Assembly (NCBI GenBank): GCA_004028765.1
Contig: SAIX01000038.1
Span: forward strand, 6,507 to 70,506
DNA length: 64,000 nucleotides
DNA from: Chitinophagaceae bacterium
GTDB lineage: Bacteria > Bacteroidota > Bacteroidia > Chitinophagales > Chitinophagaceae
Direction of reading: 5' to 3'
This document shows positions 1 to 64,000 of this stretch, one piece after another (the first letter of the stretch is position 1; each line of letters opens with the position of its first letter). The notes beneath the pieces were generated by a model. That model saw nothing but the letters and a program-made list of their open reading frames with translations, was not told the origin of the DNA and did no database searches. The translations under genes and the position numbers were made by a program.

Positions 1-136
1 AAGTACAATAGGCAACCAGTTGTGCCTTTTCATTGGCAACCGGGTTGGGCTGACAGCCACTGTCGTTTTTCCCGCAGGAATTCAGCAACATGGAAACAAG
101 GATCAGAAGACAAAGAAAACCTGGGATTCTTTTCAT
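1..136 (-). CDS. Lipoprotein, 5' part only (runs off the window start); possibly FKBP-type PPIase
   Basis: Not in the ORF track. Manual translation from ATG at 136: MKRIPGFLCLLILVSMLLNSCGKNDSGCQPNPVANEKAQLVAYCT, with signal peptide and lipobox LNS-C. The FKBP guess rests only on recalled similarity of the N-terminus. Confidence 0.55.
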   Translation of the reverse strand, partial: MKRIPGFLCLLILVSMLLNSCGKNDSGCQPNPVANEKAQLVAYCT

Positions 137-162
137 GTACAATTTTTATATAAGACTAAAGT

Positions 163-504
163 TTACGGTTGAAGGCTGCTTTTCGCAGCTGTTTCTGCCT
201 TTTTTTGAGCCGCTTTTAATTCCTGGTAGCGCTGTTCCATCATCTCCCAACGGAATTTACGGTAGAAAATTCCCATAAACGCCGCAATTGCGCCGATAGC
301 CAATACCAGGATCAGGGAACTTAAGCGGGAATTGGCCACCATAGTAGCCCTTTCCAGTAAGCCGCTTTCCAGCAGGATCACCACGCCGATCCCCAATGCA
401 ATGCCGGCTGAGAAGCCGGCCAGCAAAGGTTTGGGGTTGTTTTTTTCCTGCTCACGTTTTTTTTCCCAGGAATCCAGGAATGCTGCATCCTCACTGCTTA
501 TCAT
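163..504 (-). CDS. Hypothetical membrane protein (two hydrophobic segments)
   Basis: 113-aa ORF with two TM-like stretches; TACTTTTG -7 element 4 nt upstream of the ATG. Confidence 0.7.
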   Translation of the reverse strand: MISSEDAAFLDSWEKKREQEKNNPKPLLAGFSAGIALGIGVVILLESGLLERATMVANSRLSSLILVLAIGAIAAFMGIFYRKFRWEMMEQRYQELKAAQKKAETAAKSSLQP

Positions 505-508
505 GTCG

Positions 509-516
509 CAAAAGTA
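509..516 (-). promoter_or_regulatory. Bacteroidota sigma-A -7 element TACTTTTG
   Basis: Exact TAnnTTTG match 4 nt before the ATG at 504. Confidence 0.55.
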
Positions 517-606
517 CCGTTTCCGGAATATTCCCGGCTCTTAGAACGGAATAAGCCGTAAAAAAGTATTTTAGAACCGGCATTCTTATTCACCTGCCTG
601 TGTATT

Positions 607-1326
607 ATGAAAGTTACACCAAAACCAATCCTGGCTTTTTTTATCGCTGTCCTGATCCTGCATTGTGTTTTTATTGCTGCCGGGATACAGCAGGGCGCGA
701 CGCTCACAAAACTGCTTTTGCTGCCGCTTTTGATGACTGCATTGTTCCTCTGCGCAAAACCCCAGGGGGGCAAGCCTGTCTTAGCGATGCTGGCACTTTT
801 CTTTTCTTTTGCAGGTGATTTTTTGCTGGCCCGTGATGGTGACCTGTTCTTCCTCGCAGGGATGCTGGCATTCGTATTCACACATGTTTGTAACGGGCTT
901 CTTTTTATACGCCTGAAACAAAGGATCGCTGGTATTTTACCGGCGCAATGGACATTGTTGCTGATCCTGTTGATCCTTTCAGCCTGTGTTTACCTGGTAT
1001 TGCAGCATCGGTTAGGCGCATTCCGCATGCCTGTTCTTATATATATGGGTATTATCAGCGCCATGACGTTTACTGCTGCCGGTGTAAAAGCCAACCCTTT
1101 GTACAGGCTGGCTGCAAACCGTTTCCTGGTACCGGGTGCGGTTTTCTTCGTGGTTTCAGATACGCTGCTGGCGCTGAATAAATTTCTTCTCCACGAGGTA
1201 TGGATCAATGTGGCGGTGATGCTTACCTATGGGCTTGCGCAGTATTTTCTGACCAGGGGCTACCTGCTCGTTTTCGGTGCGCAGCGCATTGAAACAACTG
1301 TTGCGGAAGCGGCTGAAAGGGAGTAA
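607..1326 (+). CDS. YhhN/lysoplasmalogenase-family membrane protein, copy 1 (motifs intact)
   Basis: Polytopic. Family motifs present: K..P (KLLLLPL), FSFAGDFLL, AFVFTHV, FVVSDTLLALNKF, TYGLAQY. Confidence 0.85.
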   Translation: MKVTPKPILAFFIAVLILHCVFIAAGIQQGATLTKLLLLPLLMTALFLCAKPQGGKPVLAMLALFFSFAGDFLLARDGDLFFLAGMLAFVFTHVCNGLLFIRLKQRIAGILPAQWTLLLILLILSACVYLVLQHRLGAFRMPVLIYMGIISAMTFTAAGVKANPLYRLAANRFLVPGAVFFVVSDTLLALNKFLLHEVWINVAVMLTYGLAQYFLTRGYLLVFGAQRIETTVAEAAERE

Positions 1327-1336
1327 CTTTCCTTCG

Positions 1337-2059
1337 ATGCCTGCATTCAGCCTTGAAACATTTTTCTATAAAAAAAGCCTGTCCCTGTACTGGTTGGTGC
1401 TGGCGGTACATTGTATCCTGCAGTATTACAAATTGCCTTATGTGGTGCTTACCAAACCAATGCTGATACCGCTTTTGTTTATTTATATCCTGATGCGGGA
1501 TCCTGATATCAGCGACCCCAGGGGCAAGTTCTTATATTATATCGGCCTGATGCTGGCTTTTCTGGGCGACCTGCTGCTCGTTTTCATGACCGATACCACT
1601 TTCCTGATCGGGATGGTTGCCTTTATGCTCATGAATCTTTTTTACAGCATAAGTTTCCTGCATATTCACCGGGGCAATCGAAAAAACCTTTTGGCTGTTT
1701 TGCTGGTAACCATATTGCTCCTGTTTATCGCAAACGCTTTTTACAGGTTTCTTGAAAATGAGATGGGTGATTATAAATATCCGGTCCTTGGCTATATGGT
1801 TTCCATCAGTATCATGGTGATCCTTGCCGTGAACTGTGCCGGCAATTTCAGACACCGGCATGTTGTGATCAGTTACCTGATCCCCGGGGTACTGATCTTC
1901 CTGATCGAAAATATCCTGGTGGCCGTAAACAAATTTCATTTTAACCGGAACAAAGAGATATCTGTGGTGGTAATGGTGGCATATTGTTTAGCACAATACC
2001 TGATCCTGAGGGGGATGCTGCAGGTATATCCCCCGAAAAATATGGGTAAACCGACCTGA
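1337..2059 (+). CDS. YhhN-family membrane protein, copy 2 (His and second Asp replaced)
   Basis: LAFLGDLLL, AFMLMNL, FLIENILVAVNKF, AYCLAQY. Start moved to the ATG at 1337, just after the copy 1 stop. Confidence 0.75.
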   Translation: MPAFSLETFFYKKSLSLYWLVLAVHCILQYYKLPYVVLTKPMLIPLLFIYILMRDPDISDPRGKFLYYIGLMLAFLGDLLLVFMTDTTFLIGMVAFMLMNLFYSISFLHIHRGNRKNLLAVLLVTILLLFIANAFYRFLENEMGDYKYPVLGYMVSISIMVILAVNCAGNFRHRHVVISYLIPGVLIFLIENILVAVNKFHFNRNKEISVVVMVAYCLAQYLILRGMLQVYPPKNMGKPT

Positions 2060-2072
2060 TAGCTTGGGCAGA

Positions 2073-2777
2073 ATGGAATCTTTTTTAAAGAAAAATATTG
2101 ACCTTATTTTCTGGGTGATTGTAGTGATCGATTGCCTGATGCAGTATTTTGAATGGCACTACACTTATTTCACAGAACCCGTACTGGTTCCGCTCCTGAT
2201 CCTGAAAATGTTTTTACAGGACGATGATATCGGCAGCCCGCTGCCCAAATTCTTTTTTTATATCGGCCTTTTCTTTTCCTTTTTTGGAGATGTATTGCAG
2301 CTCGTTGTAACCAATACCCTGTTTTTTTACAGCAGTATCATTGCTTACACGATCATGAATTTTTGTTATGCGGTTTCGATCATTGGCCTGAACGGGAAAC
2401 AGGTGCTGCCCCCGCGGAGAATACTATGGGGGCTTCCGGTTCTTGCAATTCTGGCGTTTGCATTCTTCTATTTTATGGGGAACGAACTGGGTGTTTTCAA
2501 AGCCCCTTTGATCGGCTATGTGTTTATGCTGGTGGTTGTTTCGCTGGCTGCACTGAGTCTTCTTACAAATACCTTGTATCGTTCTGTGGCCATCCGGTAT
2601 TTTATCCCTGCCATCGCCATTGAAATCATCCAGAATTTTCTTTTTGCCCTGAACCTTTTTCACCTTACGGGCTCTGCACAGGGATATGCCCCGAGCCTTG
2701 CATTGTATGCCATTTCCCAATACCTGATGTCGGCCGGGATATTGAAAGCATATATCCATGAACCGCAAAAAAACTAA
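2073..2777 (+). CDS. YhhN-family membrane protein, copy 3 (most diverged)
   Basis: FSFFGDVLQL, AYTIMNF, EIIQNFLFALNLF, LYAISQY. Start moved to the ATG at 2073. Confidence 0.7.
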   Translation: MESFLKKNIDLIFWVIVVIDCLMQYFEWHYTYFTEPVLVPLLILKMFLQDDDIGSPLPKFFFYIGLFFSFFGDVLQLVVTNTLFFYSSIIAYTIMNFCYAVSIIGLNGKQVLPPRRILWGLPVLAILAFAFFYFMGNELGVFKAPLIGYVFMLVVVSLAALSLLTNTLYRSVAIRYFIPAIAIEIIQNFLFALNLFHLTGSAQGYAPSLALYAISQYLMSAGILKAYIHEPQKN

Positions 2778-2805
2778 GCCAGTATCTCATACAGGATGCA
2801 ACAAA

Positions 2806-2830
2806 AATCCCCCTGCATTACAGGGGGATT
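2806..2830. terminator. Bidirectional intrinsic terminator between the YhhN cluster and groEL
   Basis: AATCCCCCTG-CATTA-CAGGGGGATT, a perfect 10-bp stem between convergent genes with an A-run on the left. Confidence 0.8.
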
Positions 2831-2853
2831 GTATAGTGATTTTCTCATTTTGA

Positions 2854-4602
<1,749 letters not shown>

Positions 4603-4604
4603 GA

Positions 4605-4886
4605 TTAAACGATTGCGAGGATATCGCTTTCGCGCATGATCAGCAGGTCTTCGCCTTCAATCTGGATCTCCGTACCTGCATATTTACCATACAGAACGGT
4701 GTCACCAACTTTTACGGTTACCGGCTCATCTTTTTTGCCCGCTCCGGCAGCAACAATAGTGCCGCGTTGGGGTTTTTCTTTTGCAGTGTCAGGGATAATG
4801 ATTCCGCCTGCAGTTTTTTCTTCAGCAGCGGCAGGCTTAACAATTACTCTGTCGTGCAGAGGAGTAACGTTGAGTTTCTTTGCCAT
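4605..4886 (-). CDS. groES: Co-chaperonin GroES
   Basis: [36 protein letters not shown]. Confidence 0.99.
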
Positions 4887-5085
4887 ACGTTATGGTTTTT
4901 TGATTTTAAGACTAAAGTGCAACACTAACATCGAGAACCATGCCATGCACCACTTGCAGGTCAAATTTTCAGAACCGGGCTACGGGTGCATTCGTGGGTC
5001 TTACATACTGTCAGAAAGCGCACAAAGATGGGGAAGTTTTTGAAACGGCCGTGTCAATTTTTCAGGCCGGCTCCCAAAGCCTTGC

Positions 5086-5110
5086 AATCCCCTAGCAGGG
5101 CAATTCCGTA
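5086..5110 (+). promoter_or_regulatory. Putative ECF-sigma promoter AATCC-N16-CGTA for the TPR lipoprotein
   Basis: AATCC 5086-5090, 16-nt spacer, CGTA 5107-5110, 18 nt before the ATG. Same architecture at 10886-10910 and 10960-10984. Confidence 0.7.
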
Positions 5111-5128
5111 TATAGGCAAATGCATTGC

Positions 5129-6415
5129 ATGAAAACCCTGGTACCCCTTTTCGCTTTTCTTGTTTCTGTTTCTTCCTGCCGGCCACCGGCTCCGCTGGCC
5201 GACCCTGTTTTTACAGACAGCCTGTTATCCATTCGCGGACTTGTTCCGCAGGTAAAAAGCCTCGGAAAAGACAGCCTCTTCTGGACCGAACGCCTCGGGA
5301 AGAGCGGGGATGCTTTCACGGCTTCATCCCGGCTTGCAGGCCTGTTTGTACAAAAATTCCAGCTCCAAGGGGATATGCGGGATCTTTTGAAAGCCGATTC
5401 CATTTACAGTAAACTTATCACAGATTACAAAGGAATGGATGCAGGGATACTCAGGTCGATGGCATCTTTACAGATCACAAGGCACCGTTTCAGGCAGGCC
5501 GATTCACTGGTATTAAAATCGCTGGCTTTGGGCCAGGAAAAATATACCGGAACGCTGCTGGCATTTGATACCAAATTTGAACTGGGTGAATATATTCTTG
5601 CGGAACACTTGTTAAAAGAATGTGCCGCCACCAACGAGTATGGTTATTTTTTCCGGATGGGAAAATGGATGCATTATAAGGGCTTGTCTGACAGTGCAGC
5701 CTGGTACCTGCAAAAAGCTGCCGATTGGGCCGGTACCAGCCCCTCCCTAAAACAGGCTGCTTTTTCCAACCTGGCCGATCTGTACCTGCACGATGGCAAA
5801 ATGAAAGAAGCTGCCATATTGTATAAAAGGGTACTCTCGCAAAACCCGGTGGATTTCCACAGCCTGAGAGGCTGGGGAAGGATCGCTTTGCTGCATGACC
5901 AAAACCCGGGCCTGGCTCAAAAAATATTTGACCATACGGCTACGATCAATGGATTGCCCGATCCATGGTACGACAAAATATGGGTGGCCGAAGAAAAAAG
6001 CGATACGGTTCTCGCCCGCAAAACGGCAGAAATTTTTGTGCAGAAAGCCAGCGACCCTGTATATGGCGCCATGTACCATAAATATCTATTTGAGCTGTAT
6101 ACAGGTGTCCTGAACCGGCCGGAGCCTGCACTTTCCATCGCTTTATCAGAAGTAAAAGAACGGCCAACACCGCAAACCTATGCATGGCTTGTTTGGGCTT
6201 TGCATAAAAATGGGAAAGAAGCGGCAGCAAAGGAATTGTACGATGAAAAAGTATCCGGGAAACCCCTGGAAGCACTTGAATTATTCTGGATGGGCAAGTG
6301 GATGAAAGAAAATGGCCAGGGATACAACGCATCTGCTTTTTTTAAAGCAGCAGAGCGAAACCTGTATGATCTCTCTCCATGGAAACAACAGGAATTAAAA
6401 TCATTTCTGTTGTAA
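5129..6415 (+). CDS. TPR-repeat lipoprotein
   Basis: MKTLVPLFAFLVSVSS-C lipobox; helical repeats with TPR-like A/G/Y spacing (AAFSNLADLYLHDGKMKEAAILYKRVL). Start moved to 5129. Confidence 0.8.
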   Translation: MKTLVPLFAFLVSVSSCRPPAPLADPVFTDSLLSIRGLVPQVKSLGKDSLFWTERLGKSGDAFTASSRLAGLFVQKFQLQGDMRDLLKADSIYSKLITDYKGMDAGILRSMASLQITRHRFRQADSLVLKSLALGQEKYTGTLLAFDTKFELGEYILAEHLLKECAATNEYGYFFRMGKWMHYKGLSDSAAWYLQKAADWAGTSPSLKQAAFSNLADLYLHDGKMKEAAILYKRVLSQNPVDFHSLRGWGRIALLHDQNPGLAQKIFDHTATINGLPDPWYDKIWVAEEKSDTVLARKTAEIFVQKASDPVYGAMYHKYLFELYTGVLNRPEPALSIALSEVKERPTPQTYAWLVWALHKNGKEAAAKELYDEKVSGKPLEALELFWMGKWMKENGQGYNASAFFKAAERNLYDLSPWKQQELKSFLL

Positions 6416-6592
6416 TACCAGCCACAGTTTTCATGGCATCTTCGTTGCATCGCAAACAGTTCAGCCACATATTTTCATGGCGGCGGGGAAAAGTTTACAT
6501 TGTTTACCCGGAAAAGCCATTGATGATGGTATTTCCGTTGGAAAAGGATTGGAGCATGAGAGAGAGAGGCAGCAGTAACTTTTATTATTCAG

Positions 6593-7276
6593 TTACACAA
6601 AAAATATCCTTTGTATTGTCCAGATGGCGGCAACCACGGCAATCAGAAAGGAGAGGGGTACCACAATTCTTTCCCGGTACCATTTTTTATGGGCAAACCA
6701 TTTGGCGAGCAAAAAGTAAGCGGCGAGAATGATGGTGAGTTGCCCCAGTTCAACGCCGATATTGAACATGATCAGCGAGAGGAAATATGCATTTTTTGGC
6801 AACCCCATATTGGCCAGTGCACCCGCAAAGCCCAAACCATGAATAAGACCGAACGCGAATACGATACCAAGCCTGGAGGTCTTAAGTCGGGGGGAATAGA
6901 TATTTTCTATCGCCACATATAATATTGATACCGCGATCAGTGGTTCAATGATCCGTGATGGCGGATTGATCACCTGGTAGGCAGCCAGGCAAAGTGTAAC
7001 GGAATGTGCAAGGGTAAAGGCGGTGGATTGTAAAACGATCGGCTTTAGTTTCGGGCTCAGTAAAAACAAACTCATTACAAAAAAAATATGGTCCAGGCCC
7101 AGCGGAAGAATGTGTTGAAAACCCAATACAAGGTACAGGGTTGCCGCATCGGTTTTACTGAGTTTATCCAGTTCCTGTACCGCTACATGTGCAGAAGCGG
7201 GAATTGCAACACTGCAAAATAAAAACAGCATCCCTGTTGCGGTGCGCCAGGATGCAGGTGAAAATCTTTTTTGCAT
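6593..7276 (-). CDS. HupE/UreJ-family membrane protein (candidate Ni/Co permease)
   Basis: Signal peptide ending PASA then His. Motifs GFQHILPLGLDH, FTLAHSVTL, FGLIHGLGFA, FNIGVELGQ. Start moved to 7276. Confidence 0.85.
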   Translation of the reverse strand: MQKRFSPASWRTATGMLFLFCSVAIPASAHVAVQELDKLSKTDAATLYLVLGFQHILPLGLDHIFFVMSLFLLSPKLKPIVLQSTAFTLAHSVTLCLAAYQVINPPSRIIEPLIAVSILYVAIENIYSPRLKTSRLGIVFAFGLIHGLGFAGALANMGLPKNAYFLSLIMFNIGVELGQLTIILAAYFLLAKWFAHKKWYRERIVVPLSFLIAVVAAIWTIQRIFFV

Positions 7277-7292
7277 TGCTATGTTGATGTTG

Positions 7293-9545
7293 CTAGAAAA
7301 ATACAGCGAATTTAAGTTTGACAAAGAAAGGCGTACCCGGTGTAAAATTCAATTCGGTTACCGGTGCGGCTTCGTTTTGTAAACGGGAAGTGGTGGCAAA
7401 TTGTGCCTCATTCCATTTTACATTAAAAAGATTTTCTATCGCCATCCCCAATTCATACCCCGGCATTGTATAATGAACAGCGGCATCGGTTACAAAGTAA
7501 CCTTTCGCAATGATGCTGTTGTCTTCATTCGCAGGCCGGTTTTGTATAAACCGATATGTAAGGCTCCCGTTGAGCCCGTATTTCCTTTTATAAAAAATTC
7601 CGCCCGTACTGCTGAAAGTGGGTGCAAGCGGTACAAAACTTTGTTCTTTAGCAGCATCCCGGTAACGGGGATCTGTAAAATTCAGATTGGTATTTACAAA
7701 CCAGTGACCGTTCAACTGGTATCGTGCAATGATATCGATCCCTTTGCGTACAGAACGTCCGCTGGGTTCTATCTTTCCTTCATCGCCCACATATACAAAT
7801 TCCTGGTCGAGTTGAAGATACCAGGCTGCCATAGTAAGGAATAACCTTGCTGTGGGTTTTAGTGTGATACCGATTTCCCCGCTATACGCGGCAGGCAGTA
7901 TCTCACGGCCTTCATTGGCAACCACAACGCGCGTATCATTGGAATGGAACCCCTTTCCGGCTTTGGCATACAACTGAGCATTTTTCGTAAGGGTGTATTG
8001 AAGATTGAATTTGGGGCTGAGCACCGATTTGTTTTGCGCAGGATCGGAAATTGCGGAAAGTTTATTGAAATATGCAAACCGCAGATGATCTAAACGCAAA
8101 CCTGCATCGATGAGCCAGCGTCCCGTTTTTATTTCTTTTTCAACAAAGCCAAAGGCATTGTATTCATTAATGTCGCCTAGAGCAACATGGTTCAGGAATT
8201 GCCTCTTTACCACATGATCCAGCCTGCTGTCGCGGATATCATCATAACGGATGCCGGTGCCATAATGGGTTGTAACCGTATAATCCCGTTTCACTTTTTC
8301 CGTGATCAGTGTTGAACTGAAGCCATACAGGTTCCTTTTTTCCGCCTGGTTGATCTCATCTCCATTCACAGGATCGTCCAGGAAAAATGTAAAATCAGAG
8401 TACAATGAAAACCGGTAGCGACTGGCATAAACCCGGTTTTCCCAGCGGGTATTGTTATTGAAGCGGTGTGTAAGCTGAAGATTAAGATTATAGCGCGCTG
8501 TGTTGCCGCCTTCTGAAGGATCAATCGCCCCAAAGCGGCTGATCATCCCATTTTCAACAGCGCGTTCCGGTACCTGGCCGGAAGCATCCCAACTGCTTTT
8601 AAATGCAGAAACGGATGCAGTAAATTGTGTACGGTCTGAAAAAGAAACATGGTATTTCCCAAACAGGTTCAAACGGCCAAAATGTTGTGCATGTTCGGTT
8701 GGACCGTTAGTAGCATAATATTCTCCGGCAAAATAAGCGCCTTGCTTTTCCTTGTTTTTTTTCAGCAGATCGAACATGCCTAAAAAACGGTAAGTGTCAA
8801 AACTTCCATATTCAAGCTGAACTCTGCTACCAGGTATATTCTGGTAAGTTGCAAATGATACATAGCCGGCTGTATTCAGGTTACCCTGGCGGGTATAATA
8901 CGGACCTGCACCAAAATCGATATTGTGAATGGTTTCCGGGATGATAAAATGGGCATCTGCATATCCCTGGCCATGCGCATGCGAAACCATGTTCACAGGC
9001 ATGCCATCAACGGATACCTGTATATCCGTTCCATGGTCACAATCAAAGCCGCGGAGAAAAATCTGTTCCGCCTTGCCGCCGCCCGCATGTTGCGCAACAA
9101 ATAAGCCCGGAACAACACGCATCAGTTCCTGTGTATTGCGAACGGGTTTGAGGTCGAGGTCAATTTTTGCGAGCGTATTGAATTTTCCATTGCTGCTGTT
9201 GCTCTGTGTAACCACCACTTCTTCGAGGTTTACAATATCCGGTTGAAGTGCGATAGGTGTTTGCAGGATACTGTCTGATGATATTTTTTTTGCCCTGTAC
9301 CCAACGGCACTGATGAGCAGCCATTCGTTTTTTTCAGGCTTCGGGATCCGGAAACGTCCGTCTGCATCACTGATCACCAAAATCCCTTTTGTATTGGCCG
9401 GATGAATGGAAACCGATTCGAGTGCCTGTTTGCTTACAGCATCAATCACCCTTCCTTCCAGTATGGTTTGTGCACCTGTTTTATTGCAAATGCTTAACAA
9501 TACAAAGAAGCACAGGGTGGCCGCCGTAATCGCTTTTCGCTTCAT
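7293..9545 (-). CDS. TonB-dependent receptor with N-terminal carboxypeptidase-regulatory-like domain and His-rich plug
   Basis: Signal peptide; LEGRVIDAVSKQALESV N-domain; plug motifs QHAGGGKAEQIFLRGFDCDHGTD and NMVSHAHGQGYAD; IENLFN box; C-terminal Phe. Confidence 0.9.
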   Translation of the reverse strand: MKRKAITAATLCFFVLLSICNKTGAQTILEGRVIDAVSKQALESVSIHPANTKGILVISDADGRFRIPKPEKNEWLLISAVGYRAKKISSDSILQTPIALQPDIVNLEEVVVTQSNSSNGKFNTLAKIDLDLKPVRNTQELMRVVPGLFVAQHAGGGKAEQIFLRGFDCDHGTDIQVSVDGMPVNMVSHAHGQGYADAHFIIPETIHNIDFGAGPYYTRQGNLNTAGYVSFATYQNIPGSRVQLEYGSFDTYRFLGMFDLLKKNKEKQGAYFAGEYYATNGPTEHAQHFGRLNLFGKYHVSFSDRTQFTASVSAFKSSWDASGQVPERAVENGMISRFGAIDPSEGGNTARYNLNLQLTHRFNNNTRWENRVYASRYRFSLYSDFTFFLDDPVNGDEINQAEKRNLYGFSSTLITEKVKRDYTVTTHYGTGIRYDDIRDSRLDHVVKRQFLNHVALGDINEYNAFGFVEKEIKTGRWLIDAGLRLDHLRFAYFNKLSAISDPAQNKSVLSPKFNLQYTLTKNAQLYAKAGKGFHSNDTRVVVANEGREILPAAYSGEIGITLKPTARLFLTMAAWYLQLDQEFVYVGDEGKIEPSGRSVRKGIDIIARYQLNGHWFVNTNLNFTDPRYRDAAKEQSFVPLAPTFSSTGGIFYKRKYGLNGSLTYRFIQNRPANEDNSIIAKGYFVTDAAVHYTMPGYELGMAIENLFNVKWNEAQFATTSRLQNEAAPVTELNFTPGTPFFVKLKFAVFF

Positions 9546-9576
9546 GGCTGTTTGAAAAGGTTGTATTTGAGGTATT

Positions 9577-9616
9577 AAACAGGAAGCAGTTGCATACTAG
9601 CAGTTGCTTCCTGTTT
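9577..9616. terminator. Long stem-loop between the DUF4331 genes and the TonB-dependent receptor
   Basis: AAACAGGAAGCAGTTGC-ATACTA-GCAGTTGCTTCCTGTTT. The U-tail is short in the operon (-) direction and longer in the + direction. Confidence 0.65.
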
Positions 9617-9624
9617 TATTTTAT

Positions 9625-10170
9625 TTACCAGGGGGTCGCAAGATAAGGGAACACGCTCAGAAATGCTTTGTCATTCGCACTCACTTTATCGGAAGTAAGC
9701 CCGGGATTGGCAGCACCGTTAGGACCGCCAAAAATGAGCAGTAATTCGGTATCGATCACATCATCTCCCAAAGCCCTTCCGGTAAGCACATTGGTGCCAT
9801 CAAAAAAAGTGGTGGTACCCGTTGTGGAAACTGTAAGTACATCTGTTGCGAGCACACCGGTAAAGGCTGATGCAGAAAGGCCAAGCGCATTGGTGGTGTA
9901 TCCGGGGTTCAGTCCAAGCAGCCTTGCCTGGAATTTGGATTGAAATGCCGCGCCCATTGCGGAAGGCACAGTAGTGTTGAACAGATCTTTGTCGGCACCG
10001 AGGTTAAACACGGTGTTAATAGCAGGTCGGGCCATCTGGTCTTCCGTTTGGTAAGTTACATTGGCAAATACATCTACTGTGGTTGCAGTATCTTTTTTAC
10101 AGGAGGAGAACAGCATCAGTGCTGAAATTAATCCAAAACCTGCTGTGCGTATATTCTTGGTTGTTTTCAT
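9625..10170 (-). CDS. DUF4331-type lipoprotein (resembles the C-terminal half of long DUF4331 proteins)
   Basis: Lipobox LFSS-C; motifs EDQMARPAINTVF and TGRALGDDVIDTELLLIFG; ends FPYLATPW. Start moved to 10170. Confidence 0.75.
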   Translation of the reverse strand: MKTTKNIRTAGFGLISALMLFSSCKKDTATTVDVFANVTYQTEDQMARPAINTVFNLGADKDLFNTTVPSAMGAAFQSKFQARLLGLNPGYTTNALGLSASAFTGVLATDVLTVSTTGTTTFFDGTNVLTGRALGDDVIDTELLLIFGGPNGAANPGLTSDKVSANDKAFLSVFPYLATPW

Positions 10171-10192
10171 CTTACTTGATTTTGAGTGGTTA

Positions 10193-10846
10193 TTAAATTT
10201 TTCTTTTTGCTTCAGCCCAAACATTCACTTTGCCATTGGTGGCACCCAGTAATGATTTGGGGAATTCCAGTACGATGCTCATTACATTGGTTCCTTTGAA
10301 GCTGTCGTTTCCGGGATTATTGAAAGAAGTTGCAGTTCCGGCAAGGATTTTTTTGAACTGGTCGAGGTCAAAAAAGAAAGGATCATCTCTCGGGCCGGCA
10401 AATGCCATAAAATTATTCTGTGAGGCGATGATGGCATTCTGTCCGTACGGAGTTACCCCCACGCTGATGGTTTGTGCACCTTCCACCACACTCTTACTGC
10501 CTGTCATTGAAGGCTTAATGGGGCCATAAACATACATGGTATTATTGTTGAACACACACTGTACCACCAGGTCTTCCACATTGTCACCATTGTTATCGAT
10601 GTTGAGTTCGATCATGGTGTTGTTGTCGAATGCGGCAGAAGCCGTTGCAGATGGTGTGAGCAGGCCCTGTGTGTTGATAACAAAAGCCATGTTGTTTGTG
10701 TTTTGTCCCTGGAAAGCATATACATCCGTGATATCGGTTGTTTTACCGGTAACAGCGGGTGTGTCGGCGTGGTCGGCTGCCATTACGATGCCTGCGGTGA
10801 TAAGACAGGCGCCCAGCAGGGCGAACAGGATTTTTTTTGTTTTCAT
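10193..10846 (-). CDS. DUF4331-family secreted protein (resembles the N-terminal half of long DUF4331 proteins)
   Basis: Sec signal peptide then ADHADTP; DITDVYAF; FAGPRDDPFFFDL; FKGTNVMSIVLE. Confidence 0.8.
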   Translation of the reverse strand: MKTKKILFALLGACLITAGIVMAADHADTPAVTGKTTDITDVYAFQGQNTNNMAFVINTQGLLTPSATASAAFDNNTMIELNIDNNGDNVEDLVVQCVFNNNTMYVYGPIKPSMTGSKSVVEGAQTISVGVTPYGQNAIIASQNNFMAFAGPRDDPFFFDLDQFKKILAGTATSFNNPGNDSFKGTNVMSIVLEFPKSLLGATNGKVNVWAEAKRKI

Positions 10847-10885
10847 ACTGTTGATTTTAATTTTTTTAAGATATGTGCTGAGAAA

Positions 10886-10910
10886 TACGAAGCGTTTTTC
10901 CCGCCGGATT
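10886..10910 (-). promoter_or_regulatory. Putative ECF-sigma promoter AATCC-N16-CGTA for the DUF4331-TBDR-HupE operon
   Basis: Minus strand: AATCC (10910-10906), 16-nt spacer, CGTA (10889-10886), 39 nt before the ATG. Confidence 0.7.
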
Positions 10911-10959
10911 TGATTTTCTGCGAATTATTTTTTTTTTCAAAAAAAAGTGGCTGCACATA

Positions 10960-10984
10960 AATCCGAATGAAAAAGCCTGCCGTA
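10960..10984 (+). promoter_or_regulatory. Putative ECF-sigma promoter AATCC-N16-CGTA, divergent, driving a small RNA candidate
   Basis: AATCC 10960-10964, spacer GAATGAAAAAGCCTGC, CGTA 10981-10984. Confidence 0.65.
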
Positions 10985-10989
10985 TATGC

Positions 10990-11130
10990 GTCGTTGAAAA
11001 GGAAACCTGCTTACCCGCTTTTACGGAATGTGCAGGATGGTGGTTCATGCAAATGCATTGTAAACCAATCTGCCTTTTCGTAAGGTTGTATCAAGGTTGA
11101 AACCCGTCCGTTCCCGGACGGGTATTTTCA
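10990..11130 (+). ncRNA. Candidate structured small RNA (or 17-aa small ORF at 11047-11100)
   Basis: Bounded by the ECF-like promoter and a 9-bp terminator stem, with internal hairpins at 11006-11036 and 11041-11067. No long ORF. Ends are approximate. Confidence 0.5.
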
Positions 11131-11134
11131 TTTT
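11102..11134 (+). terminator. Intrinsic terminator of the sRNA candidate
   Basis: ACCCGTCCG-TTCC-CGGACGGGT followed by ATTTTCATTTT. Confidence 0.7.
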
Positions 11135-11162
11135 GCTCCCGCGGCTGAAAACAATATCTTTG
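11132..11162 (+). promoter_or_regulatory. Bacteroidota sigma-A promoter of the nusB operon
   Basis: TTTG (11132-11135), 19 nt, TATCTTTG (11155-11162): canonical -33/-7 geometry. Confidence 0.75.
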
Positions 11163-11186
11163 CCGCTTCCAACTAAGTTCTTACCA

Positions 11187-12119
11187 ATGATCAGTAGAAG
11201 AAATATCCGCGTGAAAGTGATGCAGATGCTGTACATGATGGAAGCGGCTGATACCACAACGGTTTTTAAAAACCCGGTTGCCGAATTGCAGAAGCAACTC
11301 GATAAAAGCCGTGAACTCTTTGTTTATTTATTGTATTTCCTGGCAGAAGTGGCCCGTTATGCGGAAACGGATGCACAGCAGCGTGCTTCGCGTAACCTTC
11401 CCACCGAGGCAGATCTGAACGTTAACACCAAGATCGCCGGGAACCAGTTTTTGTGGATGATCCTCGAAAATGAAGGCTTCCGTAAAGCAGTGGAAAAAGA
11501 CCTGCCGCAGAAACAGCTTGACAAGGACCTGGTAAAACAGGTTTATAACGAACTGGCAGGGCATCCCAAATACCAGGAATACATTGCCGTACAGGGTAGG
11601 GAAAAGGCAAAGGAAAAAGAGATCATGAAACTGATCTTTACGCAACTGATGCTGCCCAATGAATCATTTATCGCACATCTTGAAGAACTCTACACCAACT
11701 GGGATGATGATGCGGATATGATGGATCAGCTGATGATGAACTATTTTCAGAAACCCGGCGGTTATAACCTGCTGGAAATGCTGAGCCCGGAAAAATGGGA
11801 ATTCGCAAGGTCACTGCTTATCACTACGCTCGAGAAAAAGGAATACTGCACTGAACTGATCAAACCCAAATTAAAGAACTGGGATTCTGAACGGATCGCG
11901 CAGCTTGACATGGTACTGATGCGGATGGGGGTTTGTGAACTGCTGTATTTTGAAACCATTCCCACAAAGGTTACGATCAACGAATACATCGACCTGGCCA
12001 AAGAATACAGCACGCCGCAAAGCGGCCAGTTTGTAAATGGTATCCTGGATAATATCCATAAAGAAATGATGGAAGCCGGTAAAATCCATAAAGTGAACTT
12101 TAAGAATAAACAGGCATGA
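11187..12119 (+). CDS. nusB: Transcription antitermination factor NusB (long Bacteroidota type)
   Basis: MISRRNIRVKVMQ; NWDSERIAQLD, INEYIDLAKEYS, FVNGILD. Start moved to 11187. Confidence 0.95.
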   Translation: MISRRNIRVKVMQMLYMMEAADTTTVFKNPVAELQKQLDKSRELFVYLLYFLAEVARYAETDAQQRASRNLPTEADLNVNTKIAGNQFLWMILENEGFRKAVEKDLPQKQLDKDLVKQVYNELAGHPKYQEYIAVQGREKAKEKEIMKLIFTQLMLPNESFIAHLEELYTNWDDDADMMDQLMMNYFQKPGGYNLLEMLSPEKWEFARSLLITTLEKKEYCTELIKPKLKNWDSERIAQLDMVLMRMGVCELLYFETIPTKVTINEYIDLAKEYSTPQSGQFVNGILDNIHKEMMEAGKIHKVNFKNKQA

Positions 12120-12562
12120 AAAAATTCCCCTTCCTGCTTGTAACTGTTTTCTCTGTGATCCTGTTCCTGCAAAGCTGTGAGGAAAACAACGGTAATCCGG
12201 CTGCCGGTGCCGTAATGGCCGACAGCACCCGCTTTACGAGCATACAGTGGATCGATTCGATCGTGAATTTCGGAACCATCAATAAAGGTGAGCAGATCAA
12301 AGTGGCATTCCATTTCCGCAATACGGGTAACCAGCCGCTTTTTCTCGCCAGTGTCAGGGCCGGTTGTGGTTGTACCGTTCCGGAATACAGCAAAGAAGCC
12401 ATTGCCCCTGGTAAAGAGGGTACCGTAACCGGGGCTTTCGACAGTAACAAAGCCCATGCAGGCGAAGTACGGAAAACGATTTTCGTCACAACAAATACAA
12501 AGGGGAAAACGGCGCATACACTTATCTTTACCGGCCAGATCCGGGAAGCGGCAGCGCAATAA
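12116..12562 (+). CDS. DUF1573-domain lipoprotein
   Basis: Lipobox LQS-C; FRNTGNQPL and AGCGCTVP motifs; usual position between nusB and yajC. Confidence 0.85.
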   Translation: MKKFPFLLVTVFSVILFLQSCEENNGNPAAGAVMADSTRFTSIQWIDSIVNFGTINKGEQIKVAFHFRNTGNQPLFLASVRAGCGCTVPEYSKEAIAPGKEGTVTGAFDSNKAHAGEVRKTIFVTTNTKGKTAHTLIFTGQIREAAAQ

Positions 12563-12603
12563 GCGGCCGGATCTTATCAATCAAAACACTAAAACACAAT
12601 AGC

Positions 12604-12933
12604 ATGACAAATCTGAATTTCGTTTTACTGCAGGCAGCGCCCGGTGGCGGTGGAGGAATGGTGCAACTGGTACTGATGGGCGGCATCATCCTGGTATTCT
12701 GGTTATTTATGATCCGCCCGCAGGCGAAAAAAGCAAAGGACCAGAAAAAATTTGTTGACAATATGCAGAAAGGCGATAAAGTGGTTACTATCGCAGGTAT
12801 CCATGGCACCATCAGCAAGATCAATGAAGACAATACCCTGCAATTAGAGGTTAGCCCCGGCAGTTACCTGAAAATCGAAAAATCTTCCATCAGCATGGAA
12901 TGGTCACAGGCACTCGCAAAAGCGAATGCATAA
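12604..12933 (+). CDS. yajC: Preprotein translocase subunit YajC
   Basis: One TM, then FMIRPQAKK and KGDKVVTIAGIHG. Confidence 0.95.
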   Translation: MTNLNFVLLQAAPGGGGGMVQLVLMGGIILVFWLFMIRPQAKKAKDQKKFVDNMQKGDKVVTIAGIHGTISKINEDNTLQLEVSPGSYLKIEKSSISMEWSQALAKANA

Positions 12934-12953
12934 CCGATTAATATTTTATCCTG

Positions 12954-12984
12954 AACCGGGTTTCCTGTAAACCCGGTTTTTTTA
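12954..12984 (+). terminator. Intrinsic terminator after yajC
   Basis: AACCGGGTTT-CCTGT-AAACCCGGTT plus T-run. Confidence 0.8.
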
Positions 12985-13011
12985 TACCCGAAAGCAGCGT
13001 AACTTTCTTTT

Positions 13012-13611
13012 ATGGCATTGCGTATCGGATTAACGGGCGGCATCGGCAGTGGAAAATCCACGGTCGCGGGTATTTTCAAAGTGCTGGGTATCCCTGTATT
13101 TGATGCCGATGCAGTGGCGAAAGAAATCATGCACAGCGATCCGGTTTTAATACAATCGATCATAGATCATTTTGGCAGCGATCTTTATGTAAATGGGATC
13201 CTTGACAGAAAAAAAATGGCTTCCATCGTTTTTGCTGATCCGCACCAGTTAGAAATACTCAATGCATTGGTTCATCCCCGAACCATCGCTGCGGCTGAAA
13301 ACTGGGCTTTGCAGCAAAACACAGCTTATACGGTAAAAGAAGCCGCACTTTTTTTTGAAGCGGGATCGGCTACAGGAATCGATTATATGATCGGGGTATA
13401 TGCACCCAAACACCTCCGGATTAAAAGGGCCATGCAGCGCGACCAGGTTAGCAGGGAAGAAGTGCTCGCAAGAATGGGTAGGCAGATAGCCGAAGAGATT
13501 AAAATGCGGCTCTGCGATTTTGTAATTGTAAACGATGAACAATCCCTGCTGATACCACAGGTGATAAAACTGCACGAACAGTTTCTGGAACTCGCAAAAC
13601 AGGACGCATGA
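13012..13611 (+). CDS. coaE: Dephospho-CoA kinase
   Basis: IGLTGGIGSGKST P-loop, DADAVA, HP..I, RAMQRD. Confidence 0.95.
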   Translation: MALRIGLTGGIGSGKSTVAGIFKVLGIPVFDADAVAKEIMHSDPVLIQSIIDHFGSDLYVNGILDRKKMASIVFADPHQLEILNALVHPRTIAAAENWALQQNTAYTVKEAALFFEAGSATGIDYMIGVYAPKHLRIKRAMQRDQVSREEVLARMGRQIAEEIKMRLCDFVIVNDEQSLLIPQVIKLHEQFLELAKQDA

Positions 13612-13967
13612 ACAAAGTGAACCTTGTTGAAAAATTTAATTCCGTGACCGGCTACTGGAACCCGCATGTTGTGGGCGAACTGAACGGCCAGCAGGTGAAA
13701 CTGGTGAAATTCAAAGGCCCTTTTACCTGGCACCACCATGAAAACGAAGATGAAATGTTTTATGTGGTGAAAGGCTCGTTTGTGATGGAACTGCGCGACG
13801 GGGATATTAAATTAAACGAAGGCGACTTTCTCATCATACCCCGAAAAACAGAACACAGGCCCCATGCTGCCGAAGAAGTGTGGGTGATGTTATTTGAACC
13901 TGCTTCAACACTGAATACGGGAAATGTGGAGAATGATTTGACACAAAAAACGTTAAAACACATCTGA
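13608..13967 (+). CDS. Cupin-domain protein
   Basis: FTWHHHENEDEMFYV and EHRP cupin motifs; ATGA overlap with coaE. Confidence 0.85.
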   Translation: MNKVNLVEKFNSVTGYWNPHVVGELNGQQVKLVKFKGPFTWHHHENEDEMFYVVKGSFVMELRDGDIKLNEGDFLIIPRKTEHRPHAAEEVWVMLFEPASTLNTGNVENDLTQKTLKHI

Positions 13968-14006
13968 ACCCTTTTTTTTGCAGGATAATCAATAACCCGG
14001 TCACTT

Positions 14007-15245
14007 ATGCAATTCCCCCGATTGCCAGAGAATGAAGCGGAAAGGATACTTGAGCTTCAGCGATATGAAATTTTGAATACACAATCCGAAGAGGATTTTG
14101 ATGAGATCGTACGGCTGGCCTCTGAAATATGCCAGGTGCCGATTTCCACGATCACCCTGATTGATGCATACAGGCAATGGCATAAAGCAAAAGTTGGACT
14201 GGAGGATAACGAAGGCGACCGGAATATTACTTTTTGCGGTCACACGATCCTGGAAGATGATATCATGGAAGTGGAAGATGCCATGCAGGACGACCGTTTT
14301 TTTGACAACCCGCTGGTTTTATCCGATCCGCATATCCGGTTTTATGCAGGCATACCCATTGTAAGCAGCAGGGGATATAAGATCGGGACCCTTTGTGTGA
14401 TTGACAGGGTGCCGCGAAAACTTTCCGCCAGCCAGTTATTCGCCCTGCGCGTATTGGCAAAACAGGTGATCAAATTATTTGAACTCCGCCTGAAAAATAA
14501 GGAGATCCATGAACAGAAAACGATGTTGGATGCACAATCGAAGCAGCTCTCTGAGTTAAGTGCTGTTCAGAATAAGATAATTTCTATTATTTCGCATGAT
14601 ATCCGGGGGCCGATCGCATCACTCAGCCAATTATTGAACTTGCAAAAAGCGGGCGCACTTTCAACCATTGAAAAACAAATTCTCCAGGATAATGCACAGG
14701 AACAGGTTGGCAAAACATTGAATTTGCTTACGAACCTTGTGGAATGGGCAGCGCTCCTGCGTAACCAGTCAGAACCCGAATACAAACCTGTACAGATCGA
14801 AAGCCTTGTTAGCCGGGAGATCAAAACGCAGGAACTATCGCTGGCAGCCAAACAGAATACGGTTGAAGTCAACATACCTTTCGGGATAACGGTTTTGAGC
14901 GATGAGAATATGTTATCGTTTATCATCCGGAACCTTGTCAGCAATGCCAATAAATTCACCAGTGCAGGAAGTATTGCCATTGTTGTGGAAAATGCCGGTT
15001 CAGAAATAAAAATCAGTGTGAGCGATACAGGGGTGGGAATGAATGAGGAACAGGTGCAACGGCTTTTTAAGGTGGATAAACGATTCAGCCGGCCTGGTAC
15101 ATCCAACGAAACCGGGAGCGGGCTGGGACTGATCCTTATCAAAGAGTTTGTTTCGAAACTTGGTGGTGTACTGCAGGTGGCGAGTCAGGCGGAAAAAGGC
15201 ACCACTGTTATGTTTACCTTGCCGGTTAATGCCAATGAATCATAA
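14007..15245 (+). CDS. Cytoplasmic GAF-domain sensor histidine kinase
   Basis: GAF (FCGHTI, RFYAGIPI, GTLCVID); H-box ISHDIRGP; N-box NLVSNANKFT; G-boxes DTGVGM and GSGLGL. Confidence 0.92.
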   Translation: MQFPRLPENEAERILELQRYEILNTQSEEDFDEIVRLASEICQVPISTITLIDAYRQWHKAKVGLEDNEGDRNITFCGHTILEDDIMEVEDAMQDDRFFDNPLVLSDPHIRFYAGIPIVSSRGYKIGTLCVIDRVPRKLSASQLFALRVLAKQVIKLFELRLKNKEIHEQKTMLDAQSKQLSELSAVQNKIISIISHDIRGPIASLSQLLNLQKAGALSTIEKQILQDNAQEQVGKTLNLLTNLVEWAALLRNQSEPEYKPVQIESLVSREIKTQELSLAAKQNTVEVNIPFGITVLSDENMLSFIIRNLVSNANKFTSAGSIAIVVENAGSEIKISVSDTGVGMNEEQVQRLFKVDKRFSRPGTSNETGSGLGLILIKEFVSKLGGVLQVASQAEKGTTVMFTLPVNANES

Positions 15246-15585
15246 AAATATAATTGCGCTTTCGGTACTCATCCTCGTAATGGCTGTCCTTGCTTTTTTC
15301 CTTCTCGAATGGATGATCCCTAAAACCGCGGCATTCAGTATCCCCAGCAGGTGGAAGCGGGTGCCTGTACGTGAAAAAAGATTTACAGCAAGAAACTATT
15401 ACGGCCTCCCGACCGATTCATCGGCAGAACGCGATGGTTGGGAAGATGGAACAAAAAACAAAACCTTCCGGTTGAATATCTATTATAATTCCGACAGTAT
15501 CGCTACATCCTATTCCATTCATTACCGTTACCGGAAAGGCTGGCTGCAGAGAAGTTATTTACTGGATACTTTTAGTTTGAAATAG
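15235..15585 (+). CDS. Hypothetical protein with an N-terminal membrane anchor
   Basis: ATG at 15235 overlaps the kinase stop; one hydrophobic helix then an aromatic-rich soluble part. Confidence 0.6.
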   Translation: MNHKNIIALSVLILVMAVLAFFLLEWMIPKTAAFSIPSRWKRVPVREKRFTARNYYGLPTDSSAERDGWEDGTKNKTFRLNIYYNSDSIATSYSIHYRYRKGWLQRSYLLDTFSLK

Positions 15586-15609
15586 GATTTCCTGATCATA
15601 TAAAAGTAG

Positions 15610-15637
15610 TTTGACTTTTTATTTTTGATTTTTGACT
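15610..15637. repeat. Heptamer array (TTTGACT/TTTGATT), 4 units
   Basis: tttgact-ttttatt-tttgatt-tttgact between convergent stops. Confidence 0.6.
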
Positions 15638-15670
15638 TATCACAAAAGATTTACTCTTACAGCCCCTTGC

Positions 15671-16621
15671 TCACTTCACGATCCTGTAGCACCAACGCTT
15701 CAGTTTACCTTCAAAATCAAACGGTGTGGTGGCTTTTGTAATGTCTTTGATTTCTGATGCATGAATGGCACCGGAATCGAGTACAAATTTTGTGAAATTC
15801 GTGCTGAAGAAAAGGGTACCGCCCGTAACCATGGCCTGCAAAGTATCATTGATCAGTTCTGCATGGTCGCGCTGGATATCGAGAAAATCTTTCATCCTTT
15901 TGCTGTTGCTGAAGGTAGGCGGATCCATGATTACCAGATCAAAGCTACCCGGTTGAAGCGTTTTGAGGTATTGTTTTACATCGGCATGGATAAAATGGTA
16001 ACGGTTTTTGTCTTTGAAATGATTGATCACAAAATTATCTTCTGCCCAGGCCAGGTAGGTTTTGGAAAGGTCTACCGAAGTAACGGTTTTCGCACCTGCG
16101 GCAGCAGCATACACAGAAAAAGAACCGGTATAACAAAACAGGTTCAGTACGCGCTTGTCAACGGCCATTTCACGTACCATCTGCCTTGTAATCCGGTGAT
16201 CGAGAAAAAGACCCGTATCCAGGTAATCCGTAAGGTTTACCTGGAATTTTAATCCGTTTTCCAGAACGGTGATGTATTCCTGTTGGGTACTTACTTTTTC
16301 ATATTGGTCTTCTTCGCGGTGCGACATCCGTTTCCGCTGCCGGATATACATTTTTGAAACCGGGACCGCAACCACTTCGCTGATCACCTGTAAACAGGAT
16401 TGCAGCCAGCCATCATGTGCTTCTTCTTCCATTCCATGTTTGCGCAGGTATTCAGCTACATAGATATTCTCCTCGTATAATTCGATACATAGCGGGAATT
16501 CGGGCAGGTCGTGGTCGTAGATCCTGTAACAGGATACCTGTTGCCGCTTTGCAGTTTTTGCCTTGTGTTTGAATACTTTGTTCAACCGGTTGCGGAACAT
16601 TTCCAGTTTGGCATCGCTCAT
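15671..16621 (-). CDS. RlmK-like class I SAM-dependent rRNA methyltransferase (stand-alone C-terminal half of RlmKL type)
   Basis: YRIYDHDLPE, DTGLFLDHR, LNLFCYTGSFS, DPPTFSNSK. Confidence 0.85.
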   Translation of the reverse strand: MSDAKLEMFRNRLNKVFKHKAKTAKRQQVSCYRIYDHDLPEFPLCIELYEENIYVAEYLRKHGMEEEAHDGWLQSCLQVISEVVAVPVSKMYIRQRKRMSHREEDQYEKVSTQQEYITVLENGLKFQVNLTDYLDTGLFLDHRITRQMVREMAVDKRVLNLFCYTGSFSVYAAAAGAKTVTSVDLSKTYLAWAEDNFVINHFKDKNRYHFIHADVKQYLKTLQPGSFDLVIMDPPTFSNSKRMKDFLDIQRDHAELINDTLQAMVTGGTLFFSTNFTKFVLDSGAIHASEIKDITKATTPFDFEGKLKRWCYRIVK

Positions 16622-16646
16622 GCTGCAAAGTAAAGGGATGGGGAGA

Positions 16647-16799
16647 AGAGTTGATGGGGTTGCGGGGGTTAAAGAAGTGAAAAGGGTTAAAAAAGGGTAA
16701 AGTAGTTAAAGAGGTTAAAATGGTTAAAGTGAGGAATGTCCGTAGATCACATATTCCGAAAACAATTTTAGCGACCTTGATTTTTAACCCTTTCAACCA
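16647..16799. repeat. Nonamer array (NNGGTTAAA, ~9 units) with a distal inverted arm
   Basis: Units include ggggttaaa, agggttaaa, gtagttaaa, gaggttaaa, atggttaaa. TTTTTAACCCT (16781-16791) is the reverse complement of 16683-16693. Confidence 0.75.
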
Positions 16800-16872
16800 A
16801 TCTCCGCCATCCACCATATTTACTTTTTTCCTCTTCTCAAGCTGATTATATTTAAACACTAAAAACAACTGC

Positions 16873-18501
16873 ATGCGAAAAATCCTGTCCCTGTTATTGG
16901 GTCTTTTATGCTGTATGGCTGCGATCGCGCAGGATTACAGTCCCTTTACCGCACAAACCGAACGGCTGCAGAGCCTGGCCCGTATGTATCCATCACTGGT
17001 TACCCTGAAATCACTCACAAAAACACAGGGTGGAAAAGATATCTGGCTGCTTACCATCGGCACTGGCAATACTGCGTCAAAACCGGCATTGGCCGTGGTT
17101 GGCGGTGTGGAAGGTAACCATCTCCTGGGTACCGAACTCGCCATCGGCTTTGCCGAAAACCTGCTCAAAGGGAGTGGCACCGACAGTATCAAAAACAAAC
17201 TGGCCAAAACCACATTCTATGTATTCCCGAATATGAGCCCCGATGCGATGGAGCAATATTTCAGCAAACTGAAATATGAAAGAATGGGCAATGCCACTGA
17301 AACAGATGATGACCGTGATGGAAGATCCGGTGAAGACGGCTTTGATGATCTTGACGGGAACGGAAAGATCACCCTGATGCGTGTTGAATCACCCATCGGC
17401 GAGTATAAACTGCACCCGGATGATCCCCGTGTACTTATCAAAGCAGATGCAACCAAAGGTGAAAAAGGAAAATACCTGCTGCTCTCCGAAGGCATCGATA
17501 ATGACAAGGATGGCAGCCTCAATGAAGATGGGGAAGGGGGCATTGCATTTAACAGGAACCTCACTTATAAACACAATACGTTCGCCCCTGGTGCAGGAGA
17601 TTTTCCTGCCGGTGAAAAAGAAACCCGCGCACTGCTCGATTTTTTATTTGATGCATTCAATGTATATGCGCTTGTGAGCTTTGGAAGCAACAACAATCTT
17701 TCTGCGCCGGTTCCCTATAATCCTTTGCTGGCAAGGGAAAGGATTCTCGCCGGTTACCTCGAGCCGGATGCCAAAGTGAATACGATCGTAAGCGAACTGT
17801 ATAATAAAATTACTGCGGGCAAAGATGCGCCCCGAACCAGTGCGGCTGGCGGCGACCTGCTTTCTTGGGGTTATTTTCATTATACCCGTTACAGCTTCAG
17901 TACACCGGGCTGGTGGGTGCCCAAAGCAAAACCGGATACCGCGAAAAAAGAAAAAGCATTTACGGTCGAAGATCCTGTGGCCAATTATCTACGCTGGGCG
18001 CAGCAACAGGGTATCACGAATACTTTTACGGAATGGAAAACCATTCAGCATCCTGATTACCCTAATCAGAAAGTGGAAGTGGGCGGCGTGGATCCTTTTG
18101 TGTTGATCAATCCTCCGTATAAAATGGTGGTCGATATCGTAAAAAAACATACCGATTTTCTTGTAAAACTCAGTGATCTGCAACCAGAGATCGACCTGAT
18201 CAATCTTAAAACAGAAAAACTCTCCAATGGATTTACAAGAGTCAGTGTTGACCTGATCAATAAAGGTGGTTTGTCTACACACAGCAAACTGGGTGAGAGA
18301 AGTTATTTTCTGAAAAAACTGAAAGTGGCAGTGAAAACTGAGAAACAGGAATTGGTAGGCGGAAGAAAGATCACCCTGCTGAATTCACTGGATGCTGCTG
18401 CTTCACAATCTTTCTCCTGGCTCATCAAAGGAAATGGTAAGATCAGTATTGAAGCCGGCTGCCCCACGGCAGGAACCAAAACCATCGATATCAATTTATA
18501 A
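16873..18501 (+). CDS. M14 zinc-carboxypeptidase-like secreted protein, probably inactive
   Basis: M14 layout with VEGNH instead of HxxE, SFG instead of SFH, and no catalytic Glu; DxDxDG Ca-type loops. Confidence 0.8.
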   Translation: MRKILSLLLGLLCCMAAIAQDYSPFTAQTERLQSLARMYPSLVTLKSLTKTQGGKDIWLLTIGTGNTASKPALAVVGGVEGNHLLGTELAIGFAENLLKGSGTDSIKNKLAKTTFYVFPNMSPDAMEQYFSKLKYERMGNATETDDDRDGRSGEDGFDDLDGNGKITLMRVESPIGEYKLHPDDPRVLIKADATKGEKGKYLLLSEGIDNDKDGSLNEDGEGGIAFNRNLTYKHNTFAPGAGDFPAGEKETRALLDFLFDAFNVYALVSFGSNNNLSAPVPYNPLLARERILAGYLEPDAKVNTIVSELYNKITAGKDAPRTSAAGGDLLSWGYFHYTRYSFSTPGWWVPKAKPDTAKKEKAFTVEDPVANYLRWAQQQGITNTFTEWKTIQHPDYPNQKVEVGGVDPFVLINPPYKMVVDIVKKHTDFLVKLSDLQPEIDLINLKTEKLSNGFTRVSVDLINKGGLSTHSKLGERSYFLKKLKVAVKTEKQELVGGRKITLLNSLDAAASQSFSWLIKGNGKISIEAGCPTAGTKTIDINL

Positions 18502-18519
18502 TCCCAATAACTTATTCCG

Positions 18520-20265
18520 ATGAAACATATTTCAATCCTTCTTTCCATCTTATGCTGCATCAGCTTGCTGCCTGCGCAAACACCGGAGCAGATGTTCAAA
18601 GCAGCAGGTTCGCCCGTGAACCCGAAAGTAAGCGTGGTATGGAACAGGTATTACGACCATGCCGGCATCGCCGAGATCTGTAAAAAAATCGCAGCCGCAC
18701 ATCCCGATCTTGCGAAACTGGAATCGATCGGGAAATCTTTCCAGGGCCGTGATCTATGGTGTTTAACCATCACCGATTTTAAAAAAGGCGATGCAAAACG
18801 TAAGCCCGGAATGTATATTGATGGCAATATCCATTCAAACGAAATACAGGGAGCTGAATTCGCGATGTACACGGCCTGGTATCTTACGGAATCTTTTGCA
18901 GACACAAAATTTATCCAGGAATTACTGGCTGATAAAGTGTTTTATATCATTCCAACCATCAACCCTGATGGCCGTGACAGTTATATCCACCAGCCCAACA
19001 GCCCCAATTCTCCGCGCTCGGGATTGATCCCCGTTGACAATGATGGTGATGGCTTGGTGAACGAAGACCAATACACGGACCTTGATGGTGATGGCAATAT
19101 CACACTGATGCGGCGAAAAAGCCCGAATGGCCGCTTTAAGATCGATCCGAAAGACCCGCGTAATATGATACAGGTGGGGCCGGATGAAAAAGGCGATTAT
19201 GAATTGCTCGGACAGGAAGGCATGGATAAAGATGGCGATGGCAGAGTAAGTGAAGATGGGTATGCATTTGAATACGATCCCAACCGCGACTGGGGCTGGG
19301 GTTGGCAGCCAAACTATATACAGAACGGTGCTTACAAATATCCATTCTCATTACCAGAGAACAGGGCGGTGATGGAGTTTGTGATGAAGCACCCGAATAT
19401 CGCCGCAGCACAATCCTTTCACAATGCCGGCGGGATGATTCTCCGCGGACCCGGCGGGCAGGAAGATGTAAATACTTATAATGCTGCTGACCTGCAGGTG
19501 TACGATGCCATCGGAAAAAAAGGAGAGGAATTGTTGCCGGGTTATAAATACCTCGTGGTGTACAAAGATCTGTATTCGGCCTATGGCGGCGAGCTCGACT
19601 GGTTTTATGCAGGCCGTGGTATTTATACGTATTCCAATGAATTGTGGACACCCTATCTCATGTTTATGAAAGATGCCACACGCGACCCGTTTGATAACAG
19701 CACTTATAGTTTTGACCGGTATCTTTTATTCCAGGATGCATTTGTTCCCTGGAAAGAATTCAACCATCCGCAATTCGGAAAAATTGAAATTGGCGGATTC
19801 AAGAAAAATTATACCCGGGCACATCCCGGATTTTTACTGGAATCAGATGCACACCGCAATATGGCATTCAGCGTGTATCATTGTTATTCAACCCCCAAAC
19901 TGGAAGTGCAGGAAATTTCGAAAAAAGAGTTGGGTGATGGGTTGATAGAAATCACTGCAGTAATTGCCAACGAACGGATGATGCCCACACACAGCAGCCA
20001 GGACCTGAAAAACAAAATTGAGCGGCCGGATTATATCACGCTTGCCACCAGCGGAAAAATCATTGCCGGTTTGCAGGTTGAAAACCGCGACCTGAACATC
20101 ACCAAAGAACAGAAAAACAATCCGCAGACCATTGAAGTACCCAATATCCCCGGTATGGGAGCCGTAACGGTTAAATGGATTGTGGAAGGAAAAGCCGATG
20201 CAAAATATACCGTGAGTGTTGATAGTAAAAAAGGCGGTACAGCAGAAGGGGCTGGTTCCAGATAA
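18520..20265 (+). CDS. M14 zinc carboxypeptidase, secreted
   Basis: DGNIHSNE, NPDGR, DPNRDW, QSFHN, YSNELW; DxDxDG loops. Confidence 0.88.
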   Translation: MKHISILLSILCCISLLPAQTPEQMFKAAGSPVNPKVSVVWNRYYDHAGIAEICKKIAAAHPDLAKLESIGKSFQGRDLWCLTITDFKKGDAKRKPGMYIDGNIHSNEIQGAEFAMYTAWYLTESFADTKFIQELLADKVFYIIPTINPDGRDSYIHQPNSPNSPRSGLIPVDNDGDGLVNEDQYTDLDGDGNITLMRRKSPNGRFKIDPKDPRNMIQVGPDEKGDYELLGQEGMDKDGDGRVSEDGYAFEYDPNRDWGWGWQPNYIQNGAYKYPFSLPENRAVMEFVMKHPNIAAAQSFHNAGGMILRGPGGQEDVNTYNAADLQVYDAIGKKGEELLPGYKYLVVYKDLYSAYGGELDWFYAGRGIYTYSNELWTPYLMFMKDATRDPFDNSTYSFDRYLLFQDAFVPWKEFNHPQFGKIEIGGFKKNYTRAHPGFLLESDAHRNMAFSVYHCYSTPKLEVQEISKKELGDGLIEITAVIANERMMPTHSSQDLKNKIERPDYITLATSGKIIAGLQVENRDLNITKEQKNNPQTIEVPNIPGMGAVTVKWIVEGKADAKYTVSVDSKKGGTAEGAGSR

Positions 20266-20283
20266 TTTTTAAATAGAATAAGT

Positions 20284-20331
20284 AAAGCCGCTGATTCAAA
20301 GATCGATTGATCGTGTGAATCAGCGGCTTTT
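20284..20331. terminator. Bidirectional terminator between the M14 pair and the aminotransferase
   Basis: AAAGCCGCTGATTCA ... TGAATCAGCGGCTTT, a 15-bp stem. Confidence 0.85.
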
Positions 20332-20334
20332 GTA

Positions 20335-20378
20335 TCTCTGCGAAACCTCTGCCTCTCAGCGCCTCCGCGGTGAAAAAA
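20335..20378 (+). repeat. REP-like octamer element, copy A
   Basis: tctctgcg-aaa-cctctgcc-tctcagcg-cctccgcg-gtgaaaaaa; 37/40 identical to copy B. Confidence 0.8.
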
Positions 20379-21569
20379 TTATTTCAACCTGGTCAGCGCT
20401 TCCTTAATCCTCGCCCAGGCAGTTTCGATATTGTCCATACTTGCCGCGAAAGAAAAACGCACACATTTCGGTTCTCCAAACGCATCGCCCATCACACAGG
20501 ATACATGCGCATTGTTCAGGATATACATGCTCATATCGGATGAGTTATTGATCGTATTCGTACCATCCGATTTACCGTAGTAGGCACTTACATCCGGAAA
20601 TGCATAAAACGCACCCTCGGGTGCAAAACATTTGAAGCCCGGGATATCATTGATCAACTGCATGGTTCTTTCCCTTCTGCGGGTAAATTCAGCCGTCATA
20701 TCATGTGAAGGGCGCAGGTCGCCGGTTAATGCCACTACCGCTGCTTTTTGTGTGATGGAGCAAGTACCGCTGGTAAATTGTCCCTGCAGTTTTTCCATCG
20801 CTTTGGCAAGTGCAACATTCGATGCGGTATAACCCAGTCGCCAGCCCGTCATGGCAAAACCTTTGCTCAACCCGTTGATCACGACCACACGGTCTTTCAG
20901 GTCATCAAACTGTGCGATACTTTCATGCGCACCAACAAAATTGATGTATTCATAAATCTCATCGGCGAGGATGGTGATATTAGGGTATTTTCTGAACACC
21001 CCTGCCAATGCTTCGAGTTCTGATTTACTGTATACAGCGCCAGAAGGGTTACAGGGTGAAGAAAACATAAAAACCTTTGTCTTATCCGTGATGGCAGCTT
21101 CTACCTGTGCGGCAGAAGGCTTGAAACCACTTTCCACACTGGTGCGGATCTCCACCACTTTTCCCCTTGCAATTTTCACGAGTTCAGAATAGGTTACCCA
21201 ATACGGTGTGGGGATCACCACTTCATCACCTTCGTCCACCAGTGCCAGGATGGCATTGGCCAGGCTTTGTTTGGCACCGGTAGAGGCAACAATATTTTCC
21301 GGTTTATAATCGAGGTTATTATCGCGTTTCAGTTTGGCGCAAACAGCTTCGCGCAGATCCATATAGCCGGGAACGGGAGAGTAGTGGCTCCAGTTATCAT
21401 TGATGGCTTTGATGGCGGCATCTTTGATATGCTGCGGTGTGTCGAAATCGGGTTCACCAAGACTAAGGTTGATCACATTGTATCCCTGAGCTGCGAGTTC
21501 ACGGCCCAGTTTGGCCATTTTGAGGGTTTCAGGTTCCGCAAACCTGTCGAGAAGAGAAGAAAATTGCAT
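20379..21569 (-). CDS. aspC: Aspartate aminotransferase family (PLP class I/II)
   Basis: SLGEPDF, SPCNPSG, DEIY, NGLSKGFAMTGWRLGY (PLP lysine). Confidence 0.88.
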   Translation of the reverse strand: MQFSSLLDRFAEPETLKMAKLGRELAAQGYNVINLSLGEPDFDTPQHIKDAAIKAINDNWSHYSPVPGYMDLREAVCAKLKRDNNLDYKPENIVASTGAKQSLANAILALVDEGDEVVIPTPYWVTYSELVKIARGKVVEIRTSVESGFKPSAAQVEAAITDKTKVFMFSSPCNPSGAVYSKSELEALAGVFRKYPNITILADEIYEYINFVGAHESIAQFDDLKDRVVVINGLSKGFAMTGWRLGYTASNVALAKAMEKLQGQFTSGTCSITQKAAVVALTGDLRPSHDMTAEFTRRRERTMQLINDIPGFKCFAPEGAFYAFPDVSAYYGKSDGTNTINNSSDMSMYILNNAHVSCVMGDAFGEPKCVRFSFAASMDNIETAWARIKEALTRLK

Positions 21570-21748
21570 GCTTTTACATTAATGGAATGGAGTATCGTTT
21601 TTGCGGCCGTAAGTTCGTGAAAACATTCCAAACGCCTGTAAGTTTTGGCTTTATCGTGTTTATCTTTCAGGCTAACATTGTGTAAACGGAACACGCTGAT
21701 CAACTGCTGGCCCGATATGCATTATTTTTACCATGAATTTTCTACGCT

Positions 21749-23173
21749 ATGCCACATGAACCGATTTCTGTTTTTGATATGTTTAAAATCGGGGTGGGCC
21801 CATCCAGTTCACATACCCTCGGGCCCTGGCGCGCTGCCTTGCGCTGCCTTGGCACGATCCGCAGCCGTGCTTCCCTGAAAGAAGTGGCTTCTGTGCAGGT
21901 ACTTTTATATGGTTCGCTGGCTAAAACAGGAAAAGGCCATGGAACAGATATCGCTGTGCTGCTGGGTTTATGCGGCGAAGATCCGGTAACGATCGATGTG
22001 AATTCGATTACGCCAAAAATCAATGCCATCCATGCAACTCAGGCACTCCATCTCGGTAACGAAACCGTGATTGATTTTCCTTACCCGGCATCTGTTCAAT
22101 TCCTGGTGAACGAAACTTTGCCCTATCATCCCAATGGATTGTCCTTTCTTGTTACATTAAAAAATGGTGATAACTGGAGCGAAACTTTTTTTTCAGTAGG
22201 TGGCGGATTTGTTGTGAAAGAAGGAGAGGAGAAGGGTGGAAAAGATGCGGTGGATCTTCCCTTCCCGATCGATACAGCCAATGACCTGCTGCACTGGTGT
22301 ATGAAAGGAATGGCGATACATGAAGTGGTGATGGAAAACGAAGGTGCCTGGCGAACGGAAGCCGAAACGCGGAAAGGAGTATTGCATATCTGGAACGCCA
22401 TGAAAGAATGCACTTACCGCGGATGCCATGCACAGGGTGAATTACCTGGTGGTTTACAGGTGCGCAGAAGGGCTTTTGACCTGAATAAAAAACTCATCAA
22501 AGGAAAAACCTATGACGGGTATGATGAATGGATCAACTGTATCCGGAATGGCGGCGCTGATTTTACATATATACTCGACTGGGTAAGTTGTTTTGCACTG
22601 GCCGTAAATGAAGAAAATGCTTCTTTTGGGCGCGTGGTAACAGCGCCAACGAATGGAGCAGCCGGTGTGATACCCGCAGTGCTGCAATACTATATCAGTT
22701 TCTGTGATGGGAATACAGAAGATAAGATCATTAAGTTTTTATTGGTCGCTTCCGAAATCGGGAGCATCTTTAAAAAAGGGGCAACCATTTCTGCAGCGAT
22801 GGGTGGATGCCAGGCCGAGATCGGTGTATCCTCTGCCATGGCTGCTGCCGCATTAACAGAATGTATGGGCGGAACACAAAGGCAGGCACTGATGGCTGCA
22901 GAGATCGCAATGGAGCATCACCTGGGTTTAACCTGTGATCCTATCGGCGGACTGGTTCAGATCCCCTGTATCGAACGCAATACGATGGGCGCGATCAAAG
23001 CCATCACTGCATCGCAACTGGCACTGCAGAGTTCTCCGGATTATGCGATTGTAAGTCTTGATAAAGTCATTAGAACCATGTGGGATACTGCACTCGATAT
23101 GAGCAGCAAATACAAAGAAACTGCCGATGGCGGACTTGCCATACATATCCCTATCAGTTTGCCGGAATGCTGA
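21749..23173 (+). CDS. sdaA: L-serine ammonia-lyase, Fe-S dependent, single chain
   Basis: [43 protein letters not shown]. Confidence 0.95.
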
Positions 23174-23253
23174 TTCCGTGAATCTTGAATCTTCAAATGT
23201 GCACTAATGAATCGTCCTTCCTTGCGCAGCAGGGAGGGATCAGAGGGAGGGTT

Positions 23254-24414
23254 TTAACCAATCTCCTGCATCACAGCATCAGAATAATCCCTGATCACAT
23301 TATACAATGTTCCGCGTTCAACAGGCTGTCGTTTTACCTGTTTGATCAGGGTAACCAGTTCTTCGGTATTCATGCTCGGGCTTTGCTCTTCACTGCCGGC
23401 CATTGAATAAATTTTTGTAGAATCATCAATGGTACCGTCAATATCATTTACGCCGAAGGAAAGACTAAGCTGTGCATTCTTTCTTCCCAGCATAGGCCAG
23501 TAGGCTTTGAGGTGCGGGAAATTATCCATATACAATCTTGATACAGCATACATCCGCATATCTTCTATCACGGAAGATTCGGGTACATGGCTCATATCAT
23601 TGTCTTTGTTCCGGAATTTTAAGGGGATGAATGTATTAAAGCCGCCGGTTTCGTCCTGTAAACTCCTCAACCTTTCCATATGATCGATGCGGTGCCAGAA
23701 TTTTTCGATATGCCCGTACAATAAAGTTGCATTGCTGTGCATGCCCAGCTGATGGGCTGCTTTATGGATCGCGAGCCAGCCATCGGCATCCACTTTGTCT
23801 TCGCAGATCTGTTTGCGGATCTCGGGATGAAAAATTTCAGCACCACCTCCGGGTAAAGAATCCAACCCGGCTTCATGTGCGATACGCATACCTTGCTCCA
23901 CGCTTACTTTGGCTTTGCGGAACATATAATCCAGTTCAACCGGTGTAAAGGCTTTGATATGCAGCCCGTGGCGGTGTGCTTTGATGGTGCGGAGTAATTC
24001 CGTGAAAAATGCGAGGTCCATTTTGGGGTGAACACCCCCTACGATATGTACTTCAGTTACAGGTTTGCCGTCGTAACTTTTTACGATATGCATCATCTGT
24101 TCGATGCTTAGTTCCCAACCTTCTTCGCGATGTGCATACAAACGCGAATACGAACAGAATTTACAGGAGAATACACACACATTGGTGGGCTCGATATGAA
24201 AGTTCCGGTTGAAATAGGTTTTGTTTCCGTGCTTTTGTTCTCTCACCCAATTTGCGAGGGCACCTAACCAGGATAAAGAACCTTTTTCGAATAATAATAT
24301 TCCATCGTCAAAGCTGATCCTTTCTTTGTTCAGGATTTTTTCTCCAACTGCTTTCAGGGATGGGTCGGTAGTGTTTGCAACAAGGGTAAACGGGTCTGAA
24401 ACTGTCTGCATCAT
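23254..24414 (-). CDS. mqnE: Aminofutalosine synthase MqnE (radical SAM, CofH/Mqn family)
   Basis: NFHIEPTNVCVFSCKFCSY, IVGGVHP, SLPGGGAEIF, HLKAYWPMLG, DIDGTI. Confidence 0.85.
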   Translation of the reverse strand: MMQTVSDPFTLVANTTDPSLKAVGEKILNKERISFDDGILLFEKGSLSWLGALANWVREQKHGNKTYFNRNFHIEPTNVCVFSCKFCSYSRLYAHREEGWELSIEQMMHIVKSYDGKPVTEVHIVGGVHPKMDLAFFTELLRTIKAHRHGLHIKAFTPVELDYMFRKAKVSVEQGMRIAHEAGLDSLPGGGAEIFHPEIRKQICEDKVDADGWLAIHKAAHQLGMHSNATLLYGHIEKFWHRIDHMERLRSLQDETGGFNTFIPLKFRNKDNDMSHVPESSVIEDMRMYAVSRLYMDNFPHLKAYWPMLGRKNAQLSLSFGVNDIDGTIDDSTKIYSMAGSEEQSPSMNTEELVTLIKQVKRQPVERGTLYNVIRDYSDAVMQEIG

Positions 24415-24433
24415 CTTCTCTGTATTTGCCCGG

Positions 24434-24441
24434 CAAAATTA
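24434..24441 (-). promoter_or_regulatory. -7 element TAATTTTG upstream of mqnE
   Basis: Exact TAnnTTTG match 19 nt before the first ATG. Confidence 0.5.
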
Positions 24442-24520
24442 CTGAGAAATCAATTCAGGGAAATGATAAATATCAATACGAATGAAGGCACGAATAAAGT
24501 CTTTTCATAACCGGGTTCCC

Positions 24521-24560
24521 TTCACCGCTTAGGCGCAGAGAGGCAGAGGTTTCGCAGAGA
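24521..24560 (-). repeat. REP-like octamer element, copy B
   Basis: Reverse complement reads tctctgcgaaacctctgcctctctgcgcctaagcggtgaa. Confidence 0.8.
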
Positions 24561-24574
24561 AACAAGCTATACAA

Positions 24575-25816
24575 TCAGTGCTTCACTTCGAGCATCTCTT
24601 CCGGTTTGTGCTTATAGCGGAATACCAGCGGGAATACAATGCCCAGCACCAGTGCATACGCCGCAAAACTCATCCAGATATTGTGCCAGTTCTTCACATT
24701 GTTCACCGTATAATAATCGATTACACGGCCGCTGATATAATTACCAAGGAAGGCGCCGATGCCGTTGGTCATCAGCATAAACAATCCCTGTGCGCTTGCC
24801 CTGATCTTGAAATCAGCTTCTTTTTCCACGAACAGAGATCCGGAAATGTTGAAGAAATCAAAGGCCATCCCGTAAATAATCATCGACAAAATCAGCAGGT
24901 ACAAACCCGGCCCCGGATCGCCGATGGCGAATAAACCAAAACGGAACACCCAGGCAAAAATGCTCATGATCATCACCTGCCGGATCCCGAATTTTCGCAG
25001 GAAGAATGGAATGGTGAGAATGAAGAGTGTTTCTGATATCTGTGAAATGGATATGAGCACATTGGAATGTCTGACACCGAATGCATCGGGGAAACTGCTT
25101 TTAAAATCATCGAGGAAAGTGGAACCGTAGGTATTGGTGATCTGTAATGCCGCGCCAAGCAACATGGCAAAGATGAAAAATACCAGCATCTTTTTTCTGC
25201 GGAACAATACAAATGCATCCAGCCCCAACGCAGAGCTGAGTGATTTTTTTTCGCTGTTACCTGCTGGCGGACAGGAAGGCATTGTAAACGCATACAAACC
25301 CAATAACAGGCCCGAACCGGCACTTACGTATAATTGCATCGGGCTTTTGTTCCAGCCGAGCAGGTCAACCATCCACATGGCTACGATAAAACCGATAGTG
25401 CCCCACACACGGATCGGTGGAAAATCTTTTACGATATCATGCCCTGATTTTTCGAGAACGATATACGAAACTGTGTTGTTCAGCCCGATGGTAGGCATAA
25501 ATACCAGGGAGTTCAGCAACATTACCAGGTATAAGCCATCGTAATCTGTGACTTTGGAAGCGATAAAAAGGAGAATGGCCCCGATGATATGGGCCAGGCC
25601 GAAAACTTTCTGGGCACTCAGCCACCTGTCGGCAATGATCCCGAAAAGAGCGGGCGTAAAAATCGCTGCAATGCCCATCGTACCATAAATACTACCTACC
25701 TGCCAGCCTTTGAACCCGAGTACATTGAACATGTAGGCACCCATTGAGATCAGCCAGGAACCCCACACAAAAAATTCGAGGAAATTCATCAGCACCAGGC
25801 GGAATTTGATAGTCAT
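24575..25816 (-). CDS. MFS nucleoside:H+ symporter (NupG/XapB family)
   Basis: FLEFFVWGSW, GIIADRW, IRVWGTIG, ISQISE, GMAFDFFNISG. Start moved to 25816. Confidence 0.9.
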   Translation of the reverse strand: MTIKFRLVLMNFLEFFVWGSWLISMGAYMFNVLGFKGWQVGSIYGTMGIAAIFTPALFGIIADRWLSAQKVFGLAHIIGAILLFIASKVTDYDGLYLVMLLNSLVFMPTIGLNNTVSYIVLEKSGHDIVKDFPPIRVWGTIGFIVAMWMVDLLGWNKSPMQLYVSAGSGLLLGLYAFTMPSCPPAGNSEKKSLSSALGLDAFVLFRRKKMLVFFIFAMLLGAALQITNTYGSTFLDDFKSSFPDAFGVRHSNVLISISQISETLFILTIPFFLRKFGIRQVMIMSIFAWVFRFGLFAIGDPGPGLYLLILSMIIYGMAFDFFNISGSLFVEKEADFKIRASAQGLFMLMTNGIGAFLGNYISGRVIDYYTVNNVKNWHNIWMSFAAYALVLGIVFPLVFRYKHKPEEMLEVKH

Positions 25817-25865
25817 CGTTAGCAATTTGGTTTGAGAATGAGCAGGGAAGATAATAAAAAAATAA

Positions 25866-25938
25866 TCCGGTTGTTCCTTTCGAAACAACCGGAGCGGCAT
25901 TCAATACAAATGTAAAAATGCCTCCCGGGGGAGGCATT
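25866..25938 (-). terminator. Two tandem hairpins after trxA; the proximal one is a terminator
   Basis: AATGCCTCCC..GGGAGGCATT (25917-25938) with a U-tail on the - strand; TCCGGTTGTT..AACAACCGGA (25866-25893). Confidence 0.7.
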
Positions 25939-25953
25939 ACTTACTAACCATTT

Positions 25954-26271
25954 TTAAAGATGTGCCTGGATCTTTTTTTCGAGCACTGATTTGGGAACGG
26001 CGCCGATCTGTTTGTCAACCACTTTCCCGTCCTTGATGAAAAGGATCGCCGGGATAGATGTGATACCATAATTGGTGCTGGTATTCGGGTTCACGTCTAC
26101 ATTCACTTTACCCACTTTTACCTTTCCGCTGTATTGCTGGGATAATTCTTCAATAACGGGACCGATAGCACGGCAGGGGCCACACCATTCTGCCCAGAAA
26201 TCTATCACACTCAGTTGACTGCTTTCAAGCACTTCTGTCTGGAAGTTCGCGTCTGTAAATTCTAAAGCCAT
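25954..26271 (-). CDS. trxA: Thioredoxin
   Basis: DFWAEWCGPC, ITSIP. Start moved to 26271; TATATTTG -7 element at 26323-26330. Confidence 0.97.
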   Translation of the reverse strand: MALEFTDANFQTEVLESSQLSVIDFWAEWCGPCRAIGPVIEELSQQYSGKVKVGKVNVDVNPNTSTNYGITSIPAILFIKDGKVVDKQIGAVPKSVLEKKIQAHL

Positions 26272-26625
26272 TTGTAAGATTTTAATGTTTATAGGATGTT
26301 TTTCTTTCTGCGGGAAGAATGTCAAATATATATCCAAACCCGGCTATCTGCTGATTTGACTTTTCCACCGCTGTTATTAATGACGTTGCAACAGTAAGAA
26401 CCTGACAGGCGGGCAGCTATTCTGTGCAGGAATTGAAGGTATGGGCATAAGCTGAAAATAAGGTATCCGGCACAAACACCTGTACCTGAATGCACTAAAC
26501 CCGATCGCCCCGGTGGAAACTTTGTTAAAAAGCCTGCATGCGCAGGAAAGTCATGGGAATGTAATTAAATGAGCGCTGTAAGGATGAGTGTGGCCGAATC
26601 AGTATATTGTTACCAAAACCTTTCT

Positions 26626-27348
26626 ATGGATCGCAAATCGTTTCTTTCTGCCTCCGCGGTGCTTTCGGCCGCTGCTATTTTGCCTGCTAATTCGGTGCTG
26701 GCTGAAAACTACCAGGCCAATGGCCTTGATAAACTGACGGATGCCAAAGGAGATTTTTTACACCTGCCCCTTCCTTATAACCGCAACTTTCTTGAACCCT
26801 ATATGGATGAAGAAACCGTGTACCTGCACCATACATTTCATCATGGCGGGGCGGTGAAAGCTGCAAACAAAGACCTGCAGATGATCCGGAAAGCAATGGA
26901 TGAAGGGAACCTTGAAACAGTGGACTACTGGACAAAGAAACTCAGCTATCATTTTTCCTCGCATGTACTTCATACGATCTTCTGGACGAATCTCACCAAT
27001 AAAACAGGCAGCCCTTCCGGTGAATTACTAAAAAGGATCGAAAAGGATTTCGGGACTTACGACAAATTGAAGAGTTATATCGCTAAAACCTCGAAGGATG
27101 TGGATGGGAACGGATGGGGGATACTGGGTTACCAGCCTTTTTCTGACAAGCTTACCATCCTGCAATGCGAAAACCACGAAAAACTCACACAATGGGGCGT
27201 GGTTCCATTGCTGGTGATCGATGTTTGGGAACATTCTTATTATCTCAAATACAAAAACAAACGAAGTGATTTTGTAGATGCGATGCTGAACATCATTAAC
27301 TGGGATAATGTGGCCGAAAGATTGAATACGGCAACGAAACTGGTATAA
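26626..27348 (+). CDS. Fe/Mn superoxide dismutase family with Tat-like signal peptide, atypical active site
   Basis: MDRKSFL signal; LPY..LEPY; ligands HHTFHH, SHVLH, DVWEH. Start moved to 26626. Confidence 0.88.
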   Translation: MDRKSFLSASAVLSAAAILPANSVLAENYQANGLDKLTDAKGDFLHLPLPYNRNFLEPYMDEETVYLHHTFHHGGAVKAANKDLQMIRKAMDEGNLETVDYWTKKLSYHFSSHVLHTIFWTNLTNKTGSPSGELLKRIEKDFGTYDKLKSYIAKTSKDVDGNGWGILGYQPFSDKLTILQCENHEKLTQWGVVPLLVIDVWEHSYYLKYKNKRSDFVDAMLNIINWDNVAERLNTATKLV

Positions 27349-27367
27349 AACTTTCTTTGCTTCGTTA

Positions 27368-30300
27368 TCAACCCACCACACCCACATTTACTTCCACATC
27401 CGGGTTGTCGAGTAAGAATTCAGCCATTTCCTCATTCATCTGGAACCCGCGTTCAAAAGAAGTGAGGGTTACTTTCAGGTTGTCTCTCGGTTCGAGGATA
27501 TTGAATTTGAGTGAGGCTTTGCCCGGGTTGCGCCGCAGATTCTTATCAAGAAAATCCACAAAATCAGGCGTGATGGATGCAGGATGGACATTGATCTCGA
27601 CAGAACGCGTGAGGTTCTGTTTCACCGTTTCGAGCAGTGACATGGTATTGATCTTGAAATCAAATTCATCCGGCCGGTTATAGCGCGGGCGAAAGAAACC
27701 ATTGAGCAGGATATTCTGTCCTTTCTCGAGGTAATTCTGGAATTTGATATAATCCTCGCTCCATAAAATAAATTCTGTTTTCCCCGTAAAATCCTCGATC
27801 ACGAATGAACCGAAATTCTTACCCGTTTTGGTAACACGGTGCTGTACATCGATCACGAGCCCTGCCACGCGCAAACCTTTACCGGGATTGGGTTGCAGGT
27901 GTAGGGTGTCTTTGATTTCATTAAAATCACTGATACGGGTGATGCCATAATGTTTTAACTCGAATTTGAAATGATCCAGCGGGTGGCCGCTCATGAACAT
28001 ACCCGTCACTTCTTTTTCATGATCGAGTAACTCGGTTAAAGTCCAGGGTTCACAATTGGGTATTTTAGGTGCCTGCACCTGCATGGCATGCGAGAGGTCG
28101 CCGAATAATGTGTTGGCCGTTCCTGCAGCGCTCTGCTGTGCCTGGCCATATGCGATGATGCGCTCCAGTCCGTTTTGTCTTTCGTTTTCAGGTGTATAAA
28201 AATACTGGGCGCGGTGGTAGGCAGTAAAACAATCGAATGCACCGGAATAGGCAAGGCTTTCGAGTGATTTTTTATTGACGTTTTTCTGCAGCACACGTTT
28301 GATAAAATCAAATATGTCTTTGTAAGAACCATTTTTTTCTCTCTCGGCAATTACCGTATCCACTGCCGCATCGCCAACGCCTTTTAATCCGCCCAAACCA
28401 AAACGGATCTCGCCACGCTGGTTTACGGCAAAACCTTTCAGCGATTCATTGATATCCGGCCCAAGTACTTTAATACCCATCCGTTTGCACTCTTCCATAA
28501 AGAAAGTGATCTTCTCAATCGCACCGGCATGATTCAATACTGCCGACATATATTCACCGGGATAATGTGCTTTGAGATAAGCGGTTTGGTAAGCCACAAA
28601 CGCATAACAGGTGGAGTGAGATTTATTAAATGCATATTGCGCAAATGCTTCCCAGTCGCTCCATATTTTTTCCAGTTTATCAGCGGGGTATCCTTTGGCA
28701 GTGGCGCCCGTTATAAACTGTGCTTTCATTTTATCCAGGACTGCTTTCTGTTTTTTCCCCATCGCTTTCCGCAACACATCGGCATCACCTTTGGTAAAAC
28801 CCGCCAGGCTCTGGCTTAACAGCATCACCTGCTCCTGGTACACGGTAATACCATAGGTTTCCTCGAGGTATTCCTTCATATCATCGAGGTCATAGCTGAT
28901 GGCTTCGCGGCCATGTTTGCGGTCGATGAATTTGGGAATGTAAGCGATAGGGCCGGGGCGGTACAGGGCGTTCATCGCAATGAGGTCGTCAAATTTATCC
29001 GGCTTCAGTTCGCGTAAATATTTCTGCATCCCCACGCTTTCAAACTGGAATGTGGCATTGGTTTCACCGCGCTGGTATAACTGGTAGGTTTTTTCATCAT
29101 CCAGCGGGATGGTATCGAGATCGATCTCCACGCCATGATTCTGTTTGATCATCTCCAGTGCAGTTTTCAGGATGGAAAGGGTTTTCAGTCCCAGGAAGTC
29201 CATCTTTATTACACCTGCTTCTTCAATTACACTGCCTTCGATCTGTGTTACCCACAATGCAGAATCTTTTGCGGTGGCAACGGGCAATAATTCCGTTAAA
29301 TCTTTTGGTGCAATGATGATACCTGCCGCATGGATACCGGTGTTGCGGACAGAGCCTTCCAAGCGCTCAGCTTCTTTTAATACCTGGGCCCGGATATCGT
29401 TGCCATTGTATATTTCGCGGATCTTTTTTACATTTTCAATATCATCTGCCTGGTACGCTTCTTTTTCTTCGAGTGATTTTTCGCCTTCTTTGGCAGTGAG
29501 TGGTGCGTGCAATACACGCCGAAGTTCCGTTCCGGGTTTATCGGGTACCAGTTTCGCGAGCATATTGCTTTCTGCCAGCGGCAGATCCAGTACACGGGCC
29601 ACATCTTTGATACTCATTTTTGCAGCCATCGTACCATACGTAATGATCTGTGCTACCTGCGCCTTGCCGTATTTATCCACTACATAGTCGATCACTTTTT
29701 GCCGGCCTTCATCATCAAAATCCGTATCGATATCGGGCATGCTCTTCCGATCGGGGTTAAGGAACCTTTCGAAAAGGAGATTGTATTTGATGGGATCGAT
29801 ATTGGTGATGCCGATACAATACGCCACCACGCTTCCTGCAGCCGATCCCCGGCCCGGGCCAACAAACACACCCATATCGCGCCCTGCCTTGATAAAATCG
29901 CTTACGATCAGGAAGTAACCGGCAAAGCCCATTGTTTTGATGGTGAACAATTCAAAATCGATGCGTTCCTGTGTTTCAGCAGTGATTTCATGGTAGCGTT
30001 CTTTGGCCCCTTCGTAGGTAATATGTTTGAGGTATTCCCACTGGTTCAGGTTGGCATCTTCATGCACCTGGAATTCTTTCGGAATGGGGAAGGCGGGAAG
30101 CAGGATGTCTTTTTTCAGGTTCAGGATTTCCACCTTGTCAACAATGGCCTGTGTGTTTTCCAGTGATTCAGGTATGTCACTGAAAAGCTGCCCCATTTCT
30201 TCCGTGGTTTTGAAATAGAACTGATCATTCGGAAATTTAAAACGCCTGTTCTTTACCTGGATATCATCATTTACAAAATCATCAAATCCCGGTGTGCTCT

Positions 30301-31039
30301 GTTTTTCGCCGGTATTGATACAGAGAAGGATATCATGCGCATTGGAATCGGCTTTGTCGACGTAGTGACTGTCGTTCGTTGCGATCACCGGTACATTGTA
30401 TTTCTTCGAAAATTTCAGCAGGGTCTGGTTGATCAGTTCCTGTTCTTTGATATTGTGCCGCTGCAGTTCGATATAATAATCTTCCCCGAACAGATCGAGC
30501 CACCATTTGAATTCCTGTTCCGCTTTTGCTTCGCCATCATGCAGGATGGTTTGGGGCACATAGGCGCCGATGCAGCAGGTGGTAGCTATTAAGCCCTTGT
30601 GGTATTGTTCGATCAATTCTTTATCGATACGCGGGTATTTGCTGTACATCCCCTGGATAAAACCGAGGGAAGTAAGTTTTACGAGATTCTGGTAACCCGT
30701 TTTGTTTTTGGCGAGCAATACCTGGTGATAGCGTTCGTCCTTTACATCTTTGGTGAATGATTTTGCATGCCTGTCGCGCACCACATAGAACTCGCAGCCC
30801 ACGATAGGTTTCACCACTGGCTCCACGATGTCTTTCCCATTGGCATCTTTACCGGTTACTTTGGTATTCTTCCAGGCCTGGCTCACAAAATTGAATGCGC
30901 CGAACATATTCCCGTGGTCGGTGATGGCAAGTGCTGGCATCCCGTCTTTCATGGCTTTTTTGTAAAGGCTGTCGATCGGTGCAGCGCCATCGAGCAACGA
31001 ATACTGGGTGTGAACATGAAGATGGGAGAACTGGGGCAT
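27368..31039 (-). CDS. dnaE: DNA polymerase III alpha subunit
   Basis: PHP domain (HLHVHTQYSLLDG, TDHGNMFG), GRGSAAGS, PDIDTDF, YAFNKSH. 1223 aa with no intein-sized insert. Confidence 0.99.
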   Translation of the reverse strand: MPQFSHLHVHTQYSLLDGAAPIDSLYKKAMKDGMPALAITDHGNMFGAFNFVSQAWKNTKVTGKDANGKDIVEPVVKPIVGCEFYVVRDRHAKSFTKDVKDERYHQVLLAKNKTGYQNLVKLTSLGFIQGMYSKYPRIDKELIEQYHKGLIATTCCIGAYVPQTILHDGEAKAEQEFKWWLDLFGEDYYIELQRHNIKEQELINQTLLKFSKKYNVPVIATNDSHYVDKADSNAHDILLCINTGEKQSTPGFDDFVNDDIQVKNRRFKFPNDQFYFKTTEEMGQLFSDIPESLENTQAIVDKVEILNLKKDILLPAFPIPKEFQVHEDANLNQWEYLKHITYEGAKERYHEITAETQERIDFELFTIKTMGFAGYFLIVSDFIKAGRDMGVFVGPGRGSAAGSVVAYCIGITNIDPIKYNLLFERFLNPDRKSMPDIDTDFDDEGRQKVIDYVVDKYGKAQVAQIITYGTMAAKMSIKDVARVLDLPLAESNMLAKLVPDKPGTELRRVLHAPLTAKEGEKSLEEKEAYQADDIENVKKIREIYNGNDIRAQVLKEAERLEGSVRNTGIHAAGIIIAPKDLTELLPVATAKDSALWVTQIEGSVIEEAGVIKMDFLGLKTLSILKTALEMIKQNHGVEIDLDTIPLDDEKTYQLYQRGETNATFQFESVGMQKYLRELKPDKFDDLIAMNALYRPGPIAYIPKFIDRKHGREAISYDLDDMKEYLEETYGITVYQEQVMLLSQSLAGFTKGDADVLRKAMGKKQKAVLDKMKAQFITGATAKGYPADKLEKIWSDWEAFAQYAFNKSHSTCYAFVAYQTAYLKAHYPGEYMSAVLNHAGAIEKITFFMEECKRMGIKVLGPDINESLKGFAVNQRGEIRFGLGGLKGVGDAAVDTVIAEREKNGSYKDIFDFIKRVLQKNVNKKSLESLAYSGAFDCFTAYHRAQYFYTPENERQNGLERIIAYGQAQQSAAGTANTLFGDLSHAMQVQAPKIPNCEPWTLTELLDHEKEVTGMFMSGHPLDHFKFELKHYGITRISDFNEIKDTLHLQPNPGKGLRVAGLVIDVQHRVTKTGKNFGSFVIEDFTGKTEFILWSEDYIKFQNYLEKGQNILLNGFFRPRYNRPDEFDFKINTMSLLETVKQNLTRSVEINVHPASITPDFVDFLDKNLRRNPGKASLKFNILEPRDNLKVTLTSFERGFQMNEEMAEFLLDNPDVEVNVGVVG

Positions 31040-31044
31040 TATAT

Positions 31045-31079
31045 GAGTTAGGAGTTAAAAGTTACGAGTTAGGAGTGGA
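31045..31079. repeat. Heptamer array (GAGTTAG), 5 units, in the dnaE 5' region
   Basis: gagttag-gagttaa-aagttac-gagttag-gagtgga, 5 nt from the dnaE start codon. Confidence 0.75.
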
Positions 31080-31117
31080 CAAATATCGTTAGAAAGGGGG
31101 CGGGAGAGAAGGGGGAA

Positions 31118-31189
31118 TTTTCCACAGGCTGATTGAACGGTTATCCACATCGGGTCCATTAGCGGGTAAAAATGCGAAAGTTATCCAGT
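31118..31189 (+). promoter_or_regulatory. DnaA-box cluster upstream of dnaE
   Basis: TTTTCCACA (31118-31126), TTATCCACA (31141-31149) and degenerate TTATCCAGT (31181-31189), all in the same orientation. Confidence 0.55.
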
Positions 31190-31235
31190 TTCACCAGTTT
31201 TAACATTCAGGGATTTTAAATTGCTTTGCCGCAAT

Positions 31236-31964
31236 ATGAAACCTTATTTTCTTAGTTCGTGTGTTTTATGCATGCTGATTTTCAGCAGCTGCAGTTCGGT
31301 AAAAAAAATATCGTCGAAAGACAGTAATGCCACGGCAACAACTCCCCCCAAAAACAGGAATACCGGTAAACGCGAATTTATCAATGGCATTGAAGTAACG
31401 CCGGGAGGAATGGTGAGCAATAATAAGGAAAAGAAAACAGCGGTGAATGCAAAAAAAACGGATGCAGCCGGTAAGCAGACTGTTCAGAAAGGAGCGCCCG
31501 ATGTATCGCTTTCCAACCCCGGCAATATTGAGAATGCGCATATGCTACAGTTAAAATATGCGATAGCAACTGATGCCACAGTTGAGAAGATGACCAATAT
31601 CCCTTTGCTTACCGTGATCGATAAATGGTGGGGAACCCGTTACTGTATGGGCGGCAGCACTGATAACTGTATCGATTGCTCTGCTTTTACCCAGGTGGTT
31701 TACCGCGATGTATGGAGTGTACTGTTACCACGTACGGCACAGGAGCAATATAATATGGCTGAAAAAATTGACCTGGAAGAATTGAGAGAAGGTGACCTTG
31801 TATTTTTTAATACCGGCGGCAGGGATATTTCGCATGTAGGAATTTACCTGCTCAATAACAAATTTGTACATGCGGCCACCAGTGGCGGTGTGATGATCAG
31901 CGACCTCAATGAAAAGTACTGGCAACCGAAATTCAGGGGAGCAGGGAGGGTGAAGGTCAATTAA
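31236..31964 (+). CDS. NlpC/P60 (C40) peptidase lipoprotein
   Basis: Lipobox FSS-C; IDCSAF, LPRTA, GDLVFF, SHVGIY, FVHA. Start moved to 31236. Confidence 0.92.
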   Translation: MKPYFLSSCVLCMLIFSSCSSVKKISSKDSNATATTPPKNRNTGKREFINGIEVTPGGMVSNNKEKKTAVNAKKTDAAGKQTVQKGAPDVSLSNPGNIENAHMLQLKYAIATDATVEKMTNIPLLTVIDKWWGTRYCMGGSTDNCIDCSAFTQVVYRDVWSVLLPRTAQEQYNMAEKIDLEELREGDLVFFNTGGRDISHVGIYLLNNKFVHAATSGGVMISDLNEKYWQPKFRGAGRVKVN

Positions 31965-32000
31965 GAATTAAGAATGAAGAATTACCAATTAAGAATTATT
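31959..32000. repeat. Heptamer array (AATTAAG), 6 units, filling the gap between two convergent stops
   Basis: aattaag-aattaag-aatgaag-aattacc-aattaag-aattatt. Confidence 0.8.
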
Positions 32001-33525
32001 GATTCCGGAATTTTTTGAGGCGGGTTACAAATACTTCGTATAACTGTCCGGCATCGGGGGTGAGTTTGAGATAGAAGATACCCGTGATCATCAGCAATGA
32101 AAAAAGAGTTGTCCGGAGAATCAGTCCGGCCCAGCCATGCATATCCTTCATCAGCAAATAACAAACCAGGTACCCGCCCGCAGCAAGCAATAATGAATAA
32201 AGGGTTTTAATGGTAAACGGCTGCATATTGAATTTGCGCCGCAGAAATTCATACCGTATAAAATTATATACCGCATAAGCAGCCAGTTCAGCCGCGGCAG
32301 AACCGATGATCCCATAGGTCTTGATCAGGAAATAAGTGAGCGGCAAACGGAATGCGAGTAATACCACCCCGCTGTAAAAATCAAAACGCCAGAATGTGGA
32401 AGTATTGATCACCATTGCATTTAAACCGGTGCCTGCATCAATGATCCTTACCATGCCGAGTATCAATAACACACCAAGCCCCTGTTCGTATTCGGCCTGG
32501 ATATGCAGCACTTTCATTGCATCCGCAATATTCAGCCATAAGTTCCCGAAAATAAATAAAGACAAAAGCAAGAGGTTAATACATGACCTGCTGTAGATGC
32601 GACTGATCTCTTTATAGTTTTTATCCTTCCATGCCCTTGACAAAATGCCTGCAGAGATCGACTGAATACTTCTTTGCGGTACCTGTATCAGGTTTGCGGC
32701 ATATTGTGCAAATACAAAAATCCCGGTAGCCGTTAACCCTTTCAGGCTCGCAATGATCAGGCTGTCGATGGTTGCGGCAACAGCAGCTATTACTGTTCCA
32801 CCAAATATCAGGCCCTGCATGGCCAGCAGTTTTTTTCTGAATTTCCGTGTAACACGGCTTACCTTGAAAGTGAGGTGTACATGCCCGGTTCTGATCAGAT
32901 AAATCAATAATACAAGGAATACCACGAGGTACTGAAATGCAAACAGGTAAATAAATACCGGGAAACTGATCGCACGGAAATAATACAGCAGGATGATGAC
33001 AGTTGTGAGCAGCCTTAAACCGGTTTCTTTCAGGAAATTGGAAACCACTGAACGATTCACAGCCCAGCAAAAACTTTCAATCACGGAAAAAAACAACATG
33101 CCCATCGCAAAGGGGAAAAGCCAGAAATAATAATCGACCACCAGTTGCGAGCGCTCTGAGAATTTGCGGATGAACAAAGGTTCGAAATACCATCCTCCTA
33201 ATAACATCAGTAAAAAACCGATGAAAGATATTACGAGTGCCCAGCTGAGAAGGTCGATCTTATTTTCAGGGAGATTGTCTTTATAGTAGGGATAAAATTT
33301 GTACACAACCGGTATCACACCCAGTGAGCCAAATGCAAACATGATCTGCCCGGAATCAAAAAAAATACGGGTCAACGCATATTGATCCGGTGTAAAAATA
33401 TTGCCATCCTTATAAAAGAAAAAAGGACTGGTACTTGTATAAAAATACATATTGATCAGTCCCACGAGAAAACCGAGATATACGAGTGTGCTTGATATAA
33501 TGGTTTGCTTGCGAAGACTGCCCAT
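31996..33525 (-). CDS. Polysaccharide flippase-like membrane protein (Wzx/MurJ superfamily)
   Basis: MGSLRKQTIISS start and many TM helices. The upstream ORF-track extension is translated repeat, so the start was moved to 33525. Confidence 0.75.
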   Translation of the reverse strand: MGSLRKQTIISSTLVYLGFLVGLINMYFYTSTSPFFFYKDGNIFTPDQYALTRIFFDSGQIMFAFGSLGVIPVVYKFYPYYKDNLPENKIDLLSWALVISFIGFLLMLLGGWYFEPLFIRKFSERSQLVVDYYFWLFPFAMGMLFFSVIESFCWAVNRSVVSNFLKETGLRLLTTVIILLYYFRAISFPVFIYLFAFQYLVVFLVLLIYLIRTGHVHLTFKVSRVTRKFRKKLLAMQGLIFGGTVIAAVAATIDSLIIASLKGLTATGIFVFAQYAANLIQVPQRSIQSISAGILSRAWKDKNYKEISRIYSRSCINLLLLSLFIFGNLWLNIADAMKVLHIQAEYEQGLGVLLILGMVRIIDAGTGLNAMVINTSTFWRFDFYSGVVLLAFRLPLTYFLIKTYGIIGSAAAELAAYAVYNFIRYEFLRRKFNMQPFTIKTLYSLLLAAGGYLVCYLLMKDMHGWAGLILRTTLFSLLMITGIFYLKLTPDAGQLYEVFVTRLKKFRNQ

Positions 33526-33530
33526 GAAGG

Positions 33531-33565
33531 AATTAAGAATTAAGAATTGAAAATCAAAAATGATC
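33531..33565. repeat. Heptamer array (AATTAAG), 5 units, upstream of the flippase gene
   Basis: aattaag-aattaag-aattgaa-aatcaaa-aatgatc; same unit and orientation as 31959-32000. Confidence 0.75.
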
Positions 33566-33569
33566 GCGA

Positions 33570-35252
33570 TCAATCCAGTGAACTTACCTGTTTAACGGTT
33601 AGATAATACATTTTTTCGATCTCTGCTATGGGCAATTGTCCGAGTTCGCCGGGACGTAATTCTTTGGTGTTCCATTTATTCGATTCAGCACCGAGTAGTA
33701 AGCCTCCTGTGGGTGTAGAGAGATATACCGGAAGATTAAACCCATCCACACAATTTGTATAACGGTACGAAAACTGTTTTTTATCAGGCGAAATATGGTA
33801 TTCAAATACAGGTATCTGCGTGGTATGCAGGTACTGATCAAATATTTTGGAAAGGCTGTATCCGAAATAACTGCTCATCAGTTTCTGGATATCTTCCGTT
33901 GTTACTGTTTTATGGTAAAAGGTTTTATTGAGAGCATGCAGCATATCCCTGAACTTCTCATCATCATGCATCGCATGGCGGATGCTGTGGAGCATATTCC
34001 CGGATTTGGGATACATATCACCGCTGCCTTCCTTATTCACACCATAAGGCCCGATAATGGGCCGGTCATTATGAATGCCTTTGCGGCTCCCATAATTGTA
34101 TTCATTGCCTGCCTGTTTGCCGAAAACATATTCTGTAAAAAGGGTTTCGGAATAATTGGTGAAACCTTCGTGTATCCACATATCAGCGAGGTCTTTACTG
34201 GTAATGCTGTTGGCAAACCATTCGTGCCCGCTTTCATGTACAATGATAAAATCCCATTTCAATCCCCAGCCGCTGCCGCTCAGGTCGCGGCCGAGATATC
34301 CGTTCATATACTTATTGCCATAAGCCACTGCACTCTGGTGTTCCATACCAAGGTGGGGCGCATCTACAAGTTTATAACTGTCTTCGTAAAAAGGATAAGG
34401 CCCGAACCAGTATTCAAATGCATGCAGCATGGTTTTGGCCTGTTTGAATTGTTCCTTTGCTTTTTCTAGATTGTAATCCAGCACCCAATAACTCAGGTCC
34501 AGTTTTCCTTTCAATCCCATAAGGGTGTCGGTAAAATTTACGTATTTGCCGATATAGGGAATGATGTTGTAATTATTGATGGGGTTCTTTATTTCCCATT
34601 TCCATGTCAGGGTACCCGGCTGAAAACTTTGTTTGCGGGTAAGCCTGCCGTTTCCAACTGCCACCAATGTATCGGGTATAGTGATCATCAGTGAAGCACC
34701 GCTGTCGGGTTCATCACTCTGGTGGTCTTTACAGGGATACCATACGCTGGCTCCCAATCCCTGGCAGGCTGCACTCATCCATGGGCGGCCCTGGGCATCC
34801 TGCTGAAAAATCCATCCCCCATCCCATGGCGGACGTTTTGCTACGCGCGGATTGCCTTCATAACGAAGTGCCAGTGTTTGAACAGACCCTTTTTTAAGTG
34901 CTACAGGGATATCGAGAAGATAAATATTCCCATCTCTTGTATAATTCAGTTTCGTATCACCGAGATAGGCTTTGCTGAGTTGCATGGGTTCCTGCAGGTC
35001 GATCTGCATCTTTTTACCGGGGGCCAGCACTTTAAAACGGATATCCACCTTCCCTTCAATTTTTTTATTGACGAAATCGGGCGTCACAAGAATTGCATAA
35101 TGCATCACATCCCACCAGGTACGGTTGGGGTTTAAACTGCCACGTAAAGTGTCCTGCCGGGTAAACACTTCTTTTTCCATGCCCAATTGGGCAAAGATCT
35201 GGAGAGAAGAAAACAGTAAAACGGCAAATACGGTGTAGCGTTTTGTATTCAT
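33570..35252 (-). CDS. M1 family zinc aminopeptidase, secreted
   Basis: Signal peptide; GMEHQS, VHESGHEW (HExxH), WIHEGF. Confidence 0.9.
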   Translation of the reverse strand: MNTKRYTVFAVLLFSSLQIFAQLGMEKEVFTRQDTLRGSLNPNRTWWDVMHYAILVTPDFVNKKIEGKVDIRFKVLAPGKKMQIDLQEPMQLSKAYLGDTKLNYTRDGNIYLLDIPVALKKGSVQTLALRYEGNPRVAKRPPWDGGWIFQQDAQGRPWMSAACQGLGASVWYPCKDHQSDEPDSGASLMITIPDTLVAVGNGRLTRKQSFQPGTLTWKWEIKNPINNYNIIPYIGKYVNFTDTLMGLKGKLDLSYWVLDYNLEKAKEQFKQAKTMLHAFEYWFGPYPFYEDSYKLVDAPHLGMEHQSAVAYGNKYMNGYLGRDLSGSGWGLKWDFIIVHESGHEWFANSITSKDLADMWIHEGFTNYSETLFTEYVFGKQAGNEYNYGSRKGIHNDRPIIGPYGVNKEGSGDMYPKSGNMLHSIRHAMHDDEKFRDMLHALNKTFYHKTVTTEDIQKLMSSYFGYSLSKIFDQYLHTTQIPVFEYHISPDKKQFSYRYTNCVDGFNLPVYLSTPTGGLLLGAESNKWNTKELRPGELGQLPIAEIEKMYYLTVKQVSSLD

Positions 35253-35279
35253 TGTTTAAAATTATGATATTCGGGGTGC

Positions 35280-36950
35280 ATGAATGTGAAAGAAGCCATA
35301 AATCATCCGCTGCGTTTCAAACATACGATACCTGCCCGGTATTTTTTCTTCCTGTTTTCATTCGTACTGCTTGCCTCCTGCACAGATAAGAAAAAGAACG
35401 ATGCATCGGTATTTACCTATAACGAAACCACCGGTATCGCCACACTTGATCCGGCATTCGCCAAAAACCAGTCGGTCATGTGGCCCGCACACCAGTTATA
35501 TAATACGCTGGTGGAAGTGGATACCTCACTGAATATCGTTCCATCGCTTGCAAAAAAATGGGAAGTGAGTGCTGACCGGAAACAATATGTTTTTCACCTT
35601 CGCGACAGTGTTTTTTTCCAGGACAATGAAGTGTTTCCCGGCGGGAAGGGGAGAAAACTTGTAGCAGCGGATGTGGTGTATAGTTTAGGCCGTATCATCG
35701 ATAAAGCAACGGCCAGCAGCGGTGCCTGGATATTCAATAACCGCGTGGATACATTGCAGCCTTTTGTGGCGTTGAACGACAGTACTTTTGCATTGAATCT
35801 TCTTCGTCCCTTTCATCCCATACTGGGTATTTTAAGCATGCAGTATTGCAGCATTGTTCCTCATGAGGCAGTTGAAAAATGGGGGAAGGATTTCAGGCGG
35901 CATGCCTGTGGTACCGGGCCTTTTCAACTGGTATCATGGGAAGAAGGAGAAGCGCTTGTGATGCATAAAAACCCCAATTACTGGGAAAGAGACAGTTCAG
36001 GAAAAAAACTTCCGTACCTGGATGCAATAAAAGTCACTTTCTTTGATAACAAAGCCACTGAGTTCCTTCAGTTCCGCCAGGGCGCGCTTAGTTTTGTAAA
36101 TGATATCGATCCCTCCTTTAAAGATGAGATACTCACCAAAAGCGGTGAACTGCGCAAACAATGGGAGGGGAAACTGCAATTAAAAAAACATGCTTACCTC
36201 AACACGGAATATTTCGGGATACTGGTTGATGAAAATAACCCGCTGGTAAAAGGCAGCCCAGTGGCCAATAAACTGGTAAGGCAGGCGATGAATTTTTCAC
36301 TAAACCGGAAGCAACTGATGATGTATATGCGCAATTCCATCGGGATACCTGCAGAAGCGGGATTCGTTCCGGGTGGACTGCCTTCACGAAATACAGAACT
36401 TGTAAAAGGATACCCATTTGATCCTGCCAAAGCCAAACAGTTACTGGCAGAAGCGGGATACCCGGAAGGGAAGGGGTTATCAACGGTCAAATTGCTCACC
36501 ATTCCTATCTATGCGGATATCGCAAGTTTTGCTGCAAAACAGATGGAGGAAGCAGGTATCCCTGTTCAGGTGGAAGTGATCCAGAAAAGTTTATTGCTCG
36601 AGCAAACTGCCAAATCGCAGGCATTGTTTTTCCGCGGAAGCTGGATCGCCGATTATCCGGATGCAGAAAATTATATGGCGATGTTTTACAGTAAAAACCC
36701 GGCACCACCCAATTATACGCGCTATAAAAATGCAGCTTTTGATCGTTTGTATGAAAAAGCATTGGAAGAAACCAATGATTCTCTCCGCTATCGTTTGTAC
36801 CGGGAAATGGATCAGATCGTGATCAATGATGCGCCTGTAGTTCCCATTTGGTACGATATGGCGATCCATTTGATACAGCCCAATCTCACCGGCTTTTCAC
36901 CAAATGCGTTGAACCTGCTTGAACTCAGGAGAGTAAGGATTACGAATTAG
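35280..36950 (+). CDS. ABC transporter substrate-binding lipoprotein, family 5 (OppA/DppA-like)
   Basis: Lipobox LAS-C; TLDPA, YNTLV, PSLAKKW, GTGPF, VRQAMN, WIADYPDA. Confidence 0.9.
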   Translation: MNVKEAINHPLRFKHTIPARYFFFLFSFVLLASCTDKKKNDASVFTYNETTGIATLDPAFAKNQSVMWPAHQLYNTLVEVDTSLNIVPSLAKKWEVSADRKQYVFHLRDSVFFQDNEVFPGGKGRKLVAADVVYSLGRIIDKATASSGAWIFNNRVDTLQPFVALNDSTFALNLLRPFHPILGILSMQYCSIVPHEAVEKWGKDFRRHACGTGPFQLVSWEEGEALVMHKNPNYWERDSSGKKLPYLDAIKVTFFDNKATEFLQFRQGALSFVNDIDPSFKDEILTKSGELRKQWEGKLQLKKHAYLNTEYFGILVDENNPLVKGSPVANKLVRQAMNFSLNRKQLMMYMRNSIGIPAEAGFVPGGLPSRNTELVKGYPFDPAKAKQLLAEAGYPEGKGLSTVKLLTIPIYADIASFAAKQMEEAGIPVQVEVIQKSLLLEQTAKSQALFFRGSWIADYPDAENYMAMFYSKNPAPPNYTRYKNAAFDRLYEKALEETNDSLRYRLYREMDQIVINDAPVVPIWYDMAIHLIQPNLTGFSPNALNLLELRRVRITN

Positions 36951-37107
36951 CGAATGGCGAATTACGGATTACCGAATTAAAATTTGTAAACCCTCAGTGT
37001 ACCTCTGTGCCTCCGAGCCTCTGTGGTAAAAAAATACCCTTTAACGAAACCGCATAAAATAAGACTATCCATTCCAGGGATCCATCCATCCGCTAATCCG
37101 CAATCCG
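36936..37107. repeat. Composite element: heptamer arm (CGAATTA/CGGATTA), octamer element copy C, inverted heptamer arm
   Basis: Left arm 36936-36979; cctcagtg-ta-cctctgtg-cctccgag-cctctgtg-gtaaaaaaa at 36992-37034; right arm catccgc-taatccg-caatccg at 37087-37107. Confidence 0.75.
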
Positions 37108-37116
37108 GCAACCTGC

Positions 37117-37767
37117 TCATCCCTTCTTCAACTTATTCTTAAACACTTTTTCAAACTTCTCCACCTTGGGTTGTATCACAAACCGGCAGTATCCCTGGCC
37201 TGGGTTATCGTTGTAATAATTCTGGTGATAGTTTTCAGCCGGATAGAAATTTTTAAATGGCTCAATCGTTGTTACAATAGGTTTATCCCAGGCACCGCTT
37301 TTATCGAGTTTGGCTTTGTACTCCTCGGCTTTGCGGCGCTGTTCTTCATTGTGGTAAAATACCACGCTGCGGTATTGGGGGCCAACATCATTGCCCTGGC
37401 GGTTCATCGTGGTAGGGTCATGGGTTTTCCAGAATACCTCGAGCAATTCATCATAGCTGATCTTTTTGGGATCATAGATAATACGTGCCAGTTCGGCGTG
37501 ACCGGTATTTTTATCACACACTTCTTCATAGGTCGGGTTTTCCACATGCCCGCCGCCGTAGCCGCTCACTACTTTGTATACCCCATCTAGTCTTTGAAAA
37601 AAAGCTTCGGTGCACCAGAAACAGCCTTCCCCAAAAGTGGCTGTATCGGTATGTACCCCTGCGGGGATGTTTTCTTGATTCATCATAGCTAAATTCTTTT
37701 CTTTTTTAGGTTGTGCGCAGGCTGTGAAAGCAGCACATACCAGGATTGCCGGCAACCAGGTTCGCAT
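37117..37767 (-). CDS. msrA: Peptide-methionine (S)-S-oxide reductase, lipoprotein
   Basis: GEGCFWC, SGYGGG, GHAE, HDPT, AENYHQNYY; lipobox FTA-C. Confidence 0.95.
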   Translation of the reverse strand: MRTWLPAILVCAAFTACAQPKKEKNLAMMNQENIPAGVHTDTATFGEGCFWCTEAFFQRLDGVYKVVSGYGGGHVENPTYEEVCDKNTGHAELARIIYDPKKISYDELLEVFWKTHDPTTMNRQGNDVGPQYRSVVFYHNEEQRRKAEEYKAKLDKSGAWDKPIVTTIEPFKNFYPAENYHQNYYNDNPGQGYCRFVIQPKVEKFEKVFKNKLKKG

Positions 37768-37788
37768 TGCAAAATGTTTTTCTAAAAT

Positions 37789-37813
37789 TACGGTAATGAT
37801 TTACAAACAGATT
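37789..37813 (-). promoter_or_regulatory. Near-match ECF-like promoter AATCT-N16-CGTA upstream of msrA
   Basis: Minus strand: AATCT (37813-37809), 16 nt, CGTA (37792-37789), 21 nt before the ATG. One mismatch to the motif. Confidence 0.5.
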
Positions 37814-37870
37814 GACGCAGGAAAAGTTTACACCTTACAATCACTTCTTTGCCACTTCTGAATTAACAGT

Positions 37871-38659
37871 TTATTGAGGATTGCCGGTTTGTTTTGAAGC
37901 GATAAAACCCGCCACATCCACCATTGGTGCGATCCAGATATCTTTTTCCATCTGTTTCAGGTAGGCCAGCAGTTTGGTATGCTCACCGCGGTTTACGTTC
38001 AGGTTGTGCCCGCCACCAACACCATGAAATAAAAATACGAGCAGGGTATGTGTCTGCATCGCTTTCTGTACCAGCCCGATCATATAATTCGCATCCTGCC
38101 CGTTAATGCTGTAACAGTTCAGGTTGGAGAGATCGGCGCTTTGCGGCGTAGGCATACCGGCACTGACCCCTCTTGCAGCCACAAAATCTTTTCTCATCGG
38201 CTCATAATAATTCATACCACCAATGGTTCTGTCGCCACAGGGAAATGCAAAAGTTCTTTGCTTTCTCCCATCGATCGATTCCAGTAAAGTATTGGTAAGC
38301 CTTGTTTCTGCAACAATCCTTGGAAGGGTATAGGTACTGAGGTCGTTTTCCGGTTTTACAAAACTTCTGCCGGGTAAAGTCCCGTCGCAGGGATGAAAAG
38401 AAGTATGGTTACCCAGTTCATGCCCGTGCATAGCGATGGCTTTCCATTCGGGTAATCGTTTTGCCACAGCAGGTGCGGAACCGATCACATAAAAAGTTCC
38501 TTTCAGGCCAAAAGAATCCAGTGCAGGCGCCACATGGTCGATATCAATATCGATCCCGTCATCATAGGTCAATACCACGGCACAGTTTTTACCATTCCAT
38601 TGTGCCTGTGCGGCAGAAACTGCCAGCATCAGTAAAAAACATATCCCTATTTTTTTCAT
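37871..38659 (-). CDS. Secreted polysaccharide deacetylase (CE4/NodB-like)
   Basis: Signal peptide; LTYDDG, HELGNHTSFH, LFHGV. Confidence 0.85.
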   Translation of the reverse strand: MKKIGICFLLMLAVSAAQAQWNGKNCAVVLTYDDGIDIDIDHVAPALDSFGLKGTFYVIGSAPAVAKRLPEWKAIAMHGHELGNHTSFHPCDGTLPGRSFVKPENDLSTYTLPRIVAETRLTNTLLESIDGRKQRTFAFPCGDRTIGGMNYYEPMRKDFVAARGVSAGMPTPQSADLSNLNCYSINGQDANYMIGLVQKAMQTHTLLVFLFHGVGGGHNLNVNRGEHTKLLAYLKQMEKDIWIAPMVDVAGFIASKQTGNPQ

Positions 38660-38668
38660 ACAGTTGTA

Positions 38669-40600
38669 TTAATGATCAGTTCTGAAAGGGGAAGCAGGTA
38701 AGCCATCTTTGTTAGCAAGATTCGCGCCATCCGGGTTATCAGCCCATGCATAACGCACATATTTCGGATCAGCAATAGTATCAGCCCATACCAATACGGT
38801 ATTGTTCTCTATCATGGCTTTTGCCCAAACAAATTTTTTATCTGCACCTGCAATAGCAAAATAAGCCAGTTCTTCACCGTCGGAACTGGTTAAACCGCTA
38901 CCGGTTTCAGTAAAGCGGATTCTTATTTTATTTCCTTCGATAACTGATGATTGATACAAAGGCCCGGAAGCCACCAATTGTTTCTCCCCGTACACCAGTT
39001 TTCGCGCAGCCAATGCCAACCGTTCGCCTACCGGTTTTTTACTGAGTGGATGGATATCATTCCATTCTCCCGCATCAATTGCAACAGCCATCGCCGTATT
39101 GGGAACCGAAAGTGTTTTGAACTGGCTTTCGCGCATCTCTGCCCACTGGCTTTCAGAAGGCAAATACTGCATCTCCATAAAACTGGGTAACTGCACATAC
39201 AAAAAAGGAAGATCGGGTTGCTGGTATTTTTCCCGCCAGTCGTTGATCAATGCAGGTAACAGTTTTGCATAAGCCTCCGGCTGACCTGCATTGGCTTCGC
39301 CCTGGTACCAAACCATACCGGTAACAGGATAAGGTATCAGCGGGGCGATCATTGCATTGAACAAGGCGGTTGGTTGGTTTTGCAGGGCCGGCATTCCAGG
39401 TTCACCATTATTAACCGGTACGAATACATCGCCCACTTTGTATTGCCATTCTCCTTTAAGGTCGATGGTTTGTCCGGCTACTGTAAGAGAATAATTTTTA
39501 TCCGGTACAAATCCGCCTTTTCCTGCGGTATTCGTAACTCGCACAACGATCAGGTTTTTTCCTTCTTTCAAAACGCCTTCCGGGATATTGTATCGCCGTG
39601 GCGGATATTGATAGGTAATATTTCCTACAGGCAGGCCATTTATATAAGCCTGGTCTGCATCCACGATTCTTCCGAGAAAAAGTTTGGCAGATTGTCCCGC
39701 TGCAGCTGTAGGCAAAACAATTTCTTTCCTGTACCAAACCACACCGTTCAGTCCGTGTATGCCCTGGTCGGCCCAGTAACCGGGTACGATAATATTTTTC
39801 CAGGCTTTGGGCTGATAGGATGGGTCGTACCATTTCTTTTCGCCAATCAAACCTTTATCGGTTTCTTTTCGCGGCGCCCGGTTTGCCTGGGCAAGCGCTG
39901 CCTTTCTTGCCTGGCCATTCACAAATGCCGTATCCTTAAATCTTTCGATCGATTTAAGAAGGTCAGGAAAACCCTGCAAACCTTCTGCACTGGTCCATGC
40001 TTCTACCGGTGTGCCGCCAACACTGGCGTTGATAATACCCACAGGTACTTTTTGTGTGAGATAAACCTGTTTGGCAAAAAACCAGGAAACGGCTCCGAAG
40101 CCGAGAACATTTTTGGGAGATGCCGGCTGCCATTGACTTTTGGGAAGATCCTCATGTGTTTTCACCGGATCGGCCAGTGTGGGAATAAAAAAATTCCTGA
40201 TTTTCGGATAGTCAGCTGCGGCAATTTCATCGGGATATTTTTCTTTTACACGCTCCATGTTCAAAACCATGTTCGACTGGCCGGAACACAACCATACATC
40301 GCCCACAAGAATATCTTTAATCGTGACCTGATTACTTGCACTAATCTCCATCGTATAGGGGCCGCCTGCTTGCATAGGGGGAAGACTGATCTGCCATTTC
40401 CCGGAACTATCGGCCTGGGTACGATAAATGGTATTATTGAAACGGATGCTGATCTTTTCGTTCTTCGCGGCCCAGCCCCAGATTTTCAAAGGGCGGTTTC
40501 TTTGCAATACCATCCCGTCGCTGATGAGTTGCGGCAAACAAACCTGCGCCCGGAGAGAAACCGTACAAGCTATTGCAATCAAGAAGCAAATCGTACGCAT
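38669..40600 (-). CDS. Sialate O-acetylesterase-family (SASA) protein with an inserted sugar-binding domain
   Basis: SDGMVLQR, GDVWLCSGQSNM, GGTPVEAW, WYQGEAN, WNDIHP, VRYAWADNP. Start moved to 40600. Confidence 0.88.
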   Translation of the reverse strand: MRTICFLIAIACTVSLRAQVCLPQLISDGMVLQRNRPLKIWGWAAKNEKISIRFNNTIYRTQADSSGKWQISLPPMQAGGPYTMEISASNQVTIKDILVGDVWLCSGQSNMVLNMERVKEKYPDEIAAADYPKIRNFFIPTLADPVKTHEDLPKSQWQPASPKNVLGFGAVSWFFAKQVYLTQKVPVGIINASVGGTPVEAWTSAEGLQGFPDLLKSIERFKDTAFVNGQARKAALAQANRAPRKETDKGLIGEKKWYDPSYQPKAWKNIIVPGYWADQGIHGLNGVVWYRKEIVLPTAAAGQSAKLFLGRIVDADQAYINGLPVGNITYQYPPRRYNIPEGVLKEGKNLIVVRVTNTAGKGGFVPDKNYSLTVAGQTIDLKGEWQYKVGDVFVPVNNGEPGMPALQNQPTALFNAMIAPLIPYPVTGMVWYQGEANAGQPEAYAKLLPALINDWREKYQQPDLPFLYVQLPSFMEMQYLPSESQWAEMRESQFKTLSVPNTAMAVAIDAGEWNDIHPLSKKPVGERLALAARKLVYGEKQLVASGPLYQSSVIEGNKIRIRFTETGSGLTSSDGEELAYFAIAGADKKFVWAKAMIENNTVLVWADTIADPKYVRYAWADNPDGANLANKDGLPASPFRTDH

Positions 40601-40731
40601 ACTCTTAATTTGTACCAATATCCGTTTTTTTATTGATGTTGCAATCGGTTGCATCACGGGCACGGGACTGCATATTTCTTTGCAGGAAGAAAGAAGTCTG
40701 CCATTACCTTTGCTGGTCTCAAAAAAACAGG

Positions 40732-42846
40732 ATGCGTTTATATCCCGAATCGGCACTATCCCAACTGGAATTCGATAAGGTAAAAAACCTGCTGAAAGAA
40801 CATGCCCGTACAGAATATGGAAAAAACAAAGCAGCGGAACTGCGGATCCATACCAGGAAGGAATATATCCAGCTTGAACTGCAGCAAAGCCATGAATACA
40901 AACTGATCCTTCAACAGGGGCAATATTTTCCCAACGATTTTTCACACAATATCAGCCGTGATATCAAACTGCTCTCTATTCCCGGCGCCATGCTGGGCGG
41001 GGAGCAATGGTTGCCTGTTCGCAGGCTTGCAGAAAACACGAGTAATATTTTCCGCTGGTTTGATGCGGAGAGAAGAGAGGCTTTCCCGGCTTTGGCAAAG
41101 GTGATCGAAGGATCTTACTATGAAAAAAATATCATTGCGCTCATCGATGAAGTGCTGGATGAAAGCGGGAATGTAAAAGACAATGCCTCCGAAGCTTTGC
41201 AAAAAATACGGATGAGTCTTTTCCGCAAGCGGAACGAATTACGCCGTGTTTTTGAACGCGTGGTGGCCAAACTGAACAAAGCAGGGTACAGCGCCGATAT
41301 CGAAGAGAGTTTCAGCAATGGCAGGAGGGTGGTAGCTGTTTTTTCAGAGCACAAACGGCAGGTAAAAGGGATTTTACATGGAGAAAGCGACAGCCGGAAA
41401 ACCGCATTCATTGAACCGGAAGAAACCATCGACCTCAATAACGATGTATTCGCACTGGAACACGAAGAAAGCCGGGAAGTACAGCGCATACTCCGCGAAC
41501 TAACTGCCAGGATATCTGTGTATGCTTCGCTTTTAAAACAATACCTCGATATCGCCGGTGAATATGATTTTATTCATGCCAAGGCTAAACTGGCTCTTGA
41601 TATGAACGGGCAACTACCCGAACTGGCCGACCGTGCCCATGTGGAACTGGTTGACGCATATCATCCATTACTGCTCTTATACAATAAAACAGCCGGAAAG
41701 AAAACGATTCCCGTTACACTTACACTTGATGACAAAAACCGCATACTCGTGATCAGCGGCCCCAATGCAGGTGGTAAAACGGTAACGATGAAAACCATCG
41801 GCCTTAACCAGCTTATGCTGCAAAGCGGGTTGCTTGTGCCCGTAAGTCCGCTTTCACAGATGGGGATTTTCAAACAGCTGTTTATCCATATCGGCGATAC
41901 GCAGAACCTTGAATTTGAATTGAGCACTTACAGCAGTCACCTGCTGCACATGAAATATTTTATCGAAACCGCCAACGGTAAAACACTGTTCTTTATTGAT
42001 GAGCTGGGCAGTGGCAGTGACCCCAATCTCGGCGGTGCTTTTGCGGAAGTGATCATGGAAGAACTGTCGCGGCGCCATTCATTTGGCATCGTCACCACAC
42101 ATTACCTGAACCTGAAAGTGATGGCCAACCATACGCAGGGCATCATTAACGGGGCCATGCAGTTTGATGAAGTGCACCTGCAACCGATGTACAAACTCAT
42201 TGTAGGTAAACCCGGTAGCTCTTACACATTCGCGATTGCGGAAAGGATCGGTTTGCCACAACACCTTATCAACCGCGCGCGCAAACTGGTGGACGATGAC
42301 CATTTTAAGCTCGACCGTTTACTGAATAGCACCGAACAGGACCTGCAGCAACTCCAGAAAGAAAAAAAGGAACTGGCGAAACTGGTAAAAGAGAACGAGA
42401 AACTGAAAAAAGAAATGGAAATCGTTCTCGATCGAGAGCGGCACCGGCAGCAGGTGGAATTGTTAAAACAGCAGAACCGGATCGCGGAAGAGCGGTTGGC
42501 CTATCTGAAGGATATGGAGCGCAAACTGAAACAGGTAGTGCTTGACTGGAAAAAAACGGAAGACAAACAACAGGTCATCAAAAACTTGAAAGACCTTTTG
42601 TTCAAACGGAAAGAAGAGATCGTTGTGAACAAACTGGCCAAAAAAGTGGACCAGAAATATAAAGAGCTAAACCAGGCGATTGAAGTGGGGTCACTGGTAA
42701 AACTCAAAAAAAATTACCAGGTAGGCGAGGTAAAAGAGATCCGCGGAAAAAGAGCCATTGTACAGATAGGCCTGCTCCCGATGAATGTGGATATTGCAGA
42801 TCTCATCTCCGTAGAGAAGCTGCCGGAGCCGCAAAAAGAAAAATAA
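40732..42846 (+). CDS. mutS2: MutS2-family ATPase lacking the C-terminal Smr domain
   Basis: LEFDKVK, ISGPNAGGKTV, STYSSHL, IDELGSGSDP, TTHY, GKPGSSY; ends after a KOW-like segment. Start moved to 40732; TACCTTTG at 40705-40712. Confidence 0.9.
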   Translation: MRLYPESALSQLEFDKVKNLLKEHARTEYGKNKAAELRIHTRKEYIQLELQQSHEYKLILQQGQYFPNDFSHNISRDIKLLSIPGAMLGGEQWLPVRRLAENTSNIFRWFDAERREAFPALAKVIEGSYYEKNIIALIDEVLDESGNVKDNASEALQKIRMSLFRKRNELRRVFERVVAKLNKAGYSADIEESFSNGRRVVAVFSEHKRQVKGILHGESDSRKTAFIEPEETIDLNNDVFALEHEESREVQRILRELTARISVYASLLKQYLDIAGEYDFIHAKAKLALDMNGQLPELADRAHVELVDAYHPLLLLYNKTAGKKTIPVTLTLDDKNRILVISGPNAGGKTVTMKTIGLNQLMLQSGLLVPVSPLSQMGIFKQLFIHIGDTQNLEFELSTYSSHLLHMKYFIETANGKTLFFIDELGSGSDPNLGGAFAEVIMEELSRRHSFGIVTTHYLNLKVMANHTQGIINGAMQFDEVHLQPMYKLIVGKPGSSYTFAIAERIGLPQHLINRARKLVDDDHFKLDRLLNSTEQDLQQLQKEKKELAKLVKENEKLKKEMEIVLDRERHRQQVELLKQQNRIAEERLAYLKDMERKLKQVVLDWKKTEDKQQVIKNLKDLLFKRKEEIVVNKLAKKVDQKYKELNQAIEVGSLVKLKKNYQVGEVKEIRGKRAIVQIGLLPMNVDIADLISVEKLPEPQKEK

Positions 42847-43010
42847 ATACCACAAGTAGTTCCCTTCTGTTATTTACAAAAAAAACTAAAACAGCCGAAA
42901 AGCCCGCCATCACTGCTTTTCAGCGGGTTGGCGCAAGCTGTTTTGTACAAATTTCCCTGTTCCCGATTCTTTTTTTGGTAGATACAGCGCCACACTATTA
43001 TTTTGCACCC

Positions 43011-43098
<88 letters not shown>

Positions 43099-43128
43099 GG
43101 CCCACATGGTTGATCTGTGGGCTTTTTT
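43099..43128. terminator. Terminator between tRNA-Ser and the serine hydrolase
   Basis: GGCCCACA..TGTGGGCT followed by a T-run. Confidence 0.7.
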
Positions 43129-43147
43129 ATTTGCGGGAGTCATTCAT

Positions 43148-44239
43148 TTATTTCAATGTTTCATCAACCAGTGCTTTCAGCTCCTTGTATCGCGCATTGC
43201 GGCCATCATTTTTCAGGTAAAAGGTCATAAGAAATGCCGCATATTTTTTTTCATTGTCCACCCAGGGGAAACTTCCGAATAAACCAGGACTGGTAACCGC
43301 CTTGCTCAGTTGGGTAAGAGAGGAGGTTTCCATCACCCATTCGCCAAAACCATAACCGAAATCACCGGCTTCTGCCGGAGAGTACGCTACTTTTACGTCT
43401 TTCGTGATATGGTTCACCTGCATATCGGCAACACTTTGTTCACTCAAAACTCTTTTGCCATTAAAAACCCCTTTGTTCAGAATCATCACCAGGAAATTCA
43501 GGTAATCTTCCGGGGTACTGCTGGCGCCGCCTGCAGGTAAAGCCACTTCACCTTTGCCGAAATCGGTGTTCTTCATCTGCAAGGGTTTGGCGATCCTTTC
43601 TGCAAACAATTGTTCAAACGATTTGCCGCTGATCTTTTCGATCACTGCACCTGCTATCTGCAAGCCTGTATTGCTATAGCGAAAAACCTTACCGGGTTCG
43701 CCTTCCATCGGGTAGCCTGCAATCGTATTGATCGCTTCATCCATGCTGTGGATATTCCGCATTTCGGTAAGGCTTTCTTTCAGGTCGGGCGATTTGATGG
43801 CTGTACGGTGCGACAAGCACTGTTCAACCGTGATCCCGCCTTTTCCATTCTTTGATAAAACGGGAAGGTATTTTCCGACCGTGTCCGTGAGTTTTAGTTT
43901 TCCTTCATCTGCAAATGTCATTACCAGTGCGGCACTCAGCCACTTGCTGCAACTGGCGATCATCTGTCTTGTATTATTGGTATAATCATCCGTATTGGCA
44001 TCTTTGCCCATGCGCTTCGCGATGAATTTGCCGATCAGTTTCTGCCTGCGGGTCAGATCATTTTCTGCGTGGGAATAGATCATCTTACCATCTTTATAAA
44101 TCACTAAAATAGCCCGTCCGCCCATCTTGCCGGCGTTGTCTTCGAGCCATTGGTCCAGTTTTTTAAAATCACCCTGTGCAAAAAGAACAGAAGCACAAAG
44201 CAGGAAATAAAAGCAAATACTGATTTTTTTCATAACCAT
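43148..44239 (-). CDS. Serine hydrolase, beta-lactamase class C-like family, secreted
   Basis: SCSK (SxxK), LSHRT, FRYSN, PAGG, SPGLFG. Confidence 0.88.
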   Translation of the reverse strand: MVMKKISICFYFLLCASVLFAQGDFKKLDQWLEDNAGKMGGRAILVIYKDGKMIYSHAENDLTRRQKLIGKFIAKRMGKDANTDDYTNNTRQMIASCSKWLSAALVMTFADEGKLKLTDTVGKYLPVLSKNGKGGITVEQCLSHRTAIKSPDLKESLTEMRNIHSMDEAINTIAGYPMEGEPGKVFRYSNTGLQIAGAVIEKISGKSFEQLFAERIAKPLQMKNTDFGKGEVALPAGGASSTPEDYLNFLVMILNKGVFNGKRVLSEQSVADMQVNHITKDVKVAYSPAEAGDFGYGFGEWVMETSSLTQLSKAVTSPGLFGSFPWVDNEKKYAAFLMTFYLKNDGRNARYKELKALVDETLK

Positions 44240-44399
44240 GATTTCAGTTTAAAGATACTGGCTCATTGATTCAAAAACCAGGCCAGCGGCAGTAATCACG
44301 GGGTTCTGTCATTGATTTGTCAAAATGTAACATCCCATCCAAACACTAACATTTATCATATTTTACCCCTTTCCTACAAAATAATTTTGTGCTGTTAAA

Positions 44400-45773
44400 A
44401 TGCATCCCATGAACAGCGCCCCACTCAACCTGCTGCGGAAATATGATGTTCCCACCCCGCGTTATACCAGTTATCCAACCGTTCCCTATTGGGATTTTAC
44501 TACTCTTTCCGTTACTGCATGGAAGGAAAAAATAGTGGATACATTCCTTGCGGAAAACGGGGAACTCTGCATTTATGTACACCTTCCTTTCTGTGAGAAT
44601 ATGTGTACTTTCTGTGCCTGCACCAAACGCATTACCATAAATCATGCAGTAGAAGACCCGTATATCAGTACCGTATTAAAAGAATGGAAAATGTACCGTG
44701 ATCTTTTACCACAAAAGCCAGTGATCCGTGAAATTCATCTTGGCGGAGGCACGCCTACTTTTTTTAGCCCCGATAATCTTGTACGGCTGATCAATGGACT
44801 AACCAGCGATGCCATTGTTCCCGAAGACCATGAATTCAGCATTGAAGTGCATCCCAATTTTACCACCGAAGCGCATATCGAAGTGCTGGCAGGGGTGGGG
44901 TTTAACCGCATCAGTCTTGGAGTACAGGATTTTGATCCGCGCGTACAGTTTGTAATCAATCGTAACCAGACCTATGAAACCACCAGAGAAGTGGTTGACT
45001 GGGCAAGAAAATACGGGTACCGCAGCATCAATATCGACCTGGTGTATGGCTTGCCGCATCAAACAGTTGCGAGTGTGGAACATACGGTAGAACTGGTCAA
45101 AGGTTTTATGCCCGACAGGATCGCATTTTATTCTTATGCGCATGTACCATGGAAAAGCAAAGTGCAGCGCCGGTATACTGAAGCCGACCTTCCTGCTGCC
45201 GATGCCAAATGGCAGATGTACCAGCGTGGCCGGCAACTGCTCGAAGAAGCCGGATTTATCAGCATTGGTATGGATCATTTTGCCCTGCAGGATGATAAGC
45301 TGTTTACTGCCGCCAGTGAAGGAAAACTGCACCGGAATTTTATGGGTTATACTACAACCCATTCAAAACTGATCATCGGCCTTGGTGTATCTGGTATCGG
45401 CGATGCATGGACGGCCTTCGCACAAAATGAAAAAGAAGTAGAGGCTTATGAAGAAAAGATCAGGCAGGGCGAATTTCCATTGGTGAATGGACATGTATTG
45501 AATGAAGAAGATATAAGCCTCCGTAAAAAAATCCTTGAACTGATGTGTAAGAACGAAACGGCACTTGATGATCCTGAACTGGATCCTTCTTTTATTGAAG
45601 ATGCATTGGTAAAATTAAGGGCACTTGCTGAAGATGCACTCGTAGAAATGGCTGATCGTAAAATCAATGTTACATGGAAAGGCCGTTCCTTTATCCGGAA
45701 TATCAGTGCAGCATTGGATGCGCAGTTATGGCGCAAAAGAATGGACACCCAAACTTTCAGCAAAGCGATCTAA
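44400..45773 (+). CDS. hemN: Oxygen-independent coproporphyrinogen III oxidase
   Basis: PRYTSYPT, YVHLPFCENMCTFC, HLGGGTPT, RISLGVQDF, HRNFMGY. Confidence 0.95.
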   Translation: MHPMNSAPLNLLRKYDVPTPRYTSYPTVPYWDFTTLSVTAWKEKIVDTFLAENGELCIYVHLPFCENMCTFCACTKRITINHAVEDPYISTVLKEWKMYRDLLPQKPVIREIHLGGGTPTFFSPDNLVRLINGLTSDAIVPEDHEFSIEVHPNFTTEAHIEVLAGVGFNRISLGVQDFDPRVQFVINRNQTYETTREVVDWARKYGYRSINIDLVYGLPHQTVASVEHTVELVKGFMPDRIAFYSYAHVPWKSKVQRRYTEADLPAADAKWQMYQRGRQLLEEAGFISIGMDHFALQDDKLFTAASEGKLHRNFMGYTTTHSKLIIGLGVSGIGDAWTAFAQNEKEVEAYEEKIRQGEFPLVNGHVLNEEDISLRKKILELMCKNETALDDPELDPSFIEDALVKLRALAEDALVEMADRKINVTWKGRSFIRNISAALDAQLWRKRMDTQTFSKAI

Positions 45774-46873
45774 GCACTTTCAGGCTGTGGTTTCACGAAT
45801 ACACTGATCGTTGTACCTTTTCCCGGTTCACTGCTGATATTGAGCCGGCCATTGATAGATATGGCTCTTTCATGGATACTGCTGAGCCCTGAATATTTTT
45901 CACTTTCTTTTATTTCAAAGCCACGGCCGTTATCCTGTATCAAAAGATGAAAGCCATCGCTGGTATTTTCTATGCAAACAGAAGCCTTTGTTGCCTGTGC
46001 ATGGTACATGATATTGCTGAGGGCTTCCTGGCAGATGCGGTAAAAATCGATCTTGATCTCCAGGGGCATGGTGGATTCATCATAATTATGTTCGAAAGAG
46101 CATTTACATCCCGTCATCAATGAAAACTCGCGGCAATGCCATTCGATCGTGGCATTCAGGCCGTGCTCTTCGATCTGGCTCGGGCTGATCGCATAACTGA
46201 TACGGCGGATCGTATTGATCAGCAGGTCAGAAACCACAGAAGCATGTTCGATCCTTTTCAGTGTGGCTTCTGAAAGGCTTTTTTCCTTTAGCCTGATCCA
46301 GTCGATATCCATTTTCACCACAGAAGCCAGTTGCGCCAGTTCTTCATGCAGTTCAGTGGCCAGGTATTTACGATCTTCTTCTATGCTCGTCTTGAAATGA
46401 GTGGCGAGGCCTTTGAATTTTTCAAACTTTTCAAAAATATCTGTTTCGATCTGCTTGCGTGTGCTTACGTCTTTCGCAATCGCAAACACCACTTCTTCAT
46501 CAGGCAGGTAAATAGAGGTCCATTCCAGCCAAACGATACCGCCATCTTTTGTGATATAACGGTTCTCAAAATTCAGGAGTGTTTTCCCTTTCAGTAATTC
46601 CTCCCGCGAGGCCTTTGTTCTTTCTTTGTCTTCGTTATGAATAAAAGTATGGATGGGGCGTGATAATAATTCCTCTTCCGTATAACCCAGTTTCCTGATC
46701 ACGGAATGGTTCACTTTCCGGAGGTAGCCATCTTTACCTGCGATGCAAACGAGATCAGGCGTCTTGTCAAAAAATTCAGATACTTTCAGGTGAAAATCTT
46801 TCACAAACACTTGTTGTTTCTTCCCGATAAAAATAACGGATAGAACGATATAGTACAATCTGAATTTTGACAA
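45770..46873 (-). CDS. PAS-domain sensor histidine kinase (HisKA_3/NarX-like)
   Basis: PAS (LGYTEEELL, IHNEDK, WLEW); LATELHEELAQ; QEALSNIMYHA; DNGRGF. The true start may be the GTG at 46804. Confidence 0.88.
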   Translation of the reverse strand: MSKFRLYYIVLSVIFIGKKQQVFVKDFHLKVSEFFDKTPDLVCIAGKDGYLRKVNHSVIRKLGYTEEELLSRPIHTFIHNEDKERTKASREELLKGKTLLNFENRYITKDGGIVWLEWTSIYLPDEEVVFAIAKDVSTRKQIETDIFEKFEKFKGLATHFKTSIEEDRKYLATELHEELAQLASVVKMDIDWIRLKEKSLSEATLKRIEHASVVSDLLINTIRRISYAISPSQIEEHGLNATIEWHCREFSLMTGCKCSFEHNYDESTMPLEIKIDFYRICQEALSNIMYHAQATKASVCIENTSDGFHLLIQDNGRGFEIKESEKYSGLSSIHERAISINGRLNISSEPGKGTTISVFVKPQPESA

Positions 46874-46884
46874 ACAGGTAAAAT

Positions 46885-48807
46885 TTACCAGCCAATCCCG
46901 TAATCTTCACCGTTATTACTGCTGCCACCCCATAAACTGCCATGTTTCCAGTCGAAATAAATCGCATTGATGGGGCCGCTGGTCCGCTCTCCAATCGAAA
47001 TATTGTAACCCATTTTTTTCAATTCATTGCGCACAGCTTCGGGAGTGAGATTGGAGAGAAGGATATTTCCCGGTCTTGGTTTCCTGTCTTCCAATTTTGA
47101 TCCGCCCAGGGAAAGCCATAACTGGTTTGTATTAAAATTGGGCGCTTCGGTGGATTGTTGTACCGTCATACCAAATTCAACCATATTCAGGAAAAACTGC
47201 AGCAGGTTCTGATCCTGGGTATCCCCACCCTGCACACCAAAACACAAAAAGGGTTTGCCTTCTTTCAAAGCAAGAGAGGGCGTTAATGTAACCCTCGGCC
47301 TTTTACCCGGCTCCACTACATTAAATGGATCGATCAGCGGATCAAGTACAAAACTCTGCATCCGTTGGCTCATACCCACACCTGTACGGCCCGCAATACA
47401 GGCAGGCAGCCATCCGCCACTGGGTGTGATGGATACTACCCAGCCTGATGTATCGGCTGCTTCAACAGAAGTGGTGCCCCGCCACAACCGGTCCATGTAT
47501 TGTTCTTCTTCCAGCATGGCCAGCGTGTTTTTCTGTTCTTCAGGTAACAGGTAAGTCTGGTCATGTTTGGGCACGGCAGAACCATTTTTCGCTGAACTGT
47601 CGGTAAGCGCATTTCTTTTTTTCAGCAGATCGAGATACGGGTTTTGTTTTCCTTCAAAAGGATAGGGATCTCCCGGCGCCACAGAAGGGTCGTTTCGTTC
47701 GGGATTGATCTGTGCTGCCCTTTGTTTTGCATATGCTTTGCTCAGCAAACCTTTGATGGGTTCTTCCGGTGGAAAATTGGGATCCCCATAATAAAAATCA
47801 CGGTCTGCAAAACTCTGGTTCAAGGCCTGGTATACCGTATGGATGTATTTCGGGCTGTTATAGCCCATCGATTTGAGGTCAAAGTTTTCGAGTATGTTCA
47901 GAGCCTGCAATAACATGGGGCCCTGCGTCCACTGTTGCAGTTTGTACACTTCAATCCCTTTATAATTTGTATGCAGCGGTTCTTCCCAAACAGGTTTCCA
48001 TTTAGCTAGGTCTTCTTTGGTAATCAGCCCGCCCTGTTCTTTGCTGCCCCTTACAAATTCATCTGCAATATCCCCTTTGTAAAAACGATCAAATGCAGCC
48101 ATGATGGCGTCTTTGCGGCTTTTATGATTTTTCAATGCTGCATCTTCCGCATCCACCAGCTTCTGCAACGTATTCAGCAGGTCTTTCTGTACAAATATTT
48201 CACCTGCTTCCGGGGCTTCTCTTTTCTCGCCCTTATGCGACAGGAAAACGGCAGCGGAATAAGGCCATTGCTTTAGCATGTCCTTATTTTTTTCCATGCT
48301 GTTGGCCGTTTGTGCTTCTATCGGGTAACCTGCTGCCAATTGCATGGCCGGGGCCAATACCTGCCTGAGGCTTTTGGTGCCATATTCCATCAGCATATAA
48401 CAAAGCCCGCCAACCGTACCGGGTGTTACAGCCGCAAGCGGGCCGTATTCAGGCGGGAATGCATAACCCTTGCTTTTGAAAAATTCCACGGTTGCTCCTG
48501 AAGGCGCCACACCCAAAGCATTCAGCGCAATCACTTTTTTGGTTTTCGGGTTATAGATCAGGGCCTGTGTTTCACCGCCCCAGCTCAATACATCCCACAT
48601 GGTGCAGGTGGCGGCCAGCATGGCGCAGGCAGCGTCCACAGCATTGCCGCCCTGTTGAAACAACATGGAACCGGCAGCCGCTGCGAGTGGTTTCCCGGTA
48701 ACAGCCATCCAGTTTTTACCGTGCAGGGGAGGTTTCTGTGTTTGCTGGGAATACAATGAAGAAGTCAGGCATACAAAAGCGGCGAAGAGGTGTAATGATT
48801 TTCTCAT
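46885..48807 (-). CDS. ggt: Gamma-glutamyltransferase family protein, secreted
   Basis: GGNAVDAA, TPGTVGG, FADRDFYYGDP, nucleophile GTTSV, PGKRPRVT, GVQGG. Confidence 0.88.
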   Translation of the reverse strand: MRKSLHLFAAFVCLTSSLYSQQTQKPPLHGKNWMAVTGKPLAAAAGSMLFQQGGNAVDAACAMLAATCTMWDVLSWGGETQALIYNPKTKKVIALNALGVAPSGATVEFFKSKGYAFPPEYGPLAAVTPGTVGGLCYMLMEYGTKSLRQVLAPAMQLAAGYPIEAQTANSMEKNKDMLKQWPYSAAVFLSHKGEKREAPEAGEIFVQKDLLNTLQKLVDAEDAALKNHKSRKDAIMAAFDRFYKGDIADEFVRGSKEQGGLITKEDLAKWKPVWEEPLHTNYKGIEVYKLQQWTQGPMLLQALNILENFDLKSMGYNSPKYIHTVYQALNQSFADRDFYYGDPNFPPEEPIKGLLSKAYAKQRAAQINPERNDPSVAPGDPYPFEGKQNPYLDLLKKRNALTDSSAKNGSAVPKHDQTYLLPEEQKNTLAMLEEEQYMDRLWRGTTSVEAADTSGWVVSITPSGGWLPACIAGRTGVGMSQRMQSFVLDPLIDPFNVVEPGKRPRVTLTPSLALKEGKPFLCFGVQGGDTQDQNLLQFFLNMVEFGMTVQQSTEAPNFNTNQLWLSLGGSKLEDRKPRPGNILLSNLTPEAVRNELKKMGYNISIGERTSGPINAIYFDWKHGSLWGGSSNNGEDYGIGW

Positions 48808-48936
48808 AGTGGTTAATTCAGAAGTGGTGTTTTAAAGATACATCGTAAAACATCTGTCACAAAAATCCCGTTTATCCTTTTGCACACCGGTTATTTGTTT
48901 GTGCCGCTTTACCTTTGTTGAAACTCTGATAAAAGA

Positions 48937-50775
48937 TTGAAGCACCTTTCTGCCGTTAACAAATATTTCTGGAAATACCGGAACCGTTTCTTCATCGGTA
49001 TTTTCTTTGTAATGGCCTCCAACTATTTCGCTGTTCTTGCCCCGCAGGTTACAGGCTTTGTGGTAAGCCAGGTACAGCAGCGTTTGCCCGGCGCAAAACC
49101 GGGCGCTGCGAGGCCGGTGCATGATAAACTGGTAGACTGGTTTATTATACATATCCAGCAGGCACAATTCAGTTTTGGGTGGCTCATCGCTATCTGCAGT
49201 ATCACGATACTGGGGTTGGCCATTGCGAGGGGCGTACTCATGTTTTTCATGCGCCAAACCATTATCGTGATGAGCCGGCATATTGAATATGACCAGAAAA
49301 ACGAAATATTTGAACATTACCAGAAACTCGACACCCATTTTTACCGCACACATAGCACCGGCGACCTGATGAACCGTATGACGGAAGATGTGAGCCGGGT
49401 AAGGATGTACACGGGGCCGGCGGTAATGTATCTCATCAACCTTATTTCGCTGATCGGTTTCTGTGTGGTGAATATGCTGCGGAAAGATGTTCATTTAACC
49501 CTGCTGGTATTATCGCCGTTGCCCATACTCGCCATCACGATCTATCTCGTGAACAGCATCATCAATAAGAAAAGTGAAAAGATACAGGCGCTCTTATCCG
49601 ACCTCACCACCAATGCACAGGAATCCTTTTCAGGCATCCGCGTGATCAAATCATTTGTCCAGGAAAAAGCCATGCTGGGTTTCTTCCGCAGGAACAGTGA
49701 GGAATACAAAAAAAATGCCGTAGGCCTTGCAAAAGTGGAAGCCATTTATTTTCCGAGTATGGCGCTGATGATCGGCCTCAGCACACTTGTTACGATTTTA
49801 CTCGGTGGAATACAGGCTTTGCAGGATACCAGTAAAGTTGGGTTGATTGTGGAATTTGTGATCTATATCAATATGCTTACGTTTCCCGTAAGTGCTATTG
49901 GCTGGACGGCCAGTATGATACAGCGCGCAGCGGCTTCGCAGAAACGGTTGAATGAATTCCTTGAAACCAAACCGGAGATCAAAAATGTACCGGAGCCGGT
50001 ACCTGCCACAGCAACGGGCGAGATTGTTTTTGAGAATGTAAATTTCATTTATCTGCATACGGGCATCAAAGCCCTGCAGCAGTTCAACCTCCGGATAAAA
50101 AAAGGGGAGAAACTGCTCGTGCTCGGCCGTACAGGAAGCGGCAAATCCACGCTGGCACAGCTTCTCCTGCGGTTTTATGATCCCGGTGAAGGCAATATCC
50201 GCATTGGCGGTACCGACATCAGGCAGATGAACCTGCAGCAATTGCGCGAACAGGTGGGTTATGTGCAACAGGATATCTTTCTATTCAGTGATTCCGTGGC
50301 TGATAATATTCGTTTCGGGATGCGCGATGCAACTTCTATTGAGAAAGTAATGGAAGCAGCCGGGTTTGCAAGTGTGAGAAAAGAAATTGAAGGGTTCAGC
50401 AAAAGTTATGATACAATGATCGGGGAAAGAGGGGTGACTTTGAGCGGTGGGCAAAAACAAAGGATATCGATCGCAAGGGCATTGATCAAAGAACCTGAGA
50501 TCATTGTATTTGATGATTGTCTCAGCGCTGTGGATGCTAAAACAGAAAATGAGATCATTGGTAACCTCTACCGGTACCTGCATGATAAAACGGCCATCAT
50601 TATCACCCACCGCATATTTTCATCTTTTCCGTTTGATAATATCATTGTTCTCGAAGAGGGCAAACTTGCCGAGCAGGGCACACATGAAGAACTGATGGTG
50701 CGCAACGGCTATTATGCAGAATTATACCGACTGCAACTCAGTGAAAAGGCATCCGAAGCCGGGGAAATGGCTTAA
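48937..50775 (+). CDS. ABC exporter, fused permease/ATPase
   Basis: TM domain, STGDLMNRM, GRTGSGKST, LSGGQKQR, IIVFDD; TTG start. Confidence 0.92.
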   Translation: MKHLSAVNKYFWKYRNRFFIGIFFVMASNYFAVLAPQVTGFVVSQVQQRLPGAKPGAARPVHDKLVDWFIIHIQQAQFSFGWLIAICSITILGLAIARGVLMFFMRQTIIVMSRHIEYDQKNEIFEHYQKLDTHFYRTHSTGDLMNRMTEDVSRVRMYTGPAVMYLINLISLIGFCVVNMLRKDVHLTLLVLSPLPILAITIYLVNSIINKKSEKIQALLSDLTTNAQESFSGIRVIKSFVQEKAMLGFFRRNSEEYKKNAVGLAKVEAIYFPSMALMIGLSTLVTILLGGIQALQDTSKVGLIVEFVIYINMLTFPVSAIGWTASMIQRAAASQKRLNEFLETKPEIKNVPEPVPATATGEIVFENVNFIYLHTGIKALQQFNLRIKKGEKLLVLGRTGSGKSTLAQLLLRFYDPGEGNIRIGGTDIRQMNLQQLREQVGYVQQDIFLFSDSVADNIRFGMRDATSIEKVMEAAGFASVRKEIEGFSKSYDTMIGERGVTLSGGQKQRISIARALIKEPEIIVFDDCLSAVDAKTENEIIGNLYRYLHDKTAIIITHRIFSSFPFDNIIVLEEGKLAEQGTHEELMVRNGYYAELYRLQLSEKASEAGEMA

Positions 50776-50849
50776 TACAGGTATTTTTTTAATATTTATT
50801 TCAGGTATTCTGAGCAGGATTGAGAGGGGTACGGGTATTTTCCTAAAAT

Positions 50850-50879
50850 TTTGCTAATTATAAAACATCCCTATATTTG
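50850..50879 (+). promoter_or_regulatory. sigma-A promoter of the PUR/DUF3276 gene
   Basis: TTTG (50850-50853), 18 nt, TATATTTG (50872-50879). Confidence 0.55.
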
Positions 50880-50918
50880 TGACGCTTAAAGAGAATTTGC
50901 AAACCAAAACTTTCAACT

Positions 50919-51383
50919 GTGGCGTACGAGAACAACGACAAAAAAATGGATAGTGTTTACAGCAAACGGATCAGGGCTGGTAAAAGAAGGACCTATTTTT
51001 TTGATGTAAGGGCAACACGCGGGAATGATTATTTCCTGACCATCACCGAAAGCCGCAAACGCTTCGATGACAACGGTTACGACAGGCACAAGATCTTTCT
51101 GTACAAAGAAGATTTCAACAAGTTTATCAAAGCATTGGGTGAAGCGGTTGATTATGTGAAAACAGAACTGATGCCTGATTTTGATTTTGACGCATTTAAC
51201 CATGAATATCCCGAAGGGGAAGGAGAAGTTGCTGAAACGGAATCTGAAGTAGCAGCTGTACCTGCAGCTGTTGCCGAAGTGGCCCAGCCAGCCGCGGTTG
51301 CAGTAGCGGAAGTGGAAGCTCCTGCCGCTGAATCCAGTGCCGGAAGCAGCAACCTTGCTTCTGAAGTAGTTGACAAATGGTAA
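50919..51383 (+). CDS. PUR-family (DUF3276) ssDNA/RNA-binding protein with an acidic Ala-rich tail
   Basis: GTG start; YSKRIRAGKRRTYFFDV, YFLTITESRK, HKIFLYKEDF. Confidence 0.85.
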   Translation: MAYENNDKKMDSVYSKRIRAGKRRTYFFDVRATRGNDYFLTITESRKRFDDNGYDRHKIFLYKEDFNKFIKALGEAVDYVKTELMPDFDFDAFNHEYPEGEGEVAETESEVAAVPAAVAEVAQPAAVAVAEVEAPAAESSAGSSNLASEVVDKW

Positions 51384-51421
51384 AGCAATCCCCAACAACT
51401 AACAACTGACTGCCTTATTAC

Positions 51422-51450
51422 AAAGCCGCTCTTCTGAGCGGCTTTTGTTT
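51422..51450. terminator. Bidirectional terminator
   Basis: AAAGCCGCTC-TTCT-GAGCGGCTTT between convergent genes. Confidence 0.8.
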
Positions 51451-51941
51451 TACAGCTCTTTCAGCATCCAGATATCACAGCCGCAGTGGCCGGAATTGCC
51501 CATGGGACTATCAAGATAATGAAACCCGAATTTTTCGTAGACGCTTACGGCTTTTTTCAGTTCGGGCATGGTTTCGAGGTATACGGAACGAAAACCATTC
51601 TCTTTCGCTTTTTCAAGACAGAGGTTGATCATTCTCCGGCCAAGACCCATACCACGGGCATCGGCAGAGAGATACATTTTCACGAGTTCACAGGTGCCTT
51701 CGGGTAAGGCTTCTGTCGGGAAGATACCCGCGCCGCCCAATAAACGGCCATCCAGCTCGGCTATAAAATAAGCGCTGTTCTGTGTCGATTCAAAAAGTTC
51801 AAATAAATGGTCGGTGGTATCATCATAATACACCGTACCCGGTTTATTCGCACCAAACTCCTCCAGGCTGCGGCGGATGATCGCAGCCATTGCCGCATTA
51901 TCGCGGGGCTCTATCGGGCGTATCATGATTTGGTCGATCAA
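51450..51941 (-). CDS. GNAT-family acetyltransferase
   Basis: [30 protein letters not shown]. Confidence 0.9.
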
Positions 51942-53596
51942 TTTTTGCGAAAGGTTTTAAAGGCATTGATAAGCCCGTTTGTGGAAGCATCGTGTGTCGA
52001 TACAAAATCATCTGTTGTTAACTCAGGTAAAATCTGGTTGGCCAGTTGCTTACCCAATTCAACCCCCCACTGGTCAAAACTGAAAATATTCCAGATCACC
52101 CCCTGCACAAATATCTTATGCTCATACAACGCGATCAGGCTGCCCAGTGTAAACGGGTCGATCTCTTTTACCAGGATCGAATTGGTGGGGCGGTTGCCTT
52201 CAAACACTTTATACGGCGTCAGCTTTTTGATTTCATCTTCCTTTTTCCCGGCTTTCATCAATTCGATCTTTACATCATTCTCAGTTTTCCCATTCATCAG
52301 TGCCTCTGTCTGTGCGAAAAAATTCGATAACAATTTCACATGGTGATCGCCAAGCGGGTTATGACTGATAGCCGGAGCAATAAAATCGCAGGGGATCAAA
52401 CAGGTGCCCTGGTGGATCAGTTGATAAAAAGCATGCTGCCCATTGGTGCCGGGTTCGCCCCATATCACCGGGCCTGTTGCATAATTCACAGGATTTCCGC
52501 TGCGGTCGATGCTTTTTCCATTGCTCTCCATATTCCCCTGCTGAAAATAGGCCGGGAAGCGGTGCATGTATTGATCGTAGGGAAGAATGGCTTCGCTTTG
52601 TGCGCCGAAAAAATTGGTGTACCATATCCCGATCAAAGCCATGAGCACGGGTATGTTTTTGTCAAATTTCTCTGTACGGAAATGCTCATCTACTGAAAAC
52701 GCACCGCGTAATAACTGTTCAAAATTCGCATAGCCGATGGTTAGTGCAATCGATAACCCGATCGCACTCCACAAAGAATATCTTCCGCCTACCCAGTCCC
52801 AGAACTCGAACATATTGGCTTTGTCGATCCCGAAGGCCGTCACTTCTTTTTCATTCGTACTCAAGGCAGCAAAATGTTTGGCGATATGCTTTTCATCAAC
52901 TGCTTTTTCGAGGAACCAGGCACGTGCCGTATGCGCGTTGGTCATGGTTTCCTGCGTGGTAAAGGTTTTAGATGCTACAAGAAAAAGGGTTTCTTCTGCG
53001 TCTACTTTTTTCAGCGTTTCCGCAATATGCGTTCCATCAACATTACTTACGAAATAGGTTTCAATACCTTCCTGCCAGTAGGGGCGCAAAGCTTCTGTTA
53101 CCATGTATGGGCCAAGATCGCTGCCGCCGATACCGATGTTCACGATATACCGGATCTTCTTACCCGAATATCCTTTCCATTTGCCGCTGTGTACCTGGTC
53201 GCAGAATTTTTTCATCTGCTCCTGCACTTTGCGGATCCTTGGCATGATGTCTTTTCCTTCCACCAGTATGGCTGTGTCCGAAAAATTACGCAGGGCGGTG
53301 TGCAGAACAGAACGCTGTTCCGTTTCGTTAATGCGGATACCGGCAAACATATCATGGATCGCATCCTTCAACTGGCAGTCTTCTGCAAGTTGCAATAACA
53401 AGGTCAGCGTTTTCTGGCTGATGATATTCTTTGAATAATCGAAGAGGATGTTTTCAAGGTTTACCGAGAATTTTTTAAACCTGTCGGGATCGGCCTGGAA
53501 CAGATCGCGCATATGCCGCCTGTTCATTTCTTCCTCATGGTGCTTTTTCAATAAAAACCAGGCCTGTGTATTCGTGGGATTGATTCTGGGTAACAT
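51938..53596 (-). CDS. pgi: Glucose-6-phosphate isomerase
   Basis: [43 protein letters not shown]. Confidence 0.99.
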
Positions 53597-53638
53597 AGTC
53601 AGTAACTTCTTTTGGTTTGTAACAATTTCAGATGGCTG

Positions 53639-54652
53639 TTACAATGCATTGATCACGGCAATCGTTTGCTTAACGTCTTCCGGGTGTATGTCGAGATGCA
53701 GAACCATGCGTATCTGGGTAGGGGAGATGGCGATCACGATAATACCTTCTTCTTTCAACCGGGCGGCAAGCGAAGCAGCGGTAAAACGCCCCTTCACTTC
53801 AAATATAACGATATTGGTTTCAACCGGCAGTATCTCACCGGTAAAGTCTTTTTGCGAAAGCGCTTCGGCAAGCTGCCTGGCATGTGCATGGTCTTCTTTC
53901 AGCCTGTGTACATGGTTTTCGAGGGCATACAATCCTGCCGCAGCCAGAAAACCTGCCTGGCGCATACCGCCACCCAGCAATTTCCGGATCCTGCGCGCCT
54001 TGCGGATCATTTCCTTTGTCCCGATCAAAACACTGCCTACGGGAGTGCCAAGGCCCTTGCTCAGGCAGATCGAGATTGAATCGAAAACCTTACCATACTG
54101 CTCAGGCTTCTCGCGTTTGGCAACAAGGGCATTGAACAGCCGCGCACCATCCAGGTGCAGCTTCAGGTTATTTTTTAAGCAAACTTCTTTAATCGCCTCT
54201 ATCTCAGTAAAATCATAACAGCTGCCGCCGCCGCGATTGGCTGTATTTTCAAGAGATACCAGTGTGGTTACCGGTTTATGAACATCATCGGGGTTGATAT
54301 TCTCCGCCACCTGCTGCGCAGTGATCCGCCCCCGGTCGCCTTCGATCAGTCTTACAGATGCCAGTGAATTCACAGCGATTCCTCCGCCTTCATACTGGTA
54401 AATATGCGAAAGCCTGTCGCAGATCACTTCATCACCGGGTTGCGTATGGCATTTGATGGCGATCTGGTTGGTCATGGTGCCGCTTGGACAAAACAGGGCC
54501 GCTTCCATCGCAAAAAGGCTGGCACAGGTATTTTCCAGGAGGTTAATGCTGGGATCTTCCCCAAATACATCATCACCAACGGGGGCTTTCATCATGGCTT
54601 CGAGCATACCCGGCGTTGGACGGGTAAGGGTATCGGAACGGAAATCAATCAT
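53639..54652 (-). CDS. ltaE: Low-specificity L-threonine aldolase
   Basis: DFRSDT, GDDVFGEDP, SGTMTNQ, HLDGARL, LSKGLG. Confidence 0.93.
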   Translation of the reverse strand: MIDFRSDTLTRPTPGMLEAMMKAPVGDDVFGEDPSINLLENTCASLFAMEAALFCPSGTMTNQIAIKCHTQPGDEVICDRLSHIYQYEGGGIAVNSLASVRLIEGDRGRITAQQVAENINPDDVHKPVTTLVSLENTANRGGGSCYDFTEIEAIKEVCLKNNLKLHLDGARLFNALVAKREKPEQYGKVFDSISICLSKGLGTPVGSVLIGTKEMIRKARRIRKLLGGGMRQAGFLAAAGLYALENHVHRLKEDHAHARQLAEALSQKDFTGEILPVETNIVIFEVKGRFTAASLAARLKEEGIIVIAISPTQIRMVLHLDIHPEDVKQTIAVINAL

Positions 54653-54916
54653 GCCTGCGAAGATAACCGCTAATGCGTAGTTAAGATTCAGCTATTCAGT
54701 AGATTATTTATACAGAACCTGCCAAAAAACAGCGTGTTTTTACCCAAATACAGAAGTTTTTCCACAAAAGCTGGCATATCTCGGTGTTGCAACGTACCTT
54801 TGCAAACCTTGAAAAAGACCATTTTGGAAAATTTACCGTTTCGTTTACAGCGTTGGTAAAACAAAAGGAGTCTAATGATCGTTTACCAATTATAAGAGAC
54901 TAAGTAATTCCACACC

Positions 54917-55774
54917 ATGAGGCAGCTCAAAATCGCAACCCAGATTACCAACCGTGATTCCCAGGCAGTTGAAAAATACCTCCAGGAAATCTCCAAAATC
55001 CCGATGATCACCCCGGAAGAGGAAACCACCCTTGCCCAGCGGATCAAAATGGGAGACCAGCGGGCGTTGGATAAACTGGTACAGGCGAACCTGCGTTTCG
55101 TGGTGTCGGTTGCCAAACAATACCAGCACCAGGGTTTATCCCTCAGCGACCTGATCAACGAAGGGAACCTCGGCCTTATCAAAGCTGCACAGCGTTTTGA
55201 TGAAACCAAGGGTTTTAAATTCATTTCTTACGCAGTATGGTGGATCCGTCAGTCGATCCTGCAGGCTTTGGCTGAACAGGGAAGGCTGGTTCGTTTGCCA
55301 CAGAATAAGATCGGTACTTATAATAAAGCCAATAAAGCTTATATGGCTTTTGAACAGGAGCATGAGCGCGAACCTTCAACCGAAGAGTTGGCTGAGATAC
55401 TGGAAATGAGTGAAACCGAGATCAACAACATCTTCCAAAGCAATACGCGACATACCTCACTCGATGCACCGGTACATGAAGCGGAAGATGTGGCCATGGG
55501 CGACCTGCTGGAGGGAAGCGACGATACTGACGAAGATGTGATGAAAGATTCACTGCGTGAAGAGATCCGCCGTGTATTGAAATCGTTGAGCCCACGCGAA
55601 GCAGAGATCGTAAATGCCTATTTTGGCCTTGACGGAGAAAACGGTGTAACCATCGAACAGATTGGTATGAAATACGACCTCACCAAGGAACGTATCCGCC
55701 AGATCAAGGAAAGAGCGATCAAACGTCTACAGAAAGCGCGTTACAGTAATGCACTGAAAGCATATTTGGGATAA
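54917..55774 (+). CDS. RpoD/SigA-family sigma factor (short Bacteroidota type, probably a second paralog)
   Basis: MRQLKI, NLRFVVSVAKQY, DLINEGNLGL, FISYAVWWIRQSI, ERIRQI; no region 1.1. TACCTTTG at 54795-54802. Confidence 0.9.
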   Translation: MRQLKIATQITNRDSQAVEKYLQEISKIPMITPEEETTLAQRIKMGDQRALDKLVQANLRFVVSVAKQYQHQGLSLSDLINEGNLGLIKAAQRFDETKGFKFISYAVWWIRQSILQALAEQGRLVRLPQNKIGTYNKANKAYMAFEQEHEREPSTEELAEILEMSETEINNIFQSNTRHTSLDAPVHEAEDVAMGDLLEGSDDTDEDVMKDSLREEIRRVLKSLSPREAEIVNAYFGLDGENGVTIEQIGMKYDLTKERIRQIKERAIKRLQKARYSNALKAYLG

Positions 55775-55792
55775 GATTCATCCCCCTGAAAT

Positions 55793-55819
55793 AAAGCCCT
55801 GTTCACGCGGGGCTTTTTT
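55793..55819 (+). terminator. Terminator after the sigma factor gene
   Basis: AAAGCCCTG..CGGGGCTTT plus T-run. Confidence 0.7.
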
Positions 55820-55896
55820 GTACCCGCACATGAACAGCTATCCCCGCTGATAACTTTTAGCGTTTCTGCTTGTTAAGGCTTACATACATTTGCTTT

Positions 55897-56787
55897 ATGA
55901 GGATTGTCAGAACAATCATGGCAGCGGCAACTGGTGTTTTCTTGTTTTCCTGTGAGAAAACTATACAGGTACAACCCGAACAGCAGGCCCCCAAACTGGT
56001 GGTGGAAGCGCAGATAGAAGACGGGCAGCCGCCGATCGTTGTATTATCCAGTTCACTCAATTATTTCACAACCATCGATGCAGCTACACTCAACGGCTCG
56101 TATGTGCATGGTGCAAAAATCAGCATCAGCGACGGGCAAAAAACTGTTCCGCTCAAAGAATATACTGTGCCGCTGGCAGGTGGGTTCTTCTTTTATTATT
56201 ACAGCCCTTCGCAAAGCTCACCACTTACAACAATGATCGGTGCACAGGGAAAAAAATATGACCTGCGTATCGAAACGGGCAGCCAGGTATATACTTCTTC
56301 CACAACGATCCCGATGCTTACCAAACTGATCGATTCACTCTGGTGGAAACCGGCACCGGATAATCCCGATACTTCAAAAGCCGTTTTAATGGCAAGGGTA
56401 ACCGATCCGCCGGGTTATGGAAATTATATCCGGTATTTTACGAGCGTGAACGGCAATAACTTTTATCCTGGGCTAAACAGTGTGTATGACGATCAGATTG
56501 TTGACGGCACCACCTACGACATACAGATACAGCAGGGTGTTGCGCGTAATGAAAAAGTGGATTTTAAAGAATATGGTTATTTCAGGCGGGGAGATACCGT
56601 GATCGTAAAACAATGCAATATCGATAAAGCCACATACGATTTCTGGCGTACCTGGGAATTTACATACCAGTCAATCGGAAATCCTTTCTCAACACCGGGA
56701 AAAGTGATAGGCAATATCAGCAATAACGGGCTGGGCTCTTTCTGTGGCTACGCGGTTCAGTATAAACGCCTGATTATCCCCAAATAA
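55897..56787 (+). CDS. DUF4249-type lipoprotein
   Basis: Lipobox LFS-C-EK; PKLVVEA and GNISNNGLGSFCG family-like motifs. Start moved to 55897; TACATTTG 4 nt upstream. Confidence 0.75.
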   Translation: MRIVRTIMAAATGVFLFSCEKTIQVQPEQQAPKLVVEAQIEDGQPPIVVLSSSLNYFTTIDAATLNGSYVHGAKISISDGQKTVPLKEYTVPLAGGFFFYYYSPSQSSPLTTMIGAQGKKYDLRIETGSQVYTSSTTIPMLTKLIDSLWWKPAPDNPDTSKAVLMARVTDPPGYGNYIRYFTSVNGNNFYPGLNSVYDDQIVDGTTYDIQIQQGVARNEKVDFKEYGYFRRGDTVIVKQCNIDKATYDFWRTWEFTYQSIGNPFSTPGKVIGNISNNGLGSFCGYAVQYKRLIIPK

Positions 56788-56863
56788 TAAATGGTTGTGT
56801 AAAATCATTCCTCCCAAACTGCAAGGGAATGATATTTTTGTGCGTCTAAATCAGAAAGAAAGT

Positions 56864-57811
56864 ATGTCAGCAGAGGTTTCAGAAAAAGTACATGTATTGA
56901 TCATCGGTTCGGGTCCTGCAGGGTATACGGCCGCTATTTATGCAGCCAGGGCGAATATGAAACCCGTTTTATACCAGGGTATCCAGCCCGGCGGGCAATT
57001 AACAATAACAACCGAAGTAGAGAATTATCCAGGCTACCCGGAAGGCATACAGGGCCCTGAAATGATGGTGCATTTTGAAAAACAGGCCGCAAGGATGGGA
57101 GCGGATATCCGTTACGGGCTTGCGACAAAAGTGGATTTCAGCCAGCAGCCATACAAGGTTTGGATCGATGATGAGAAACTGATTGAGGCTGATGCAGTGA
57201 TTATCTGCACAGGCGCCTCTGCCAAATGGCTCGGATTGCCAAGTGAGCAGAAGCTGAATGGTTTTGGGGTAAGTGCCTGCGCAGTTTGTGATGGTTTCTT
57301 TTTCCGAGGGAAAGAAGTCGCGATCGTGGGAGCCGGTGATACTGCAGCGGAGGAAGCCTTATATCTTTCCAAACTCTGTACAACGGTTCACATGCTGATC
57401 CGGAAAGATAAAATGCGTGCCAGCAAAGTGATGCAGGATCGTGTGTTGCATGCACCCAACATCAAAGTGTACTGGAATACGGAGACAGAAGAAATACTGG
57501 GCGAACAGAAAGTGGAAGCCATGCGTATCCGCAATAACCAGACGAATGAAACACAGGAAATTCCCATCAGTGGTTTTTTTGTTGCGATAGGCCACCAACC
57601 CAATTCAGATATTTTCAAAGGCTGGATTGATATGGATGAAACCGGGTATATCCTTACACAACCCGGCACTTCTAAAACAAATGTGGAAGGGGTGTTTGCT
57701 GCAGGTGATGTGCAGGACAAAAATTACCGCCAGGCTGTAACTGCTGCCGGCAGTGGCTGTATGGCCGCACTTGATGCAGAAAGATATCTCAGTGCAAAAG
57801 GGATCGTGTGA
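56864..57811 (+). CDS. trxB: Thioredoxin-disulfide reductase
   Basis: IIGSGPAGYTAA, SACAVCDG, VGAGDTA, FAAGDVQD. Start moved to 56864; TATTTTTG at 56833-56840. Confidence 0.97.
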   Translation: MSAEVSEKVHVLIIGSGPAGYTAAIYAARANMKPVLYQGIQPGGQLTITTEVENYPGYPEGIQGPEMMVHFEKQAARMGADIRYGLATKVDFSQQPYKVWIDDEKLIEADAVIICTGASAKWLGLPSEQKLNGFGVSACAVCDGFFFRGKEVAIVGAGDTAAEEALYLSKLCTTVHMLIRKDKMRASKVMQDRVLHAPNIKVYWNTETEEILGEQKVEAMRIRNNQTNETQEIPISGFFVAIGHQPNSDIFKGWIDMDETGYILTQPGTSKTNVEGVFAAGDVQDKNYRQAVTAAGSGCMAALDAERYLSAKGIV

Positions 57812-57814
57812 TAT

Positions 57815-57889
57815 AGTTAAAAGTTAAGAGTCAGGAGTCTAGAGTAACGGACTCAACTTTTAACTTTTAACTTTTAACTTTTAACTTTT
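57815..57889. repeat. Two-armed heptamer array (AGTTAAA units / five perfect AACTTTT units)
   Basis: agttaaa-agttaag-agtcagg-agtctag-agtaacg, then (aactttt)x5 ending 2 nt before the folB ATG. The arms are complementary. Confidence 0.85.
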
Positions 57890-57891
57890 CT

Positions 57892-58254
57892 ATGCTTTCC
57901 ATCCACCTCCATCAACTCACCATCTTCGCCCATCATGGGATTTATGAGGAAGAGAAAGTATTGGGGAATGAGTTTGAACTGAACCTCACGATACAGTACC
58001 ATCCTGCAAAAACACCGGTAAAACATTTGAAAGAAACGATCGATTATGTGTCAGTGTATGAACTGGTGAAAAAGAGGATGGCAATTCCCACAGCCTTGCT
58101 TGAAACGGTGATCACTGAAATAGCCCGCCAGATACTGGATGAATTTTCCCTGGCCGAAACAGTTTCGATCAGTATCCGGAAAAAATATCCCCCGATCAGC
58201 CGCATCGATGGGAGTGTTGGCGTAAGTTTTGTAATGAACAGGCATGAAATGTAA
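57892..58254 (+). CDS. folB: Dihydroneopterin aldolase
   Basis: HHGIYEEE, TIDYVSVY, LLET, IRKKYPPI. Confidence 0.9.
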   Translation: MLSIHLHQLTIFAHHGIYEEEKVLGNEFELNLTIQYHPAKTPVKHLKETIDYVSVYELVKKRMAIPTALLETVITEIARQILDEFSLAETVSISIRKKYPPISRIDGSVGVSFVMNRHEM

Positions 58255-59017
58255 TGGCATGATACAATATTTGTCCGCGTTTTTTATATCAACGCTTTTA
58301 TGTACAGTCATATACGGGCAGGATATCAATGTGCTACTGAAGGAAGCCGATAATTTTGAGAAACAACAGAAAGAGGCGGAAGCGCTTGAAAAATACAAGC
58401 TGGTTCTATTATCCGATCCTGTGAACAGCAAAGCGCTTGTGAAAGCTGCAGAAATGAATGTTTCTCTCGGTAACCGGCAAACGGATAAGAACAGCAAACG
58501 GCTGTATTACGAAACAGCTTTATCGTTTGCAAACCGGGCCTATCAAGCTGACAGCACACAGGCCGATGCATCTTATGCGATGGCGATGACAAGTGGTAAG
58601 ATGACGGATGTTGAGAATGAAAATAAAAAGATCGTAGCCTATGTGAAAGATGTAAAACGCTATACGGAGAAAGCGCTTGCCCTGAAACCCGATCATGCAA
58701 AAGCCAATTATACGCTCGGTAAATGGCATTATGAAATGGCTACCTTATCAGGCATCAGGAAAGCAGCGGTGAAACTTTTTTATGGAGGTTTACCCGAAGG
58801 GACATTAGAAGATGCCATCCGTTACATGGAGAAATGCAAAACACTGGAACCTTATTTTGCCTCCAATTATTTAGATCTTGCAAAAGCATATAAAGAAAAC
58901 AGGCAGCCTGCACAGGCCATAGATGTATTGAACCGGCTGGTGAAACTGCCTACCCGTACAACCGACGATATTGGTGTAAAAGCAGAGGGCGCTAAACTGC
59001 TGCAATCCATGCAATGA
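58244..59017 (+). CDS. Secreted TPR-like helical-repeat protein
   Basis: Signal peptide; repeats such as ALALKPDHAKANYTLGKWHY. Recalled resemblance to RMD/RMDN-type proteins is unverified. Confidence 0.75.
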   Translation: MKCNGMIQYLSAFFISTLLCTVIYGQDINVLLKEADNFEKQQKEAEALEKYKLVLLSDPVNSKALVKAAEMNVSLGNRQTDKNSKRLYYETALSFANRAYQADSTQADASYAMAMTSGKMTDVENENKKIVAYVKDVKRYTEKALALKPDHAKANYTLGKWHYEMATLSGIRKAAVKLFYGGLPEGTLEDAIRYMEKCKTLEPYFASNYLDLAKAYKENRQPAQAIDVLNRLVKLPTRTTDDIGVKAEGAKLLQSMQ

Positions 59018-59066
59018 CCCATATAAAAATAATGAACGATCTTAATCACTGTTAAACTGCCAATAC

Positions 59067-59327
59067 ATGGAACTGCAACAATTATTCGAACAGGCCGTAG
59101 CCAACAGCAAACTGCTTTCCGAAAAACCGGATAATGAGACCCTGCTGAAATTATACAGCTTATACAAACAGGCTACAGAGGGAGATACTACTGAAACCGG
59201 CCCGGCAAACCCTTTTGATTTTGTAGCAAAGTTCAAACATGAAGCTTGGGCAAAACTGGCAGGCACTTCCAGGGAATCTGCCATGCAGCAGTACATCGAT
59301 CTGGTGAATGGTTTGAAAGGTGCCTGA
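59067..59327 (+). CDS. Acyl-CoA-binding protein (ACBP)
   Basis: LLKLYSLYKQATEGD, KFKHEAW, AMQQYIDLV. Confidence 0.92.
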   Translation: MELQQLFEQAVANSKLLSEKPDNETLLKLYSLYKQATEGDTTETGPANPFDFVAKFKHEAWAKLAGTSRESAMQQYIDLVNGLKGA

Positions 59328-59363
59328 TAAATTCGCCAGCGGGTTTTAATCGCGTCGTTTTCA

Positions 59364-60044
59364 TCAGCGCAGTAAATACCTTACTCCGAAACCAATATTA
59401 CCCAGTGAAAATGAATTAAGGCCTGTGGTCAGGTTAAAACCGCTTCCGGTACCCTGTGATGCAACGGTGCCGTTTGCAGAATAAGCGTTTGATCTGCCGT
59501 GATAATAACCAACCGAAAGCAGGTTATTGACGTTGCACGTCAGAAGGAACCGGTTACTCAATTCATACCAAAGCCCCATCCCCCCATTAATATTTATATC
59601 ATATCCTTTTGAATCCGAACTGCGGACATCATTTAAATAATTGGTACTGCTGGTATAAAGAAACCCCGCTGTTCCGGTAAAAGCCAGCGATAATTTTTTT
59701 ACGATCGGATGCAGCCTGGTTACTTCGGCGTAGATACCGGTGTTGTTATTTTTTACTTCCTGAAGTGTTCCGGAAGCACCCGGGTTATAGCGGTAATCGG
59801 TATACTGGTACTGAATGCCCATCCCAAAAACCCGGGAGGCAGAAGTGAATTTTGATAAGGACAGGTTTGCCCCGAAACTGTTAGATTTTGTAATGCTGCT
59901 TACAGGAATGGCAGGCGTTTGATCGGCCCGGCTGGTGCTGAAACTGATTTGCCCACCGATCATTTTTTTACCCGCACTGAACTGTGCGGAAGCGGAACCG
60001 AAACCAACGCAGGCAAACAAAAGAAAGGATACTGTTTTTTTCAT
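59364..60044 (-). CDS. Outer-membrane beta-barrel protein
   Basis: Signal peptide; alternating aromatic/Gly strands; C-terminal GFGVRY strand. Start moved to 60044. Confidence 0.7.
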   Translation of the reverse strand: MKKTVSFLLFACVGFGSASAQFSAGKKMIGGQISFSTSRADQTPAIPVSSITKSNSFGANLSLSKFTSASRVFGMGIQYQYTDYRYNPGASGTLQEVKNNNTGIYAEVTRLHPIVKKLSLAFTGTAGFLYTSSTNYLNDVRSSDSKGYDININGGMGLWYELSNRFLLTCNVNNLLSVGYYHGRSNAYSANGTVASQGTGSGFNLTTGLNSFSLGNIGFGVRYLLR

Positions 60045-60099
60045 AAGCAAAGATTTCTGCAATCAAAACAAGAATGATGCCAAAGCAGGTACCAGATTG

Positions 60100-61449
60100 T
60101 TAAATACGTTTCAGTTTCCATCGGCCGCTTTGCAAATACCAGAACGAAGGAACCAGTATAGTCGTCCAGTAAATCCATTCACTGGCCCAGCCCCAGGTAA
60201 TGGGTAATTGCAGGTATTCGAGCACGAAATACACATAGAAGCAATAAAGACTGATCGCTGCGATCTCTGAATAAAGATTCATTTTTGAATTACCGGTTCC
60301 CGTAACTGCATTCATCCATACAACCGAAACCGACATCAGCACCAGTGCACTTGATACAATGCGCAGCACCGGGATGGCCGCAGCGATAAAATCTTCTCCC
60401 TGCCCGTAAATAGACAAAAACAAGTGCGGAAAAATATTCAGGAAAATGCACACAAGCAATGCAAATCCCAGGCTCCATGCCATGATGCGATAAATCAGCC
60501 CGATGACCCTGTGCTGCAGGTTCTGCCCGATTACATTACTCACCATTGTATTTGCCGTTGCAGCAAAGGCCCAGGTAAAACATCCGAAGAAACCAAAAAT
60601 ATTACGCATGGTATTGGAGATCGCGAGATCGCGCTGACCATGGTGTTCGATGAGGATATAAAAAAATTCCCAGCTGATGATACTGATGGTATGTTGCAGG
60701 ATCAGCGGATAGGACTGCAGCAGGATATGTTTGGTATTGACAGCATCGTAGGCCCAGTTTTTAAAGAGATTGAGTTTGCGCGCCAGGCCATTGACGCGTA
60801 TCACGATAAAGATAACAGCCAGTCCGGCAAACTCTGCCATGATCGATGCATAAGCTGCCCCTTCAAAGCCCAGTTTGGGTAACCCGAAATGGCCATAGAT
60901 CAGTGCATAATCAAAAAAGATATTCATCACTGCTTCCGTTGCAGTTCCGATGATGAGGTAACGGCTCTGGTTGGTACCTACCAGCAAGGCATTGCGCATC
61001 TGGTACACGTATAAAAAAGGAAGACCCAGTATCCGAACCTGTAAAAAAGAAACACAGGTTTTTACCGATGCTGCATCATGCAATGCAAAGTGCAGCAGCA
61101 GGGGCGCAATGAACCAGGTGAGTAATATCCCAACAACCGAAAACACAAAAGCAATGCGCACACCCTGCGAAAAAAGATTCCCGATATCATCGATCCGGTT
61201 TTCGCCGGCCCTTCGCGAGATCAATGCCTGCAACCCATTGTTCAATCCATGGCCCACAACGGCAAAAATGAGATAGTACACACCTGTGATCCCTGCCAGC
61301 GCCAGTTCTTTCTGCCCCAGTGCGCCGAGAAAAATATTATTCGTGATAAAGTTGATCTGCGGTACAATGATGGCAGCAGTGATGGGCAGGGCAATACCAA
61401 GTATCTGCCGGTTGCTGATGTTTACCTGTAAATTGATCTCTTTTGCCAT
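60100..61449 (-). CDS. MATE-family efflux transporter
   Basis: IALPI..., DYALIYGHFGLPKLGFEGAAYAS, about 12 TM. Start moved to 61449; TAGTTTTG at 61459-61466. Confidence 0.9.
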   Translation of the reverse strand: MAKEINLQVNISNRQILGIALPITAAIIVPQINFITNNIFLGALGQKELALAGITGVYYLIFAVVGHGLNNGLQALISRRAGENRIDDIGNLFSQGVRIAFVFSVVGILLTWFIAPLLLHFALHDAASVKTCVSFLQVRILGLPFLYVYQMRNALLVGTNQSRYLIIGTATEAVMNIFFDYALIYGHFGLPKLGFEGAAYASIMAEFAGLAVIFIVIRVNGLARKLNLFKNWAYDAVNTKHILLQSYPLILQHTISIISWEFFYILIEHHGQRDLAISNTMRNIFGFFGCFTWAFAATANTMVSNVIGQNLQHRVIGLIYRIMAWSLGFALLVCIFLNIFPHLFLSIYGQGEDFIAAAIPVLRIVSSALVLMSVSVVWMNAVTGTGNSKMNLYSEIAAISLYCFYVYFVLEYLQLPITWGWASEWIYWTTILVPSFWYLQSGRWKLKRI

Positions 61450-61539
61450 AGCAGGTCGCAAAACTACTATTTTACCCAATCGCTCTCGTGCCGCTCAACC
61501 CTTCTGATTTTTATCTATCATTGCAGTGTAATTGAACGA

Positions 61540-62370
61540 ATGCTTACAAAAACAACTGCATATTACGACGCGTCGCTGCAAAATGATGCATCCGCCCGCA
61601 AGCTGATACTGGCCATCGGGGAAGAGGAATGGATCTGTATCGTAAAAGACCCGGAGCAGCATTCGGTACTGGGGTTTGAATTTTTCGAAAAAGAAAAAAA
61701 CACTGCAGGGTGGAATGATATTTTTCCGGAACTGCAGGCACAGTCTACTCTTTTAAGGGGAAAATACCGCGACAGCGAATGCTGGTTCCTGGACAAGGAA
61801 GCATTGCCCATACCGGCAGATCGTTTTTCAGTTACAGCCGCAGAAAGCTACCTGGATTTATTATATGGAGAAAATGCGGGTGCTGAATTGCGGTATGAAG
61901 AAGCGGTACCCGGTATTATGCTAGCATACCGCATCCCCAGGAAACTGCATGAACTCATTACCCGTCAAACGATTTTGTACAGCCCGCATCATATATACCA
62001 GGTATTTGCGAAAGATATTCTGCAGGGCGAAATACAGCAACCTGTTCTCAGGGTGCACCTGCTGAAACACCGGATGCTTGTTGCAGTGAGGGCCAACGGG
62101 CAATTGCAACTCCTGCAAACCTTTGTTTACACGGGTTGGGAAGATATCCTGTATCATCTTGTACATCTCGCTGAAAAATTCAGCTTCGACCGCATTCAGT
62201 CTGTATTGCAGGTAAGCGGTGAAATGGAACCAGGCTCGCAGTTGCATCTGCAATTGCAACCGTTATTCGGATTGATCGATTTTACAACGATAGAAACGGA
62301 TGGTGTATTTCAAACCCATACCGACCAGCCCGCACACCGTTTCACTCTCTTCCAAAAATTAGCGGTATGA
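61540..62370 (+). CDS. DUF3822-type protein
   Basis: Usual Bacteroidota gene before rsmD; LLQTFVY..EDILYHL motif. Confidence 0.65.
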   Translation: MLTKTTAYYDASLQNDASARKLILAIGEEEWICIVKDPEQHSVLGFEFFEKEKNTAGWNDIFPELQAQSTLLRGKYRDSECWFLDKEALPIPADRFSVTAAESYLDLLYGENAGAELRYEEAVPGIMLAYRIPRKLHELITRQTILYSPHHIYQVFAKDILQGEIQQPVLRVHLLKHRMLVAVRANGQLQLLQTFVYTGWEDILYHLVHLAEKFSFDRIQSVLQVSGEMEPGSQLHLQLQPLFGLIDFTTIETDGVFQTHTDQPAHRFTLFQKLAV

Positions 62371-62912
62371 GGATCATTTCAGGAAAATGGGGGGGGAGAA
62401 GGATCAGTCCGCCTGCTAATATGCCGCATACCAGGCCTACAACCGATATCGCAAAGGAAGGCTTGTTCAATATCCTGCAAAACCGGATGGATTTTGAAAA
62501 TGCCAAAACCCTTGACCTGTTCGGTGGAACAGGCAGTATCAGTTACGAACTGGCATCGAGGGGAGCGGGTGAACAGGTCATCATTGAAAAAGACCCAGCC
62601 ATGCATTCGTTTATCAAGAAAAATCTTGACATGCTAGGCACGGAGAACAGCAAAGTGCTGAAGATGGATGTGTTCACTTACCTCGACAGCTGCCGTGACG
62701 ATTTTGATTTTATTTTTGCAGGCCCGCCCTACGCATTGGGAAGTATTGATGAAATACCGAGGATCATCGTTACAAAAAAAATGATCCGGCCGGGAGGCTT
62801 TTTTGTGCTCGAACATACGCCCCGCAACCAGTATGAAAAGTTTGAGGGCTTTTCTTTTGCTAGGAACTATGGCACCACTTTATTTTCTTTCTTTGTGAAT
62901 GAGGCGCTCTGA
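62367..62912 (+). CDS. rsmD: 16S rRNA m2G966 methyltransferase
   Basis: MRIISGKWGG, RPTTDIAKEGLFNIL, LDLFGGTG, FAGPPY, RNYG. Confidence 0.92.
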   Translation: MRIISGKWGGRRISPPANMPHTRPTTDIAKEGLFNILQNRMDFENAKTLDLFGGTGSISYELASRGAGEQVIIEKDPAMHSFIKKNLDMLGTENSKVLKMDVFTYLDSCRDDFDFIFAGPPYALGSIDEIPRIIVTKKMIRPGGFFVLEHTPRNQYEKFEGFSFARNYGTTLFSFFVNEAL

Positions 62913-62926
62913 ATGCCGGATTGATT

Positions 62927-63583
62927 ATGGATACACCATTGTATTTTATTACAGGAACCGGAACGGATGTAGGTAAAACACTGGCAAGTGCCATACTTGC
63001 CGAATCGATGCAGGCTGATTACTGGAAACCTGTTCAGGCCGGTTATGAAAACGGAACAGATGCAGAAACGGTACGATCACTGATCAGTAACCTGTTTACG
63101 AAAATTCATAAAGAATCCTACTGCTTACAAACACCTGCATCCCCGCATATCGCTGCGAGAAATGAGAACCTTTTAATCGATATAAAAAAAATTGTGCTTG
63201 ATGCAAAGCAGATCCGTACTGACATCGGGAACAAACCGCTGCTGGTGGAAGGTGCCGGCGGTTTACTGGTTCCCATCAGTGATAATTTATTTGTGGCCGA
63301 TCTCGCAAAAGAACTGGGTGCAAAAATCATTCTTGTAAGCCGCAATTACCTGGGCAGTATCAATCACTCTTTATTAACGGCTGCTTATTGTAAACAGAAA
63401 AATTTACCTGTAGCGGGATGGATTTTTACGGATGATTATCTGCAGTATGAAGAGGAGATCGTAAAATGGACAGGCTACCCTTTGCTGGGCAGCATACCAA
63501 AACTTTCGGCAGTGAATAAAATAACCGTGAAGCAGGAAGCAGAGAAATTGCAGAAATCCTTACAGCAAAAAGGGTTGTTATGA
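62927..63583 (+). CDS. bioD: Dethiobiotin synthase
   Basis: FITGTGTDVGKT, YWKPVQAG, SPHIAA, VEGAGG, YLGSINH. Confidence 0.95.
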   Translation: MDTPLYFITGTGTDVGKTLASAILAESMQADYWKPVQAGYENGTDAETVRSLISNLFTKIHKESYCLQTPASPHIAARNENLLIDIKKIVLDAKQIRTDIGNKPLLVEGAGGLLVPISDNLFVADLAKELGAKIILVSRNYLGSINHSLLTAAYCKQKNLPVAGWIFTDDYLQYEEEIVKWTGYPLLGSIPKLSAVNKITVKQEAEKLQKSLQQKGLL

Positions 63584-64000
63584 AGAAAGATGAATTGCGC
63601 GGTATATTCCGGGAAAAAAGAGTTTCGCTCGACGGGAGGGACCGTTTGCGAATGGACGACCTTATGCTGCTGCAGTTCCAGCAAATGGATTACTCCGGAA
63701 TACGTACAGTGTTAAGTTACTGGCCCATCAGCGGTCATGCAGAACCCAACACGCACCTCTTTACAAGATACCTCGCCCATATTTTACCGGAACTGCAATT
63801 ATCCTATCCAGTTTCGGATACAAAGAAACATACGATGCAGGCCATCGCAGTAACAGAAGACACCATCTACAGTACCAACAAATGGGGCATCACCGAACCG
63901 AAAGAAGGGAATGAGGTACATCCACAACAGATCGATCTGGTTTTAGTGCCGATGCTGGTCTGCGATACCGATGGTTACCGTGTTGGATACGGAAAGGGGT
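63580..64000 (+). CDS. 5-formyltetrahydrofolate cyclo-ligase, truncated by the window end
   Basis: Not in the ORF track. Manual translation MKKDELRGIFREKR...NKWGITEP...IDLVLVPMLVCDTDGYRVGYGKG. Confidence 0.92.
   Translation, partial: MKKDELRGIFREKRVSLDGRDRLRMDDLMLLQFQQMDYSGIRTVLSYWPISGHAEPNTHLFTRYLAHILPELQLSYPVSDTKKHTMQAIAVTEDTIYSTNKWGITEPKEGNEVHPQQIDLVLVPMLVCDTDGYRVGYGKG

Follow-up and report, generated by a model that had tools for sequence, protein, structure and literature searches.

We analyzed a stretch of 64,000 nucleotides from a Chitinophagaceae bacterium (contig SAIX01000038.1; referred to here as the window) and propose that one SigK-like ECF sigma factor likely reads three promoters in it, which precede a TPR lipoprotein gene, a DUF4331N-DUF4331C-TBDR-HupE operon and a predicted sRNA. 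The account, held at this same strength as a whole, includes the sRNA and counts as exact-motif regulon members the sigma/anti-sigma operon, the DUF4331N-HupE operon, the TPR gene, a fasciclin gene and the gene of a small secreted protein on contig C33. The three AATCC-N16-CGTA sites reported in a preliminary description of this DNA, at 5086-5110 (+), 10886-10910 (-) and 10960-10984 (+), are exact. The envelope gene cluster and its promoters comprise:

5086..5113, plus strand: SigK-type ECF promoter of the TPR lipoprotein gene (exact AATCC-N16-CGTAtaT)
5129..6415, plus strand: TPR lipoprotein (signal MKTLVPLFAFLVSVSSC; alternative ATG at 5120; weak TPR Pfam matches of the translation)
6593..7276, minus strand: HupE/UreJ-2 inner-membrane permease (PF13795, 1.4e-45; 228 residues)
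7293..9545, minus strand: TonB-dependent outer-membrane receptor, TBDR (Pfam CarboxypepD_reg, plug and barrel)
9579..9614, minus strand: intra-operon hairpin with a 10-bp stem between the DUF4331C and TBDR genes (sequence reading)
9625..10170, minus strand: DUF4331C, a C-terminal-half lipoprotein (MKTTKNIRTAGFGLISALMLFSSC; PF14224 profile positions 253-421; own signal peptide)
10193..10846, minus strand: DUF4331N, the secreted N-terminal half (PF14224; ADHADTP directly after the signal peptide)
10883..10910, minus strand: SigK-type ECF promoter of the DUF4331N-DUF4331C-TBDR-HupE operon (exact motif)
10960..10987, plus strand: SigK-type ECF promoter of the sRNA (exact motif; back-to-back with the operon promoter)

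A reading of the two DUF4331 frames as one frameshifted gene was rejected, since the second frame has its own lipoprotein signal peptide. The AlphaFold2 model of DUF4331N is a beta-sandwich (pLDDT 81), for which no fold match was found in the PDB. The hairpin upstream of the receptor gene is possibly an attenuator or stability element. At the same junction, relatives carry hairpins, extra genes or secondary ECF promoters.

The earlier list of three motif copies in the window was correct as far as it went. It had overlooked a fourth, which lacks the CGTAnnT extension:

57113..57137, minus strand: chance copy of AATCC-N16-CGTA, antisense within a thioredoxin-reductase-like gene (trxB), with CGTAacG

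Four copies compare with 0.32 expected, and none of 100 shuffles reached this number. Chance was nevertheless considered as an explanation for the three sites, either as occurrences of a motif of just nine bases within AT-rich intergenic DNA or as a by-product of an unrelated intergenic heptamer repeat, AATCCGY. The motif had been picked post hoc, and its total at N16 (27 copies in the 3.7 Mb genome, coding DNA included) is not above the counts for other spacings (13-36); arrays of the heptamer create intergenic matches that inflate the control spacings N13-15 and N21-22. However, no N16 site lies within a heptamer array, and eight of the 27 copies are promoter-placed, i.e. in the right orientation and with a gene or RNA 7-113 nt downstream, compared with 0-1 at most control spacings. 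All eight share positions that had not been selected for: the T of CGTAnnT, an A or C before AATCC and a C or T before CGTA. Coding regions had been left out of the preliminary description; with these counted, 10-11 of the 27 copies are intergenic, although intergenic DNA makes up only ~7% of the genome. The extended, relaxed form AAWCY-N16-CGTANNT occurs exactly four times in the window (0.39 expected), every time promoter-placed. The regulon motif is (A/C)AATCC(G)-N15-(C/T)CGTAnnT.

This motif is retained in other families. Among 63 Bacteroidota and Armatimonadota loci, it stands upstream of DUF4331N in strict form in 36 and in relaxed form in 19. The genes for DUF4331N, DUF4331C, TBDR, HupE and the TPR protein are syntenic in ~60 loci from several Bacteroidota families, in agreement with the proposal that the five form one system; for the TPR gene, synteny with the DUF4331 and HupE genes holds in ~45 loci. 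The convergent TPR gene had been thought to be co-regulated, and in many lineages it indeed has its own A(T/A)C(C/T)-N16-CGTAnnT promoter, with AATCC, AATCT, CATCC or AAACC as the -35 element. Detached TBDR genes with their own ECF motif were found at three loci (L061, L069 and L072). Given this conservation ahead of orthologous genes, and likewise ahead of the sigma gene, the chance explanation is effectively refuted, and we regard it as extremely improbable.

A cognate sigma factor and an RskA-like anti-sigma factor had been predicted to lie outside the window. We located such a pair at C84:13357-14677:

C84:14135-14677: SigK-like ECF sigma gene (Sigma70_r2 and r4_2 domains)
C84:13357-14133: RskA-type membrane anti-sigma gene (RskA_C), directly downstream of the sigma gene

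The genome encodes no RskA_C protein besides this anti-sigma factor, and it holds a single SigK-like ECF sigma/RskA pair. The sigma gene is preceded, at a distance of 31 nt, by a copy of the motif, and in a genome-wide scan no other sigma gene had the motif in its own promoter. The sigma/anti-sigma operon, with its exact motif, is counted as a member of its own regulon. This autoregulatory promoter is retained in 14/14 close relatives; upstream of the sigma gene of four more distant ones (G018, G017, G026 and G003) the motif was not seen. The best PDB match of the sigma factor is SigK from Mycobacterium tuberculosis (4NQW, 3.3e-18), and its best NCBIfam match is the SigK subfamily, with a score under the family cut-off.

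The same pair was sought near DUF4331 genes in relatives and is present there. In a relative of the same genus (G018), the genes for sigma, anti-sigma, DUF4331N, DUF4331C, TBDR and HupE are contiguous and followed by the convergent TPR gene, with the motif between the anti-sigma gene and DUF4331N. In seven further loci the sigma and anti-sigma genes are divergent from DUF4331N, and a fasciclin gene adjoins in three loci. Split DUF4331 genes were limited to genomes with the RskA pair (3/3, compared with 9/31 overall).

The preliminary description had called the promoter type undescribed. The motif is indeed ECF-type, as it autoregulates an ECF sigma gene here and fits the ECF18 consensus of the ECF Hub, GCATCC / CGTAT (quoted in PMC13492112), but the type is the known one of ECF18/19 (SigK). 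The minimal cassette of the SigK/ECF18/ECF19 clade is mpt83(fasciclin)-sigK-rskA (PMC7509140, PMC7826278). Our system resembles it in the RskA_C anti-sigma gene directly downstream of the sigma gene, in the match to 4NQW, in autoregulation, and in a fasciclin gene with the sigma factor's promoter. It differs from the clade in its host, a member of the Bacteroidota, in the sub-threshold NCBIfam score, and in a sigma factor without cysteines; a redox cysteine pair is found in 94% of the members of ECF18 and in 56% of those of ECF19. The regulon is also dominated by the DUF4331-TBDR-HupE-TPR module and includes the predicted sRNA, neither of which we found described for SigK systems.

The sites could be genuine ECF promoters and yet be read by another ECF sigma factor, or by several that cross-talk. 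Bacteroidota carry many ECFs, a CGT-type -10 element is common to several ECF groups, including a described 'promiscuous' group (PMC13492112), the AAACC variants of the -35 element look like generic ECF 'AAC' motifs, and for one promoter assigned below (msrA) the conserved sequence around the -35 element is longer and distinct. Against this stand the restriction of the motif to the promoter of the C84 sigma gene among sigma genes, the agreement with the ECF18 consensus, and the orthologous sigma/RskA pairs that neighbor genes for DUF4331 or fasciclin, separated from them by the motif, fasciclin being the classic, hallmark target of SigK (PMC7509140). We consider a different reader very unlikely and assign the sites to the C84 SigK-like factor.

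Outside the window, the fasciclin gene carries the motif in the source genome and in three others (G003, G017 and G197), and the C33 gene has an exact copy. Three assignments are less certain: a lipoprotein on C60, whose own motif has CGTT for CGTA while its orthologues are exact, and a small Cys/His-rich secreted protein (C8) and a TlpA/DUF547 operon (C69), both with an exact motif in the source genome only. A further candidate lies in the window:

37786..37813, minus strand: AATCT-N16-CGTAatT, a candidate distal promoter of the regulon that precedes the msrA gene by 19 nt
37117-37767, minus strand: exported MsrA gene

This promoter is kept in 8/9 relatives of the clade that has the sRNA and is absent in G017, G018 and G003. 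The exported MsrA probably belongs to the regulon.

The third site in the cluster was thought to drive a hidden RNA. A promoter and a terminator are both conserved there, and we predict the following elements:

10991..11134, plus strand: predicted ECF-dependent sRNA of ~140 nt, divergent from the operon, with a putative start ~7 nt after CGTA
11079..11102, plus strand: conserved seed of the sRNA, CGUAAGGUUGUAUCAAGGUUGAAA, with complementarity to the sigma mRNA in the leader and start region
11103..11134, plus strand: intrinsic terminator, CCCGUCCG-UUCC-CGGACGGG followed by a U-tract
11133..11162, plus strand: nusB promoter of the Bacteroidota housekeeping type, TTG-N19-TAtcTTTG, located after the terminator and kept in relatives

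Alignments of relatives show a variable 5' body, the conserved 3' seed and the terminator, whose stem has compensatory changes (GUUCG/CGAAC, CAUCCG/CGGAUG and GUCUG/CAGAC). The predicted RNA has a minimum free energy of -51.4 kcal/mol (z = -4.07), and a search of Rfam returned no family for it. It occurs in 15 of 101 genomes of one genus, and all holders of the sRNA have the sigma factor. The ECF promoter, 64-143 nt upstream of the terminator, is kept in 11/14 genus relatives; three holders of the sRNA have no exact match.

The sRNA appears to pair with the sigma factor's own mRNA. Computed duplexes of seed and sigma leader range from -18 to -29 kcal/mol in 15/15 genomes, and stability is greater for cognate than for non-cognate pairs (p = 3.5e-4). 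As a target, the sigma start region ranks 1/3221 in the source genome and among the top 1.3% in 14 of the 15 genomes. A match to the receptor mRNA is not conserved. Taken together, the retained pairing, the first rank and the cognate advantage suggest a direct feedback loop in which the sRNA probably restrains the sigma mRNA.

Alternatively, the RNA might not act in trans: it could be an ECF-driven leader or attenuator for read-through into nusB, or a terminated divergent by-product, with its complementarity a functionless relic. In every genome that has the RNA, nusB follows immediately; the 5' body is not conserved, and the occurrence is limited to one clade. Since the sRNA block and the nusB-DUF4331 adjacency co-occur, synteny cannot tell the two possibilities apart. 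Yet the strong terminator is followed by a separate nusB promoter, matching the housekeeping-type Bacteroidota consensus, and both are conserved. The conserved part is a single-stranded segment of 24 nt plus the terminator, a typical sRNA layout; the sigma start region is the retained, cognate-favored target, whereas the nusB start region (rank 1533) is not a predicted one. A cis-acting or functionless RNA is thus unlikely in our judgment, and a trans-acting sRNA is preferred.

The sigma-E sRNAs of enterobacteria (MicA, RybB and MicL) likewise have an ECF promoter and an intrinsic terminator and form the repressing arm of the envelope stress regulon. They repress porin and Lpp mRNAs, need Hfq, and lower sigma-E activity only indirectly, whereas the best predicted target of our short RNA is the sigma mRNA itself. 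The sRNA, as predicted, also resembles UdsC of Rhodobacter sphaeroides, which depends on an RpoHII promoter and binds the 5' UTR of rpoHII mRNA, interpreted by its authors as a negative feedback loop (PMC9779115). In contrast to our system, RpoHII is of the sigma-32 type and not an ECF, UdsC derives from a 3' UTR, and its host is an alphaproteobacterium with Hfq.

Regarding the function of the envelope proteins, the motif (A/S)DHxDxP follows the signal peptide in 63/67 DUF4331N orthologues, and the predicted mature N-terminus of the permease, after ...PASA, is a histidine. Anglerase-HupE/UreJ-2 permeases and N-terminal-histidine metal-capture proteins, e.g. DUF4198 and DUF6702, have been described by Franco Cairo et al. 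(Nat Commun 2025, PMC12537917). Our PF13795 permease with its N-terminal His, the secreted partners with a conserved His near the processed N-terminus and the neighboring TonB receptor are similar. In contrast to those systems, the permease is short and has neither an Ang-1 nor an Ang-2 domain; the capture role would fall to the separate DUF4331 and TPR proteins, and the predicted DUF4331N histidine is at position 3 (x-D-H) instead of 1.

The module may instead respond to envelope stress or provide detoxification (under oxidative, thiol or copper stress). Envelope repair or protection would then fall to the DUF4331, TPR, fasciclin, TlpA-like and MsrA proteins, with HupE and TBDR as accessories. 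The TlpA/AhpC-like redoxin-DUF547 operon and the Cys/His-rich protein with their exact motifs, the variant site of msrA, the periplasmic CxxxC in RskA of the sRNA clade and the ties of M. tuberculosis SigK to redox sensing (PMC7826278) point in this direction. A TonB-dependent receptor with a HupE/UreJ-2 permease is, however, an import architecture, the N-terminal His and x-x-His ends are features of metal capture (PMC12537917), and beyond the sRNA clade the redox genes are not retained in the regulon. We view a primarily defensive role as possible but doubtful and favor metal uptake.

Based on these results we propose the following mechanism. A signal in the periplasm would free the sigma factor from RskA. 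The receptor would import a trace metal through the outer membrane, its periplasmic handling would be the task of DUF4331N, DUF4331C and the TPR lipoprotein, and HupE/UreJ-2 would move it over the inner membrane. By pairing with the sigma mRNA from ~-21 to ~+10 relative to its UUG start codon, the sRNA would lower translation of this mRNA, and the response would thereby be under direct negative feedback. Judging by family names and N-terminal motifs, this conserved yet unstudied envelope gene set probably serves trace-metal capture or uptake.

A pattern search of the window for AATCC-N16-CGTA, a candidate ECF promoter, agreed with the three copies of the preliminary description and returned a fourth. 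Four copies compare with 0.32 expected from shuffles, and this count was reached in 0 of 100 shuffles. The window carries genes for groEL, groES, a TPR lipoprotein, a HupE/UreJ-2 protein, a TonB-dependent receptor (TBDR), two DUF4331 half-proteins (DUF4331N and DUF4331C) and nusB. The motif copies are located as follows.

5086-5110, (+) strand: motif copy before the TPR lipoprotein gene
10886-10910, (-) strand: motif copy before the DUF4331N-DUF4331C-TBDR-HupE operon
10960-10984, (+) strand: motif copy before a predicted small RNA (sRNA)
57113-57137, (-) strand: fourth copy, antisense within a thioredoxin-reductase-like gene

The genome (3.7 Mb, 140 contigs) contains 27 copies. Copies with other spacings are no rarer, and the count peaks at N13-15 and N21-22 come from unrelated intergenic AATCCGY heptamer arrays. 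On a rough gene map of crude longest-ORF calls, 10-11 of the 27 copies are intergenic, though intergenic DNA makes up only ~7% of the genome; eight are correctly oriented and placed 7-113 nt 5' of a gene or RNA. All eight of these promoter-placed copies share positions that were not part of the search: the T of CGTAnnT, an A or C ahead of AATCC, and a C or T ahead of CGTA. When the pattern is relaxed and extended to AAWCY-N16-CGTANNT, the window holds exactly four matches (0.39 expected), all promoter-placed, namely the three reported sites and one 5' of an exported MsrA gene.

This genome has many arrays in intergenic DNA in which a unit of 7-8 nt (AATCCGY, AATTCGT) is repeated in tandem; they are distinct from the N16 promoters. 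Examples, by contig, are:

C105:7660-7682
C107:123834-123856
C22:6304-6326
C56:131493-131515
C127:7075-7104

In the groES-TPR intergenic region (4990-5060, (+) strand), an element GTGTCAA(A/T)TTTTCA is located 5' of the TPR promoter. It is kept in close relatives and may be part of the divergent groES promoter.

The cognate sigma factor had been predicted to lie outside the window and to be linked to an RskA-like anti-sigma. Such a pair is found on contig C84, where a motif copy is located 31 nt 5' of an ECF sigma gene (C84:14135-14677), followed by an RskA_C anti-sigma gene (C84:13357-14133) and a VanZ-like gene. The sigma factor has 180 aa and consists of regions 2 and 4 only (group IV; Sigma70_r2 5e-15, Sigma70_r4_2 3e-12, Sigma70_ECF). 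Its best PDB match is M. tuberculosis SigK (4NQW, 3.3e-18), and among NCBIfam models NF007228 (SigK subfamily) scores best, with 122.9 bits, under the cut-off of 226. The anti-sigma, whose gene abuts the sigma gene, is the sole RskA_C protein of the genome; it matches PF10099 above cut-off (1.8e-16), in keeping with the RskA type (RskA_C domain, one TM helix). Its periplasmic RskA_C domain bears a C-x-G-L-C sequence, which is conserved only within the sRNA-bearing clade and missing in more distant orthologues.

The promoter type had been proposed as undescribed. This part of the proposal falls, since the ECF18 consensus of the ECF Hub (-35 GCATCC, -10 CGTAT, tabulated in PMC13492112) already matches (A/C)AATCC-N16-CGTAnnT; CATCC variants occur among relatives. 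SigK systems, including Gram-negative ones, have as their known core a cassette of fasciclin (mpt83), sigK and rskA in which the SigK site is conserved (PMC7509140). Here, a secreted fasciclin gene (1e-33) carries the exact motif. Fasciclin adjoins the sigma/anti-sigma pair in the relative G017 (sigma, anti-sigma, AAACC-N16-CGTAaaT, fasciclin) and carries the motif in two others, G003 and G197. The autoregulatory motif 5' of the sigma gene is present in 15 of 15 close genomes, in all of which its -35 element overlaps the gcvH stop codon (ggaTAAatcc; C84:14678-14735, relatives L123-L136). The downstream RskA_C gene, the predicted fasciclin target, the predicted autoregulation and the promoter all resemble SigK/RskA (ECF18/ECF19). 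Unlike most members of these groups, the C84 sigma factor contains no cysteine in its 180 residues, whereas the redox pair (Cys133/Cys183 in Mtb SigK) is found in 94% of ECF18 and 56% of ECF19 (PMC7509140). We regard the system as a Bacteroidota version of a known type, SigK/RskA (ECF18/19-type); the subgroup to which it belongs may, together with its motif, already have an entry in the ECF Hub.

For comparison we used 66 loci from a scan of species-representative genomes, originating from Chitinophagaceae (including Sediminibacterium-labelled MAGs, 81-90% identity), Mucilaginibacter, Flavobacterium, Puia, Chryseolinea, Roseivirga and Armatimonadota. In this set, the arrangement DUF4331N-DUF4331C-(TPR)-TBDR-HupE-(TPR) recurs across Bacteroidota, with fasciclin adjacent in three loci. 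Before DUF4331N, ATCC-N16-CGTA is conserved in 36 of 63 cases, and a relaxed form (AAACC, or N15/N17) is found in 19 further ones. TPR or TBDR genes that are separately transcribed carry their own copy of the motif. A sigma/RskA-like pair is divergently adjacent to the DUF4331 genes in seven loci and contiguous with them in G018, which belongs to the same genus. There, the order is sigma, anti-sigma, AATCC-N16-CGTAcaT, DUF4331N, DUF4331C, TBDR, HupE and a convergent TPR gene with its own CATCC-N16-CGTAtaT. All three genomes with split DUF4331 also have an RskA pair, compared with 9 of 31 overall. Promoter and synteny support the initial interpretation of a single ECF-driven envelope gene set. 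In two close relatives, an exact motif is conserved for sigma, fasciclin, the DUF4331 operon and the sRNA, and also for a small secreted protein like that on contig C33 and a lipoprotein like that on C60. Two exact-pattern matches in G017 (L026, L030) lie antisense inside paralogous, antitoxin-like short genes starting MTEIIIDKK... and were rejected as false positives.

Both DUF4331 halves score above the gathering score of PF14224: DUF4331N with 94.8 bits (profile 134-237 in its best stretch, with 2-85 matched in addition in the genome search) and DUF4331C with 41.7 bits (profile 253-421). A single frameshifted gene was rejected as an explanation of the pair on two grounds: the second ORF starts with a lipoprotein signal of its own, and ~60 loci keep the split. 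Directly after the signal peptide, DUF4331N contains the sequence (A/S)-D-H-x-D-x-P in 63 of 67 orthologues. Its AlphaFold2 model is a confident β-sandwich (pLDDT 81), for which Foldseek returned no hit in the PDB at E < 0.04 or TM > 0.3; a PDB sequence search gave no match and our literature search no mention of DUF4331. The HupE/UreJ-2 protein (PF13795, 1.4e-45) would begin with a histidine, the first residue after a cleavage site placed by eye (...IPASA|HVAVQ). N-terminal-His capture proteins fused to or beside HupE/UreJ-2 permeases bind Ni and Cu, and those of the anglerase type carry a β-sandwich Ang domain of ~175 aa between signal peptide and permease (PMC12537917). Our protein resembles them in its permease domain, would also do so in an N-terminal His if cleaved at this site, and differs in having neither Ang-1 nor Ang-2. 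It comprises 228 aa, and its Pfam domain begins near residue 48 of the trimmed sequence, which leaves only ~15 residues between signal peptide and first TM helix.

In the proposed arrangement, the TonB-dependent receptor would be located in the outer membrane, DUF4331N as a soluble protein and DUF4331C and the TPR protein as lipid-anchored ones in the periplasm, and the HupE/UreJ-2 permease in the inner membrane. This receptor-periplasm-permease layout probably fits import. Within the operon, the DUF4331C-TBDR junction shows the following feature.

9579-9614, (-) strand: hairpin with a 10-bp stem between DUF4331C and the TBDR gene

In relatives, this junction is occupied by terminator-like hairpins, by secondary ECF promoters or by one additional gene of ~150-170 aa (MLTRTLLYLLL...HVH).

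Further motif sites in this genome precede genes of other kinds.

37117-37813, (-) strand: exported MsrA gene (lipoprotein signal) with an AATCT-N16-CGTAatT promoter
C8:31703-32015, (-) strand: exact motif 5' of a 72-aa Cys/His-rich secreted protein
C69:6958-9728, (-) strand: exact motif 5' of an operon for an AhpC/TlpA-like redoxin fused to DUF547, an AhpD-like CMD protein and a radical-SAM/DUF3641 protein

The msrA promoter, with a longer GTCAA(T/A)CTGTT context, is kept in eight of nine members of the closest clade and not beyond, and the chances that the gene belongs to the regulon are about even. These three apparently clade-specific sites suggest an envelope redox or metal-stress theme, either as an alternative to import or in addition to it. 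For a YceI-like gene, the motif is seen in two relatives and is absent here. One-mismatch matches before ppk, lspA, tal, a TetR gene and others were set aside as probably due to chance.

The preliminary description had also placed a hidden RNA behind the third motif copy. Motif and terminator are indeed conserved in relatives; the RNA itself is predicted from sequence.

10991-11134, (+) strand: predicted sRNA of ~140 nt
11079-11102, (+) strand: conserved segment of the sRNA (seed)
11103-11134, (+) strand: strong intrinsic terminator

The sRNA promoter stands back-to-back with the operon promoter at a -35 to -35 distance of 49 bp. It is followed by an ORF-poor stretch, the terminator and the nusB promoter TTG-N19-TAtcTTTG, which follows the Bacteroidota consensus. 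The RNA has a folding z of -4.07, no Rfam family at gathering or E-value threshold, and no conserved ORF in an alignment of its body across holders. Among 101 genomes of the genus, 15 contain its 3' block, which is otherwise practically absent from the family; every holder has the sigma/RskA pair. An exact A(T/A)CC-N16-CGTAnnT is located 64-143 nt 5' of the hairpin in 11 of 14 relatives. The 5' body is free to vary in sequence and length (72-181 nt); conserved are a segment of ~24 nt (...AAGGUUGUAUCAAGGUUGAG...) and the terminator, whose stem shows compensatory changes. A boxA-like reading of CUUUAAGCAA 5' of nusB was dropped because this segment is not conserved across the clade.

Duplex energies were compared between the seed and the start region of each of the 3221 rough gene calls. 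The ECF sigma start region ranks third when the clade consensus seed is used, and first of 3221 with the seed of this genome itself (-26.3 kcal/mol; background -12.8 +/- 3.3). The sigma leader is 26-37 nt long, and the predicted pairing extends from about -21 to about +10 relative to the conserved UUG start. Such pairing is predicted in 15 of 15 genomes (-18 to -29 kcal/mol) and falls within the top 1.3% of the natural background in 14 of them. Cognate seed/leader pairs reach -22.9 kcal/mol compared with -20.8 kcal/mol for non-cognate ones (permutation p = 3.5e-4). These energies with natural-background and permutation controls served as the test; column-wise covariation counting on the concatenated seed/leader alignment was given up because bulges shift the register between lineages. 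Matched changes are listed below.

Matched seed and leader changes by genome
G236: GGUUAG in the seed with CUAACC in the leader
G217: AAGCAGGGU with ACCCUGCUU
G000 (this genome): CGUAAGGUUGUA with UACAACCUUCG
G199: GCAGAGC with GUCUGC

Neither nusB nor other regulon genes were predicted as targets among the 3221 start regions. The TBDR leader (9557-9566, (-) strand) contains a perfect 10-nt complement to the seed (ATACAACCTT), 12-22 nt before the ATG; we treat regulation of TBDR as unproven because it ranks only 118 of 3221 and the match is absent in relatives.

An ECF-dependent sRNA paired in this way would occlude the start region of its own sigma factor's mRNA, and negative feedback is the likeliest reading of the predicted duplexes. 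The conserved UUG start lies in or beside a small hairpin, so that activation of sigma through opening of this hairpin by the sRNA is conceivable as well. Negative feedback of this kind has a precedent in UdsC/RpoHII of Rhodobacter, which involves another sigma class (PMC9779115). By prediction, the RNA shares with sRNAs of the MicA/RybB type a sigma-dependent promoter of its own, an intrinsic terminator and conserved seed pairing near the start codon. To our knowledge, Bacteroidota are generally thought to be without Hfq.

Taken as a whole, the model is one that we consider roughly evenly balanced between right and wrong: a SigK-type ECF factor would drive an sRNA whose 3' seed pairs with the sigma's own translation-initiation region, and would control a phylum-spanning split DUF4331/TPR/TBDR/HupE module that imports trace metal via N-terminal His 'hooks'. 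The system also comprises a clade-specific predicted sRNA that would close a feedback loop on the sigma mRNA. We found no description of the target set (split DUF4331, TPR lipoprotein, TonB receptor, HupE/UreJ-2) in the literature. The signal and physiological role of SigK/RskA-type sigmas are open even in M. tuberculosis (PMC7509140). In the Bacteroidota branch, promoter as well as synteny links a SigK-type sigma with a defined module of the import type, and trace-metal capture offers a concrete hypothesis for this sigma family and for the large DUF4331 family. If true, the predicted sRNA would feed back directly on the mRNA of an ECF sigma, which is rare, and would offer, with covarying seed/leader pairs at hand for mutagenesis, a tractable case of trans-acting RNA regulation in Bacteroidota.

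Follow-up and report, generated by a model that had tools for sequence, protein, structure and literature searches.

The A-D-H tip encoded in the window, by which we mean the whole 64,000-nucleotide stretch of Chitinophagaceae DNA analysed here, is confirmed as part of a family signature, [AS]-[DS]-H-x-[DE]-x-P, that sits at the predicted mature N-terminus of DUF4331 proteins. Our best explanation, for which we see roughly even chances, is that DUF4331 is a metal-capture protein with this processed tip as its predicted binding site, and that it works together with a TPR protein, a TonB-dependent receptor with a His-bearing plug and a permease, under ECF control. The parts of this explanation differ in strength: judged from the sequences, a metal-handling role with the third mature residue, His3, as ligand is likely, and a strict ATCUN four-nitrogen (4N) chelate at the tip is plausible by analogy with known sites. 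The family is broad, with 1,579 matching representatives of 50%-identity clusters; it occurs in 12% of the sampled Bacteroidota genomes and also in Actinomycetota and Eremiobacterota. A literature search for DUF4331 or PF14224 found no paper naming the family. For a family with neither a published function nor a solved relative, a family-wide and processing-dependent X-X-His tip offers a concrete and cheap hypothesis.

A split DUF4331 gene pair and its neighbours

The single DUF4331 locus of the source genome opens with a 217-aa ORF at 10846..10193 on the minus strand (sequence start MKTKKILFALLGACLITAGIVMAADHADT), of which residues M1–T29 correspond to window positions 10760–10846. Read as a signal peptide followed by the predicted mature tip, this ORF begins MKTKKILFALLGACLITAGIVMA-ADHADTP. 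The ORF covers about positions 1–237 of the Pfam profile PF14224 and the next gene covers positions 253–421, and both score above the gathering cut-off of 27 bits. Because each ORF matches a separate half of the profile, DUF4331 is split in the window, with a soluble N-half and a C-half anchored by a lipid. The N-half gene is followed in order by the C-half lipoprotein, the 750-aa TonB receptor and the HupE/UreJ-2 permease, and the gene for the 431-aa TPR protein is convergent. The features are as follows, with a slash marking each predicted cut:

10193..10846, minus strand: DUF4331 N-terminal half, 217 aa, beta-rich (PF14224, 94.8 bits; AlphaFold pLDDT 82.9; no PDB relative)
10778..10846, minus strand: signal peptide of the N-half (M1–A23) with predicted signal peptidase I site V-M-A/A (−3/−1 rule and homologue conservation)
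10757..10777, minus strand: predicted mature N-terminus A24-D25-H26-A27-D28-T29-P30 (family motif [AS]-[DS]-H-x-[DE]-x-P)
9625..10170, minus strand: DUF4331 C-terminal half, lipoprotein with lipobox LFSS/C, then KKDT (PF14224 positions 253–421, 41.7 bits)
7293..9545, minus strand: TonB-dependent receptor, 750 aa, His-rich plug with H153, H171, H189, H191 and H199, also H534 (plug, barrel and CarboxypepD_reg domains)
6593..7276, minus strand: HupE/UreJ-2 inner-membrane permease, predicted mature N-terminus His, PASA/H (PF13795, 155 bits)
5120..6415, plus strand: TPR lipoprotein, 431 aa, conserved DUF4331 partner with invariant H122 and F124 in RHRF (locus co-occurrence)

The predicted mature tip and its conservation

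An earlier, sequence-only reading of this DNA had proposed that cleavage after V-M-A leaves His at the third position of the mature N-half, and this proposal holds up well. Residues V21-M22-A23 satisfy the −3/−1 rule, and close homologues of the N-half read [V/L/I/A]-x-A/A-D-H in 117 of 117 cases. A cut after the second Ala, which that reading had named as fatal to its own claim, is disfavoured: it would place Met at −3, where homologues carry F, Y, W, M or L. We also considered the N-half as a lipoprotein lipidated at Cys14 (LGAC), and rejected this because Cys14 is not conserved; any Cys occurs in the signal peptide of 10/117 close homologues, and a lipobox in 0/117.

A His whose position varied across homologues would have been equally damaging, and conservation across DUF4331 had been named as one of the checks; the position proved to be fixed. 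A whole-library search gave 1,579 matches at E ≤ 1e-3, from which the best 150 representatives (50%-identity clusters) were taken; 117 of these retain the N-terminal region, and in 111 of the 117 X-D-H stands directly after the hydrophobic stretch. Among the 111, X is Ala in 76, Ser in 33 and Tyr and Gly in one each, Asp is residue 2 throughout, residue −1 is A, G, S or T in 109 and residue −3 is A, L, V, I, S, T, G or C in 106. The remaining six read SAH, SEH, ADE and SDY or are truncated entries (two). The actinobacterial (Gaiellales-like) group has A-x-A/A-D-H in 113 of 114 sequences and S-D-H in the other one, and the eremiobacterial group has x-x-[A/S]/S-D-H in 117/117. Finally, a long-form Bacteroidota subfamily of 670–840 aa, which matches the entire Pfam profile (E about 1e-125), carries S-S-H-R-E-A-P immediately after the predicted cut in 4/4 members. 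His3 is found family-wide, at a fixed distance from the predicted cut in all four subfamilies.

Across 47 diverse sequences of the protein, no change is seen at D25, H26, P30, D38, D155 or D160. When 27 diverse full-length members are aligned, no His other than H26 is conserved, nor is any Cys or Met; this would suit a site with one His in which the terminal amine also takes part. With the predicted cleavage His falls on the third mature residue, as in an ATCUN site, with the same spacing in the four subfamilies, and residue 2 is not Pro, being Asp in 111/111 representatives and Ser in the long form, which would leave two backbone amides available. The proposal that the tip is an ATCUN site is sustained as far as the invariant His3 goes. 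It accounts less well for the other near-invariant residues of the predicted mature chain, namely Asp2 (or Ser2 in the long form), the acidic fifth residue and Pro7, for which a plain ATCUN site has no need; since conservation thus extends beyond what ATCUN needs, a strict ATCUN site is not required.

Partner proteins

The permease was likewise predicted to start with His after processing, and its homologues agree: xxA/H is present in 21/21. Invariant in these 21 homologues are H46, H71, D78, H79, H107, E127, E140, H162 and E192, which include the H71-x6-D78-H79 motif as well as H107 and H162 already pointed out from the window sequence. In an anglerase–permease fusion, as we define it, an extracytoplasmic capture domain of ~170 aa lies between the signal peptide and the permease; the window HupE lacks such an Ang capture domain, as its 243-aa ORF leaves ~15 residues between His1 and the first membrane helix.

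The receptor combines a plug domain (PF07715, 44 bits) with a 22-strand barrel (PF00593, 96 bits), and scores below every cut-off of the NCBIfam substrate-specific models. Reading a substrate from its PDB match was rejected, as the plug-domain similarity to the vitamin B12 receptor BtuB is weak (E about 5e-7) and uninformative on substrate. Residues H153, H171, H189, H191, H199 and H534 are shared by all of 50 homologues with 43–65% identity. Every His of the motifs QHAGGG, CDHG and SHAHG, to which attention had been drawn, is thereby retained, but the Cys of CDHG is not, being Ile in most homologues.

The TPR lipoprotein has a single invariant His, H122 of the RHRF motif, in 67 TPR partners from three phyla. 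Pairwise, the window protein and a Gaiellales TPR protein are collinear, with 23% identity over 268 aa (E = 5e-6).

Genomic context across phyla

Among 80 DUF4331 loci sampled from Bacteroidota, the N- and C-half are adjacent in about 78; 65 loci have a TPR gene, 55 have the receptor and 21 have HupE. Two layouts occur: the window type, with N-half, C-half, receptor and HupE in order and a convergent TPR gene, and a second one, with N-half, C-half, TPR and receptor and without HupE. An ECF sigma factor gene together with an anti-sigma factor gene of the RskA_C type is divergently adjacent in 37–38 of the 80 loci. In some Bacteroidota loci there is also a gene for a fasciclin protein, for an exported glutathione peroxidase or for a small His-rich protein. 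Long-form loci have similar surroundings, one (L094) with a TPR gene, the same His-plug receptor motif, an ECF/RskA pair and the promoter, and two (L095 and L096) with TPR and HupE/UreJ-2 genes.

In Gaiellales DUF4331 is divergent from the gene of a 436–450-aa TPR protein in 5/5 loci, and a permease is near DUF4331 in 0/5. Two of the Gaiellales loci have weak cupredoxin neighbours. In Eremiobacterota, 2/3 loci show, in order, NicO, a split DUF4331 N-half (ARS/SDH), a C-half lipoprotein, TPR and a full-length DUF4331. One eremiobacterial locus (L093) starts with a sigma factor and has two NicO and two TPR genes, and the contig of another (L091) starts inside one NicO gene. The larger eremiobacterial NicO starts VYA/H and has a long His-rich loop.

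The set of DUF4331 and TPR thus adjoins two unrelated permease families of Ni/Co type, HupE/UreJ-2 in Bacteroidota, with both split and long forms, and NicO in Eremiobacterota. Because two unrelated families of this type, in two phyla, adjoin the same pair, of the arguments from context we give this one the most weight in favour of a transition-metal role. The proposal that DUF4331 belongs to a relay for handling Ni, Cu or Co is borne out in part: a predicted His3 throughout the family, predicted export, His-bearing neighbours of metal-transport type and NicO in a second phylum speak for it. On the other hand, the tightest partners of DUF4331 are the TPR protein and the ECF sigma/RskA pair and not the permease, as the HupE count in Bacteroidota (21/80) and the permease count in Gaiellales (0/5) make plain.

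A shared ECF-type promoter

Two exact copies of the same promoter motif lie in the window:

10886..10910, minus strand: ECF-type promoter AATCC-N16-CGTA ahead of the DUF4331 operon (exact match)
5086..5110, plus strand: second copy of AATCC-N16-CGTA, ahead of the TPR gene (exact match)

A like-placed motif, [AG]A[AT][TC]C-N15-17-CGTA, is found ~60 nt upstream of the N-half gene in 71/79 related loci, and the same promoter motif precedes the only ECF sigma/RskA pair of the source genome, which lies on another contig. We therefore suggest that the DUF4331 module is driven by an ECF-type promoter that matches the single ECF sigma/RskA pair of this genome. A fourth match, at 57113–57137, was set aside as probably due to chance because it falls inside trxB with no gene downstream.

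Cell location

The N-half is predicted from its signal peptide to be exported. In Bacteroidota the surface-export signal of lipoproteins is C-X-K-(D/E)2 (PMC5080379). The C-half lipoproteins have the family consensus C-[K/N]-K-D-D after the lipobox; the window C-half reads C-K-K-D-T, with one acidic residue only, and is weaker than the export signal. In addition, 4/4 long-form proteins have a C-terminal T9SS sorting domain, three above the Pfam cut-off and one, at 23 bits, just below it. Because of the long-form T9SS domains and the C-X-K-D-D of the C-half family, DUF4331 proteins probably act at the cell surface, ahead of the TonB receptor. The signal of the N-half is of the Sec type only, which we count against placing it at the surface.

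Structure models

The AlphaFold model of the window N-half has an average pLDDT of 50 for residues 21–30, with the lowest stretch, below 50, at residues 22–24. A full-length Gaiellales homologue is modelled with a mean pLDDT of 80.7 and a pTM of 0.80, as a beta-rich N-domain and a helical C-domain; its residues 33–53, from the end of the signal peptide to just before the DLTDVY strand, are below 50. In both models the N-terminal arm is the only conserved segment that is poorly placed. Such an unplaced tip fits an arm that is flexible or becomes ordered by a cofactor or partner, and the models say nothing about metals.

Foldseek searches of the PDB with both models gave best E-values of 7e-3 and 0.1 with TM below 0.3, and no neighbour; sequence searches of the PDB with the N-half, C-half and HupE returned chance matches only. 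As modelled, the DUF4331 fold resembles no PDB structure and no known enzyme.

Which metal

What metal might such a tip bind? ATCUN chemistry selects Cu(II) and Ni(II), and the family names NicO and HupE point to Ni and Co. Cu and Ni are the leading candidates for the DUF4331 tip. For HupE/UreJ-2 permeases that have N-terminal-His capture domains, the Kd is about 60–70 nM for Cu(II) and about 220 nM for Ni(II); His1 has been described for PF13795 permeases, and their capture domains favour Cu(II) over Ni(II) (PMC12537917). In hCtr1, a copper importer with the N-terminus MDH, X-Asp-His has been proven to be an ATCUN site (PMC9117721).

Supply of Ni to urease or [NiFe]-hydrogenase was rejected as the purpose in the source genome, since both enzymes are missing: neither the urease alpha subunit nor the [NiFe]-hydrogenase large subunit is encoded in this genome, which is 99.9% complete. 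An Rfam scan of window positions 4500–12500 found no riboswitch, including the NiCo and B12 types.

Proposed mechanism and alternative explanations

How could these parts work together? In the reading that we favour, the split DUF4331, with its soluble N-half and lipid-anchored C-half, would be a metal-capture protein of the envelope or cell surface. Signal peptidase I would cut after V-M-A and leave a free amine two residues ahead of His3, and the A-D-H tip would bind a transition-metal ion, in the simplest chemistry as an ATCUN site formed by the amine, two backbone amides and the His3 imidazole, with Asp2 and Asp5 tuning metal binding or release. The TPR lipoprotein may be a docking or hand-over partner. 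The metal would pass to the TonB receptor with its His-lined plug and on to the HupE/UreJ-2 permease with its mature His1, and a single ECF sigma factor, kept in check by an anti-sigma factor of the RskA type, would turn on the whole module.

We count for metal capture that the predicted tip is conserved right at an SPase-type site in four subfamilies and at least three phyla, and that the partners carry invariant His residues of their own, namely the predicted His1 and the H-x6-DH motif of HupE and five His of the receptor plug. Counted against it are the loci that have no permease (HupE in only 21/80 in Bacteroidota; 0/5 in Gaiellales), the redox-repair genes in the regulon of relatives (exported glutathione peroxidase) and the lack of urease and [NiFe]-hydrogenase in the source genome. 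In ATCUN chelates Cu(II) and Ni(II) are bound tightly and exchange slowly; a chelate of this kind would suit storage better than hand-over, which also weighs against our best explanation.

The same difficulty brings in a different use of His3, which we regard as fairly unlikely, as a metal ligand outside ATCUN. The terminal amine, Asp2, His3 and Asp5, possibly with an Asp of the fold, would then form a mixed N/O site for labile Zn, Co, Fe or Mn, or else Asp and His would be the catalytic pair of an exported enzyme. Labile binding would suit hand-over better than an ATCUN chelate does, and such a site would give a role to Asp2 (111/111), to the acidic position 5 and to the invariant Pro7. It could also draw on the at least 16 Asp positions conserved in the 27 full-length members, including a DxDxDG-like loop, NIDNNGDNVED, and a mixed site or a catalytic pair would each go with the redox genes that are co-regulated in relatives. 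The long form, however, has Ser2 and yet keeps His3 and its distance from the cut, AlphaFold leaves the tip undocked from the Asp-rich core, and a catalytic pair is hard to match with a fold that resembles no known enzyme.

TPR domains typically clamp short terminal peptides, and the N-terminal heptapeptide might mainly dock the TPR protein, in which case what the system carries could be something other than a metal on His3; we hold this to be unlikely. The pairing of DUF4331 with TPR is the most conserved one (65/80 loci in Bacteroidota, 5/5 in Gaiellales, 2/3 in Eremiobacterota), the two genes have the ECF promoter motif in common, the motif spans seven residues on an arm that is left unplaced in the AlphaFold models, and the TPR partner has its own invariant R-H-R-F. 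Docking alone, however, leaves unexplained why the motif starts exactly at the cleavage site in every lineage, and why the same operons include a His-rich receptor, HupE or NicO and a small His-rich protein. It is also compatible with metal capture, because the TPR protein could receive a metal-loaded tip.

It is very improbable that the N-terminus stays uncleaved as a signal anchor or is cut at another place, with A-D-H internal and the resemblance to ATCUN accidental: the uncharged run before the predicted cut is long (median 17–22 residues), but −1 is small in 109/111 and −3 allowed in 106/111 representatives, the often aromatic residue at −2 would be tolerated there and not at −3, the signal peptide upstream varies freely among diverse representatives, the PF14224 model starts at most one residue from the predicted cut, and the long forms, as T9SS cargo, need release from the inner membrane.

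Returning to metal capture, a wider version can be drawn that we find conceivable, though on balance doubtful. DUF4331 and TPR would form a widespread, so far undescribed metal-scavenging system with a new fold, in which a secreted or surface-anchored protein picks up Cu(II) or Ni(II) outside the cell with a processed X-[Asp/Ser]-His hook and delivers it to a His-plug receptor and then to HupE/UreJ-2 or NicO, and in which the ECF/RskA pair may sense metal or redox damage. If true, this would give a role to the DUF4331 family and its TPR partner, extend the discovery of N-terminal-His metal capture from His1 to His3 sites, add a new class of TonB receptors in which His residues line the plug, and tie metal handling to an ECF switch of the SigK/RskA type.

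Comparison with known systems

The predicted DUF4331 tip would share with the ATCUN sites of hCtr1 (M-D-H) and serum albumin (D-A-H) a free amine, His3 and a residue 2 other than Pro. With hCtr1 it also shares Asp2 and a site that would lie outside, on a route of metal uptake (PMC9117721). It differs from both in that the site would arise when a bacterial signal peptide is removed from a large folded protein without a PDB relative, with positions 2, 5 and 7 conserved, and in having no neighbouring bis-His or Met motifs.

The closest described parallels are Ang-1 and Ang-2 on HupE/UreJ-2, DUF4198 and DUF6702, which were found by ‘signal strapping’ (Franco Cairo et al., Nat Commun 2025, PMC12537917). 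They too come from bacteria and are exported, have a processed N-terminus that serves as ligand, are tied to PF13795 permeases and TonB receptors and favour Cu and Ni, and the window HupE has the predicted His1 in common with the permeases of that study. Proteins of the anglerase type, however, use His1 in a mono-histidine brace on small Ig-like sandwiches that are often fused to the permease, whereas DUF4331 would use His3 on a larger, two-domain fold. DUF4331 is moreover a separate and here split protein, with an obligatory TPR partner and an ECF/RskA switch. The histidine-brace proteins of the CopC/PcoC, YcnI and LPMO types are similarly extracytoplasmic, have a site made by removal of the signal peptide and use the terminal amine, but theirs is a His1 brace and not X-X-His, and they match DUF4331 in neither sequence nor fold.

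SusD-like lipoproteins and HmuY-type hemophores offer a parallel in arrangement, as surface lipoproteins or T9SS-secreted binders encoded beside a TonB receptor, and the C-half family likewise has a signal for lipoprotein export, C-X-K-D-D (PMC5080379). They have no homology to DUF4331, whose cargo would be a metal ion held on a peptide tip, and the DUF4331 receptor is short, at 750 aa, and not SusC-like. In its regulation the module recalls SigK/RskA of Mycobacterium tuberculosis, with an RskA_C anti-sigma factor beside an autoregulated ECF sigma factor and, in some relatives, fasciclin genes near the operon. The fasciclin genes mpt70 and mpt83 belong to the mycobacterial SigK regulon; the content of the DUF4331 regulon differs from that of M. 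tuberculosis SigK/RskA. Taken together, processed N-terminal metal sites on extracytoplasmic capture proteins are known, and what appears to be new in DUF4331, as predicted from sequence, is the combination of a His3 tip, a two-domain fold, an obligatory TPR partner and an ECF/RskA switch.

Proteins encoded near DUF4331

The TPR lipoprotein that accompanies DUF4331 (window 5120-6415) carries a single residue pair, H122 and F124 of a T-R-H-R-F motif, that is invariant in all 67 homologues compared, which come from Bacteroidota, Gaiellales and Eremiobacterota.

In seven relatives, the DUF4331 C-half is separated from the TonB receptor by a gene for a protein of ~120 amino acids with no Pfam match; its conserved His motifs read D..AH.F....H.ATVH...GK.H.H and its C-terminus is PPP[KR]. 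The window holds no such gene.

Small His-rich protein, between DUF4331 C-half and TonB receptor
L008: 10269-10628
L011: 10247-10603
L020: 10358-10729
L022: 10303-10662
L062: 1753-2121
L066: 4489-4989
L067: 2596-2958

In one eremiobacterial locus, a NicO permease (L093: 400-2013) carries, as a fusion, an extracytoplasmic N-domain of ~230 amino acids, of which the first residue after the signal peptide is His (cleavage predicted between VYA and HPLGNF), and the permease also contains a His-rich loop of ~35 residues. Its operon also contains both a split and a full-length DUF4331, along with two TPR genes. After the full-length DUF4331, both eremiobacterial loci encode a protein of 270-308 amino acids without a Pfam match, which may be a small outer-membrane barrel, as its signal peptide and beta-strand-like alternating sequence suggest.

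Protein without Pfam match, after full-length DUF4331
L091: 8356-9282
L093: 8400-9212

Long-form DUF4331 in Bacteroidota

Long-form and split DUF4331 have TPR, HupE, His-plug receptor and ECF/RskA genes as common neighbours. At their C-terminus the long-form proteins have a T9SS sorting domain; a C-type lectin domain is present as well in one of them.

Long-form DUF4331, predicted mature tip SSHREAP
L094: 5782-7803
L095: 5903-7969
L096: 6888-9404
L097: 6155-8332

The ECF promoter motif and further neighbours

A fourth exact match to the ECF-type motif AATCC-N16-CGTA (window 57113-57137, minus strand) is internal to the gene for thioredoxin reductase. No gene follows it on the same strand, and it is probably due to chance.

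In the HupE-less layout of Flavobacterium loci, the gene after the TonB receptor codes for a glutathione peroxidase of the lipoprotein type, a hint that metal and redox functions are combined in the ECF regulon. Nine Chitinophagaceae-type loci have a fasciclin-domain protein gene directly upstream of the DUF4331 N-half.

Glutathione peroxidase and fasciclin neighbours
L052: 14228-14818 and 16 other Flavobacterium loci, glutathione peroxidase (cluster 8)
L006: 8262-8819 and eight other loci, same strand as DUF4331 N-half, fasciclin-domain protein (cluster 19)

The mycobacterial SigK/RskA regulon also counts fasciclin genes among its members.

Follow-up and report, generated by a model that had tools for sequence, protein, structure and literature searches.

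A candidate small RNA of Sediminibacterium with an ECF-type promoter and predicted complementarity to the leader of an ECF sigma factor mRNA

The 340-bp divergent spacer between a DUF4331 operon and nusB in a 3.7-Mb Sediminibacterium genome (Chitinophagaceae, Bacteroidota) holds a candidate sRNA (10990–11134, plus strand) that, judging from sequence comparison, is probably a trans-acting member of the regulon of one ECF sigma factor and would feed back on the mRNA of that same sigma factor. In silico, its promoter is of the ECF type, its terminator covaries, its core is invariant, the complementarity between this core and the sigma mRNA leader co-varies from genome to genome, and the RNA and the sigma gene co-occur. 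Coordinates refer to the window, that is, the whole stretch of 64,000 nt that was analyzed (contig C38:6507–70506), whose relevant features are as follows.

6593–7324, minus strand: HupE/UreJ gene (Pfam), left of the spacer.
7293–9545, minus strand: TonB-dependent receptor gene (Pfam), left of the spacer.
9625–10224 and 10193–10846, minus strand: two DUF4331 ORFs (Pfam), left of the spacer.
10886–10910, minus strand: ECF-type promoter (AATCC-N16-CGTA, exact motif match) of the DUF4331/TonB-receptor/HupE operon, divergent from the sRNA promoter.
10928–10946, no strand: T10-C-A8 tract between the two divergent −35 elements, read from the sequence.
10960–10984, plus strand: predicted ECF-type sRNA promoter by motif, with −35 AATCC (10960–10964), a 16-nt spacer and −10 CGTA (10981–10984).
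10990–11134, plus strand: predicted sRNA transcript of ~140 nt, deduced from promoter and terminator (fold z = −3.6).
10991–11077, plus strand: variable 5′ domain with both stem-loops, unalignable in relatives; it includes AACCTGCTT (11004–11012), able to mask the seed.
11047–11100, plus strand: 17-aa ORF MQMHCKPICLFVRLYQG, an ATG-to-TGA frame ending just before the terminator; rejected as a gene.
11078–11101, plus strand: seed region, (nearly) invariant in 26 genomes; its core AAGGTTGTATCAAGGTTGA (11082–11100) contains two AAGGTTG heptamers complementary to the sigma mRNA 5′UTR.
11102–11134, plus strand: intrinsic terminator (terminator scan, covariation) with a 9-bp stem (11102–11110 with 11115–11123), a TTCC loop and a T-rich tail overlapping the nusB −33 box.
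11132–11162, plus strand: nusB housekeeping promoter of the Bacteroidota type, conserved in relatives, with TTTG (11132–11135), a 19-nt spacer and TATCTTTG (11155–11162).
11187–12119, plus strand: nusB, 310 aa (Pfam NusB, E = 2e-27), with a start region kept in relatives.
After nusB, plus strand: DUF1573, yajC and coaE, the right-hand neighbors.

The start of the sRNA was placed ~6–8 nt past the −10 element and its end at the T-run of the terminator, the stem arms of which read ACCCGTCCG-ttcc-CGGACGGGT (11102–11123). The two divergent promoters conform to AAATCCG-N15-CGTAT at 10885–10911 (minus strand) and 10959–10985 (plus strand), with their AATCC elements 49 bp apart and the T10-C-A8 tract at 10928–10946, a putative shared UP or bending element, between them, as the initial annotation had described. 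Its other structural observations are likewise borne out by the sequence: the paired segments CCTGC/GCAGG (11006–11036) around CCG-CTTTTA-CGG, the stem-loop TGGTT..ATGC-AAAT-GCAT..AACCA (11041–11067), and the 9-bp GC-rich stem with a T-rich tail to 11134, which a terminator scan also detected. The −7 box of the nusB promoter is carried by rRNA promoters of the same genome as well. Two side observations concern the neighboring genes. The DUF4331 ORFs (9625–10846, minus strand) overlap by 32 nt, and the gene may be truly split or the division may stem from a frameshift or an error of assembly; on the Pfam DUF4331 profile, 10193–10846 covers positions 134–237 and 9625–10224 covers positions 253–421. 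The nusB 5′UTR contains a decamer, AAGTTCTTAC (11174–11183), that is kept across relatives and is identical in the 16S rRNA leader (contig C50 of this genome), where it sits ~25 nt past a TAtcTTTG promoter box; nusB and rrn transcripts may have this element in common.

The 151-nt stretch that we folded reaches −51.4 kcal/mol, compared with −36.7 ± 4.1 kcal/mol for shuffled sequences (z = −3.6; 0 of 200 shuffles as good). The region has no Rfam match at gathering thresholds, and at this score it belongs neither to MicA, RybB or MicL nor to any other curated family, in agreement with the original failure to recognize it as a known RNA; at permissive thresholds, the best sub-threshold models, rnk_pseudo (18 bits) and anti-hemB (17 bits), both align the terminator alone. 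Comparison of the whole spacer with 60 relatives by blastn yields alignments limited to 11071–11190 and reveals a sharp conservation boundary: nothing is alignable upstream of AGGTTGTATCAAGG, and from this point onward the core AAGGTTGTATCAAGGTTGA, the hairpin, the T-run, the housekeeping promoter TTTG-N19-TAnnTTTG and the nusB 5′UTR are kept. The conserved module corresponds to the last ~55 nt of the predicted RNA and is composed of the core, the 9-bp hairpin and the T-run. The proposal of a structured RNA of ~140 nt is in line with the comparison with shuffled sequences, but neither internal stem-loop has a blastn match in any relative, and the conservation found on searching relatives extends to the core and hairpin but not to the 5′ body. 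The upstream region, including the T10-C-A8 tract, shows no conservation in the relatives inspected, and the back-to-back arrangement with the DUF4331 operon holds for this genome, but the relatives inspected have other upstream neighbors.

Of 151 species genomes of Sediminibacterium searched with a covariance model of the core and hairpin, 26 contain the element, each in one copy; among 200 genomes from other Chitinophagaceae (about 150 genera), the model identifies no homolog, its single match being the ffh terminator. A pattern scan of GTDB species genomes returned 32 contigs, all of them from Sediminibacterium/Chitinophagaceae or from evidently mislabeled bins, and a similar scan of metagenomes returned 13 long genomic contigs and no transcript-like records. 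The GTDB species-representative MAGs that bear the element under other titles (Caulobacter sp., Brevundimonas vancanneytii, Chitinophaga pinensis and Candidatus Korobacteraceae; loci L074, L090, L097, L098 and L100) are probably mislabeled or contaminated. In every inspected locus that reaches far enough, nusB lies downstream of the element; the upstream neighbor varies by genome, and in six genomes the hairpin and the nusB promoter are separated by 100–200 nt of unrelated repeats. Given the variable upstream neighbor and these insertions, we regard the element as its own unit and not as part of the nusB promoter or leader. The inserts between terminator and promoter (L025, L027–L031) are degenerate GAGCTNNGAGC-type repeat arrays.

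Because blastn aligns just 11071–11190, the 140-nt structured body is unfit for a covariation test, which is applicable to the conserved part alone; there, the terminator hairpin does covary. Among 32 distinct hairpin sequences, 99.7% of cells are paired and four of the nine pairs are changed on both sides, a covariation score matched by 0 of 500 shuffles. The stem variants include U-G and G-U pairs that are compatible with an RNA of the plus strand alone and form mismatches on the other strand, from which it follows that the hairpin functions as plus-strand RNA. Trans-acting sRNAs of ECF regulons are discrete short transcripts with an intrinsic terminator at the end; for the candidate, the terminator hairpin covaries and fits the plus strand, and the transcript is a predicted one.

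The promoter points to a particular sigma factor as the probable driver of the candidate. An exact AAWCC-N16-CGTA motif is found on the plus strand 46–201 nt upstream of the core in 19 of the 26 loci, compared with 0.011 copies per 250 nt in the remainder of these loci, and this motif is kept even though the sequence between it and the core is unalignable. An extended consensus, TAAAWCC..CGTAtAT, is common to the sRNA promoters and to the promoter of an ECF sigma gene (C84:14138–14677 of this genome, G000, minus strand), which has a TTG start, encodes a protein of 180 aa matching Sigma70_r2/r4_2, and is followed in its operon by an anti-sigma gene (258 aa, RskA_C domain). Each of the 25 orthologous loci has the ECF motif directly ahead of the sigma gene, in one case with the variant −35 AATCT. 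The promoter that an ECF sigma factor recognizes is typically revealed by such autoregulation, and the sRNA would accordingly belong to this sigma factor; in silico, the sRNA promoter is of a kind recognized by an ECF sigma factor. The start codon of the sigma gene is TTG in 24 of 25 genomes (L036–L060), and the gene directly follows a gcvH-like gene, its promoter beginning within a few bases of the gcvH stop codon. Elsewhere in the genome, the motif also precedes the gene of a 431-aa protein with a weak TPR match (5120–6415) in addition to the C84 sigma gene. This third AATCC-N16-CGTA copy in the window (~5086–5110, plus strand) lies 9 nt before the ATG, and the mRNA would be nearly leaderless; further intergenic copies are present on contigs C44 and C82. 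The S. goheungense clade has no ECF motif within 900 nt upstream, including upstream of the gene of a 155-aa lipoprotein that ends 21–24 nt before the core (L020–L024, L078, L091 and L100). In this clade the RNA would have to be derived from a 3′UTR, or the hairpin may simply terminate the lipoprotein gene. By eye, the lipoprotein resembles a truncated globin, and a remnant AATCC overlaps the stop codon of its gene.

Up to the start codon, the sigma mRNA leader reads ...atatCAACCTTtaCAACCTTcgtTTG (CAACCTT-TA-CAACCTT-CGT-TTG, the TTG being the start), and its two heptamers are perfectly complementary to the pair of AAGGTTG heptamers in the sRNA core. The pattern CAACCTT-N(0–8)-CAACCTT has just two occurrences in the 3.7-Mb genome, one on the strand opposite the sRNA and one in the leader of the sigma mRNA, where it ends 3 nt ahead of the start codon TTG. 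When the invariant 19-nt core is used as the query, the sigma start region ranks 13th among 24,906 candidate start windows. When the full 31-nt seed window is scanned for duplexes across the genome, many sites in coding regions are lower in energy than the sigma leader, which does not come near the top; this longer window is partly non-conserved and dominated by coding-region noise, and the meaningful rank is that of the 19-nt core at start regions alone. Across 24–25 genomes, RNAduplex energies for the sRNA and the leader range from −14 to −28 kcal/mol, with a mean z of −3.6 relative to shuffled seeds and of −3.1 relative to native windows of the same length from the same loci (80 of 4,063 windows as good). 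Cognate pairs reach −494 kcal/mol compared with −442 ± 11 kcal/mol for permuted pairings (0 of 20,000 permutations), a comparison in which independence is overstated as the genomes are related.

Several of the differences between genomes are compensatory and lineage-specific. The sRNA has GGUUA where the mRNA has UAACC in three genomes (G157, G168 and G098), an extra G:C pair is formed in G079 (AAGCAGGGU / ACCCUGCUU), G·U pairs are formed in G143, GCAGAG faces UCUGC in G061, and GGUUGAC faces GUCAAC and GGUUUCAGG faces CCUGAGCC in G170 and G084; in G034, the second site is gone from both the sRNA and the leader. Uncompensated variants also exist (AAGGUGG in G022 and G159), and the duplex of G140 is weak (−13.7 kcal/mol; 30 of 179 native windows as good). 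The spacing of the leader sites is variable (2–20 nt) and G·U pairs are tolerated. The 19-nt core is, in 25 genomes, a conserved seed complementary to the translation-initiation region of its predicted target. Of 26 sRNA-positive genomes, 25 have the sigma ortholog, compared with 5 of the 24 that are sRNA-negative (Fisher p = 3e-8, without phylogenetic correction). Among the latter, two have a sigma homolog beside gcvH with neither the promoter motif nor the CAACC sites, and one genome, 77% complete, keeps both the motif and the sites and has probably lost the contig with the sRNA. The initial annotation had cast the RNA as the repressing arm of its regulon; the spirit of that suggestion is supported, and the predicted target can now be named more specifically as the ECF sigma mRNA.

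The RNA could instead be a genuine ECF-dependent sRNA whose main targets are other mRNAs, for envelope or metal-uptake functions as for MicA and RybB, with the pairing to the sigma mRNA being secondary or even activating if it opened a small hairpin around the UUG start codon. We consider this unlikely, although several observations speak for it: the UAUC between the heptamers is invariant and yet forms an internal loop of the sigma duplex in this genome, strong complementarity also exists to a stretch of contig C66 (13 nt without a mismatch, TCAACCTTGATAC) and to the start region of an ORF (310 aa) on contig C107, and known ECF-dependent sRNAs act mainly on envelope mRNAs (PMC11257525). The double heptamer is, however, unique to the sigma leader, where it co-varies with the sRNA, conservation having been examined for the sigma leader alone; the pairing moreover covers positions −1 to −9 before the start codon, an arrangement that is usually repressive for translation.

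Less likely again is that the conserved block acts as DNA or in cis, as an insulating terminator joined to a protein-binding direct repeat of the nusB promoter region, with the ECF motif giving rise to a mere short by-product transcript or to transcriptional interference. The block is always upstream of nusB, in most genomes touching its −33 box, the arrangement AAGGTTG-N4-AAGGTTG has an 11-bp period typical of response-regulator binding sites, and the hairpin of the S. goheungense clade comes right after a gene of the same orientation. This interpretation has difficulty with the repeats that intervene between the hairpin and the nusB promoter in six genomes and with the U-G and G-U stem variants, which point to plus-strand RNA. 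It also has difficulty with the leader sites, whose variable spacing and tolerance of G·U pairs fit RNA pairing and not a common DNA operator, and with the retention of the ECF promoter although its distance to the block ranges from 46 to 201 nt.

A nusB leader or attenuator, in which the ECF promoter would read nusB through a terminator regulated by Nus factors and boxA or by a riboswitch, is very improbable. A terminator upstream of a gene in a divergent spacer could be read in this way, and Nus-factor genes are autoregulated via boxA leaders in some bacteria; nevertheless, nusB is separated from the terminator by the conserved housekeeping promoter TTTG-N19-TAnnTTTG, the 5′ domain, in which an aptamer would have to reside, is not conserved, and no Rfam riboswitch or leader model matches. 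The riboswitch or attenuator form is rejected on account of this intervening promoter together with the repeat insertions in six genomes, and for the boxA form, the sRNA core has no stretch similar to the boxA-like element of the rRNA leader, GATCTTTGAAAG. That the locus is instead a small protein gene, raised earlier as an alternative on the strength of the 17-aa ATG-to-TGA frame at 11047–11100 that ends just before the terminator in this genome, is hardly credible, as the stop codon is lost in G022 and G159 (GGTGGAG) and in G034, the upstream frame is unalignable, and where the transcript is 61 nt long, its part before the core contains no ATG. With this sole ORF not conserved, the candidate appears to be non-coding. 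The comparison with relatives favors what had been put forward for the locus, an unannotated sRNA with an ECF-type promoter and an intrinsic terminator, separate from the sigma-A promoter of nusB.

The 5′ domain differs in character from the conserved module. The implied transcript length is ~140 nt in the window and 61–216 nt in relatives, and in the MFE structure of the window the 5′ domain pairs partly with the seed. In several species the seed is predicted to be partly masked by the 5′ domain of the RNA itself, with unpaired probabilities of 0.13–0.57. The internal anti-seed of the window is AACCTGCTT (11004–11012), the same as the start-proximal target motif in the sigma leaders of other species, and in G106, G113 and G035 (L009–L011) it is CUCAAUAUGAUAUGAUU; these anti-seed stretches are predicted to pair with the seed (unpaired probability 0.13–0.33). 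We speculate that the 5′ domain is a lineage-specific device that may tune the accessibility of the seed.

For the preferred reading, a trans-acting sRNA that feeds back on the sigma mRNA, we posit the following mechanism. Once released, the sigma factor would transcribe its own operon, the DUF4331/TonB-receptor/HupE operon, the TPR lipoprotein gene and the sRNA from AAWCC-N16-CGTA promoters, and the sRNA would end at its strong intrinsic terminator just ahead of the nusB housekeeping promoter. The single-stranded core (AAGGUUGUAUCAAGGUUGA plus 2–10 nt upstream) would then pair with two sites in the ~45-nt sigma leader, of which the first is near the 5′ end (AUCAACCUU) and the second abuts the UUG start (CAACCUUCG in this genome, AACCUGCUU in most relatives). 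Pairing up to position −1 should block entry of the ribosome at the UUG and so provide direct negative feedback on the sigma/anti-sigma operon. From promoter, terminator and complementarity we infer that the RNA is produced in dependence on this sigma factor, that it pairs with the leader in the cell, and that the outcome is repression rather than activation. The fullest version of this model is a direct circuit of two nodes, in which the sRNA would clamp both leader sites and shut off sigma and anti-sigma synthesis while the 5′ domain serves as an internal anti-seed that tunes the brake; we advance this version tentatively, as a plausible design that we stop just short of favoring.

sRNAs are frequent members of ECF regulons (PMC11257525), and the candidate invites comparison with several of them. 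Like MicA, RybB and MicL of the Enterobacteriaceae, it has an ECF-type sigma promoter, an intrinsic terminator, a short conserved seed and a predicted place in a repressing branch that lowers sigma activity; however, these RNAs share no sequence or structure similarity with the candidate, which has no Rfam match. MicA, RybB and MicL are Hfq-dependent, use 5′ seeds, target outer-membrane protein or Lpp mRNAs, and exert feedback that is indirect only, whereas in the candidate the seed directly precedes the terminator, the host belongs to the Bacteroidota and the predicted target is the sigma mRNA. FoxJ is a further sigmaE-dependent sRNA. SabS of Acinetobacter baumannii is an sRNA in the very small direct regulon of a genus-restricted, metal-stress-related and autoregulating ECF sigma factor (PMC11257525), and the candidate's predicted regulon, like that of SigAb and SabS, has putative metal-uptake genes (TonB receptor, HupE/UreJ and DUF4331). 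In contrast to the candidate, which is in silico only and unrelated in sequence, SabS was detected experimentally and its sigma dependence was established via reporter assays and ChIP-seq; pairing of SabS with the sigAb mRNA is not reported (PMC11257525). StsR of Rhodobacter sphaeroides resembles the candidate in that it pairs near the start codon of an ECF sigma mRNA, rpoE, in a negative feedback, but it is transcribed by RpoHI/RpoHII within a three-node loop of RpoE, RpoHII and StsR, pairs ~10 nt past the start codon, and affects the stability of the mRNA (PMC8307010). Unlike StsR, the candidate would act in a direct loop in which the sigma factor itself drives synthesis of its repressor, and it would bind the leader at two sites.

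Direct autoregulatory feedback of this general form exists in OmrA/OmrB and ompR-envZ of E. coli, in which the sRNAs transcribed by a regulator pair with that regulator's mRNA leader. That regulator is a two-component response regulator and not a sigma factor, and OmrA and OmrB further differ from the candidate in being Hfq-dependent and in having many other targets. On the sequence evidence, the candidate would work like the known sRNAs of ECF regulons while standing outside any curated family, and it would add a direct sigma-sRNA-sigma loop in Bacteroidota. In the literature we found no description of an ECF-dependent sRNA in Bacteroidota, no sRNA that is both transcribed by an ECF sigma factor and paired with the mRNA of that sigma factor, and nothing on DUF4331, on sRNAs of Sediminibacterium, or on an ECF/RskA pair tied to DUF4331/TonB-receptor/HupE genes.

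The finding is narrow in scope, being confined to one clade within a genus of fresh water and soil, and it falls in a phylum whose post-transcriptional control is poorly charted. To our knowledge, Bacteroidota are without Hfq (generally so) and ProQ and largely ignore Shine-Dalgarno pairing. The finding helps to define the regulon of an uncharacterized ECF/RskA pair linked to DUF4331/TonB-receptor/HupE genes. If the loop is real, an RNA brake would be added to the classic sigma/anti-sigma feedback of ECF systems, and the leaders of other ECF operons would be worth searching for complementarity to the sRNAs of their regulons. Its promoter class, invariant seed and co-evolving predicted target make this a compact and directly testable system in Bacteroidota.
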